Source of the DNA: Octopus vulgaris
Lineage: Eukaryota
Assembly (NCBI GenBank): GCA_951406725.2
Contig: OX597821.1
Location: 96,410,001 to 96,474,000, forward strand
Direction: 5' to 3'
DNA: 64,000 nt
A program made the translations under genes and the position numbers. The notes below the pieces were generated by a model, which had not been told where the DNA came from, did no database searches, and was given only the letters and a program-made list of their open reading frames with translations. This document shows, one piece after another, positions 1-64,000 of the stretch. Position 1 is the stretch's first letter. Every line of letters begins with the position of its first letter.

Positions 1-772
1 GACAGACAGGCAGATAGATAAATAGATAGATAGAGTATACGTAAATTCAAGAAAAAAGTACTCAATCCAGTGAGTAATAAATATCTATTTAATACATAAC
101 CAAAAGAGCTACTAATAGATTGATGTTTTTATGATACTTTAACTAAGCATAATTTTTCATCTTCGCAGTTTGTCCAAGACGTCTGAGCGCTCAGTGAATC
201 CTTGTTCCTATGAAACCTCTAACCCACCTATCTTTTACATGTAGGCACATTGTCTCCTGTCCATTGTTTCCACACAGTTAAAGCAACTCTCTGTGCGTAT
301 CACCTACCATCACAAACGACGAGGCCACGATAGTGTTCATACTTCATCGTTGCCGATGCGCGTGAAACCGTAGCCAACACAGTTACCATAATAACTATAT
401 CTACTTTTTTTAAAAGTAAAGAAATATATATCTACTTTTTTAAAGTCTGTGACCTACACATGCTTCCAAAAACTTCCAGTGCGTGAAATTAATAACAGTG
501 CTAGAAGTATAGTGAGAAAAGCATTCAGTTTCCTTTTTCTTTCTTTCTTTCTTTCCTTTATTTACATATGGATACCTGCTTGTGTGTGTGTATGTGTTTG
601 TGTGTGTGTGTTTTCTGTGCGGACATAAATGTCGATAAATAATTATTTCATTTATTAAAACAATAAAACAATTATATAGGAAATTATGTTAATTATATAT
701 CTGTGTGTATGCATGTATATGTGCATCCGTTGAGAGATATGCCCATGTCTATACATACATGTCTATATATAC

Positions 773-947
773 ATTCATACATACATACATACATACATAC
801 ATGCATACATACATACATACATACATACATACATACATACATACATACATACATACATACATACATACATGCATACATACATACATACATACATACATAC
901 ATACATACATACATACATACATACATACATACATACATACATACATG

Positions 948-979
<32 letters not shown>

Positions 980-1003
980 CATACATACATACATACATAC
1001 ATA
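773..1003. repeat. (CATA)n tetranucleotide microsatellite
   Basis: Directly visible tandem CATA/TACA; explains the ORFs at 693-1217. Confidence 0.97.
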
Positions 1004-2070
1004 CACATATATTCACACAGACGCACACACACACAAACACAGAATTAGACAGAGATTTGTAAACATACAGACATATACATACACACACGCACATATATAC
1101 AGAGACACAGACACACACACACATGTATATGTTGGCGTATACACATGTTATTGCTTGTACACTTTTATAATTGTGTGTATGTATAGATGTGTGTGTGTGT
1201 TTATATTTGCGGAATAGAGGCTAACATCAGAAACCTTCTGCAAACATATCGACTGGTATGTCTTTGATGTTCTGAAGCAATTCTCATGGATCAGTGGGTT
1301 TGGAAAGCTAGAACAAATATTCGCTTCACCATTTTCACACACATACACACACACACACAAACAAACAAGCAAACATACGCACGAACACATACAGACAAAC
1401 ACAGACAAACACATACACATACACCTCTACCATAGAATATCCAAATTTTTTTTATTCCACTATTCCATCGTAACCAAGCTTTAATCCACCAATCCAGCAC
1501 TGCCACAATTCTGTCCACCATCGCAGTATAGTCACACACTTTACTCCAACCACCCATCACTCCACTTCACCTTTCTGAATCTGCCTTATCTGACTCAAAT
1601 TCTCCACCACTCTATTACGTCACTCCATCACTCCAGCGCTACAAGACCTTTCTCAACACTGCCTCTCTACATATCACCACTTTCTCTCTATCAGACTCCC
1701 CACTTAGTACAGCCTCATTTCACACTACCTCCCCCAACAGCAACGAAACCCCAATCACACTTGAAGTTGTCATATCAGCCTCATCACTCTCTGTATTCGC
1801 TTCTATATTCCAACTCTCTCAAACCGCCTTCACCAAGTCTTTACTATTATTCATTACTCTAGCGTTGTGTTATTTCATTCGTATCAGCCACATCCTTGCT
1901 TCGCTTGACTCCAACACTCCACTACACTCCAACTAACACCCTCTCCTTTGCACCTTCCCTTCTACTCTCCAACGCTAGCTCCAACTGTTTATGACGTTGT
2001 GTTATGTTCTTAACAACAATCAATTGATGGGATTGATTTGATCACTTGGTGGTCTACACTCTATTCACCA

Positions 2071-2072
<2 letters not shown>

Positions 2073-2107
<35 letters not shown>

Positions 2108-2138
2108 AATGTATGTATATATATATACATACACATAC

Positions 2139-2205
<67 letters not shown>

Positions 2206-2226
2206 CATATATACACACACATATAT

Positions 2227-2270
<44 letters not shown>

Positions 2271-2295
2271 ATATACATACACACACACACACAGA

Positions 2296-2337
<42 letters not shown>

Positions 2338-2545
2338 TATATATAAATACACATATATATATATACATATATATATATACATACACACATATACATATAT
2401 ATATATATATACGCACACACACATCTATATGCATATATATATAAACATGTATATATACATACACACACACACACACATATATATATATACACATACATAT
2501 ATATATATATGCTTGTATATATATATATATGCATACATACACACA
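2073..2545. repeat. (TA)n/(CA)n compound microsatellite
   Basis: Directly visible; explains the YIYI ORFs. Confidence 0.97.
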
Positions 2546-5500
2546 ACATAAACACATATACACAATCTGAATCTCTAACTTGTACACACACACAAACGCA
2601 CATATGTACATACACATCCATACGCAAATAAACACATATGCTCTGAAATAAAACTAATACACCAAACATAGTGCAAAGCGCACACATACATACACGCAGA
2701 TATATACAGAATCAAAGACAATTGCGAACGCACTCATCGTTGCCTGAAACATGAACATGCACACGCACACATATACACACATGCGCGCACACACACTTAT
2801 ACTCACGCATGCATCCAATCGTACAGAGATAAACATATAATCGAAATCTATCAGCCGTTTCAATAACAGCAAACTCAAGTATCAGAAACAACGTCCCATG
2901 CTCTATGGAAGAATATATCAGCTGCTTGTGAAACTGGATTAGTCCAATCTATTGGATAAATATTCCTCTCGAAATTCCTCGCCACTTCATTCAAAAGAAT
3001 GTGATTTGTGATTTATAAAGCGAAATATAGAATCGAAAGAAAACTTATGAGAATCTGAGTCGTGAACAAATATTCTAAGAAGAAGTGGAATTACCATTCT
3101 ATGGACAGAAACGTGAGAGCGTCGGATAAAAAGTTTGCGGCATTTATTCTAGCTCTTTGTATCCTGAGTTGAGGTTCCCTTAAGGTCGCATTTATTTTTC
3201 ATCGTCTCAGAATCAATAAAATAAAGTAGCAAACAATGTTGGAATCGTTTTCTTTCTCTACCGTTCTATCCTATCTTTGCTTCTCTGTCTATTTGTCTCT
3301 CCGACTATTTGTCTATCTATCAGTCTCTCCGCCTATTTGTCTCTATTTGTCTGCTTGGCTTCCAATGTGTCTGTCTGTGTGTCTGTCTGCCCCCCCTCTC
3401 ACACAGGCATACACACAAGCTCATGTCTCTCTGGTGATTGTCATATACATGACAATGCCAGCCTCTCAAAAATGCTCTATAATATAAGAGATTTGAGTTC
3501 TTTTCATTAAAATTAATTAGCAAACCAATAAAAAAAACTACAGAAAACGTTTGCAATCTGGAAGCATACATCAACTAACAGACCGATTCGCAATGCATCA
3601 TAGGGTGAATTGCAGTGAGAAAAAAGAAACTCGACTTATCGGACATCTTTTCTTCGTATCACCTCTATGTATTTAAACTACTGCACCTCCTTTGTTTATC
3701 AATAATTCTTTCTTCGAATGGTGGCTCTCAAAGCAATTAAAGTCATAAATAACTGTGTAAATATCGAGTTAAAACCCCTTCGGATCGAAAAAATTCGAAG
3801 GTTGCTCGTGTGACATGAACTCACATCTGTTAACATTACAATTAATCATGCTTCATATTAGCAGGGTCGATAAAATATCCACCAGGCAAATCCGCTAACC
3901 CATCCTCGAAAATCTATATCCTCGTGCCAAGGAGAGAAACAAAATAGGACTTCATGAAGCCCTGAATCTACCCTCATATTGTCCCTCTAGTAGCTCAGCA
4001 GCAGGACTAAAAACACTCTAGAATATTCTCGAGTAAAGGCCACAAGAGTCAATGTGAAAGTATCCATGAAATCTCTTGCTTTATTCGATATGGCAGTGTA
4101 ATCTAATACAATCCTTGCAAACATTTAATGCCTGACCAAATGGACGATTGGAAAAGCTCCTATTTAGTATCTGAGCCTGTATGATATTACATTTAAAAAC
4201 CATACCCCCAACATTTAAAAACCATACTCTAACACTATTAAAGTAAACACTAATCAGAGAGAGGGAGGAGAGAGAAGCGCGGTAGGGAGGCCGTTAATTT
4301 CTGTTTAGTAACTTTCCTAGCTCAATATCACCGCTACACACTCACAGCTAAAACAGCCTAATATTACCAAAGTAAGTTCCAAAGTGAACAGGAAAAGAAC
4401 CATTTTTTGTTTAGACACTAACGCATTCAAGGTGACAACCAAATCTTTAAACCTATTTATTGTGTATCATTATTTATTATTATTTTTTAATAGTGAGGAT
4501 CACTATATATAAGTTCGAAAACATATAAAAGATAAAATACTAAACTATAATAACGAGGTAAAAAAAAAAATTAGTGTTGATAGAAGCTATGTTTATATTG
4601 GAAACCATTTACGTCCACAGCTTAAAAATCGATTTCTCCTAGAAGGTAAAGCTATACTGAAATATATGAAATCTGTCTCGGATAATAATGGACTTTTTAC
4701 AACGCTATATCATTGAAGGCATTTTTTAATATTCGAAGCTGTTACTAGTAAAATGCATATCAGGTTTTGAGCTAAGAGGTAAATTAGTGTTAACATAGAA
4801 CACTAAAACACTAAAAATTAATAAAACAGGCCAAAGGATGTGTTTGCTTTTTGCTGACCTCATCAGCGAAATATAGTCTCCATCGTAGTCGTATAATTAG
4901 AATTGCAAAATCATTAAGTAAATGTATAAAATGGTATATTGGTAAGCGGAAAAAAATGTAAAATTGTTTAGAACATAAATTGGTTTTAGGAAATTTGATT
5001 AACGAACCGAAGATAAAAATATCAAAATGGCAAATAGTCATTTTTACAAAAACGAGTGATTATATATATATATATAATCACGAGTGATATATATATATAT
5101 ATATAAGAAGCAATATAATAACCAAAAGCCATGTGAACAAGTGAATATGATAAATAAAATATACGCTCAGTGAACCGAAGAAAAATAGAAACCGTAAAAG
5201 CAAGAAATAATGGTTCTTAATAAATAAGTTTTAAAAAGTAAAACAACAAAAACAAAAGATATAAAGAAGAAAATAGAATTTTGTAAATCCTTAAACGCTT
5301 CCAACAAAGCAAAGTATCGTGATAAAACAACATTAGAAACTAACCAATTAAACAAATAATTCCAGACGACGCTCTAATAAATAAATACATAGCAAAAAGA
5401 ACACCCAGAGAGACCAACGGACACAGACGAGAGTCTTAAACAAAATATCATATCCAAACCAGGGAATATAAAAATAACAGAAATATCGAATTATAGTAGT

Positions 5501-6282
5501 TCTCGTCTGATGGTCACTGTGGCATAAGACTCGAGTAGTGAGAAAAGTATTACGATTAAAGAAACTATATATATATGGCTTTAATCGTGTGTTTAACGAT
5601 GTGTGCCTGATTCCTGGAACGAGCTGCTTGTTGCATTCTGCAGCCAGTCAATTTATTTTATGCAGCTCCCGTGTACTCAGCTGAAAAGAAGTACCAGTCG
5701 AGTGCTGTTGCATGTCTTTCTTTCTCTCACTGTTATATCTTCGATGTTCTTTTATGTTGATGTTAGGAGTGCAAATATGGTGTTTCTGTCTGCTCCCGAC
5801 TTCAGATGCATCTACAACAATACTTGTGGGTTACGTTTGTGGTTACACACATGACGGAAGTCAACTCATGATCAAGTAGGACAACTTCCAAAACTCATTA
5901 AGTCCGTACAAACATTCCGAAAGTTCACGATGTGGGAATTTGCTTTGAGTGGATAAAGTCTTTCATAGCACAGAATTCGCTTTTTGGCGGAATAATTTAT
6001 AAAACCAGTGGCACAGCAGAGGTGGAGACGACTAGAAACTCACTGCACTGCAGTTTACGAGTACGTTCTCCTAGTAGAAAGTTCCAACGGGAACTAGGGG
6101 CCTTTCTCTACCAATGGTTCACATGGTAGTTGACATATAGCCTGGACTTTAACAGTGATACTACTCCATATCAGAGTACACCGGGCAATATAGTGGTTGA
6201 AAGGTTATACCACACTCCCCCATACCCTGGGACTCTCGTACCAAGGTTTCACTACCACATGCAGTTTAAAGTTTTACCCAGG

Positions 6283-6321
<39 letters not shown>

Positions 6322-6323
6322 TA

Positions 6324-6699
<376 letters not shown>

Positions 6700-6727
6700 T
6701 ATATATATAACATACACACACATATAA

Positions 6728-6758
<31 letters not shown>

Positions 6759-7177
6759 GTGAAAGGAAGAGCGAGAAAAGACGTAAATCACTTGACGTAG
6801 ACACCGATTATACATATTAAAGTAAAATACCAACCCTATAGTTATTTTTATCACCGATCACAAATTCACCTCGAACATTTAAAATAAAATGTAAGGTGTT
6901 GATATCAACGGACGACAAACTTTAAAAGAGAGGTATACGGTTTATGTGTAGAATGGTATAAATACAATCGGAAAAGAATGAATGCAGATAACTTTTGTTG
7001 GTAAATCTAAATAGTATTAGAAAAGAACTTGCAACAATGGACTGTTATATTGACAACAGAAATATTCCGATAGAATAACGATATTTCTTGCGTTTAAATG
7101 CTATTTAAAAGAATATGCTAGCATAATTTCAAATCAAGAAATGAGGAAGGAAATTCCAAATCGGATTGATAATATAT

Positions 7178-7835
7178 TGGTTTCAAATTTGGCAAAATCC
7201 CAGCAATTTCGGAAGAGAGGGTAAGTGGATCACATCGGTTTCGGTGCCCAACTGATACTTTGTTTATCGACCCCAAAAAGATGAAAGGCAAAGTCGACCT
7301 TGGTGGAATTTGAATGCTGGACGTGAAGAAGGTCGAAATGGTGGATAGTATTTTGCTCGGCGTACTAGCGATTCTGCTAGCTCGCCGCCTTACGAAGGAC
7401 TGTTATATTGATTTCTAATTTTGGCACAAGGCCAGCAACTTTAAGGAAGGGTGTAAATCGAGTACATTGGCCCCAGTGTTCAACTACTATTTATTTTATC
7501 GAGCTCCAAAGGATGGAAGGTTACGTCGACTTCGGTAGAATTTGGGCTCAAAACTTGAAGGCGGACTAAATACTGCTAGAATTTTGCCCGGCGTGCTAAA
7601 GATTCTAGCAGCTCGCCATCTTAATCGGATTGATAATATATACTTTTCTACTCTAGGCACAAGGCCGGAATGTTGGGGGAGGGGGACCAGTAGATTAGAT
7701 CGACCCCACTACGCAACTGGTACTTAATTTATCGACTCCGAAAGGATGAATGGTAAAGTCGACCGCGGCGGAATTTGAACTCAGAACGTAAAGACAAACG
7801 AAATACCGCTAAGCATTTCGCCAGCTCTCCGCCTT
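7178..7835 (-). mobile_element. Three adjacent SINE family B copies
   Basis: Three units containing gatgaaaggcaaagtcgacc...gctcgccgcctt-type sequence (about 7178-7392, 7412-7622, 7642-7835), separated by repeated target-like 15-mers. Confidence 0.88.
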
Positions 7836-8699
7836 GGATTGATAATATATTGAAATATAAAGATGATTGGGGTGAATACACTCTTAAAAATAAAAACTGG
7901 CAAAGCCTATTAAAATACATATTACATATATTCAGGGTTTTTTTTTGCTTTTTTGGTGGGGATATGAATTCATGTTTCTAACACTCCGTTATTTAAAATT
8001 AAATGTGTGATGTTTTTATCATTGGACGGAATTTACTTTCATGATTAATGTAAGAACTCATTTTTGTAAATTGATTTAAAACATCATTTTTACAACTAAT
8101 TTCAATGATTCGAGAATTCTTTGGCTGCATTCGTATCTTTCCAGATCTTCTTTTTGACTTTAATAAGTTTGTATACAATCAGTATCACTCCTTTACAATG
8201 CTCTCTTTCTGTCTTCTGCTGTTGTGCTGTTGTCAATAAAATATTTTAAACATGGGACTGTCAGAAACAGGTTTACAAAACAAAAAATAAATGTAAAAAT
8301 AAATGAAATGAAATAAAATGAAATAAATAAAAATAAATAAAAGTCTTCGTTATGCATGCAACTTATTTATTTCTATCTTTAATATAACAACCCATTTCTA
8401 TAAGTAATTTTTCAATACATTTACAATTAATTTCAAATATTCTTGTAATTTATTTTACAACCAGAAAAATATTAAATATTTTATTAGCATTTCGGCTTCA
8501 TTCGTATATTTCCGTGTTCCCCCCACCCCGATTTTATAAACAATTTCGGTCTGTATATAATTAGTATTCCTCTATCTGATTTTCTATTTTTTGTCTTCCA
8601 CTTATGACAGCAGCACACTATTTATTACACAGTCCACACCACTTAGCTTTATGGAATATCCATGAAATGGTCTTGTTATAACTAGTCTTCTATCTAAGC

Positions 8700-9500
8700 G
8701 AAAATTTAGCTCTTTCCTCATACCGCTGTTTTCAGACAGATAAGAAACCGCCGGAGTTCAATTCGACAACAATAGAAGGAGCATTGTCAAGGCTTGTGAC
8801 CTTGATGGTTTTGATCGACCGCAGATGCTTTACCCTTTAACATGAATGCGCGCAGTGGATAGACCTGGAGGACATTTATCTAGAGTGTACAGTGTGAACT
8901 TGGGTAAAAAACGGACAACCAATGTGATAGTTTCCTCTACAGAATTACTGTTTAGAGAACAAGTATATATGAGAAGTGGCGGGAAGAAGGATACCGCAAA
9001 GTTGGTAGAAGTTCTTTTGACTAGGAACCAAAAGAGTTGTCTGTAGTTTGGGCATCAAGCGAATTTGATGACTGTGTGATACATGAGGCATCTTTCGCGT
9101 TTTTTCTGGCAGGAGTTACAGTGATAGTTAAAAATCTTCGTTGTAGGGTTTAATAATTCTTTGCCAAGTATTATATGCTGTGTCTTTTGCCTTTACTACG
9201 GCAGCACAACATTTGCTCATTTGAGGACTTGGGGCTATGGGGTTTTATTGTCTGGGAGATGAGGAAATACATGGCTAAGAAGACAGTTGTAATCCCCTAC
9301 TTAGCTGCCTCTGATAGGTGTGGCTTAAAGTGCCATAAAATCTGGTATGCAGAGTGGATATTTTGGAGTTTGTAGATGGTATGGTTAGTAGTCGTGAAAA
9401 TACAATGTCTGAACGGTCTGACAGTTCCACAAACCGTCAAATAAGTGTTGTTTAAGAATGATGAACGAAACACCCATGCTCCCAGGCGTGAATTATTGAA
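8700..9500 (-). pseudogene. Highly decayed CR1/Jockey-like LINE fragment (start of RT region)
   Basis: Manual minus-strand translation LRSIKTIKVTSLDNAPSIV...SGGFLSV*K resembles the K-A-x-G-P-D-x-I-P...G-x-F-P-x-x-W-K pre-RT motif; boundaries are approximate. Confidence 0.4.
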
Positions 9501-9734
9501 ACTGCAAAGAATCATTCTCAATACATAGCTTTAATGCTTTCCAACTACCCCTGCTCATGATCAGAGATGCACATATCATCATCCATGTTATTGAGCAGAA
9601 TATATTTGGAGTAGCCCATCTTATATACCAAGACAGAATATGTACATGATGATACTTCCAGTTAGTTAGATCAGAAGCTACTGAGAGCCACTGCCTAGTT
9701 GTGTATCAGGGTTTTTATTATTATTGTTGTTATT

Positions 9735-10064
9735 GATTTTGCTTTTCATCCTTTCAGGTCAATTAAATAAATACCACTCAAGCATAGGGCCAAGGTAATC
9801 GACTGCTCCTCCTCCAAAATTACAGCTCTTGTGCCTATAGTAAAGATGATTATTTTTATAGTGAAGGTAGCGAGTTGGCAGAACAGTTATCACGTCGGGC
9901 AAAATGCTTATCGGCATTTCGTCAGTCGTTACGCTCTGAGTTCAAATTCAGCCGAGGTCGATTTGGCCTTTCAACCTTTCAGGGTCGATGAAATACAATG
10001 TCTGAACGGTCTGATAATTGCGGAACACTCCCCCAAATTTCAGACCTTGTGCCCATAGTAGAGA
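9735..10064 (+). mobile_element. Two degraded SINE family B copies
   Basis: ttttcatcctttcaggtc...; gagttcaaattcagccgaggtcgatttggcctttcaacctttc. Confidence 0.8.
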
Positions 10065-10066
10065 AG

Positions 10067-10312
<246 letters not shown>

Positions 10313-11249
10313 CCTACTACATCCCAGTCTAGTGTCAGATTAAAGGCTTTGCCGTTTTAAACATGAACTCATAAAAAATACGTTAATGATATAAACACCC
10401 TGACCATCTCGGTTTTACTTACTGACTAAACTAAATATGGAGTTAACAGATTTAAAGCGGAAGATTTTTACAACGACTAACGGCGTGTCTTAGTTACTCT
10501 AAGGAAACTGATTTAGATATGAACGCAGGGAAGAGAGGCTTGTTATACATAGAGAACAAATTACAAATCAGCAGCCACGGGTATAGAAAATATTTGAAAC
10601 TAAAAGAGAAACGGATGAGTGCAATAAGAGAACATAAGGAAAACAACGCCGATGAAAACGGAGGTAAACATGAAACATGCTTTCTGCATGAGGAAAATGT
10701 AAGTACTATATAAAAGCTAACCGCGACTATGAAAATGCTTTAGATAGAAATTAGACAGCAGAAAAGGTAAAAACAAAAGTCTAAAGTAGAATGTAATTTT
10801 ACGCGGAGAGAATGGGGAGAAAATTAATTTCCTTGCCACTACCCTGCAATATCCAAGAGTGAGGAAGTAGGTCAATGGAAAATTAGCAATGACTCAAACC
10901 TCTGGATTAAAAACAAAATTAGGCCTAATTTTAGCTGCACGGGATTAGTGTTTTGCCACAAAAATGTATGAGCGAATAATGAAAGATGAAGCCCGGATCG
11001 CGACTAGGTTGTACAATGCATGTCATGGAACAGTTTATGGAATCAGATCTGGCTGCCTAGTACATGCAATCCAAATACAAATCTAATTGAATAAGGTACT
11101 ATATGCCAACAATTCGACGTGAAAAACTGATATTTGGTAACACAAATAAATATTAAACATGTTTTATGACAATTATTTGTTTACAATAATCTGGAACATA
11201 CCATTACACGCCAAACATTGGGTTACAACAAACCATCTAGAAATAATTA

Positions 11250-11489
11250 TCAAATCAGCGACGAGAATGCAATGAGGTTTTGCCCTATTGAATCGTCTAT
11301 AATACACGACTGACTGGAATTATACATTTTGTTACGTGGGTGAATGAGTGTCAAAATCAACACAGATGGAAATTGATCTCGAGAATACGTAGGGTTGAAC
11401 ATAAATTTTGCAAGGGCGGGATTCAAAGCGGGGAGAATATTATGTTGAACCAGATGTTGTTTTGAGTTGGTAAATTTAATTGTTGCCAA
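11250..11489 (-). pseudogene. Decayed non-LTR reverse transcriptase fragment (CR1/Jockey-like)
   Basis: The ORF contains LPALNPALAKFMFNPTYSRDQFPSVLILTLIHPRNK, similar to the L..PL..LFN.S...G.FP..WK.A.V.PI.K RT entry motif. Confidence 0.45.
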
Positions 11490-12342
11490 TTAGACAAGGT
11501 CACCGTATAGAAGGGCAATTGAGTCTCACACTGATAGACAATAGGATCCAATCTGTTGTAAGTGTTCCTTTATGTTTTTAGGTCAGAACATTTTATTTTT
11601 CACTTGTATCAATCTACCAAACAGCCGGCAGGGAAAAGCCATAAAAATCTAAATGAAGGACTAGCAGCTCTTAAAAATTACCGATACCTATTACAGTTGA
11701 GGGCAGTGGATTGAAAGAATCAGTAGGGCATCAGATTAAGTTCTATGCGGTATTTGTGTCACTTTATGTTCTGAGTGCAAACCCTGCTCAAGTTGACAGT
11801 CGTGAAATCGATAACATAAAGTACCAGTCAACTACAATGTCGATTTCATAGACTAAAACTGCCTCTAAAATTTGTCGGTTTGTAACTATGTAAAAAATCG
11901 ATATCACATTTTTTACAATCAACTGGGTAGTCATTTTATTGATTACATTTAATTATTTGTTTATGTGATTCATCATGTTGTGTGTGCAATAGCTACATTG
12001 ACCCAGATATGTTAGAAGTATTTTAATCTGGGCTGTTATGTGCGGGTGTGAGAGCTTGTGTGTATTTGTGTGTTTGCGTGAAAGTGTGCGCCCGATTACG
12101 TGTAGCAGCACCACTGATCCAGATATGATAGACCTCTAATTTAGGCCACACTTGTGCTTTATCAGTAATTATTCAGAGCTACTGAAGTATTAACCATTTG
12201 ACCCTGAAGAGGAAGCTTACCTCAGCCTAAACTAGCTTAATCTCTCCTCGCGTACTTTTTATTTTTACTTATAACATTTTTCACTGGTCCACAAGACGGT
12301 TTAATATTACTTATAAAAGAATACTTTGAAATGAAAATGATA

Positions 12343-12768
12343 TACTCTTTACTCTTTTACTCTTTTACTTGTTTCAGTCATTTGACTGCGGCCATGCTGG
12401 AGCACCGCATTTAGTCGAGCAAATCGACCCCGGGACTTATTCTTTGTAAGCCCAGTACTTATTCTATCGGTCTCTTTTGCCGAACCGCTAAGTGACGGGG
12501 ACGTAAACACACCAGCATTGGTTGTCAAGCAATGCTAGGGGGACAAACACAGATACACAAACACATACACACACATACATATATATATATATATACATAT
12601 ATACGACAGGCTTCTTTCAGTTTCCGTCTACCAAATCCACTCACAAGGCACTGGTCGGCCCGGGGCTATAGCAGAAGACACTTGCCCAAGATGCCACGCA
12701 GTGGGACTGAACCCGGAACCATGTGGTTGGTAAGCAAGCTACTTACCACACAGCCACTCCTGCGTCTA
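12343..12768 (-). mobile_element. SINE family A, full length
   Basis: tRNA-like head (tggctgtgtggtaa; ggttcagtccc), CORE-like cttgggcaagtgtctt, internal microsatellite and (GTAAAAGA)n tail; near-identical to 15122-15546. Confidence 0.93.
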
Positions 12769-13287
12769 TTCATAGAAACATTACAATATTTTCTCAAGAT
12801 TCAAATGTTTGAGAAATATATACAAATTCATCATGCAATTTTCAGAACAACAGTGGAATTTTCACGGGTACTGCTACTAGTTATTATCCCAGAAGTTCTT
12901 TCATAGCAATATTCACAATAAAATTGGGTATCATAAAGATTTCCTTGTTTTCTATGTATAGTAAGACGGTTTCCCTTTATCGTCTTCCTTTATAAAAAAG
13001 CACAAACTAACAACTGTCTAATCCATTCTTTCTTACTCGTTCCCCGTTTGCCATTCCTGACATTATTATAAATTCTCATCATTTCACTCCCTACCATTTT
13101 ACTTCTCCTGCTGTTACTTATGCTCTCTCGTCTTCCCAGTTGCTTGCTTCCTACTTCTACCCTCACATTGCTAAATATTGTTAATTATCATCATCATCAC
13201 AACCATATTATTGATATCATCATTGTCGTCGGCGTGATCATCTTCATCAGCTATGTTTAGAAAGTAAAAAAAAAAACAACTTAATTT

Positions 13288-13452
13288 TATTATTATTATT
13301 CTATATTTGACTTTTGCTTTATGTCAGTACAAGTTGGCGCCAAGTCTCACCCAGAGACCTCAAGAGACAACAGGTTGGAAGTTCACGTTGTTGTTATGCC
13401 TAGTGTGACATATATTTGGGGTTTTTTTTGGTGTTGTACTAGTGAATGTCTA
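13288..13452 (-). mobile_element. Probable 3' UTR remnant of a (TAA)n-targeting LINE
   Basis: Unique island of about 150 bp between (TTA)n tracts, ending on the minus strand in an A-rich segment plus (TAA)n, like 57640-57846. Confidence 0.4.
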
Positions 13453-13478
13453 ATACTATTATTATTATTATTATTATT

Positions 13479-13508
<30 letters not shown>

Positions 13509-13511
<3 letters not shown>

Positions 13512-14110
13512 CTGAGTTCAAATTCTGCCGAATTCGACTTTGCCTTTCATCCTTTCAGGGTCGATTAAATAAGTACCAGTTACGCACTCGGGTCGATACA
13601 ATCGACTTAATCTGTTTGTCTGTCTCTGTGTTTAGCCCCTTGTGGGTAGTAAAGAAATAGGTATTTCGTCTGTCTTTATGTTCTGAGTTCAAATTCCGCC
13701 GAGGTCGACTTTGCCTTTCATCTTTTCAGGGTCGATATAATCGACTTAATCCGTTTGTCTGTCCTTGTTTGTCCTCTCTTTGTTTAGCCCCTTGTGAGTA
13801 GTAAAGAAATAGGTATTTCAACTGTCTTTACGTTCTGAGTTCAAATTCCGCCGAGGTCGAATTTGCCTTTCATCTTTTCAGGGTCGATACAATCAACTTA
13901 ATCCTTTTGTCTGTCCTTGTTTCTCCTCTCTGTGTTTAGCCTCTTGTGTGTAGTAAAATAAATAGGTATTTCGTGTGTCTTTACGTTCTGAGTTCAAATT
14001 CCGCCGAGTTCGAATTTGCCTTTCATCCTTTCGCAGTCGATAAAATAAGTACCAGTCAATTGACTTCCACTGGCCCTCAAAAACTACTGGCCCTGTGCCA
14101 AAATATGAAG
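13509..14110 (+). mobile_element. Head-to-tail tandem array of four SINE family B internal units
   Basis: Units start gttctgagttcaaattc at about 13509, 13680, 13832 and 13985, joined via gaaataggtatttc. Confidence 0.9.
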
Positions 14111-14482
14111 CCGTTATTATTATTTCCTTTTTTGCAGCAGCTGCATACGAGTTTCTCCTGCTTCACTAGGTATACTTCCGTTTTGCCTCAGCTGTATGCG
14201 GCATTATATTTTGGAACATAGAATTGTTAGTTTAGCTTTGTTATAAAGTATGCTTTTGTTTGCTATTTGAAGTTTAGATTCTACCAAGGTCAATATTTCT
14301 CATTTTAATCACTCCGAGATCAATAAAATAAAGTACCTGTCAAATTCCGTATAGGCTGGGGATGAGGGTCAATATAATCGACTGTTCTCTTCACTCTACC
14401 ATTCCTGACCTTGTGTCTCTGTTCGAAAATATTTTATCTTCCATGCTAGTTTTTTCCATAAAGTATGATACGCTGTGTCCTT

Positions 14483-14573
<91 letters not shown>

Positions 14574-14800
14574 GGAGGATGAGAGAAAGAGCAAAATATA
14601 ATGATCACTAAATCCAATGAACAGGTGAAGTTGATGATAAGGATTAACCTTCTTAATAATAATAATCACGTATCACTTATCTCTGTCTCTATCATTCTAT
14701 CTCGCTTGTCTCTGTTTCTCCCAACTTTCCAGGCTTAATCTGTCTTGCCATGTCTCTCTCTCTCTCTCTCTCTCTCTGTCTGTCTCTGTCTCTGTCTCTG

Positions 14801-14833
<33 letters not shown>

Positions 14834-14834
14834 G

Positions 14835-14872
<38 letters not shown>

Positions 14873-15121
14873 ACTCTTTCCGTGTGTGAAATGTTTTTAG
14901 CATTTCACTAGTAGTTTATTGTTCATGTTTTTATATTTTCAAAGTTTTTTTTTTTTCATTTCTTTATTCTTTCCCAAGTAACAGTGTTTAAACCAGACTC
15001 TCTCTCTACTTCTCTTTTTCCCACCTGCTTATGTGTGTATCTTGCATTCTGCATTCGTGTGTTCCCCTGTCTAAAATACACATATATGTACACGAACATG
15101 TACACAAAGTATACACATATA

Positions 15122-15546
15122 TAGGCGCAGGAGTGGCTGTGTGGTAAGTAGCTTGCTAACCAACCACATGGTTCCGGGTTCAGTCCCACTGCGTGGCATC
15201 TTGGGCAAGTGTCTTCTGCTACAGCCCCGGGCCGACCAATGCCTTGTGAGTGGATTTGGTAGATGGAAACTGAAAGAAGCCTGTCGTATATATGTATATA
15301 TATATATACATGTATGTGTGTGTGTGTTTGTTGTGTGTGTGTGTTTGTTCCCCTAGCATTGCTTGACAACCGATGCTGGTGTGTTTACGCCCCCGTTACT
15401 TAGCGGTTCGGCAAAAGAGACCGATAGAATAAGTACTGGGCTTACAAAAAGAATAGGTCCCGGGGTTGAGTTGCTCGATTAAAGGCGGTGCTCCAGCATG
15501 GCCGCAGTCAAATGACTGAAACAAGTAAAAGAGTAAAAGAGAGAGT
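15122..15546 (+). mobile_element. SINE family A, full length
   Basis: Same head, core, microsatellite and tail as 12343-12768, in the opposite orientation. Confidence 0.93.
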
Positions 15547-16599
15547 ATGCATAACACATAAAATACAAAACTCTCACAAATTACTCAAGGGAAAATGGCG
15601 TATTTCTAGTATGCTGCTATACTCGAGCGGATGGGGATGATCATGGCTCAAACGCCATCGGCCATGGACTTGAACAATCAGAGCTAACCTTGAGTACGCA
15701 ACAACATATTACCAGTATGTTTATGTCTATTTGCCTCTCATTTCCAAATTCACGCAATGTTTATCGCTATTTTTTCTTTCATTTAGGTATTTCTTGCTAA
15801 TTCATTTGCGAATTAGTAAATGCTACCATACTTCAAATGATTATAAGTTCACAATAAACTGTGGTGACGTCATGAGGTATTGTGACGTATTGCATGACGT
15901 CACACAAGTTGAAATATGTTAGTGTATAAAATATGACATATACACAACATAAAACCATTTACAAGGCCTGAAATATTGAGAGTTGATTTAATCGCCACCA
16001 ATACTTGAATAGTACTTTACTATATCAAACATGTCGAAATGAAAGCTAATGTAAAATAATAATTTCTTACGTAGGTACAAAGCCGCAATTACATCAACAC
16101 TGTGTACTTGTGCTGGTGAATTAAATGTTTCCTATCAACAAAACAGTATATTGGTTGCAAACTGGGAATGTTTCCGTGTGTATTAGCAGCACAAGCCCAG
16201 CAGCATTTTAATGTTTGTTTGTTTAATTGCAGCACTGTCCCAGATATGTGAGTTTTATATCCTTCTATACGTTGGATATACAGATTTCACGAAGCAGAGA
16301 TAGACACAAATGTCTTCACACAACGTACTTCAAATTACTCCACTAAACACGACACTCCAATAAATACCACTCTCAACGATCTCAAGAACTCCCTACGACT
16401 TTTCTCTCGTCTCCACCAATATGCTACTTTGTACAAGAGTCTGGCTAGTTCAGTCCATTCTTCCAATCTCACAGGGGTGTCAATGACTCTCGCCACAATA
16501 GTGAGCAATATGCTAATGTTGATGTTAGGTCAGGGATATCATCACAAGCTGATGAGACATACTACTGATACCATGCAAACCAGTACTACCTTTTCTATG

Positions 16600-16920
16600 G
16601 TCGGGTGGTCGGCAACTAAACCGACTCCCCCAACTTGAATAGCATGCTACTCTTATGAGGGTGGGGTATTAGGACACCCAGCAAAACTAAAAAAAAGGAT
16701 CTGTCGGAAGACGGATGAGATGTTTGTGGGCCAACGGCCATGAAACTGAGGAAGGCAATGACAAACCACCCTGGTATCTCTGCCAAGAAAGCACTATGGG
16801 AAAATCAGAATGAAGCAACGCTATGGCTTCATCCGATGGGACGACAGGCGCTTAATCGGGAAGACTTTCAGTGTAGCATCATCAACCCGCTGCAAAAATC
16901 GTATGACACATGATGACAAC
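16600..16920 (+). mobile_element. RTE/Bov-B-related repeat (SINE or LINE UTR)
   Basis: gaggaaggcaatgacaaaccaccctggtatctctgccaagaaagcactatgg (16748-16799) resembles the Bov-B/Sauria-type motif GAAGG(A/C)AATGGCAA(A/C)CCAC...CTTGCC; recognised from memory, boundaries uncertain. Confidence 0.5.
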
Positions 16921-17996
16921 GACTCTAATGTAGGTCAAGTAGTAAGTATATTTGTGTGTATGGTAGCAGTACTCTCCCAGATACATGAGCAGTGCTCTTA
17001 TGTTGATCTAGCATGTTTGAACGTGTACAGCCTATATAATGTATATGTGTGTGTGTATGTGTGTGTATCCCGCACAAACTTTTAGACGCAGTTCATGCAA
17101 AGACTTCATTATCCAGCATTTAAGGGGATTTGCTTGCTCCTTCTAGCACATCAAGCGACAGGTAGATGCTCCTTCACTCACTGTTATTTACAGAGAGGTG
17201 GCAATTGTTTACTGAAAATCGCTTTGAAGAAAGAAAATAACAATCTTTTCACTGAGAGGCTGAGTATGTTAGCAATTTCTGATGCGAACTTGTAACGTAA
17301 TGCTATGCATAGTATCTTCGCTCCGCCTAACGCCAACATTACATTACAAGCTGATATTCATCTCACTGATAGAGAAAGATTAATTATGACACTTCATTAA
17401 GTGCAGTATTTCATTGATGTATCATCATTATCATCATCATCATCATCGCCGTCGTCATTATTGTTATGTTTGTGACCATAAGATTAACGCCCATCATCGC
17501 CAATACATGCCCTTTCTAGAGTATGCCTTTTCTAGAGCATGAATTTCCGGCCCCTTTGGCACACCAATGTACACATTTCCGTCTTCTGAGCAATCATGTC
17601 TTAGTCTTTTACATCACCCTTCGACACATTTCTTCTGTAGCGCTTTATTCATCCAACTAAAATCTTGTTGACGCAGACAACCACAAACGATAGTAAGTAA
17701 CCTGTATTTTTTTTTCCTAAAAAGATTCGTCCACTGTTAGACGATCGACTAAATTGCTTTATATTCCAAGGACCATATACGTCCATTAATCCTTCATCAA
17801 ACAAAACTACACGAAAACCGTATGACTGTGTTTCTAACTAACCTTCGTAACTGCGGTATCCACCATACAAGCTGAACTCGAATGACCTGCACGCGCACAC
17901 ACGCACACACACACAAACACAAACACACACAAACACGCACACACATGTACACACGCACACACATGTACACACGCACACACACACGCGCGCACATAT

Positions 17997-18268
17997 ACAG
18001 GTTTGCTTCCCAGCCAAATGGTTCCGGGTTCAGTCCCACTGCTTGGCACCTTGGGCAACTGCCTTCTTCTTTAACCTCAGGCCTATCCAAGCTTTATTAG
18101 TGGATTTGGTAGACGGAAACCGAAAGAAACCTGTAAAACATATGTATGCGTGTGTGTATGTGTGTGTGTGTGTGTATGTGTGTGTGTGTCTGTGTTCGGT
18201 CAGACCCTTCTAGTTGGTGTCCTAGCATGGTCGTAGTCCAATAACCGAAACAAGCCAAACATGAAAGA
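17997..18268 (+). mobile_element. SINE family A, degraded
   Basis: ggttccgggttcagtcccactgc...ccttgggcaa...gtggatttggtagacggaaac. Confidence 0.85.
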
Positions 18269-18418
18269 TGTTGGTGGGGTTGATAAACTTATTATGAATC
18301 AGTTGGAAAATTCATTGCAGTGGTAGAACTGGTAACGTGATATTTACTTAAGCACTTTTCCGATCTATGTTCAAATTACACCACAAGTATTTATTTCGCC
18401 TTTAATCTCTCCTCAGTC

Positions 18419-18859
18419 GGTAACTATCGCAGTATTTTTAGTTATACCACAACATCCACTTTTAAGTGGGGATAATATCAAATTTTGTTATTAATACTGC
18501 TTCTGTGCTATTAATTAATTTTTTAATAAGTCCTCTGGTTATTCACGAAACCAGTGCTTGAATAGACACTGATATTTTATGTATATCGCTGCTATTTCCA
18601 GCGGTCGAATGTCTACTGTTGACAAAGCCAAAGAAACCCGAAATCCCGTGATCCGTTAGTTGCGGCGGCGGCGATGATGGAGTTATCTCACACTAGCGAT
18701 ATAAACAAGAGTGCTTGTATGCACCAAAAGCCTATATGAGAGGTTCCCTCATGGTAACTATCGCAGTATTCTGTGTTCTAATACACTATTCCCTGTTAAG
18801 TGGGGATAAATTTTACCTTTTGATATTAAAATAACTTCTGTTACTAATAATTACTTTTT
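18419..18859. repeat. Diverged direct repeat pair of about 105 bp (18419-18524, 18753-18859)
   Basis: Both start ggtaactatcgcagtatt and contain ttaagtggggataa and cttctgt. Confidence 0.75.
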
Positions 18860-19120
18860 AAAATACGCACCGTTATTCGTTCAAACATATATAATCCACC
18901 TCTTCATTTCTGAATTAGTAGTAGAAGTAGGGGAAAAACGAACCAAAATTATAAATCTCTATTAAAACTGTTGTAACAAATTTGGGGTTTGATCCCAGCG
19001 AAGGAGTCTCTAAAGGATCACAAGAATTAATATTCCAAATTTTCTTCAAAACACTCTATTGTCTCTAATAAGATAATTGACGTATTAGATAATGTGATAT
19101 TAGATAATGTACTATTAAAA

Positions 19121-19361
19121 TAATAATAATAAATGCGCCCTTTTAAAGCCTAGCCAGGCTCATGGGCCCGGTTTCCCGGTTTCAATGGCCGGGACGCCAG
19201 TCCATCGCAGCGTTACTCATTTTTGCCAGCTGAGTGGACTGGAGCAACGTGAAATGAAGTGTTTTGCTCAAGAACACAACGTGTCCCCCGGTCCAGGAAT
19301 CGAAACCACAATCTTACGATCATGATGCTGACACCCTAGCCACTAAGCCATGCGCCTCCAC
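19121..19361 (-). mobile_element. tRNA-derived CORE-type SINE (variant C1) with (TTA)n tail
   Basis: Minus strand: ggaggcgcatggcttagtgg (A box), ggtttcgattcc (B box), ttcttgagcaaaacactt core; aatgta(c/a)tatta on both flanks. Confidence 0.85.
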
Positions 19362-19749
19362 AATGTAATATTAGGTAATGTAATATTAGATATAAAAACA
19401 AGATCATAGGTATGACGCTTTAATTCATAGCTCTTCCTCATCGGATCTGGCCAGTGTTTTCACAACGATGACGACGAAAATAACAGCGATAGCAACAATA
19501 TCTACAAGATAAACATGTCGATTGACAACGAATCAGTTTAAAAAGGGGGAAAGCGACAATTATTTTGTATTGTATTCTTTTTTACTCTCTTTTTTCTCAT
19601 TTTATTGTTAATGACGGGAAATAAATAGGATCAAATGTATGAAAATAGAGTGAAATATAATAAAGTAATTTACCGTAAGTGAAGGAATACGTTAAAGATT
19701 TTTTCTTACCTGAAAACAGAAAAAAACAAAAGTATATTTAGATTTGTGG

Positions 19750-19820
<71 letters not shown>

Positions 19821-20082
19821 GAAGAAGAAGTGAGTAGAAACAGAAAGAACATTGAGATAAGGAGAGAGAGAGAGAGCAATAACGAGATGAGTAACCGAGC
19901 AAGTGGATAGGGAACACATCGTCAAGGTCAAATTTACTTCAACGAATAAGTGAAGCTGACATATATGTAATCATATACACATATATACGCATACATAATA
20001 TGCGTGAGAGTACGTGTGAATATGTATGCGCATGTTTGTGTAAGTGAATATGTAGTACAACACAAAACTATGTTATTGATTA

Positions 20083-20477
20083 CTAGCAGTATCGCCCGGC
20101 GTTGCTCGGGTTTGTAACGGAAATAACTATATAAGCATTTTTAGAGATGTAAATTATAATAGCCATCTCAAAATGGCTAACCACAAAGAGGGGTGTTACT
20201 GTAGCTTTTTTACGTTCTGAGATTTAATAATACATTTTTAGAGAGTTACTTCCCTTATATAATAGCAAAAAATGCATTAAAAATGGGGAAAAATGATGGT
20301 AATTTTTTTTTTAAATCGTAGACTCATCGTAGACGCGCGCTAATACCCAGAAGGGCCCGATATGAATCACGACTATAAGATACCCGCTTTTGGTTACACT
20401 GCACCGCAAAATGTGGGAGTAGTTAGGAATCTAAATCGTAGGAGACAGACACACAACTTCACTTTTATATATAAAGA
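20083..20477 (-). mobile_element. Non-autonomous Helitron
   Basis: Minus strand begins 5'-TCTTTATATATAAAAG and ends with the hairpin cccgagcaacgccggg, then CTAG-3'; lies between host A and T with no TSD. Confidence 0.88.
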
Positions 20478-20861
20478 TAATTGCAAGTATATGAATATGA
20501 GTTAATGCGGTCGTATTTGCACAGTCAAGAACTTTGCTTCACACCTACGTCTTTTCGCGTTCGATCTCACTTCATCGTGTTCTAAGCTAGTGAGTTCTAT
20601 AGATTTAGGTCGGCCAATTTGGTAGATGGAACCATTGTATGAAGGTCATTGATAAGATTGTTCCTACTCTTGTTAAACTGTCGCTGGCTTAACACAATCC
20701 CCTTCTTCTGCAATGCATTCAACCTTGGTACATAATGTGAGAATAGCTTTCCCCTATAGACTAGAAGAGCCATGAAAAGGGCCAAGGACCCTGCTCTATT
20801 TTCTATGACTAAGCCAGAAATATATATATCTTAAAATATTGATTATTTTTAGATCTGAATA

Positions 20862-20907
20862 CCACCTGATGAATGTCCTTAGAAGAGACACGAAACAATT
20901 GTAGTGG
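20862..20907 (+). ncRNA. Minimal type I hammerhead ribozyme motif
   Basis: ccac-CTGATGA-a tgtc cttagaaga gaca c-GAAAC-aatt-GTA-gtgg: stems I and II pair and the stem III loop is palindromic. Confidence 0.82.
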
Positions 20908-20997
20908 CGAATTTAATTTTATTTAATTTATATAAAATTTTTTATGTATTGGATTAAGTCTTTCTTTGTTTGATTTGCATAATAGTGGTTTTGTCTC

Positions 20998-21042
<45 letters not shown>

Positions 21043-21060
21043 TACTAACCGGTGTTGTTC

Positions 21061-21097
21061 AAACGATGAATAGCTTTGCGTAAACCATGGTCCGTTT
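21061..21097 (+). ncRNA. Decayed hammerhead-like motif
   Basis: aaacg-(CTG missing)ATGA-atagctttgcgt-AAAC-catg-GTC-cgttt; stem I and palindromic stem III intact, core broken. Confidence 0.5.
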
Positions 21098-21302
21098 TGT
21101 TCTCTTACTTTATTATCATCTTATAATCATCTCATATTAATGACTTTTACAACTCGTATTACTACAATCTAAATGTATATATTTGTCGTTACCTGTCATA
21201 AATAGTTTTTTTTTTATCTGCAATGTGCATTTTCGTTGATTTTTCATATTTTACCCTTACATTTCCACGTGTATTTTATATTTTCTTTTCGTAACATATT
21301 TC

Positions 21303-21395
<93 letters not shown>

Positions 21396-21404
21396 TATAT
21401 ATAC

Positions 21405-21435
<31 letters not shown>

Positions 21436-21659
21436 ATATATATATATATATACATATGTATATATAACATACTACAAGTATATACGAGAACAGTTTTATA
21501 AAGAAATGCTAAATCACTGAGTACGTTGGCATTTTACAAAAGATGGAGAAATCTCGGGAGCAGGAGGATAGTTGTGAAAACAGATTTTAGAGGATTGAGT
21601 AAAAATACCCCCAAAAGAAGGAAAAATGACCAGAAAGTTACTACAAAGAAACGAACTCA

Positions 21660-21985
21660 ATCGACAGACTGACAGAATCATTAGCATACCGTACAAAATG
21701 CTTAGCGGCATTTCGTCCGTCTTTACGTTCTGAGTTCAAATTCTGTCGAGGTCAGTTTTGCCCTACATAGCTTCGGGGTCGATAAAATAAGTACCAGTCG
21801 AGTACTGGAGTCGACTATCCCCTCCTATATCAGAAAGAATTATTTCCGCTGAGGTCGACTTTGAATTTTCATCTTTTCGTGGTCGATAAAAATTATTAGT
21901 TAATTACAAGGGTTAATGTAATCGATTAACCCCACTCCTTTCCCTAAAATTCCGGACTTATGCCTATGGCAGAAGGGATTTATAA
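21660..21985 (+). mobile_element. SINE family B, two degraded units
   Basis: aaatgcttagcggcatttcgtcc...gttctgagttcaaattc...gtcgataaaataagtaccagt. Confidence 0.82.
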
Positions 21986-22111
21986 TCGGTAGATTTTACA
22001 GAGTGATTAAGCACCACGTACGAAACACTCGGACCTTGAGTAGCTCTGCCGATTAGTAATAATAAGAAAATATATATATTCTCGGTTTTAGTTCCATTTT
22101 CCTGTTTGTTT

Positions 22112-22199
<88 letters not shown>

Positions 22200-22882
22200 A
22201 TGCATGTTTCGGTGAGCAAAGAAAAGAAGCAGTAGCAGAATTTATTTATTCCAAGACCACGATTCACTCCATGAAGCTGAAAGTTTTTCGTCATGCGCGA
22301 TCTTTCAGACGAATAAAAGTGATTCATCTTTATCGTATTATTGGAAAGTGTGAGTCCACACACACACACACACCACACCACACCACACACATATATGCTA
22401 ATCCCTGTCACCGTGCTGATACCAACAGTTAGCCTCTAGAATATAATAATTTATCAAAGGATATAATTTACCATGTATGTCGATACCACTAGTAATATCT
22501 CAATATCTTATATTGTCCAATTTAAATATTGATTTCATTCTCACATGCATACCTTCAGAAACCTTGCCTGGAGCATTGAAAATTATTTCACGTTATACAC
22601 ACACACACACACACAAACATACACACACACATACGTACATACATACATACATACATACAAACACTCGCACGCGCACACATAACGCTTAATGAAAATATGA
22701 TAGCAGTTAAAAATATATAAAATTAAAATACTAATAGACATAATCGATATCCTACTTTTCATCTCTGATAATTGATAAGGTGGCTGGCAAAATACACCTA
22801 CGGATGATGCTTTAGCACTGTTATTAATGTATGTCTAACCAAAATACTGTACACGCGCACTCATATATGTACATATATAAAC

Positions 22883-22922
<40 letters not shown>

Positions 22923-23124
22923 GCATCTGCGTGTCACAGGAAAGCTTGCCGCTGTGGTTTTGTCTGTGAGAAAAATCTCTACATAGACACGTTATGTTAC
23001 AAACAAAATATACCTTGAAGTTAAACAAGCGCTGTCGCAGCAGCGGATGTCAGACGCGTTTTGCCCATCTTGGGGTTTCTTAATAACGTGTGCCCATTTG
23101 TCACATGCCGGAACGAAATTCGTG

Positions 23125-23168
<44 letters not shown>

Positions 23169-23178
23169 GTGGCAGCAG

Positions 23179-23286
23179 CCGGTCTATGGGATTACCTTGG
23201 GTTTACCGTCCATAAAGGGTTTAGCTTTATGACAATACGCCATAAAGCTTTATGGATGGGAAACTTAGGGTAACCCCATAAGCCGG
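23179..23286. repeat. Imperfect hairpin with arms of about 39 bp
   Basis: ccggtctatgggattaccttgggtttaccgtccataaag pairs with ctttatggatgggaaacttagggtaaccccataagccgg. Confidence 0.75.
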
Positions 23287-23373
23287 TTTCCCCCATCTTT
23301 AATATATACTGCTCTACATCTTAGAGTGTGCCTTTTATCTGGATTTATGTTTTCTCGAACCGATATATATATA

Positions 23374-24023
23374 TAACAATAATAATAAAAGGGTAAAACT
23401 AATTAATTATTAATTAATTTTACCAAGTAGTGTTCAGTATGTAAAAAGACCATTTACGGTATATTTGAAACATTACGTTATAAAAATAGGGTTCAGTAAA
23501 ATAATTTACTTTACCACACACCGAACATTTTAGAAATAGCAGCCAAAAATCTTAACTATTTCTACTACTGTAAGAAAAATCTCCCAGACAATGCATACTC
23601 AGATAATGTATCACTCTGTAACTCACGTGGATTGATGGGGATGAATGCGAGGCCTCACTTGTATTTTGAATTCGTTGGTACTGGCGGTCGGATATGGTTT
23701 GTCTGGGATTACTCATACCAGACGGGTATGTTCGATTTTTAGTGCTCTCAAATCCAAACCATGAGAAATCTCTGAGCTGACGAAGGAAATGTTGATCTTT
23801 ATATTAAACTAATTCAGAAACGGGCCGTTCTCAGGTAATCTTATATACGTGTGATCTTTCGTTATTTTTCCCTCTATGCCTGTGTGAGTTATTTTTGAGT
23901 ATGCATTGTCTGGGAGATTTTTCTTACAGTAGAAGAAATAGCTAAGATTTTTGGCTGCTATTTCTAAAAAGTTTGGTGTGTGGTAAAGTAAATTATTTTA
24001 CTGAACCCTATTTTTATAACGTA
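23374..24023 (+). mobile_element. Penelope-like non-coding element with 128-bp inverted repeats, in (TA)n
   Basis: Arms 23474-23601 and 23896-24023 are reverse complements; there is an internal hammerhead and TA tracts on both sides. Confidence 0.7.
23772..23834 (+). ncRNA. Type I hammerhead ribozyme motif
   Basis: ctgag-CTGACGA-(33 nt, imperfect stem II)-GAAAC-gggcc-GTT-ctcag. Confidence 0.72.
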
Positions 24024-24849
24024 TATATATATATATATAAATATAAAACAGTACTGGGAGAATAAGAAACGGAACGAAGCGAAAGAATCGAATCGAACCC
24101 GACGCGAGGGCGCTGTCAAACAATAGTGTAATAAATAAAATATATGCATACATACAACCAAATATGTACGTACCTACATTTACATGTATATATACATGCA
24201 TATATAAATATATATACGTGAGTACAGGACACTACAACTAGACGTAGAACTCAACGAGAAACGAAAACTGAAAAGCCATTTTTTTACAACAGAAAAACAG
24301 AGTACAGGACATACTACACAAGGAAAAATCCCCTATCATCAGCTGATATATATATATAAACAAATCAAATACCAATCCCTCTAAAAGGACAATCTCTTGA
24401 ACAGTAACAAAACCACCATCCCATGCCATCCACACATTCAAAGCTGTTGCCAACGGAGCTTCAGCCACAATGAATTTTTTGATACATTCAGTGGCTACTA
24501 CCAACTACAGGCCACGTCAGGCAGTTAGTATGTTCTTGAAGCGAAGAAGTTGAATTTACTGAGACGATATCTGTATATCGCCTGACGAAACAGAACTAAA
24601 TTTCATAATGAAGGAAAACGGTTACAAAATCAAATACATGCAAACCTGGAGGACTACGTTGCGTAGGAGCAATTGTAGTGATTGCAGATAAAAGTCCAAC
24701 TGTACTCCTTCTTGTTGACTCCAACTCATTCAACATATATATATATAAGAGAACAAAATGGATATAATAACAATGGGAAACTCATGGTTTATGCTGGCAT
24801 GTCTTTAATTAAATAGGTAACAAAGAAGTAAGAAGCAGAGATGAGGGTG

Positions 24850-24900
24850 GCATTTACGATCGTTTCGATTTATTGAAGTAAGTAAATCTCTTCAGAATGC
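24850..24900 (-). ncRNA. Minimal type I hammerhead ribozyme motif, fully canonical
   Basis: Minus strand: gcatt-CTGAAGA-gattta cttacttcaa taaatc-GAAAC-gatc-GTA-aatgc. Confidence 0.88.
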
Positions 24901-26351
24901 GAGTATAAATAGATGCATCGGTTAGGATGCGAAAATGATTGATACATATGTGATGGTAATGTAAACAAATATGATTTTAGGTCAGTTACAATAAAATTAA
25001 TTTTACATTAATCTACAGTGTTTCTCTATATTTTTGTAAAGTACAATTTAATTATTCTTTTGTCAGAATAGTATTGAAAGCTACCGTTATTTAGCCTCTA
25101 CCTCCTACTGAGTATATAATGAGAAAATGCGTATATTTACAAATTTGTTGATAGTTACACAATGAGAAAGGAAAGAGGAGAAAAAAATGCTTTCTGGAAT
25201 TGTAATCTCTCTCTCTGTCTATCCCTTCCACATCCCACTCTTTGCTTTTCTTCATCTTTCTCGATTGTCCTTCTCCCTATTTTCCTCTCTTTCTGTCTTT
25301 CTCCCTTTCTCAAAATACAAAATATATTTTCATCTTCTAAACAAACGATATAATTGAAAAGAAATCTTTTTCTGTCGATCCCCCTCCTCTTTAATTTTAT
25401 TTATGTTTCTCGATGGTCCTGTTCCCTTTCTTCCTTTCTTTCTCCCTTTCTTTCTCCCTTTCTCCGAAAACCTAAAACTTTCTCTTCGATTCACCTAAAA
25501 CACGAGGAAACGTTCTGTTTTTATTATTTTGGTTTTCAATTTTTGTAATTGAAGAGTTCGATTAAACGAACGAAAGCGCTTATAAAGAATTATCCAAAAT
25601 TCTGACTGCCTCCTTTTTCCTAATATACAACATCTGTACATCACTTCAAACATTCTATACATACATACATCTCTCTCTCTCTACACACACACGCACACAG
25701 ACACTCACACATATATATATATACATACACACACAGACACACACATATATATACTCATACATACATACTTCTACTACATACACACATTATCTTGCAGTAT
25801 AAGTTCCCAAAATCCCTCCTTCACCTTTCCATATTCACGCAAACACTATTTGATAGAGATTTTTTTTTAACAGACATTAAAATAGACATGACATTATATT
25901 CGAACAGCGCACTTCATTTCAGAAATAAGTATTGAAATATACTATCCCGTTTTGAATAAATGAATATTATATATAATTTATTGTAATTTTAGCAATTATT
26001 TTTCCATAAAAAATTACACTTTATATAAGAATCATTATTCACCTCAGAATTAAGAGAGTTGTACCCCCTCCCCTAGTTACTTTCTTCCTGTTCCATAACA
26101 TCTCACCATTTCCATCTATTTAACATCCTTTCTTTTTCGTTCAAGTAGCAATATTTGACGAAATAGGAAGTAACAAATCTGCAATATAGACGGGGTATTG
26201 TAATGTAGATGAAGTGCAGGTAATTATTTTTCTATGAAACTTAATTGACACGTTCGAATATCTATGTCTTAAGTATTCTGTTCTAGAAATTGAGTTCTTT
26301 CTACCTACTTCAATATTCGCACAATAACTTTTTCTCTCGCTCTCTCTCACT

Positions 26352-26397
<46 letters not shown>

Positions 26398-26404
26398 TTA
26401 TATT

Positions 26405-26525
26405 TATATAAGACAGTTGTTGACAGTGATTTCGAAGTTTCGGCCAGATAAGCCATCGTTTGACAGTCTGACAATGGCTTAGCTGGCCGAAACTTCGAGG
26501 TCACAGCCAACAACATTCTTGTATA
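26405..26525. mobile_element. Foldback palindrome (60-bp arms, 1-nt centre) made of two decayed hammerhead motifs
   Basis: Arms pair at about 49/60 positions by manual alignment; the right arm reads gt-CTGACAA-tggcttagctggcc-GAAAC-ttcgag-GTC-ac. Confidence 0.75.
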
Positions 26526-26621
26526 AGAATAACAGATTTGTACTCTAAAAAGGTATAGAGTAACCCACCAGATTAATGAAAAATTGTTTTTATCATAACT
26601 GAATATAAACAAACATTAATT

Positions 26622-26652
<31 letters not shown>

Positions 26653-26701
26653 TGTACACTGCATATATATGTGTAGGTGTGTGTATGTGTAGGTAACACA
26701 T

Positions 26702-26746
<45 letters not shown>

Positions 26747-27103
26747 TCATAAATGAGGGTGACAAATTAGATATTAATTTAATAATACTATCAGTTTAAC
26801 ACCAAGTGGCCTAGCACGTAAAAACCAGGGAGATTAATGCTGAACAATTGTTTCTTTATCAATATAATATGCAATTATGCTCACATATTTATCTATAAGT
26901 CAACGGCATCATTTGTCCTCGATACAATTTATCAGACCCTGATAATTGTTCAGCATTAATCTATCTTTTCGTTGTATTTCGATTTCCTTACGTTGAAGGT
27001 AATGTTATTTTTTTTGTGAAAACAACTTCGATGGCTATACCAGAATAAGGAGCTATTTCTAGCACTAGAGTTAACCACTTAACGTTAACTCTCTTATATT
27101 TAC

Positions 27104-27158
<55 letters not shown>

Positions 27159-27669
27159 CATATATATATATATATATTATATCTACACACATGTTTCTAA
27201 GTGTCTCTGTGTGTGTATGCATCAACATACAGGCACACACCTATGTAAGAATATTCATATACATACATATATGCATACGCGTTTATACATAAACATGAAC
27301 TTTGATATGGAACGCACATATAAACACCCTAGGACACAAGTGCGCCCTCCTGCTCGCGCACGCGTACACAGGATGAGATATTAGACCTTGAGTAACTTAC
27401 GTAACTTCCCGACGATTAAAAAAAATTGATTAAGAAATATGTGTTCTACGTTGTAAGTTCTATTTTAACTAAACATTCGTACACGCCTGTGTGTTTGTGC
27501 ATGGGCCCGTTTTAACATGCTCCTTCGCGCGCGCGCGCGCGTGTGTGTGTGCGTGCGCGCGTGTATATTCCGTAACAGAATCCAATATAGTAGACAATGT
27601 CCCTTTTTACGTTCTGTATTACAATATCGTTCTTAATGGAATATTTGGTTACGATAGGTAAAAGATGTT

Positions 27670-27827
27670 GAGTGGCTGTGTGGTAAGTAGCTTGTTTACC
27701 AAACACATGGTTCCGGGTTCAGTCCCACTGCGTGGCACCTTGGGCAAGTGTCTTCTACTATAGCCTCGGGCCGACCAAAGCCTTGTGAGTGGATTTGGTA
27801 GACGAAAACTGAAAGAAGCCCGTCGTA

Positions 27828-27903
<76 letters not shown>

Positions 27904-28127
27904 CGTGTGTGTGTTTGTGTGTCTGTATTTGTCCCCCTAGCATTGCTTGACAACCGATGCTGGTGTGCTTATGTCCCCGTTACTTAGCGGTTCGGCAAAA
28001 GAGACCGATAGAATAAGTACTGGGCTTACACAAGAATAAATCCCGGGGTCGAGTTGCTCGATTAAAGGCGGTGCTCCAGCATGGCCGCAGTCAAATGACT
28101 GAAACAAGTAAAAAAGAGTAAAAGAGT
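27670..28127 (+). mobile_element. SINE family A, near full length
   Basis: Near-identical to 15122-15546. Confidence 0.93.
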
Positions 28128-28429
28128 GTTAGTGATAAGGCTCAACGCAGTATCGAACATGCTTTACAGCATTTGAACACTAGGAGCCTACCTCCATTCT
28201 ACCGTACAGCGCTGGCACACTTGAGTGAGTAAGTAAAATAGAAGTAGACAACAGTTGGAGCGATGGGAAAGCAAATGTGAATTCGAGCCAACCAGTCGAT
28301 AACCAAAAACGACTATAGACCGTTGGAGCTAGATACCGATGTTTTGGGTTTTTGGAACGAGTTCAATTCGAAGAGACGGAACAAAAGTTGGCTAGAGGTT
28401 GAGAAGGTTTTCTAGTGATGATGATGATG

Positions 28430-28483
<54 letters not shown>

Positions 28484-29334
28484 GATAAGATAATATTAGT
28501 GATATACTTTTGAATGGGAGCTGTAGAAGAAAAGGGTTAAGTCGTAGTTAAAATTAAAAAAAACTAGAAGCGAGCTGTGCGAGGTATAGTACAGAATGTG
28601 GGTGTTTGTGATGAAAACTAAAGAGAAGAAAGAAATCTCTGTCGGAAACGTCAAGAGAATGGGAAAATACCGTAAAGAAAATGTTGAAAACTGCCAAGAA
28701 TAGAGCAAATAAATAAATGAGGTAAAGGTTCGATATGGTCGTTGCCGGTGTTGCTGTTGTTGTTGCTGTCGTTGTTGTTACTTAGTGGTGGTGGTGGTGG
28801 TGGTTGTGGTAGTGGTAGTAGTCGTAGTGTTGGTGTAGTAGATATGTTGTTGCTGCTAATTCGATACTGAAGAGACGGACATAAACAAGCAACCAGAAAC
28901 ATTAAACAGACTATTATTATCGTGAGTTTGTTACATCTCTTTACATTCTGAATTCAAACCTACTGCGATCAATTTTGTCTTTCAATTTGCTAGATTGGTA
29001 AAATGAATCACCGTCTTGCAAATTAAAAATAAATGTATATATTTATGGGAGCCACGTTAAGTAAGCTGGTAGCATAGATTGAAAGGAATCACGTATATAT
29101 GATCGTACGATTGGACAACTCAAAAAGACATCAGTGAAATGAAATTTTCATCTTTGTTGGATAAAGGAAAAGACGAGCGATTTTCATTATTGACTCCTAA
29201 ACAAAAGGGGAGATAGTTCAATAAACTAAGAATTATTCTAGCTCCAGTCAAGTACTACTTCAATCATTCAGTCAACTACACCCAACATCCTTTGTGTCTA
29301 TGTTAGAAATCATTAATACTACAAATTATGACAT

Positions 29335-29550
29335 GGCGGCGAGATGGTAGAGACGTTTGCACGCTGGGCAAAATGCTCAGCAAGATTTGGTGTATCTTTA
29401 TGCTCTAAGTTCAAATTCCTCAGAGGTCGACTTTGTCTTTCATCCTTCCGAGCTCGATAAAATAAGTATTAGATGAGCATTCGGGTCGAGGTAATCGACT
29501 AACCCCCTCCTCCGAAAAATTACTGTCCCTGTGCTAAAATTTGAAACCAA
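29335..29550 (+). mobile_element. SINE family B copy
   Basis: ggcggcgagatggtagagacg...agttcaaattcctcagaggtcgactttgtctttcatcc. Confidence 0.85.
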
Positions 29551-30213
29551 TATTACAAATATGACAGACATAACATTTAACCAGAAGAAATCTGTGGGCT
29601 TTTAACAGAAGAAATCTGGCGTTGAAAGGTAAGCACCTATAAACAAGTGATCTCCGTGGCACCTAAGGCCTGGTTAAATTACTTGAGATATCTTTGGAGT
29701 TCGAATCTCCAAGTGGAGAAGAGCTGGATCGAAGATAGTACCACTCAGAAATGGGCCGAGTAAAGCTGTTTCGAAAAGACAGCATGATGGTATTCAATGC
29801 GTGATAGCCATAAGTTGACCAGAGAAGAGGAAAAAATTGAACTCTAACTCGTAATTAGGCCACTCTCCTGTCAGTACTCGCTCAATGGGATACAAATGTA
29901 CTTGTTTACTGATGCATGTATAGTACAGAGGCAGAGATTACCTCAAAGGAATGCCAGTACGGCATTTGTTTGTTCAGAAGGTTTTCCCTCAGCTTGTGTA
30001 CGTGACCGAATTGGTATCTCAGATAAACGGTAGAGTGGAATCTAGAGTGACACTTTAGGTATTCATAATACTCTATCAGCTATAAAAACAACCCTTACAT
30101 TCTGTAGTTGGTTAGTGAAGACTATGAATGCTATTTGTTTAGAAGTTACTGTCGGTGTCGATGAATACATGTATATCGAGCAGATCCTATCGGTAAGACT
30201 TTCAGCTTTAATA

Positions 30214-30421
30214 CAGGGTGTTCATAAATTATCATTACAATTTCCTCAGTTTATTGTATTGTGCAGATGTGTTGTGTGCAACTAATGGAGCCCACTCTGA
30301 AGTGTTCTGATGTTTGTAATAAAACTATATTTGTTTTGCTATAAACTCTGATGAGCTATCCTTATTTTTCATCATTTTTCCTGAGATTTTCTGATTGTAA
30401 AGCTAATTCATGGACACTCTG
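30214..30421. mobile_element. Tc1/mariner-type MITE
   Basis: TA-cagggtgttcataaattatcattacaa...ttgtaaagctaattcatggacactctg-TA; 27-bp imperfect TIRs with TA target duplication. Confidence 0.78.
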
Positions 30422-31315
30422 TATTATGAACAACTTCCAGAAAACTTAAGGCAAGCATTAGCACTGAAGCGTATTGTTATTTTGTAACGAGCAGAACAGG
30501 CAAAGCAGCTGGAATAGCGCAATGTTTCTGGGTAAATTTGCCCAAGAATTTCTTGGTGCGGTGCAGATGAAACTATCCATGATAATTCTCAACTGTTTCC
30601 AATTCATCTGTTTATGACCCTAAATTGAACGGTTACTGGATCACGTAAACTGGATCCAGTTGTAACCCGAGTCCATAGTTAAACTTTGTCATCATTTACT
30701 TTTAACAAGGGAGAATTTTAGCGCCTGGTAGACAGTACTAAGGAAATAGTGCTGGATGAGTCTTACTAGTTTCAGGGTGAACCTTTTTTTTTTTTTGCTT
30801 TCAAACAAATCTCTCATTATTTTCATTTAGTGTCATTTAATTTGAAAAGTAAGGGTGGAAAAATAAGTTCTCACTACCCGTAAATTTATTAAAGACATTT
30901 TTGTTGTAGACTGATATCTGAGAGAAGAAATTTAATCCTTTATTGAGTGCAAGCGGAGTCATCCATGTGCAGTACTGCTTTACTCCTCATCTGGAATATC
31001 CTTGCATTTATACAGTCATAGTGTTATTATTCAATTGTAATTTCATTTTAACACGTGATGTGGCTCTTTCAGTCTTTATGTATTTCTACTTCATATGTGT
31101 AACATTTCTTCTTTTATTGCCCTTCTTGCAAAAACTAGAGGGCAGTATAATACAACAGAAAAATGTGTAACTCCTGTCGGATTATGTTCCTTTTCGTCCA
31201 GAGTTAAATACTTGCAAGTTCCGATATAGTCTTTCATCCTCATAGACCGATAAAATATATACTAGCAATATCTTGGAAAGTGATTCAATAGTCTACCACC
31301 TTCTGTCAATGTTAT

Positions 31316-31400
<85 letters not shown>

Positions 31401-31412
31401 CAGCAGCAGCAC
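31316..31412. repeat. (TAG)n(CAG)n microsatellite
   Basis: Directly visible. Confidence 0.96.
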
Positions 31413-32625
31413 CATCACCACCAACAACAACACTGGCAAATATAGGTAGGGAGAATAGAAGTGAAAAAAAAAATCAAATTGAAAACTAGCTACTGGATTA
31501 AACCATTAACTAGGTGGATTTATTGTCATGAAAGTATACTATTAATCGGTATTTAAATAGGATAAAGAGAGATTATGTCTGATGAATGACATTTTTATAA
31601 GTATATCACAGAGCAAAGCTACAGCTGATCGAATAAGCAAACGTCGGAGTACAAACCGGGCAGTTAGACGTTCCTGTACTCCAAACAAAACCCTTCACGT
31701 CCATTTCATTGCGAATAGGTTCCATACTGAGCCAAGGTTTATCGCGCTGCCTTCAGTAGGTACCGCATGTGGATACCATTCATTTTGGTGTAGATATAGG
31801 TATTGTATCTCAAACTATAAAGAGTACAACATGAGTACAACATGAGGATTTCCAATGGGCAACATGATGAGTACTTAATATTCTAAGTGATATTTATAAT
31901 AAAGCTTTCAAAGTAAAATATAATCTTTTGAGATGGGCTGATATAAAAAAAAAATTTCAACGTTATTTCAAAACTGGTACTTATTTCAACCTGTTCATGA
32001 GAATCGAAATGCAAAATCGACCCCAGTAGGATTGAAACTAAAATCATGAATAGGTTCTACCATCGACCACATTAATAAATAATTGTAATATTTTCATTGC
32101 TGGGTCACGAAGACTCATACAAAAATTACTAACGTGTCATGTAACAGGGTAACAAAGTGATTGGCAATATACATTTTGTAATAAACGGAGAGTAAGACAA
32201 AAAAGTTCATGCTATATATTACTACAGGTTACACATCGAGTAAACATAACAAACCTAATTGTAACAACACACCTAAATAGGACTGTGATGCAGTCCTCTC
32301 GGTGTGATCAGGATACCTCATGTCGCACCCCAACTTCCACTCCGATCAGTCTCTGTAAACTGGGCTCTCTAAAATCGTTATTAAGTGGTTTATATATCTA
32401 TATATATATATAGATAGATATTTGAGTAGTTGAATGAATTATCTTATTAAGGATAATTCGAATTAACCGATGCCTGGGTAGCAAATTCACATCAGAAAAA
32501 ACACGGTTGAATTACGTGCCTAGGGCATAGATTACGTGCTTTCGTGTGGAAATTTGTATGTTTATTTTGAAAATATAAATATATGAAAGAATGGAGCTGA
32601 ACGGCGAATTAACAAAATTCCTTTA

Positions 32626-32708
32626 TTTTCGACATATGTTTCGAAGGCTGCATATTCCTAATTGCGAAGGAATAAGGAGTACATTATGCCGCTTTCTCAT
32701 CAGGAAAA
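32626..32708 (-). ncRNA. Type I hammerhead ribozyme motif (mirror copy)
   Basis: Reverse complement of 32790-32872 with an intact core. Confidence 0.8.
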
Positions 32709-32789
32709 GCAAGGAACTTATGTCAACATCAAAATGTACAAAAAAACTGAGTTCTTTTGTGCATTTTGATGTTGACATAAGTTCCTTGC

Positions 32790-32872
32790 TTTTCCTGATG
32801 AGAAAGCGGCATAATATACTCCTTATTCCTTCGCAATTAGGAATATGCAGCCTTCGAAACATATGTCGAAAA
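32790..32872 (+). ncRNA. Type I hammerhead ribozyme motif with extended stem II
   Basis: ttttc-CTGATGA-gaaagcggcata...tatgcagccttc-GAAAC-atat-GTC-gaaaa. Confidence 0.82.
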
Positions 32873-33076
32873 TAAAGGAATTTTGTTAATTCGCCGTTCA
32901 GCTCCATTCTTTCATATATGTATATATATATATATATATATAATACAGGCACAAACAGCTATATGACTCTGTAATACTTTCTTGGGATAATTATATTTTT
33001 TCAGGGCGAAAGCTGTAGCCTTTGGTTTTCAATTAAAAGCATACATATAATATGTTATATTGATAATACACACAGA

Positions 33077-33119
<43 letters not shown>

Positions 33120-33936
33120 ACACACACACACATGTATGTATGTCTGCGTGTGTGTTTGCCAGCTTGATCGATTTTCAAATCAAAAGTCTTTCCAGTCATG
33201 GTCATTCCCTCTTTTGCATAGGCACAATGAATCCAGGACCTTTCTTAAGTGCCTTCTTTTTCTAAGAATATCGATTGTAGTTTGGAGTATATTTCATTTT
33301 TATTTCTACTCATTTTGAGCGGCCGCATCACGATGAAACAATTTGATATTTTGTTGCGCTAACATACTAAATAGAGACTTCGTGGAGTGTCGGACAAATT
33401 TCTGGTAACTTAATTTGATATACTAAATATATCCGATGCCTCACTAGCTTAGAATATTATACTCCATATTTAGTTGATCACTCACTGACATATAGCCAGC
33501 TTGAAGGGGAATGTTCTAGTAGATCTTAAAGAGAAAAGGAAAGAGGGGAATAATGAAAGAATATTCTAGGTTGAAGGGTATATTAAACACTTATTATTGT
33601 TATGTGGAACGTGAAATCGCAGATGAATAAAGAGGGGCAGGTATAATTTATATGTATAAGTGTGTGTAGGGCTGGATAATGATGATGATGATAATGATGA
33701 TGATGATGATGAAAAAAAAGAAAGAAAAATATGATTAATGAAAGAGATGATAAAAGAAAGAAAAAGAAAGATACAGAATAAAACAAAAGTAATACTTTGA
33801 TTTGGGAATGTCACAATATTTCGAGGTAAGTGCATAGAATAATTGGTTCTTGAAATAACAAAGAATTGGTAGCATTTGTCAAGAATTATATGTGAAAATA
33901 TATTTCTGTCTGTCTGCCTGCCTGTCTGTCTCTCCC

Positions 33937-33979
<43 letters not shown>

Positions 33980-34525
33980 CTATCTACCTATCTATCTATC
34001 TTATTGGTGTGTGTATTTGTTTATGTGTTTATAACTATGCGTTTAATATTATTGAGAGTTTCGTGCCAACTGGCTTTGGTAACATTCGTCATTTTAAAAG
34101 AATCATACATTTAGTTATGTTACAAACGCCATTTTCTATGGGAGATGAATCAGTTCCCTGGATAGGAAAAATTGGCTTCCCAGAAAGTTATTTGTTTTAC
34201 TATGGGAAGAACCAATGTGAACTAACAGTGCAAGTCGATAAATTAATTTTCATTTCTATGATGCTGTCAGAACTGCTACGTGCAGCGGGTGTTAATTTAT
34301 AGCACTGCAACATACCTACGTAAAACTAGGTATTGGTATCGATATTCTATATAAACTACAATGTAGGGAAACTCTTATAAGTCACGCTTCTTGGCCCAGT
34401 GTATAACATAAACTTAAATACATTCTCTGAATAAAAGTCGAGAATATCATGGCTAGAACGGTTTTGATCATTACCGACAATGACAATAGCTCCATATTCT
34501 TCTCGCTCTATATTATATCTTTTCT

Positions 34526-34715
34526 GAAGGCGGTGAGGACAACATCCTTAGCGGTATTTCTTTCGTCTTTTTGTTCTGAGTTCAAATTTCGCCGAGGTCG
34601 GCATTTCCTGTAATCCTTTCAGGATCAATAAAATAAGATGTCAGTCAAGTACTGGGATTGATGCAATCCGCTAAATCCTTCCCACAAAAAATTTCAGGCT
34701 TGTTCCTATAGAAAT
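34526..34715 (+). mobile_element. SINE family B, degraded
   Basis: cttagcggtatttc...gttctgagttcaaatttcgccgaggtcg. Confidence 0.8.
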
Positions 34716-35356
34716 AATATTACATGTTCGCTTGCAAGGAAAGATTACGTATTTGAAACGTTAGATTCTACCACTCTTCATCGCAAAGCAACACATTGTA
34801 TTCTTACACTAGATACCACATATGGTAGTAATAGCACCGTTGAAAACAACTGTAGTATACAGCTATGGTATTATGTCTTGTACTCAAATATATTACAATA
34901 AAACATAATCTATAGCTGTTAATAAAACATCAGGCGTCAATGATATTTTTATATAATTCTACATTATGCTATGGCTACGATGACGTATCAGATAGTGATG
35001 ACAAGTCTATAAACTATATTTGCTATAGTTGACACGGTATTTGAAGCACCTTCAAATACACCGTGTCCCGTAAAGGCAGTATCTACTTAACAAAAGGGCT
35101 GCAAGTTTCATTATTGTTAAATCCTTGCAACTTTAAAATTCTCGTTCGACGATATCCCAGAACCTATTTTTTATGTTCACCTTTCTACTTTCTACGCTCC
35201 CGTCACTACACAGCAACCATGCTAGAGGCGCTGCCTCGAGGAATTTTAACTGAAAAGTCGACACCAGTACTTATTTTTTTAAGTATGGTATTTATTTTAA
35301 CGGTCTTTTGCCGTACCGCCAGACTGGCAAACACAGAGGATGAAACACACACACAC

Positions 35357-35397
<41 letters not shown>

Positions 35398-35541
35398 GTA
35401 AATGAAAGGTGGAAGATGGAATATACAAGAATTTATTATTAATAACAATTGTTTCGTATATTTACCATATCAATAACGAGCACTGTGGAAGTGACTGTGC
35501 TTTAACGTAAGCTAAGAGGTGTAAACCATTCGTTATATATA

Positions 35542-35593
<52 letters not shown>

Positions 35594-36517
35594 CATGCAT
35601 ACGACTGGCTTCCACACAACTTTGCCCACATCACCACGGACTAGACCAGAGACCGAAACCACATGATTGCAAAGTTAACTTCTTAACGACATTGCAAGAC
35701 CTGTCACACATTTCGCCATGTACTTCTCACAGCGTCATTATCTATTGAAGTGCTCCCCCATCTCCGTGGCTGGAATCTGTGGAAGTTCCATCTAACAAAT
35801 AACTCTACATATTTCCCATGCCCATCTTTTCCTCTTTTTAAGGAGCTGACAGTGCTGTGGTCAAACTCAAAATGTTTAGAAACAAAAATTATGAAATTTT
35901 CTGTACACGGTAAATTTCTAATTTTAGCAGGAAGAAATAATATATTTTACAAATACTTTTTTTACAGTATTACAACCACTATTACAGTAATCCTGTATTT
36001 GTACTTTTAAAGCAAAGCAGATGCAAAAAAAATAACGAGAACTTAAGGTAATTTGGTTGTATGGATATCTAAGTAAGCTGTCAAGCTATTGAAAAGCTTT
36101 TAGCTGAGCGATCTATTGGAGGCAAAGTTGACAATTATATGAACATTCTTTCAGCGCATTTCCGGTGAAACCTGTAATATTGTAAATGCATTGCTCTTCC
36201 TCATGATTGTGCTGGAAATAGAAATAGCTGAATGTCAGGATTCTCGGCAGACATGTGTCAAGGTGAAGAAACCTTTGAAATTTAGCTCATGTAATCACAT
36301 TTTCAGTAATAATATATCCTATCTGTTAAAGATATTATTGCTATTCTAGTCGAGGCTTTTATAATAATGCTTTCTTTTTTTTTTGTTTTGTTTTTCTGAA
36401 ACCGACTTGTTACGTCTTTCCTTACCCGTATATTTCCACATAATCTAAGACTCCCATATTAAGCAATAAAAACAGTTTAATTTAAGTTGGTATTTTAATA
36501 ATACATTGGCGATGATA

Positions 36518-36860
36518 GGGTGGTGAGCTGGCTGAATCGTTAGCACGCCTGAGAAAGTGCTTAACGGCGTCTTGTCCTATATTGCGTTTTGAGTTCAAAT
36601 TCAACTGAGGTCAAATTTGCCTTACATCCTTTCGGGGTCGATAAAAACAAGTACCAGTCGAGCACCAGAGTCCCAAAATGTTACTAGTCTTGTGCCAATA
36701 TCATCATCTTCATTATTATTATTATTATTATTATTATTACTTTTTTTTTCTTCTTTCAAATTTGCTTCCATTTCTTGCCGAGTGTCTTCCCGACTCCTAG
36801 GGCAAAGAAACTCATAGTATACATTGGTAGGCCATTAAACCAAACTCAGTAGTTCGTTCA

Positions 36861-36915
<55 letters not shown>

Positions 36916-37005
36916 GTTATTATTATTATTATTATTATTATTGTTATTATTATTATTATTATTGTTATTATTATTATTATCATCATTATTGTTATTATTA
37001 TTATT

Positions 37006-37037
<32 letters not shown>

Positions 37038-37230
37038 TATTAAGGTTGCAAGCTGGCAGAGTCGTTAGCACGCCGGGCGGCATGTTTAGCGGCATTTCTG
37101 TTTTTACGTTCTGAGTTTAAATTCTGCCTAAGTCGACTTTGCTTTCATCCTTTCGGGGTCAATAAATTAAGTACCAGTGAAACACTAGGGTCGATGTAAT
37201 CGACGAGTTCCCTCAAAATTTTAGAAACAA
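36518..37230 (+). mobile_element. Two SINE family B copies separated by (TTA)n/(CAT)n tracts and a unique island
   Basis: Copies at about 36518-36700 and 37042-37230; microsatellite at 36866-37040. Confidence 0.8.
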
Positions 37231-37852
37231 ATTCCATCCCCTAGACCTGGAAAAACTGAACACTAGCTAGCTTCCTAGCCCGCATACAAAAGAAGCAACT
37301 ACCAATAAGAGTATATTAGTATGTGTTTACAAATACTTTCTCCAAACACTTGTAGAATTTATTTTGCCATGTGATTTCAAATGTGACAGACAGTTATGAG
37401 AAAAATGCAAATCGATCGGATATTATTGTCATAGAACATAAAAAAAAAAAAAAAGAGACATGTATGCGAATTGATGCAACAATTTAAACATAGAACGATT
37501 TATCTCGAAAGGAAATGAGGAAATTGTTCTAGAATAGAGATCTTGAAGTAAAGATAATGGCAATTTGGTGATTTAGAATAGAAATAATCTCAATAATAAT
37601 AGGTGTACTGGGAATGATTAAACATAATGCAGAAGAAATACATAACCAAAAACACGGGAATTACAAACATATACACAAACATATTACAAACATATACACA
37701 ACATACGTATAGTGTCACCACCAGTGATTGCGCACATAAAGTACATTATGTCGATACATTAGAAAACACGCACACTGTACACTGAAGAAACGCTTCAAAA
37801 ATATGATTACTTTTATAGACATAAACATGAAAAAAGAAAAAAAAACAATAAC

Positions 37853-37892
<40 letters not shown>

Positions 37893-38169
37893 GCAAAGGT
37901 GGTGGTGGTGATGATGATATTGTTGTTGCCTTTTATAGTTTGAAGGGCGACAGACTGGAGGAGATTACAAGGAGAAATTACCGAATGGTAGGGTCTTTAC
38001 GTTGAGCATGGAAACCGTAGGTACATAATAAAATAGTTTGACATCAAAGCTTATAATTCTTTTAGTGATTACAATGAAAAAAAAAAAAACTCGTAAGTCT
38101 TTTATGTTCACTTTCTTGAAAATACTCTCGTTCGTTTTATGGATATCAAACACTGGAAGATAGCAAACA

Positions 38170-38620
<451 letters not shown>

Positions 38621-40033
38621 TGGTTGTATCAGCATTTTTATTTTGCACTCGAGATAGACTTGCAATAAACATAGCTTCTAATCTAATGGGTGTCTTATTG
38701 CCTACAGAATGTGTGTGTGTGTGTTTGCGAGCGCGCCTGCATGCGGGTGTGCGTGTGTATGCATTATACACAGACACATATTTACACGCACACGCGCGCA
38801 CACACACACACGTGTATATGTACGTGACTTAAAAGTTCTACCTTAAAATCTCGACGAACACCGAATATGTTCCTAACACAATCGCCAGCTCATACACACA
38901 CACACAAGTATATACATAGACACACAGCCACATACACAAACACACAAGTACATGCATGGTCACACGCACACATATGTACTTATATAGACACATATACATG
39001 CAAACACAAACTCATATGCACATACACACACGTTTCACCTGCATCAGTCGATCTGCATTATTGTTTCCAGTTAGGCATATTGTAACATAGGAACATACAT
39101 CAATTAAAGAAAGAATGGTATATATTTCTAAGCCATGCTCGCTTAATCCATCCGTCTCTCTGTCTGATTATTTATAATGAACACAAGAATTATATGTGAA
39201 CCTCTTCATGCTGGAATATTGCAGTTTGCGGTATTCGGATGCGCTTGTACAGCGCACAGCGAACGATCAGTTATCGTTCCGAGCATGAAACTTGAAGTAG
39301 CTCATTCCTATATTCATTAAATGCTATTTCATCCTCGCAGAATTAAGCGATGTTTTTGCTGATCATAACAACAAGCGAACAGAACGCCCCACACACACAC
39401 TCACACACACACATGTTATATATCAACACGTTATCAACTGAGAAGTTGCTGGACCTGATCCAACAGTCTGGTCAATCCTTGAATATACTGTGGTGCGGTC
39501 GATACGAGTTGCACAAGAGAATATGTTACAACAGTATGCAATTATCAAGCCTTTTTGTTATAAGGTACTCAGCGAAATAGTAATTTAAAGCTTTGATAAT
39601 TGAATTAAGAACAAATACACATAGAATTATCAACACAGAATAACATTTAAGATATTTAAGATGTTTTACAAACGTCAGAAAGATATTGAATGCATATGGG
39701 TGTGTGTATATATGTGTGTGCTTGTTGCGTTTATATTGTATTACATACGTGCGTATAGGTGTGTTTGCATTCACATGAATATATGTGAATACATGGGATG
39801 TGTGTGTGATACTTGTGCTTATGTAATAGTTTATGTGTGTGAGTGTAGAGTTATGCGGGCGAATATGTATAATGTATTACGTAAGTTATTTTTTTCTTTC
39901 TCTCTCAATCACTCTCTTTTCTTCGTTCTTTATGTCGTTTTCTTTCTCTGTAAACGTTTTTGCGTTTCGCGTTTATGTGTTTTTCGTTGCGAGTATGTGT
40001 GTGTATTGTTTGTGTCTTTATGTTGTGTTATGT

Positions 40034-40361
40034 GAAGGCGCGTGGCTTAGTGGTTAGGGCATTCGACTGCTGACGATTGTAAGGTCGTGAGTTCGATTCC
40101 CGGTGATGCATTGTGTCCTTGAGCAAGACACTTTATTTCACGTTGCTGCAGTCCACTCAGCTGGCAAAAATGAGTTGTACCTGTATTTCAAAGGGCCGGC
40201 CTTGTAACACTCTGTGTCACGCTGAATCTCCCTGAGAACTACGTTAGGGGTACACGTGTCTGTGGATTGCTCAGTCACTTACACGTTAATTTCACGAGCA
40301 AGCTGTTCCGTTGATCGTATCAGCTGGGACCCTCATCGGCGTAACCGACGGAGTGCTCCTT
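40034..40361 (+). mobile_element. tRNA-derived CORE-type SINE (variant C2) with TSD
   Basis: A box tggcttagtgg, B box gagttcgattcc, core ccttgagcaagacactt; flanked by duplicated ttatgttgtgttatgt. Confidence 0.92.
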
Positions 40362-40762
40362 TTTATGTTGTGTTATGTATTGTTATTGTGGTGTGTGTGC
40401 GTATGTGTGTGTGTGTGTCGTATTACCCGCAATTCTATGTTCTGTAACGTGTTATGGTGCAGCATGTAGGAGTATTTACTTGTGAGCTTGTGTGTGTGAG
40501 CACGTGTGCGTGCGTTTGTGTTGGTATATGTGAGTATATGAGTGTAAGGCACCTGATCAGATAGACCGATGATCAAAAATTTTTAAACAATACAATCTCG
40601 ACTTTTGCTATATTATGGACAACATGTTCCTCATTTAACTATTTTCTTAACGAAATTGTACTCTCAGAGCGTTTGTCAATGCGCGAGGACGATAAAATAA
40701 ACGGTGGTTACCCAGCATAATTACAGCTTTAAAGCTGAAAATATTTAAAGAATATATATTAT

Positions 40763-40965
40763 AGGAGCGGGCGTGGCTGTATGGTAGAAAGCCTGCTTCT
40801 CAACTACGTGGTCCTGGTTTCAGTCCTACGGCGTGACACCATGGGCAAGTATCTTTTACTATAACCTCGGGCCGACCAAAGCCTTGTGAATAGATTTGGT
40901 AGACGGAAACTGAAAGAAGCCCATCGGTATATATGCGTGGGTGTGTTGTGTGTGAGGGGGTAGTT

Positions 40966-41037
<72 letters not shown>

Positions 41038-41241
41038 GGTCTGTGTCCCTCACTACCGCTTGATAATCAGTGTTGGTGTGCTTACATCTCCGCAATTTAG
41101 CAGTTCGGCAAAATCAACAGGTAGACTTTAAAAAAAAATAAGTCCTGGGGTCGATTTGTTCGACTAAAACCCTTCAATGCGGTGCCCCAACATGGTCGCC
41201 ATCAAATGTCTGAAACAAGCAAAGCATAAAAGATAAAAGAT
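40763..41241 (+). mobile_element. SINE family A, older full-length copy
   Basis: Head, core, internal (TG)n and aaagataaaaga tail are all recognisable. Confidence 0.88.
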
Positions 41242-41633
41242 GCCCAAAGATCGCACTACAGAACTGAATTCGCAACCGCAAGATTACCGGACGAACTTCT
41301 ATATGCCAGCACCAAATGTATTCATCGACATTCTATGTACGCAACACACCAAACAGAAACCTCTAGTATAATAATATACAGTTATGTGCAGTAATCTCTA
41401 TAATCTCTACAGACAAGTATAAATTCTCAAATCAGCCAGTTATTAAACGTAATGCTATACTTACTATATCGCATTAGTCGCATGCCTACTTATCTAGAGT
41501 TCCTTTGCTTGGTATTATAAACAATTTTACCACATACACGCTCATAAATATGTGCGTACGTATGTGTATGTTTATACCTAACATTTTGTTATCTATCCCT
41601 ATATCTCTCTCTTTAACACGTGTAAATTCATTC

Positions 41634-41634
<1 letters not shown>

Positions 41635-41701
<67 letters not shown>

Positions 41702-41715
41702 GTCTGTCTGTCTGT
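41635..41715. repeat. (TCTA)n microsatellite
   Basis: Directly visible. Confidence 0.96.
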
Positions 41716-44620
41716 CGATCTATCTACGAGTTATTTCTCTTTTCGCTAAGTCAGTAGTTAAAGAGCAGTGGGCATGAACTTTTTTTTCGGGGAGGCACTT
41801 ATTAAGACTTGGCCATTCCGAACCCCTGTTACAGAATGAACTTCACCAAAGGCACCCAAGATTATTACACCAAGAGGCAGATTACGTCTACACGTGCGAG
41901 CACGCGCGCGCATACACCCATATACAGAAGGAACAAGCACAGAGGACGGCGACAGTATATAAGGCACGGGAAAAGTTGAAAATAAAATAGACGGAAACAG
42001 AAGTCACCCTTCATCAGCCATTGATCTAGAAGTCATGGTAATTTCGGCACTTCAAGACAACGTCACTATAGCTAATAGTGTTAGTTACTTGTAAGTAACT
42101 TGGGAGTAAATAGAAAGAACAAATAAAGCAAAGATTCGTGTGTGTATAAGAAGAGGCAGGACAGAAAAATAGATATGATACATATTCGAGCATAATATAC
42201 AAAGACAGAGGAATGGAACAAAAAAATGTTACAATAAAAATTAAGGTCTTTTGACCGACAAAAGAAACAAAAACACAATGAAATTGAAGTTTTCCGACTA
42301 AAATATAAACAATATAAAGAATGATTATTACACACAATTAATTCCGAGAGAAAAGAAGATATTTGATATTAGAATATTAATCCATGAAGAGAGGAGTGAT
42401 AGAGCGGAAGGAAAGCGCACTAACGTATACGAAGATTAGATCGGCAAAAGACAAGAGGGAAGTAGAGATAGGTAGAAAATTCATTCTGGGATTTTAGACA
42501 GGAAGGAGAGGAGAGAGGAGGGAGTAAGAAAGGGAGAAAAAAGGGGAGGAAAATACAGAGGATGGAGAGGGAAACAGAAAACATGAACCAGAAGTAAAAG
42601 ATAGAAAAAGAGAGAGAGGAAGGGAGATGAAACAGAGCGGATCGCCCTAACTATAGGAAAACTACAGCATTTGGGGTAAAAACGAGAGTGCGTGATTCAA
42701 CAAACGGGAAGATAAACAAGAGCAGAAGCCAATGGAAATGTATAAGGTAAGAGAATCAAGATCAAAACAAACTGGACATTACGTGTGCCTGTTTGTGTCC
42801 CTGAGAGTTCAAAAGGGGCATTTCAACACCACTCGGTTAAGTTGGCGGACTTTAGGCTTCACATTCACGATTGTGCCACGCCCATATAGTTGGGTCTGAT
42901 AAATTTTGGTTCACTCTACACTGATGAGCACAGTTGGGATTGAAACGTTGACGATGCATATACAAGATTTGATAGCAGACAAGAAATGATAATGACTTGA
43001 TTCAATAGAAAGTAAAATCGGCCGCGAAGCGAGAACTGGCAGTATTGAAAGCTTTATTTTTCAAAGCCGTCTACGACAAACTTATCACAAGTGGGAGCGT
43101 GAATAGAATTTACTACCTGCTAAAATCGCAATGAGTGATGCAGTATATTAGCTAGCCGTGCAAGTTAAGGATATTAGAGGCTACTACTTATTACGAAATC
43201 AACATTCTTAGACAATGGAAATACATTACAAACAGATACGTAATGAACAATACAAGAATCCAGATTTGTTGATACATGATACCGAGACTACATCACAGTC
43301 TAGAGAATATTTGAATTCAGAAATACTAAACTTATGCCGAGTTAACGGTAAGATGCTGGGAAAATTAGTTATGCAGCTACTGTACAACAAACGTTAACTA
43401 AAACTATTTCGAGCATATATCAAACAATTTATACTAAACAGTTTGAAACGGACTCTGTCGAGATGTTAGTACGTTTAGAAGATTGAGAAATATAATGGAA
43501 AGGACACTGGCCACGCATTTCGGTTTTACTTTTCCTTTATTTTTTTAAATAACAATATACTTTATACTTTCTTAATAGCGACATTTAAATGAAGCATCAT
43601 TTTATATGTCCAAATACTCTCTGTAGCTTCTACACTCTAGAATGTTTATTGATCTTGAAATAATAAATCAAAAAGAAAAAAAAAAACCCATTGAATGAAT
43701 ACACAGAATTAATGTTTTGTTGTGCTCATGCTCAGACCTATGTCTTGGAACGGAACTTTTCAGAAACAGATGCTTAAACGCCGTCTATAGGAAACGACAA
43801 AAGCAATTGATATACGTCACACATACATACATACATACATACATGTGTGTGTGTGTGTGTGTGTATGTGTGTGTGTGTGTGTATATATATATATACTAAT
43901 GAATCAACTGAGGTGGAATCTATGAAACCATTACTTAAAGCTTTCTGCGAAACAGTACAATAGACATTGGATTTTTCTAAATAAATACATAAAAATATGC
44001 TTTATCCATCTAGTTCGTATTACTGTGCGCTGTATCGCAATATCAAGACAATATTACTAAGACATTATTATAGTATTATTGTCGTTGTTTTTGTTACTTA
44101 TCGTTGTTGCTAGTAATGTTTATCATGATGGTTGTGACGAATGTTGTAATTAATAACAATGTGTGTTAAATGTGTTTCTGCGGGAGTTTAATAACTCCGT
44201 GCAATATAATGAAGAAGGAATATTGCCTGACTTCCCAAGTTGTAGCTGTGTTTCTTGTTTGATACTATTTCTGACGATAGTGTTGTTTATGACGTTTCAG
44301 TTAGTGTTGTTGATAATGTTGGTAAGATATTGTTTTTATTTTTCCTTAAATCAACACTAATAAAAGATATTCAAATTTTGAGTTGCTCATCTTTTAATTT
44401 CGGTCATGGCATATACTATCCCGATTGTATATGTACCTTCTACTTTTAGATAAAGGAGGGGTTATTTAAGAGTAAAATGGTTGTTACTTCTAGTGTTTTC
44501 CAGGAATCTTGCAGAGGCAATTTGTTTATGACACTGATTCTGTTACTGATGTTGCCTTCTTCTTGATACTGTTATTGCAACAATCGTTACTGATAGCGCT
44601 GATGTACACACGCACACAGA

Positions 44621-44692
<72 letters not shown>

Positions 44693-45015
44693 ATCAGCAA
44701 CAATTTAGATTCAAATGAATATGGTACTTAATTTAGATGCACCAGAATTTTGTATGGTGTTACCCATAAAAATTTGCGGGGTGATTATAATCAAAAATAA
44801 GCAACAAGAATGATTCCGGTAATTTAGTACAATTGTTTCATACTACAACATTCTATTAAAAGCTGTAAATATTACAGCAGATTTAAGATGCTGAGGTACT
44901 CTTCAGCTAATTTATATAGGTTTCCAATAATATATATATATATATATGAGAGTTTCGTTTTGGGATTTGGTTTGCAAGATTATTTATGTGAATTCGTGTG
45001 TTGAAGCATATTCTT

Positions 45016-45246
45016 TTGTGTCTGGGGAGAGTCATTCTCTTTTAATGCCTTATAATTTAACATACTCACCGGTAAAATTTCCACTCATATACTTACCTAT
45101 TTTTCTAAAATTTTCAATAGTTGTTAACTCATCAAGACGCAACGAAAATTTCAGAAAAGTAGATAAGTATAAGAGTGGAAATGTTATCAGTGAGTGTGTT
45201 AAATTATAAGGCACTAAAAGAGAATGACTACTCTCCCCAGACACAA
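45016..45246. repeat. Foldback hairpin (arms of about 100 bp, 28-nt loop) in a (TA)n-flanked island
   Basis: ttgtgtctggggagagtcattctc...ttttc (45016-45115) pairs with gaaaa...ctctccccagacacaa (45144-45246). Confidence 0.88.
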
Positions 45247-45608
45247 CACTATATATGAGGCGTTTCGTTAGAATATTAAATAGTCCAGAATTCTTGACTG
45301 CTACAATGTTTTATCAACAGGAACATTAAAAAGCAGACATTTTTTTTTTACCTCAGCGGGATTTGAAATCAGAACTTTAGATTAAATACCTCGCACATTT
45401 TATCTAACACTTTATTTTGCAAATCCGCTAAGTTTTTGGCTTCTGCTGCTGTCGTTTATGTTGCTTTTATGTGGATATTACACACATCTGTATATTCCTT
45501 ACGCCATAGATGGTTCGTTATACATCAATGTATTTGCTGATATACAGTCTCATGTTTCTCCACCACACCTTACATACATACATGCATACATACATACATA
45601 CATACGTA

Positions 45609-45719
<111 letters not shown>

Positions 45720-46254
45720 ACACATACACGTATATATATATATATATAATCCAGACACCAATCAATATATTTACTGTATGGCTCTATCAATATATATATC
45801 CCCTTTTGAGTTTGACTTCCGTTAGAAGTTAATATTATTATTTTTTACACACACACACACACACACAAAAACACACACATACACACACACACACATTCAC
45901 ACACATAAGTTTTCTTCTTTTCTTTTGTTCTAGCTTTGAAACTATAATTTTCGCTTTTACTTCGTCTCCTGCCCCCTTCTTTTCCTTATCTCTTTTTATC
46001 CCCTGACCCCATTTCCCCAACTCTCTCTATATCTCCTTTTCTGCTTATTTATATATATATATATATATATCCTTATTCTCTCGATTTTCTCCCACACCTT
46101 TCCACACAACGACGTCTTAAGACCGAATGTTAAAGTGTTGTTGTTTTTTATCTTTTATGTTGCAAACCAGTTTCTGTATGTATTCTTATTTTCCCTCCCT
46201 CTCTCCCGAACTTTTACCATAAATACGTATACACATATCTTATATACATCCCAC

Positions 46255-46335
<81 letters not shown>

Positions 46336-46871
46336 TGTGTGTGCATGTGTGTATATGCGTGTATGTGTATATGAGATAGAGCATGGGGGTAAGTGTGTAT
46401 GTGTGTGTGTGTATTATGCTGGTATTTATCAACGATAAATATGTGCGTTCGCAGTTCAGCATAAATTCCCTGCAATTCTTCCACTTAAGATACCAACATA
46501 CTCTCTTGTGTTACAGCATGCAAGCGAAAAACAAACGTATACTTGCATGCACGTATACAAATACATAGATTCACATATACATGTCTTTACAAGCAACTAC
46601 AGTCATATATTCATATGCGTGTGTGAGTATGTGTGTGTATATGTATGTATGTTGGTATGGTTTTGTGCAATATACATACATACATACATAAATATATGTG
46701 TGTGTTGGGGGAATATCTCTGTCAACAAAAGGAAATGGTATGACATACATAAAGTAGAATGTGTATATTTTATATGAAAAGCTAAATATTTTTGTGTCAT
46801 AAATGCAAGTTTCACATTACCGATGCTTCAAGCGCTGGAGTATCGGCGTGAGGATATTTATGCGAAACTAT

Positions 46872-47350
46872 AAGGCGGCGAACTGGAAGAAACGTTAGCA
46901 CGCCGGACGAAATGCGTCGCCGTATTTCGTCTGCCGTTACGTTCTGAGTTCAAATTCTGCCGAGGTTGACTTTGCCTTTCATCCTTTCGGGGTTGATAAA
47001 TTAAATGCCTATTTCTTTATTACCCACAAGGGGCTAAACATAGAGGGGACAAACAAGGACAGACATAGGTATTAAGTCGATTACATCGACCCCAGTGCGT
47101 AACTGGTACTTAATTTATCGACCCTGAAAGGATGAAAGGAAAAGTCGACCTCGGCGGAATTTGAACTCAGAACGTAACGGCAGGCGAAATACCGCTAAGC
47201 ATTTTGCCCGGCGTGCTAACGTTTCTGCCAGCTCGCCGCCTTGATAAATTAAATACCAGTTACGCACTGGGGTTGATGTAATCGACTTAACCCGTTTGTC
47301 TGTCCTTGTTGGTCCCTTCTATGTTTAGCCCCTTGTGGGTAATAAAGAAA
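46872..47350. mobile_element. SINE family B (+) interrupted by an inverted family B copy (-, about 47007-47242)
   Basis: Duplicated ttgataaattaaat at 46993-47006 and 47241-47254 flanks the inner copy. Confidence 0.92.
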
Positions 47351-47445
47351 CAGATATTTATACGAAACTATTTAGAAACATATTTAGATATGATCAGTTG
47401 ACTAAATAAAATAATTTTCTCAGTAATAGTGTATTTCTTGGATCA

Positions 47446-47645
47446 CGAGGGGTGCTGAAAAGTTCCTGGTAAAAGAAAGTTCAGGAGAATTTTAATTTTG
47501 ATTTTATTCAACATATTCCTCTCTCAGATTCACACGCAGCGGTCCTTCAGTTTTTTCTGAGCCCTGTAAAACAACTCAGAAGGTTGGATCGTTAGCCAGG
47601 CTTTTCACGATACCCTTAAAGCCCGGAACTTTTCAGCAGCCCCGC
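47446..47645. mobile_element. Mariner-type MITE
   Basis: TIRs cgaggggtgctgaaaagttcctgg / cccggaacttttcagcagccccg. Confidence 0.8.
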
Positions 47646-48265
47646 CTATACTATTGTCTTTTACATAGTACGGTGTTGTATGTTGTATTAAGCTGATATT
47701 TTCTCATAGAAGTTCCCTCATTCTTCCTCCTTTCATTGACTCAAGCATCAGTTGCCGTAGTATATTATATGATTTTGTTAGAGAAGTTTATTACAAGAGA
47801 TTACTATAGGAGTACATTAACGGAATTTCTTACTCTCAGCTAGGAATTTCATATAGGTGATTATTACAGTAGATCTTTTCAACCAACACTTGACTGGAGG
47901 TTATTACAGAAGTCGATGAATTCACCCACAACTCTACTGCTGATTATGTATTATGTATATTGTACTTTGCGTTCCAATTGTACTCCAGGTTTCAACGATA
48001 AAAATATTGATATTGTATCAAATGAACAGTAGTTTAGATGAATGTTCAGTAATTTTAGATTACTGCACATACTCTTCGAATGTTTTACTTCGAAATTATG
48101 TTTCTCAGGAAAGAATTAATGATTTTAATATTTTTTTCTCAGCTATTAGAGACACTGAAATGGAACGAATTATTTATCTTGTATTATCATTACTTTTAAC
48201 ATATACGCCACTGACAACATGCATACATAGATGCATAACACTGCTACACACACACACACACATAT

Positions 48266-48302
<37 letters not shown>

Positions 48303-48334
48303 AAGATACATATATATCTACATGTATGTTTTGG

Positions 48335-48510
48335 CTCTTACCCTTTACTTGCTACAGTCATTTGACTGCGGGCGTGCTGGGCCCCACCTTATAGAATTTT
48401 TTAGTCTAATAAATCGACTCCATTACTTAATTTTTAAAACCTGTTACTTATTCGACCGATCTCTTTTGCCGAACCGCTACGTGAACGCACAGAGTGGGAG
48501 ACAAACACAC
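48335..48510 (-). mobile_element. SINE family A, 3' fragment
   Basis: cagtcatttgactgcgg...ctcttttgccgaaccgcta. Confidence 0.8.
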
Positions 48511-48756
48511 GAGCATGCAACACACACATACACACACACAAGCATACATACATACATAAACACATACATACATACACACGTACATACATGCGTACATACA
48601 TACATACATACATACATACATACATACATACATACATACATACATACATTGAAATTCCCATAGAGGAGCCTTGGACCTAGGTTAAAAACTCACTCTTTCT
48701 CTATTGGGAAAAAATCTTGAAATAAAGCTGAATAATGACATACATGCATATATATG

Positions 48757-48798
<42 letters not shown>

Positions 48799-49104
48799 CT
48801 TTTCATTCCATTCTTATATTCTTTGGTATCAATCATTCTTGTTTTTACGTTGTTTTTACTTTGTGAAGTTTTCAATGTCCCTTGATATACGAACGATATT
48901 TAGATGCTATCTCGTGTGAGAAAACCAGCGTTCTTCACAACATTCAAACGTATTTTCATCATACGATCCTTGTATACCAAACATCTTTGTCACTTTTTTT
49001 AATTATTACCGGAAGGTCGGTAATTAAACCTTGGAATATTGAAGTTTCTTCTCTCAACAAATTTTATCATGTTCTTTTCAGCATTGCGTGCTTTCTGTTC
49101 CTGT

Positions 49105-49146
<42 letters not shown>

Positions 49147-49299
49147 AAGACATACACACACACTCACACAAAGTAGACCCATACATAAAAATATACACTG
49201 TGTTAAGGAGTATATACTTTTATATATGTTGTGACTGAATATTTGTCTGTCTGAGTGCATGCGCGTACATGTGTGTGGATGTGCGCGCGTGTGTATTTC

Positions 49300-49330
<31 letters not shown>

Positions 49331-49710
49331 TTGTGTTTGTGTGTGTGTGTGTTTGTACATTCGTGTGTGCATATTTACAGATTACGTGAGTATGCTGTAT
49401 CTGATTTACATTTAAATATCGTTTTATTGATAAAAGCCTAATTTGATTTCAAGCGCTTTTCGACTAATCAGGCAAAACATTCATATTGCTTATATTAGAT
49501 TCAATTTGGGATGGTGCCATGCTGTCTATGTTTTATATAATTTGATATATCCAAGGTGTTCAGCAATCCTGTGTCCTTTGGCTGTGTAATTCATCAGAGA
49601 AAACTAAAAGACATGAACTAAAATAGCCGAAAATACAATCCATAATTATCTTCATAACGAGTCTAAAAATACTTATATAACAGCTTATGGTTGTGTGTCT
49701 GTGATGTTGT

Positions 49711-50078
49711 GGAGGCGCAATGGCCCAGTGGTTAGGGCAGCGGACTCGCGGTCGTAGGATCGCGGTTTCGATTCCCAGACCGGGCGTTGTGAGTGTTTAT
49801 TGAGCGAAAACACCTAAAGCTCCACGAGGCTCCGGCAGGGGATGGTTGTGAGCCCTGCTGTACTCTTTCACCACAACTTTCTCTCACTCTTACTTCCTGT
49901 TTCTGTTGTACCTGTATTTCAAAGGGCCGGCCTTGTCACTCTCTGTGTCACGCTGAATATCCCCGAGAACTACTTTAAGGGTACACGTGTCTGTGGAATG
50001 CCCAGCCACTTACACGTTAATTTCACGAACAGGCTGTTCCGTTGATCGGATCAACCAAAACCCTCGTCGTCGTAACCG
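49711..50078 (+). mobile_element. tRNA-derived SINE (variant C3)
   Basis: ggaggcgcaatggcccagtggttagg...ggtttcgattccc; the 3' 170 bp are shared with 40034-40361; tgtgatgt is present on both flanks. Confidence 0.9.
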
Positions 50079-50895
50079 TATGTGATGTGTAAATGTGTGT
50101 ATGTGTAAATGTATGTCTATGCCTGTTCTTGCACGCATATATCTGTTCATTTATAGAAACAAACCAAGTATAATTATTAAAATTAGGTAGGTTGACTCTA
50201 CCTCTAAAATAAAAAGTTCAGCATTATGGTATACACTGTCACACTGAGCCTGTGGATTATAATAACGTGACAAATATCTATGGGAAGCGTCACTAAGTAT
50301 AGCCCTGTAAATATATATATATATATGACAACATGTGTGTGTATATAACAATATGTATGTATGTATATGTAGGTATCTCCAAAACATATCTAAATATACA
50401 AAACCTCACTTTGCGTGAAATAAGAATATAGGAACATAGTTACATTTTTTTAAATATGATATTGATGTACAGAAATAGACCAAGGTTGTCTCCCGATAGA
50501 CCAATTAGGGTTCGTTGACCACTTCTGAGAGAAAACAGACCCGGTTTCTAATCAATTGTTATATAAACCAGGCATAAAGTAAACTAGCACCGTGTGCAGA
50601 GCCTAATTTATGACTGCGTTATATAGCTCTTTCTCTATGCTAACGATTCGAGTAGGAAACCAAGTAGGTTAAATACTGCAAGCACGCCAAGTTTGTCAAG
50701 GAATCATCTCAAACTGCGAAATGGCTCATCAGAGACACCCACCGACATTTTTTCGCGCATCAGTAGCATAGAAACCGTCTGTATATACATTATTATTTTA
50801 ACCACAGTAAGGCTTTGTAATATTTAATTTTATTCAAGTCCTTCTGATTTAATCTCTGTTGTACAACAATAGAAAATGCATATATGCATGTAAAG

Positions 50896-50953
<58 letters not shown>

Positions 50954-50983
50954 TACTTAAAGCAGCAGAAAATTCAACAAAAC

Positions 50984-51021
50984 CTGTTTCTCTGAGTTTC
51001 TCGTTGCCGCTCGTCGGACAG
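50984..51021 (-). ncRNA. Decayed hammerhead-like motif in a 90-bp island within (TA)n
   Basis: Minus strand: ctgt-CCGACGA-gcggcaacga-GAAAC-tcaga-GAA-acag; stem I intact, two core substitutions. Confidence 0.5.
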
Positions 51022-51039
51022 TGTTTGCTAGATAAGGAC

Positions 51040-51077
<38 letters not shown>

Positions 51078-52671
51078 TAAACATAAATTTGTGTATAAAA
51101 ATTATATATATATACATATACACACACACTTATATATAAAGTTTACATGTGTCTATCTGTCTCTCTCTCTTTCTTTCTCTTTCTCTCTTTCTCTCTCTCT
51201 CAGTTTGCGCTTTTTCAAATTAAGTTTGAATATCAGCCAAATACTTGAACAGTTGTCTGCTCAGATATATAAAGTAAATGAGTTATCATCGTCAACTATT
51301 GTTTTCTTCAAAGAAAAACCTTACGCACAGACGCACATAAACATATGTGTGTGAGCGTGTGTGTAATGTTGTTTTTACAGAAAATCTTCAGGTAACGTCG
51401 AATTGCTTGACACAAAACACGTTTTCCGTTGGTGTTTCATGTTACGTAGTAGTCAGTTTACATAAACGTTATTAAAAAATACGTTTTGCGATACAGAATC
51501 CCTCTTTACGACCAGATTCCAAGGAAAGCAGCACTCGCGTAACGCAGGTTAATTTCCCTCTCACTCATTCTGTATACCAACACCCAAGCACACATATAAA
51601 CACACAAACACTCTTTACGTACTCGTATTTACTATACGTATATTGTTATCCCAAACACAATTAAAGATGTCAGAATACAGGTTGCGTTCAGTTTGGTTCG
51701 TAACCATTACAGGAGGGAAAAAATAGACTTATGCATGTACACACATCCGCATACAGCCGTACATATACATCATCGCTAATCGATTTATTGATATTAACCA
51801 AGGCTAATAGCTGTAACCGTCATAAACACACTCACCATCATCACTATTGCAAGGAAGCTGAAGGAGATGTGTTTTCTAAAGTTGATTTTTTTCCCCTTCT
51901 TTTCTTTCTTTCATTTTTATAATATATATTTTTTTTTTGTATATGAAATGCCAAACATAATCTCTTCCAAATAAATGCGGATATTTTATATCTATATCTA
52001 CATTATTATTAATATTATTATTGTTTGTTTTTGTTGTTGTTATTATTATTATTATTATTATTATTGCTGCTGTTGTTGTTGTTGTTTTTGTTGTTGTTAT
52101 TGACTGTCATTATTATTATCGTTGTTTTGGAATGAATGGACGTGTTTCCAGACCCTTCCCCCGAGAAAATGGAATTTTTATCAAGTATAACGTGGATGAA
52201 CTATTTCTCGTTTTTCTTTTTTTTTTTTTTTATTAATTTTCAGAAGGAGTTTTCAGAAAGTGTGGTCGTCTTTCCCAATTATTGTAGTAAACAAAGAACT
52301 TGTCTTTTATGCAATAATTTATTTTTTACTGAGAAATTTTCTTGCTTTCATACTTTATTCAATAGGAATTCCCATAATGAAGAATTAGTGAGAGGTAATA
52401 ACAAGAAAAGAATTAATATTGGATACGCCCCCAGAGTAAAAAAAATAAAATTCAAATACACGGAAATGAATGTATAAAAGAGAAAATGAATAAAATTGCA
52501 ACAAAATTAAGCAAAAAAATATTAACGAAACAAATTGCTACATTTAGAAACTCAGACAGCAACAATTTGACACCTGAAAACGTGACACAAAAACAAGTGG
52601 TATAAAGAATAACAGACTTCTACATTTTCATAAAATATACTAAAGATGTTGCCTTTGCTATTATTACAAGG

Positions 52672-53010
52672 CGCATTCGGCCGAGGTCGGCTTTGCCTTT
52701 CATCCTTTCGATGTCGATATGATAAGTACAAGTTGAGTACTGATGTAATCGACTTTGCCCCTCCCAAAATTTCAGATCCTGTGCCTGAAATAGTAGGAAG
52801 GTTTATTACAAAGCGCAAGTAAAGGCGGCGAGCTGGTAGAATCTTTAGTACGCCGAATAAAATCCTTAGCGACTATCATCCATCTTTACGTTCTCAGTTT
52901 GAATCCTGCCGTGATCAACTTTGCCTTTCATCCTTTTGAGGGTCAATGAAGCAAGTAGCAATTACACACTTGGATTGATATACTTGACTATACTTCTCCC
53001 ACCAGAAAAT
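52672..53010 (+). mobile_element. Two degraded SINE family B copies
   Basis: gccgaggtcggctttgcctttcatcctttcg; aaggcggcgagctggtagaa. Confidence 0.82.
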
Positions 53011-54312
53011 TTCTTTAATATAAATGGTTATTACAAAGCGTAAGGTTGATTTCAGATATGTATAAAATGCAGTAAAAATACGAATCAGAAGTGTGACATG
53101 ACGGTCATGTCATAAATTACTGTGGCTCCTTGTTTGAGAAATTCATCAAAGAACGTACAAAGACAAACATTTCATACTTTTGTTTTACGAATGACAGAGA
53201 GAGTATGCAATGAAAGACCCTAGACGATATGTTGCAACATACTGTACTTCATTAATAGGATAGGGTATATAGTAGTGTATGCCTGGTCTTCAGAACTCCT
53301 TTACCACAATCACATGTACCATCCAATCGTTTTCTGGCGATAGGGTGGTGATGGAGAATGAAGGATAGTGGTAAACAGTTCGGGACAGTACAGTCCAGAT
53401 AAGTTTTCAAAAGGTATCTAAGCAGAAGGCCATGAAGTCATTTGAAGAGGAGTCCATCCCTTCCTTGAACTTCAGAAAATTTGTAGTTAGTCAGCGAATG
53501 ATTGAGGAACTATTTGAAAGAACTGACAGAAAGGGAAGGAAAAGATAAAGTGCAGATTGAAGGGCTATGTACAGGATTTAAGGGGATTCGGAATACTAGG
53601 GTCATGATCAGAGAGATTAGCAATGATGTTCACTCTCGTGGTCAAGTTCTTACATTTGTAGCAAAGTAAAGCCAGGAGATGTCACGAAACAATATGTGGT
53701 CAAAAAAGATCTGCGTAAAGATGCAGGTTCTGATGACCTCCAAAGACTTCAGAGCTTTTGGAGACTGTAACTTATTGTGGGGGCATTATGGTGCAAGATA
53801 ACGTATGTGAAGAAGTATTTAAACGGCATATTGGTCGATTTCTGCCCGGAGAAGCTGGAACAGCAAAAAGCAATAGCAGGCTGGAAGAACTGCTATTTTC
53901 AAGATATCACAGGTTGCAGTTCCGAGGAAAGCCTGAAACTTTGCATCGACCTCAGTGCTTGAAACAAGTACCTGGAATCCTACCTCCTTCGCATGTACTC
54001 CTACTCTTTTTTATTGCAACCACGATGAAGAAATGGACAGCAAACCATCGTAAACTGACATAGGAATAAGTACAAGCTCAGACAAAAGACAAGCAAGAGA
54101 CATTAAATGGAGCCCTACTATCGCGTCGATAGCAAGAGATTTTAGAATCGAAATGAAAAGCCAATAAATATCCTGAATGATATCAAAGAAAAAACGGAAA
54201 ACAACGTGTTGATTGAAGAACATTGCAATAATAGACTACTGGTGAAAATCAAGCTACTACTCTATCAAATAGAATATATATGTGAACTTCCCAGAAGATT
54301 TGGCAGGATTCC

Positions 54313-54355
<43 letters not shown>

Positions 54356-55226
54356 TATTGTGGTTATGCAAGAAATCATTACAATTATATCTTTGGTTTT
54401 GCTAAATACTATTCATGTATGGTTTTTTGTTCCTTATCCAATTTTTTCTTGTTATTTTTTATTAATTATGATACTTAGCGTATATTAAATAGCAATGTCC
54501 TCCTCCTCATTATCATGATCATTATCAACACTACCACCACCACAGCACCATCATCATTATCCTCCTCCTCTTTATGGTCATTATCATCATCATCATCATC
54601 CGTTATACTAGCGTAAACCACAAGGCATTACCATACGGTTAAGAGGTTCGCTTGGCTACAACGAGGGAATGAGATTGAGAAACCGATACCTCTGGAATCC
54701 AGTCAGGTTGACTGCATTTGTTCTTGGACTTAATTCTTGACTGTTTAACACTACCGGCTGAACTCCTTGAGTTTTTGTATCCGAGTCTGAATATCACTTC
54801 ATCTCTTCTTCCCACTATGATCGGAAACTCTGACAAAGAACCCGTCTTTTCTCCCTCCCTCCATTCTTGGAAGACCTGAAAATGATGTTCCAAGCCACAT
54901 GAATTATAATAAATGCCATGCACCATGCCCTGGCTCGTCTGTTAAGCCTTGATTTTTTTAAATACAATATTTTATTGTTCGGGTTTCATTAGAGAAATAT
55001 TACAAAAGCTGACATGACTACCAGCCTCAGCATCTTGTCTGTCAAACCAGAGAGGACATGAATGCGTTTGTTTATCCCTACCCCGGAAAGAGCAGTCAAA
55101 TAAGCTTATAGAAGTTGAAGTGGCCACGTAGCAGTTTTCTTCTTGTCTCAGTACCAATAATCTTCTTCAGTAGTTACTCTCTATTTTGTGACACCACAAT
55201 GGCTATTTGATACAATGAGGATATAT

Positions 55227-55735
55227 AAGGCGCAAGCGTTGCTGAGTGGTAAGTTTGCTTCCAAATCACATGATCCTGGGTTCGGTTCCAGTGCGTGGTA
55301 GCTTAGATAAGTGTTTTGTACAATAGCTCCAAGAGTGAGTGGATTTGGTCGACGAAAACTGAAAGCTCGCCGTATATATGTGTGTGTATGTATTTATGTG
55401 TGGGTGTACATGTGCTTGTCCCCCACCACCGCTTGGCAACCAGAGTTGGTGTTTTTGCGGCAAAAGAGACCGATAGAATAAGTACTAGGCTGTTAGGTCG
55501 CACGTTCGGATGACCGCTACTCAACTCCTACTGCTCTCTGCTACTCTGCTCTTCTCTGACGTCTAGACTTCTCCCTCTATATCTACGTATTGGGCTAGCC
55601 TACTTCTTCGTCTGGGGGCGTCCACACAACACAGGCTTAACAAATACAAGTCCTAGGGTTGATTCGTTCGACTAAAATTCTTCAAGTTGGTGCTGCAGCA
55701 CATCCTCAGCCTAATGATTGAAACATGCAATAAAT
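55227..55735 (+). mobile_element. SINE family A, split by a 141-bp insertion
   Basis: The consensus ...gatagaataagtactaggc|ttacaaa...gtcc is interrupted at 55491-55631. Confidence 0.85.
55491..55631. mobile_element. Probable solo LTR (TGTT...AACA, 5-bp TSD)
   Basis: taggc-[tgttaggtcg...ccacacaaca]-caggc; the TSD has one mismatch. Confidence 0.68.
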
Positions 55736-56489
55736 AAATGTTTAGCGAGAGTAACCTCCTCCTTTAGACTAAAATAGTTCCTATAGACAAACAAAAGAAA
55801 TGTGTTTATTTGTGTAATGTGAAAGAAAGAACAAAAAGGGTAAAATTGACGAGCGTACTGTGCCTTCTTTCGTTCAAGTTAACGAATGCAAAATTGAGAG
55901 AGAAAGAAGTGTGATTTATTGATGTAGGCGGCAGAGAAGCTGTATTGTTGATGATACAATGTCGCGGAGTAATGTGTTGGCCGTTTGTTCAAGATAACGC
56001 GTATACCGCGGAGAGAGAAAGAGGAGTAACTGGTTGCTGCAAGCAGCAGAAACATTGTGTAAATACATAAGGTTGGTATACCGTACTGATCATAATAGCC
56101 TCTAGCAGGAGAAAATCTGTTTTCAAAGAGGTTTTATAGCTGATACTTGAAGAGATATAACGAGCGGATTGCAAGCATGTCAAGTGTGGAGGTGTAGGCT
56201 GGATAATCCTCGACTTGCATACTAAAAGGCACCATATGGATTAACAACAAGACGCCAACTCAGCAAAGAAGCGTCCATGCATTACCTCAAGCTGCTAGAA
56301 ATAACAATCAAATCATCAACTCGCACATTACAGTCTTTTAAAAAGGACATATTAGATAATGTAGTCCTACATACTGTCTCTGAAGAAAAGACTAATGGTC
56401 GAAACTAGAGAGAACCTTACACTACAGGGCTGCTTAATTAGGGCTCATCTGAGACTAAACAACAAAAACACTAACAACAGCAGCAGCTG

Positions 56490-56680
56490 AAAATCTTAGA
56501 AATACCCTACGATCTAAATGTATAGCAAAAGTCGGCATTTGTTAGAACTGCACGCATATTGCGTAGAATTCTGTCTGTCTGATGTCATTGTTATGAATTG
56601 ACAAACAGTACAAACCCCCGGTAGACACAATATCTTCAATCAACAACCTCATGATATTGTATACTGTGCGACCTCTATCA
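56490..56680 (+). mobile_element. Extreme 3' fragment of a second R4/Dong-like LINE
   Basis: Translation KSAFVRTARILRRILSV* parallels KTVAENTAHILRKHLSI* at 57639; followed by a short UTR and (TAA)n. Confidence 0.65.
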
Positions 56681-56689
56681 TAATAATAA

Positions 56690-56755
<66 letters not shown>

Positions 56756-56756
<1 letters not shown>

Positions 56757-57800
56757 CCTGAATTAGATGAAGAACCTGAAATTAATTGAATTAAATGAAG
56801 AAGCTGAAACCACTGATACCAAACAATCAAAACCGATCAAACAGACTGCAAAAAAAAAAAAAGAACGAGCAGAAACAAATTGAAGAACGATGGACCCAGA
56901 AGTCTCTGCATGGAGAGTATATACTTCGAACTCGAAATGCTGATGTAGACCATGCAACAGCCCATCAGTGGCTGAGAAGCACAAGACTGAAAGCAGAGAC
57001 TGAAGATTTCATATTGGCGGCACAAGATCAAAGCTTACTCACAACAAAACTACCAAGCTAACGTTCTTCAAAACGGTTCTTGACCCTAAATCCAGATACT
57101 GCGGTACGTTTGATGAAACAATAGGCCACCTCGTTTTGGGATATCCTGTGCTGACACCAAACGAAACAAAAGTTGCCACGATAGGATAGGGCAGTATTTA
57201 CATTGGAAAATATGTAAAAACTACAAAATCAGTAATCCTACCTACTGAGCCAGTCGTTGAAGGTAAAAATGTCACTATCCTCTGGGATTTTCCAGTCAAC
57301 ACCGACAAACGTCCCAGGCTAATCGACCAGACATAGTCATTAAAGACAAGGAAGAAGATACTTGTTGAATAACAGATGTAAGTGGTCCCACTGATAAAAT
57401 ATATGTCTGTAAAGGAATTTGCCAAATTAAATAAATATAAGGACCTGGAAATTGAAATACAAAAGATGTGGCACCTTAAAACGATAACTGTTCCTGTTAT
57501 TGTGGTTGCCCAAGGTATGATAAGAAATGGATATCAGAAACATCTAGATAATATCCCAGGAGAACCATGTCTCAGAGAAATCCAAAAGACTGTGGCGGAA
57601 AATACTGCCCACATCCTTAGAAAACACCTATCAATTTAAATGTCTGTGTTGTATTAAATGAAGATATTTAGCTACTGCTCCTGCCACTTCCCCTCCCAAA
57701 GCTTTCGGTCGTACTGTAACACGTCTTATCCTTCACTCGCCTTAGGGCGCTGGGTGTGTCTCCGCAAGTGATTGTAACAAACATGCAGATTAAAAGTAAA
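56756..57800 (+). mobile_element. 5'-truncated, frameshifted R4/Dong-clade non-LTR retrotransposon (zinc knuckle plus restriction-like endonuclease)
   Basis: Motifs WTQKSLHGEY, LKAETEDFILAAQDQSL, RYCGTFDETIGHL, HDRIGQYLHWKIC, ILWDF, NRPDIV and KYKDLEIEIQKMW...VPVIV; flanked by (TAA)n on both sides. Confidence 0.92.
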
Positions 57801-57846
57801 TAACAACAACAACAACAACAACAATAATAATAATAATAATAATAAT

Positions 57847-58012
57847 TCTTGCTACTATAGGCAAAAGGTCTGAAATTTTGTGGCAGAGATAAAATCTCGA
57901 AAGGATGGGAGCTAAAATCGACCTCGGTGATATGGGAACTCAGAAGATAAAGACAGAAGAAATACCGCAAAGCATTTTGTCCGGAATGGTAACGATTCTG
58001 TTTGCTCGCCAC
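57847..58012 (-). mobile_element. SINE family B, degraded
   Basis: tcgacctcgg...gaactcagaa...aaataccgc...gctcgccac. Confidence 0.78.
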
Positions 58013-59228
58013 TCTAATAAAGATAACAACTGCTTCTAAGATAGACAGACAGGAAGCTGAAAATTTAGGACCCTACTATTTAACTGGTAGATTATATTAT
58101 CGATCCCCATGAAGGTGGTCAACAAAACAACCTCGGCGTGGTTTGATATCAGAACGTATAGAGCTGGAAAAAATAGTGCGAGGCACTATCGAATCTACCA
58201 ACCTACATTTTACCTTACAAAGTTCATTTTGGACTATATTATTTTTGTTTATCCTTCTTGGCATCACTAAGAGGATGGGGTTTCTTTCTCTCTCTGAAAG
58301 AGACAAAAGGCCTGAAAAGGATAAAAGGCAATCTGGTCACGGCGGGATTTGAGTTCAGCACATAAAGAGTCAGAAGTGGTCACTAAGTATTTTGTCCGAT
58401 GCGCTAAAATTCTAGCAGCTCACTAGCTTGAACAGGATGAATATTAAAAACAAAATTACACAACGTCTCTGTCGTATCTCTGTCATATGATCGTTGTTTA
58501 TTTGTTTGTTTGTTAGTTTTTTACAGAAACCAACCTTTTTTTTTTTTGGAATACATTAAAAACAGAGATAGGATCTCTAATTAGGATAGAATAATCCAGA
58601 AATCGTAGAGATTGGAATCGGTGTATCAATACGAGAGCGAGCAACCAGTTTGGATTGCAATCAGAGACGTCGTATCCTGATATCAGCATGTCAGTGTGTT
58701 AACCTCAGAAGGATTAATGCCAAAGTTAGTTTTGAATTCTGAGTGGTGAGTACTAGTGAAGTTAAGCACTATAAATCCTGTTGTTCTTATTGTTGCAGTT
58801 GTTGTTGTTGTTGTTGTTGTTGCAGTCGTCGTCGTTGTTGTTGTTTTTGTCATGCGAAGTCAGCCCTGATCAAGCACAACTTTGATCAAAGGCTGTGCAG
58901 CCATATCTTTTTCGTCTATGTATGAAAGCATTATTTAGCATGCCTTTGTTTATTTGTTTAAAGATAGGTTCAGGACCAAGGGTTGCAGGGGTTTTAAGTT
59001 CACCCCCTAAAATTTGTGGGAGGAGTGGCGATCAAAGAAAACACTTTGAACACCTAGCAAGGGGACACTATTTCGTTTTCCAACCATCATATACTACCAT
59101 GTTTATTACAGGCTTAAAGTCAATATAAACATTTTTAAGTGAAATATTGAGTTTGCACTTCCTAAACAAATTTCGTTAACGTACTTATGTTTAAGACAGG
59201 GGAATTTGACTAAATGCTCCTCAAGTCA

Positions 59229-59274
<46 letters not shown>

Positions 59275-59275
59275 C

Positions 59276-59316
<41 letters not shown>

Positions 59317-59914
59317 GATCGCAACCGAATAGCCTTTCATCAGGCAACACCATTTCAGTATAATATTGTTATCTAATGCGGTGAACGCTCCTCTTAAAGC
59401 CGGGTTTTAAAATATATATATATATTCCTCTTGGTTGAATGGGAGTGATAGAAATATAATGATTATATAGGGTTTATAAGGTGGCAATCTGGCTGTATCC
59501 TTACCGCGTCGGACAAAATACATGCCAGCATTTCTTGCGAGTTTACGTTCTGGGTTCAATTTCTGCAGAGGTTAACTTTGGAAATTGATAACATAAGCAC
59601 CAGTGGAACACTGGAGCCGATGTAAAGGACTTAGCACCTCCCCCTTACATTGGTTGGCCTTCTGCAGATATTTAAACCCACCAGGTAGTGTTTTTGTGTG
59701 CTGTAGATATGTCTGGTCTTAGTGAAAGGGTTAGAGTTGTAATAGTATTCTAGTGTCTGTAGCTGTGTTTGAACTGAGGGAAAGAGAAAGTGTTGTCGTA
59801 GTGTTCTGGGGTGTTGTTAATGTGATTGAACTGAATGGGAGGGATAATGTCCATGTGATATTGTAGTATTATCATTGTATTCATACATTCATATTGTAGT
59901 ATTTTTATTTTTCA

Positions 59915-60625
59915 GGCAACGAGCTGGCATAACTCTTAGCGGTATTTCACCGGGCGAAATGCTTAGTGGTATTTCACCGGGCGAAATGCTTAGCGGTATT
60001 TCGTCTGCCGCTGCGTTTTGAGTTCAAATTACGCCGGTGTCGACTTTGCCTTTCATCCTTTCGGGGTCGATAAATTAAGTACCAGTTACGCACTGGGGTC
60101 GATATAATCGACTTAATCCGTTTGTCTGTCCTTGTTTGTCCCTCTCTGTGTTTAGCCTCTTGTGGGTAGTAAAGAAATAGGTATTTCGTCTGCCTATTTC
60201 GTCGAAATAGGTAAATCGGCGGCGAGTTGGCAGAAACGTTAGCACGCCGGGCGAAATGCTTAGCGGTATTTCGTCTGCGTTACGTTGTGAGTTCAAATTC
60301 CGCCGAGGTCGACTTTGCCTTTCATCCTTTCGGGGTCGATAAATTAAGTACCAATTACGCACTGGGGTCGATGTAATCGACTTAATACCTATGTCTGTCC
60401 TTGTTTGTCCCCTATGTGTTTAGCCCCTTGTGGGTAATAAAGAAATAGGTATTTCGTCTGCCGCTACGTTCTGAGTTCAAATTTCTCTGAGGACGACTTT
60501 GCCTTTTATCATTTCAGGGTCGATAAATTAAGTAGCATGGAAACACAAAGGTCTATGTAATCGGCTATACAACCCCTCCCCCCCCACCCCCCCAAAAAAT
60601 GCTTTTCTGGCAAAATTTGAAACCA
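59915..60625 (+). mobile_element. Tandem SINE family B units with small internal duplications
   Basis: Three core units at about 60015, 60283 and 60468; 27-bp duplication ttag(c/t)ggtatttcaccgggcgaaatgc. Confidence 0.9.
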
Positions 60626-60686
60626 ATTTCATTTTTAGTTACTGCAGATGCATCTCGACTGGGTGAAAGGGATAGTGTTCTAATAT

Positions 60687-60899
60687 TGGTTTCAAATTTT
60701 GACTCAAGGATAGTAATTTTGGAGAAGGGGGCTAATCGTTTACATCAGCCCAAGTGCTCGATTGGTACTTATTATTGACCCTGAAAGTATGAAATGCAAA
60801 GTCGACCTCGGCAGAATTTGAATTCAGAACGTAAAGACGGGCGAAATGCCGCTAAGCATTTTGCCCGGGGTGCTCACGATTCTGTCAGCTCGCGGCCTT
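60687..60899 (-). mobile_element. SINE family B, full length
   Basis: ttggtttcaaatttt...aaagtcgacctcggcagaatttgaattcagaacg...gctcgcggcctt. Confidence 0.88.
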
Positions 60900-62087
60900 A
60901 TGGTCCTATTATCTTACTGTTTCGTTAGTGTTCTGGAATGAATCAACGACGTAATCTTATTCATGTTCTACGCATAACATTCATATTCATATTCAACCTG
61001 CATGAAATAGCATTGAAATCCACCATTAACTTCTTTCCCCTATACTAAAAAAAAAATATATCGAATTTGGAGAAGCATAATACCGATATCTGATTTATTT
61101 TATTGGGCCAAATTCAATAACATCTTTTTCTCTTTTCATCCAAAGTTTATTAGGCTATTAATAAAGTAATTGTTTTGTATTTTGTCACTTTAAAACCTTC
61201 TTTGAAAAGTTATCTCATCGACTGATATCATATACAAAATATTTTTAATGTATATTTTGTCAACTTAAATACCATATATATTTGAATTTTGTTATATTTT
61301 TTTGCTTCTATATTTCGGACATTTTCAACTATAAATCATAAATTCACTTTACAGTTTTAATAATGGCTTCCACAGGCTGCATCTATAGATCACAAAAAAA
61401 TGTTGACATGTACGTGGGCGCAGAGATCTTATCATGTATACTTGAAAATTACATTAGATCAAGACAAACTTTCACCTCCACAAGATTTGTGGCACGTGTC
61501 TCGAAATATCTAGAACACACACACACACACACTTGAAAAAACTGTAAACATTAACTGAAAGAAAAACTCACTACAAATATAGAATCATACATTAATAATT
61601 CTAATAATCGACAATCATTTTCGAAGTGACCGTCGATTCACTGTTCTCTACTTGTACACTTTATGTATTCGTATTTTCCTTTGGTTGGGGGAAATAAGGT
61701 AGGAGGTTATATCAGTATTTCTGTGTGTTGCAGAACTACTCATTTTTAAGGATCGTGTAAAATGAAACAAATTATCAAAAGCGAATCTGGCAGCGAGCGA
61801 AGATCTTGACGGAAGGAGACTATGGACAGTGAATGACTTCGGGTGACATCATTAGAGTCGATAAGCAGAATGTCAGAAGAAACATGGGAGGAGAAATAAA
61901 TATTCAACGAATTACTCAGATAGCAAAGAACATGAGGAAGTAGTCAACAAGTGTCAAGGTTTACATTCAAATATTTCACGATATTCAACGATTTACTGAA
62001 AGAGATAAAAACGAAGCCAGAATAACTCATGAAGAGAATGAATGACCTTATATTAAAAAACAAAAAACAAAAATAAAACAAAAACTC

Positions 62088-62368
62088 AGGCAGGTATGGC
62101 TGAGTAATTAAGAAGCTCGGTTTACAATTAAGTAGTCTCGGGTTCAGTCTCACTGCTCGATACCTTGGGTATTTGTCTTCTACTAGAGCCCCAAGCAGAC
62201 CAATGCCTTGTGAAATTAGTAGACGAAAACTGTGCGGAAATCGGTCGTATATATATATATTTTATTTTATTTTATCTAGTTTCAGCTCACGAGCTGTGGC
62301 CATGCTGGGGCACCACCATTTAAACGCCATATATATATATATATATATATATATGTGTATGTATGTGT

Positions 62369-62433
<65 letters not shown>

Positions 62434-62622
62434 TATGTTTGTCGGTGTTGTTTCGTTTGCGTTGCGTCTCCGAAAAAATAGCGGGTCGGCAAAATACACC
62501 GACATGATAAATACCAGACATAAAAATCAAGTGCTGAATTTGACTTGTTCGAATAAAACCCTTCATGGCGGTGCTCCAGCATTGCTGCAGAGCAATGATT
62601 AAAATAAGTAATAGATAAAAGA
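62088..62622 (+). mobile_element. SINE family A, degraded, with an internal inverted tail fragment
   Basis: Head, core and ggcggtgctccagcat tail are present; an antisense ggccatgctggggcaccacc sits at about 62298. Confidence 0.8.
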
Positions 62623-64000
62623 TGAATTTCCAGCAACGGGCAATTAAGCTTCTCATCTTATCGCGCATATAGATGCTCTTCAAGAGAAAAATATAACACC
62701 TTCATGACATGTGATGCCACAAGGCTTGGCGGGAAATTATGATCAGTAACTGATCAAGAATATAGTAACTAAACACTATAAAAGAAAAAAATGATCCTTA
62801 TATGTCATGGATTGTTTACGAGAAAAAACTGGACAGCATTTTCAAATTGGGAATTGAAGAAATACTGGTCATGAAAAAGATAATAATAACAAGCATGTAC
62901 ATCAAACACGCCACAAGTGAAAGAAAAGTAATTTAAACTATCCAAACAATTGGGTGAGTTCTAAAAACGGAAAACTCAATACTTATTAGGAAAAAAATCC
63001 GGTGAGGGATGCTGCTCTGCGTATCTTTTTCTTTATCTCTAGATTGTTAGCTTTGCCTAGCATAATATAATAGACATGATGCAAATATAAACGCTTACTA
63101 GGAAGGAATATAATTGCCGTATCCGCTTGGTATATGAAACACAGCTAAATGCAAAAAATATGGTAATAGGTATCAGCATACAAGCTTTTACTGTAATAAG
63201 TTACAACCATAAAATTTCTCAACTAAATAGGGAAACAAGGAAAATAATGACATAATTTAGAGCGTACATCCAAAACGTCGATATATAAAAATGTATGTTT
63301 ATCATGAACATATGAGAGGGATTTCATCGCAAATGTAAATAGAAAATAATAAGATATCTGCTGTAGGACTACAAACGTATCAAGTACAAAATAAATGATG
63401 ATATAAATGGCTACACAACATGTATATAACAAAATAAATTTTTCTTATCTTCAAGGTGAGCAAAAAATGTGGGAGGAATTAAGAGGGAGCTGTTGGGTAT
63501 CATAAAAAAGGTAAAGGCGAAATTTGAAATAAGACTACCCATTTTTATATTACGTGTGCAAGAGAAACCATTGTGGAAAATGATATTGAGGATAGCGGTG
63601 TTGATAATGATGACGATGTTGAATACGACGACCAGTAGGATGATGATGGTGATGACGCTGACGGTGCTGATACTGACAATGCTATCAATGATTATGGTGA
63701 TGTTTCAATGTATGTATCGATAATACTTAGAGACGTCAGACATTGAGAACAGCTGCACTAAAACCTCATTAGTTGCAGACATGAACATATGGAAGGAAAT
63801 TGATGGATGTAAATAATGAATGGAAAACAGTTGCGAGAGGGAATGTGAACTCATTTATATGTGTGACTATGCATATAAGAGAGAGAGAGAATTTTTAAGA
63901 GTGCCTTATAAGTAGAGAATGTAGCCATTCCGAGACACCGCGTTGAAGGCATTTTTCAGCATGAAAATTGGAAACAGGGTACATCAACACTAAGATTGTA

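What the first reader, a model, noticed from the sequence alone, without database searches (positions are those of the whole stretch)
24745..25030. Textbook 51-nt hammerhead on the minus strand
Seen in sequence: 24850-24900 has a 5-bp stem I (gcatt/aatgc), CUGAAGA, a 6-bp stem II starting with G-C (gattta/taaatc), GAAAC, a GAUC palindromic loop and a GUA cleavage triplet, with no core deviation. It is the best candidate for a still-active ribozyme. Predicted cleavage is between 24855 and 24854.
Basis: partly seen in the sequence, partly recalled or inferred. Interest (0 to 1): 0.75.

Follow-up and report, generated by a model that had tools for sequence, protein, structure and literature searches.

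The report
Hammerhead in dead Penelope element end
This is a real hammerhead ribozyme motif of a known kind, at the end of a broken jumping-gene copy with hundreds of relatives in the genome; this copy is predicted to misfold, but related copies often begin right at the predicted cut site, which suggests the family's ribozyme once cut in living cells.

Summary
The motif is there as described (type I hammerhead, minus strand 24900-24850, predicted cut 24855|24854) and beyond chance. It lies in a 226-nt, 5'-truncated end of a Penelope-like retrotransposon of the Hydra clade: 431 candidate copies; longer copies carry RT and GIY-YIG with Hydra motifs and end on (TA)n. Such ribozymes are published, also for octopus Hydra elements. 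'Best candidate for a still-active ribozyme' is not supported: this copy has two changes in stem II and its loop that predict a core-sequestering hairpin (P stem II 0.06 against 0.8 or more in most siblings), 10 of 30 copies are better preserved, and it has no partner copy in the window. More interesting is the family: of 74 copies chosen by a 3' marker, 8 begin at positions 116-122 around the predicted cut (1.0-1.6 expected, P 1e-5 to 2e-4) and none in the 42 nt upstream. This suggests cut RNA served as template in vivo. The scan noted this footprint before in other genomes, with mixed strength. Cleavage itself is untested.

The parts
24745..24970 (-). 5'-truncated, tail-less 3' end (pseudo-LTR) of a Hydra-clade Penelope-like element; element position 1 = 24970
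   Evidence: 431 candidates, 40 scored, 90-95% identity over this span; siblings continue upstream into a GIY-YIG/RT frame and downstream into a ~140-nt tail and the ORF start
24850..24900 (-). Type I hammerhead ribozyme motif (element positions 71-121)
   Evidence: Rfam RF00163 18.6 bits, below gathering score
24889..24895 (-). Core strand C3-A9 (CUGAAGA), no deviation
24867..24888 (-). Stem II and loop II; 8 bp in the family, 6 contiguous bp here
24873..24876 (-). Two copy-specific changes (G>A at 24873, C>T at 24876) predicted to replace stem II by a UGAAG/CUUCA helix that ties up the core
   Evidence: 28 of 29 and 25 of 29 siblings carry the other letter; folds
24856..24863 (-). Self-complementary 8-mer: 2-bp stem III in a monomer, 8-bp duplex (-10.0 kcal/mol) in a dimer
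24854..24855 (-). Predicted cleavage site (element 116|117); 5' ends of sibling copies pile up here
24735..24747 (.). (TA)n tract at the element's 3' end, the likely target; shared with an unrelated older repeat ending at ~24733 from the other side

Best explanation
The motif is a type I hammerhead carried in a 226-nt end fragment of a Hydra-clade Penelope-like retrotransposon that ends on a (TA)n tract; in the parent element it likely cut the element's RNA as a dimer at 24855|24854, whereas this copy is predicted to misfold and is probably a slow or dead relic. Shown: sequence, copy family, link to the RT/GIY-YIG frame, two 3' ends (~230 and ~368), order hammerhead > end 1 > end 2 > ATG (~431), pile-up of 5' ends at the cut. 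Inferred: the two ends are two internal RT start sites (by analogy with the anole element, PMC11167929); RT starting there on RNA already cut at the hammerhead runs off at position 117 and leaves short stubs, while copies that reach past the hammerhead, like this one (it extends 116 nt upstream of the cut), need uncut or re-ligated RNA. Predicted: two intact motifs form a double hammerhead through the 8-mer; this copy's stem II is displaced.
For: Family: 431 candidates; 44 exact genome matches to core plus 7-bp stem II arms, 0 to the reversed control. Coding link: upstream frames with YIG, CxCX5C, CxxC, CxH, YRDD and DKT in a copy colinear with hammerhead-bearing copies, GIY-YIG look-alikes at cosine 0.95-0.96; tail runs into an ORF start with RWK in L191, a 72%-identical older relative. 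These are the Hydra features of PMC8557442 section 11. Ends: 22 of 30 first-set copies lack the same-orientation tail; 25 of 36 inverted arms end at 229-231. Cut footprint: 8 of 74 copies begin at 116-122 and 0 at 72-113; expected 1.0 (overall hazard, P 1e-5) or 1.6 (local, P 2e-4); top-ranked 9-nt window; all 8 come from 50 loci not seen in the first look; 8 of 31 inverted arms begin at 113-120 (on inspection 6 at about 118-120, 1 ambiguous, 1 at 114). Fold: intact siblings give the double hammerhead (-28.2 kcal/mol, P stem II 0.9-1.0, core unpaired 0.88-0.96), this copy -19.2, P stem II 0.08, core unpaired 0.32.
Against: No cleavage was measured. Nearest-neighbour folding ignores Mg2+, tertiary contacts and protein help; the gap to the active fold is 3.0 kcal/mol here against 1.9 in siblings, and the anole PLE hammerhead needs the element's protein to cut (PMC11167929). 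At 24873 and 24908 the contigs of run X2 (same organism label as the best holder) show only the family letter, so the lesion may not be fixed. The pile-up is 8 events; the 9-nt window was fixed after a first look at other loci had suggested it; a second, weaker cluster lies at 202-209 (7 ends) with no ribozyme there; the 3' strand of stem I (117-121) could stop RT or favour template switching without a cut. PMC11167929 found cleavage dispensable for insertion in vitro and no RNA reads ending at the site. Pfam gave no RT or GIY-YIG hit for these frames. No tree was built for the clade call.
Confidence: 0.8

Rival explanations
1. This copy is a still-active ribozyme that cuts a host or read-through transcript at this locus.
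For: All 12 core positions are intact, stem I has 5 bp and the palindrome is perfect; only 5 differences from the family majority in 226 nt; a contig of a run with another organism label (X5) bridges the 5' junction with 31 letters inside the element, so the insertion has persisted; the stem II change may be individual-specific.
Confidence: 0.12
2. The pile-up of 5' ends at 116-122 is caused by RNA structure or microhomology (RT stop or template switch at stem I), not by cleavage; the family ribozyme rarely cut.
For: The 3' strand of stem I covers 117-121; many of these copies have an inverted arm, a sign of template switching; earlier scan notes on other genomes found weak or no excess at the cut (e1-9850483, e1-9153559; not tested here).
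Against: No ends at the stronger 8-bp stem II (0 at 72-113, 4.5 expected); ends crowd at 117-119, the far side of stem I, rather than at its entry (121-122); the edge coincides with the site predicted from the motif alone.
Confidence: 0.3
3. The fragment is a non-autonomous retrozyme or SINE-like monomer rather than a piece of an autonomous element.
For: Most copies are short and non-coding.
Against: 5' ends are ragged and reach up to the RT frame; no tandem array at this locus or among the 30 first-set loci.
Confidence: 0.04
4. Chance match to a short motif.
For: Below the Rfam threshold; folding z-score +0.30.
Against: 0.03 hits per shuffled window; stems kept while loop II varies among 44 genome matches; position near the 3' end of a PLE, where such motifs are expected.
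Confidence: 0.01

Closest known systems
Hydra-clade Penelope-like elements, including Hydra-1_Obim (Craig et al. 2021, PMC8557442; read: passages, section 11, supplement hits)
   Same: RT with C-terminal GIY-YIG, RWK, DKT, CxCX5C, CxxC and CxH motifs, (TA)n targets, canonical hammerhead near the 3' end with a long stem II and a palindromic stem III.
   Different: Another family: the listed Hydra-1_Obim hammerhead has a different sequence and two 12-14-letter probes from this motif gave 0 hits in the supplement text (line breaks could hide a hit). The unit is about 3.6 kb (my sum over pieces of different copies) with Asn-rich inserts, against 'generally <3 kb'; the tail is ~140 nt, against 30-40.
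Minimal and palindromic-helix-III hammerheads in PLE pseudo-LTRs (Cervera and de la Pena 2014, PMC4209133; read parts 1-2 of 4)
   Same: Type I, helix I 4-5 bp, helix II 7-8 bp, G10.1-C11.1, palindromic helix III, mostly single motifs from truncated PLEs, dimer-dependent.
   Different: No extra nucleotide between A9 and G10.1 here; cephalopod family not covered in the parts read.
PAc, Poseidon PLE of Anolis (Frangieh et al. 2024, PMC11167929; read parts 1-2 of 4)
   Same: Two genomic 3' ends (pLTR end and tail end) downstream of the hammerhead, there shown to be internal RT start sites; AT-rich targets.
   Different: There the hammerhead overlaps the ORF start, cleavage was not needed in vitro and no RNA reads ended at the site; here the hammerhead lies ~315 nt before the ATG and genomic 5' ends pile up at the cut.
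Animal non-LTR retrozymes (bioRxiv 10.64898/2026.07.22.740005, part 1 of 5 read; PMC7229834, search listing only)
   Same: Type I hammerhead, PLE-related.
   Different: Those are non-coding tandem repeats; this is a dispersed, ragged fragment of a coding element.

Membership tests
Type I hammerhead ribozyme | Conserved core C3 U4 G5 A6 N7 G8 A9 / G12 A13 A14 / A15.1-U16.1 / H17 | tested here: met
Type I hammerhead ribozyme | Helices I and II can pair, helix I open | tested here: met
   5 bp and 6 bp (8 in family)
Type I hammerhead ribozyme | Stable helix III | tested here: inconclusive
   2 bp as monomer; 8-bp palindromic duplex as dimer, P 0.98
Type I hammerhead ribozyme | Active fold is the predicted ground state for this copy | tested here: not met
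   P stem II 0.05-0.08 as monomer, in context and as dimer; met for intact siblings as dimers
Type I hammerhead ribozyme | Rfam RF00163 gathering score (34 bits) | tested here: not met
   18.6 bits
Type I hammerhead ribozyme | Self-cleavage leaving 5'-OH and 2',3'-cyclic phosphate | not testable with these tools
   only indirect: genomic 5' ends at the site
Hydra-clade PLE | Single ORF, RT followed by C-terminal GIY-YIG | tested here: met
   in broken sibling copies; atlas GIY-YIG look-alikes; Pfam silent
Hydra-clade PLE | RWK near the N-terminus; DKG changed to DKT | tested here: met
   RWK in L191, DKT in L062
Hydra-clade PLE | CxCX5C linker; CxxC and CxH in the endonuclease | tested here: met
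   L065, L082
Hydra-clade PLE | CCHH motif absent | not tested
   no alignment to CCHH-bearing PLEs was made
Hydra-clade PLE | Insertion into (TA)n; hammerhead near the 3' end | tested here: met
Hydra-clade PLE | Phylogenetic placement of the RT | not tested
   no tree built
Hydra-1_Obim (same family) | Same hammerhead and 3' sequence | tested here: not met
Non-LTR retrozyme | Non-coding tandem monomers, each with a hammerhead | tested here: not met

The most novel reading that the evidence does not exclude
The family's genomic copies record hammerhead cleavage in vivo: both RT start sites lie 114 and 252 nt downstream of the cut, so RNA cut at the hammerhead yields only short stubs beginning at position 117, and gene-bearing copies must come from uncut tandem RNA or a ligated circle. 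The ribozyme would then define the RNA unit and also limit the element's spread.
Probability: 0.5. Interest if true: 0.55.

Novelty: new member of a known kind. Interest (0 to 1): 0.3.

Why it matters
The single motif is ordinary: one of hundreds of relic ends of a known class of retroelement. What has value is the family-level footprint. PMC8557442 calls the function of PLE hammerheads unclear and PMC11167929 found no in vivo sign of cleavage; a pile-up of insertion ends at the predicted cut gives a cheap, testable readout. It also tells a bench worker to test an intact sibling as a dimer rather than this copy. I did not find the footprint described in the four paper searches or the parts read; subscription papers, Repbase and bioRxiv supplements were not seen.

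Tried and rejected
Rfam at gathering level: nothing in the window. The repeat finder was swamped by microsatellites. Pfam found no RT or GIY-YIG in 9 sequences; PDB sequence search gave nothing useful. My first clade guess, Neptune (recalled), was dropped for Hydra. Expression: no RNA holder listed; in three runs guessed to be RNA (X15-X17) every contig covering 24873 carried the sibling letter, and a fourth (X13) had one depth-3 contig on the unique flank with 12 letters of the element; contigs show presence only, so this says nothing about silence of this locus. No empty-site joint was seen in four DNA runs; X6 misses the 31-letter bridging rule by one letter. Substitution rates (core 13/348, stems 21/754, outside 255/4785) were not used as proof of selection, because the copies were chosen by similarity and subfamily sites inflate the outside rate. 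A search for a tail-bearing partner in the window found none. The CTGACGA at ~24590 in the neighbouring repeat is not kept in 7 relatives and is not a hammerhead. No earlier scan note matched by place or sequence. L173 was dropped before the count as a duplicate of L172.

Full report
Observation. It is the only hit in the window at stems I and II >=4 bp; 100 shuffles gave 0.03 such hits per window and none at its stem lengths. Rfam sees it only weakly (Hammerhead_1, 18.6 bits, threshold 34), and the 51-mer alone folds no better than shuffles.

What it sits in. A search of the 2.8-Gb genome gave 431 candidates, 40 scored, 90-95% identical over window 24970-24745 only. I number the element from 24970 (=1): hammerhead 71-121, cut 116|117. 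In the 30 loci fetched, siblings extend upstream to ragged 5' ends; translation shows a GIY-YIG endonuclease end about 550-600 nt upstream of the hammerhead, and longer colinear copies carry RT pieces with YRDD and DKT. The endonuclease part matches GIY-YIG clusters in the atlas at 0.95-0.96; Pfam is silent. Homologues of a sister ORF include two Argonauta proteins and one named reverse transcriptase, in line with an octopus-like host (inference). RWK, DKT, CxCX5C, CxxC, CxH and (TA)n ends match the Hydra clade as defined in PMC8557442 section 11; an earlier scan note gave me that lead. The published Hydra-1_Obim has another hammerhead, so this is a different family. The 12 closest RT matches (66-100% identity) have open frames of 85-608 aa, none whole, while a sister family at ~61% has frames near 960 aa (150 of 5593 candidates scored). 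The family looks extinct; that is a lower-bound search.

Anatomy of the unit. Copies end on (TA)n either at ~230 or at ~368. In L191 and L190, older relatives at ~72% identity, the 230-368 tail runs on into the ORF start, ATG at ~431 in L191. Inverted 5' arms mostly end at 229-231 (25 of 36). This is the known PLE layout of pseudo-LTR, optional tail and inverted arm, and in the anole element the two ends are internal RT start sites. The window copy is tail-less, starts 116 nt upstream of the cut and has no partner in the window. A contig from a run with another organism label bridges its 5' junction (X5, 31 letters inside), so it is probably older than that split.

Is this copy the active one? 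It differs from the majority of 29 siblings at 5 sites, two of them in the motif. G>A at 24873 breaks the 7th pair of the family's 8-bp stem II; C>T at 24876 completes UGAAG/CUUCA, which pairs the core. Core intact: 22 of 30 copies; core, both stems and palindrome intact: 10 of 30, not this one. An exact pattern for core plus 7-bp stem II arms has 44 matches in the genome and 0 for the control; this copy is not among them. Against my reading: these are nearest-neighbour predictions, the gap to the active fold is only 1.1 kcal/mol larger than in siblings, and in run X2 no contig showed this copy's letter at 24873 or 24908, so the lesion may be a polymorphism or an assembly error. Published tests found a minimal PLE hammerhead inactive as monomer and weak as dimer, and the anole one protein-assisted.

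Did the family's ribozyme cut? A first look at 30 tail-bearing loci suggested crowding just downstream of the cut. I then took all 75 exact matches of a 22-nt tail marker, which does not depend on 5' extent, mapped their 5' ends and dropped one duplicate. Of 74, 8 begin at 116, 117, 117, 118, 118, 119, 120 and 122, and none at 72-113. Expected in the 9-nt window 114-122: 1.0 from the overall hazard (P 1e-5) or 1.6 from the local one (P 2e-4); it is the top window of all, and all 8 come from the 50 loci new to this step. Inverted arms: 8 of 31 begin at 113-120; on inspection six lie at about 118-120, one is ambiguous by microhomology and one starts at 114, before the cut. A second cluster at 202-209 (7 ends, lower hazard) has no ribozyme, and an RT stop at stem I cannot be excluded, though no ends fall at the stronger stem II. 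Earlier scan notes report the same footprint in other genomes, some strong, some weak; I did not test those.

Mechanism. Shown: motif, family, order of parts, end distributions. Inferred: the element's RNA was cut by dimeric hammerheads at 116|117; RT starting at 230 or 368 on cut RNA ran off at 117; copies passing the hammerhead, this one included, came from uncut or re-ligated RNA and were 5'-truncated at random. After insertion into a (TA)n tract this copy drifted, and it is now probably a poor ribozyme with no known transcript.

Verdict. Observation confirmed; new family of a known kind; 'still active' not supported for this copy. Interest 0.3, carried by the family-level footprint. Papers: PMC8557442 (passages, section 11, supplement hits), PMC4209133 (parts 1-2 of 4), PMC11167929 (parts 1-2 of 4), bioRxiv 10.64898/2026.07.22.740005 (part 1 of 5; its supplements not seen); others as search listings only. 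Hammerhead numbering and the double-hammerhead model are established knowledge, also described.

Noticed in passing
window 32573-32925: Near-perfect fold-back (176-nt arms, 98%); each arm carries a type I hammerhead of another family (cores at ~32795 plus and ~32703 minus) with a long bulged stem II and an ACATATGT palindrome; a related motif occurs in L086.
   Followed up: partly
window 24370-24733 (+): Older dispersed repeat (994 candidates, ~78% identity) ending on the same (TA)n tract from the other side; several relatives have inverted partners, as PLE ends do; no conserved hammerhead.
   Followed up: partly
window 23474-23601 and 23896-23996: Inverted duplication, 96-97% identical.
   Followed up: no
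L079, L080, L081 (G000 C8, C5, C2): Sister Hydra-type family with ~960-aa open frames; L081 has a minimal hammerhead ~250 nt upstream of the ORF start; a better subject for activity tests.
   Followed up: partly
window 24050-24335 and 24982-25014: Very high summed contig depth in four DNA runs, pointing to further high-copy repeats next to the element.
   Followed up: no
window 24735-24900, runs X16 and X17: One sibling subfamily (loop II TAAACC) gives contigs of depth 63 and 167 across the hammerhead in runs guessed to be RNA; these are not this copy.
   Followed up: no
L063:1533-1559: Another inverted pair of hammerheads with a GATTG/palindrome-like helix III, unrelated family.
   Followed up: no
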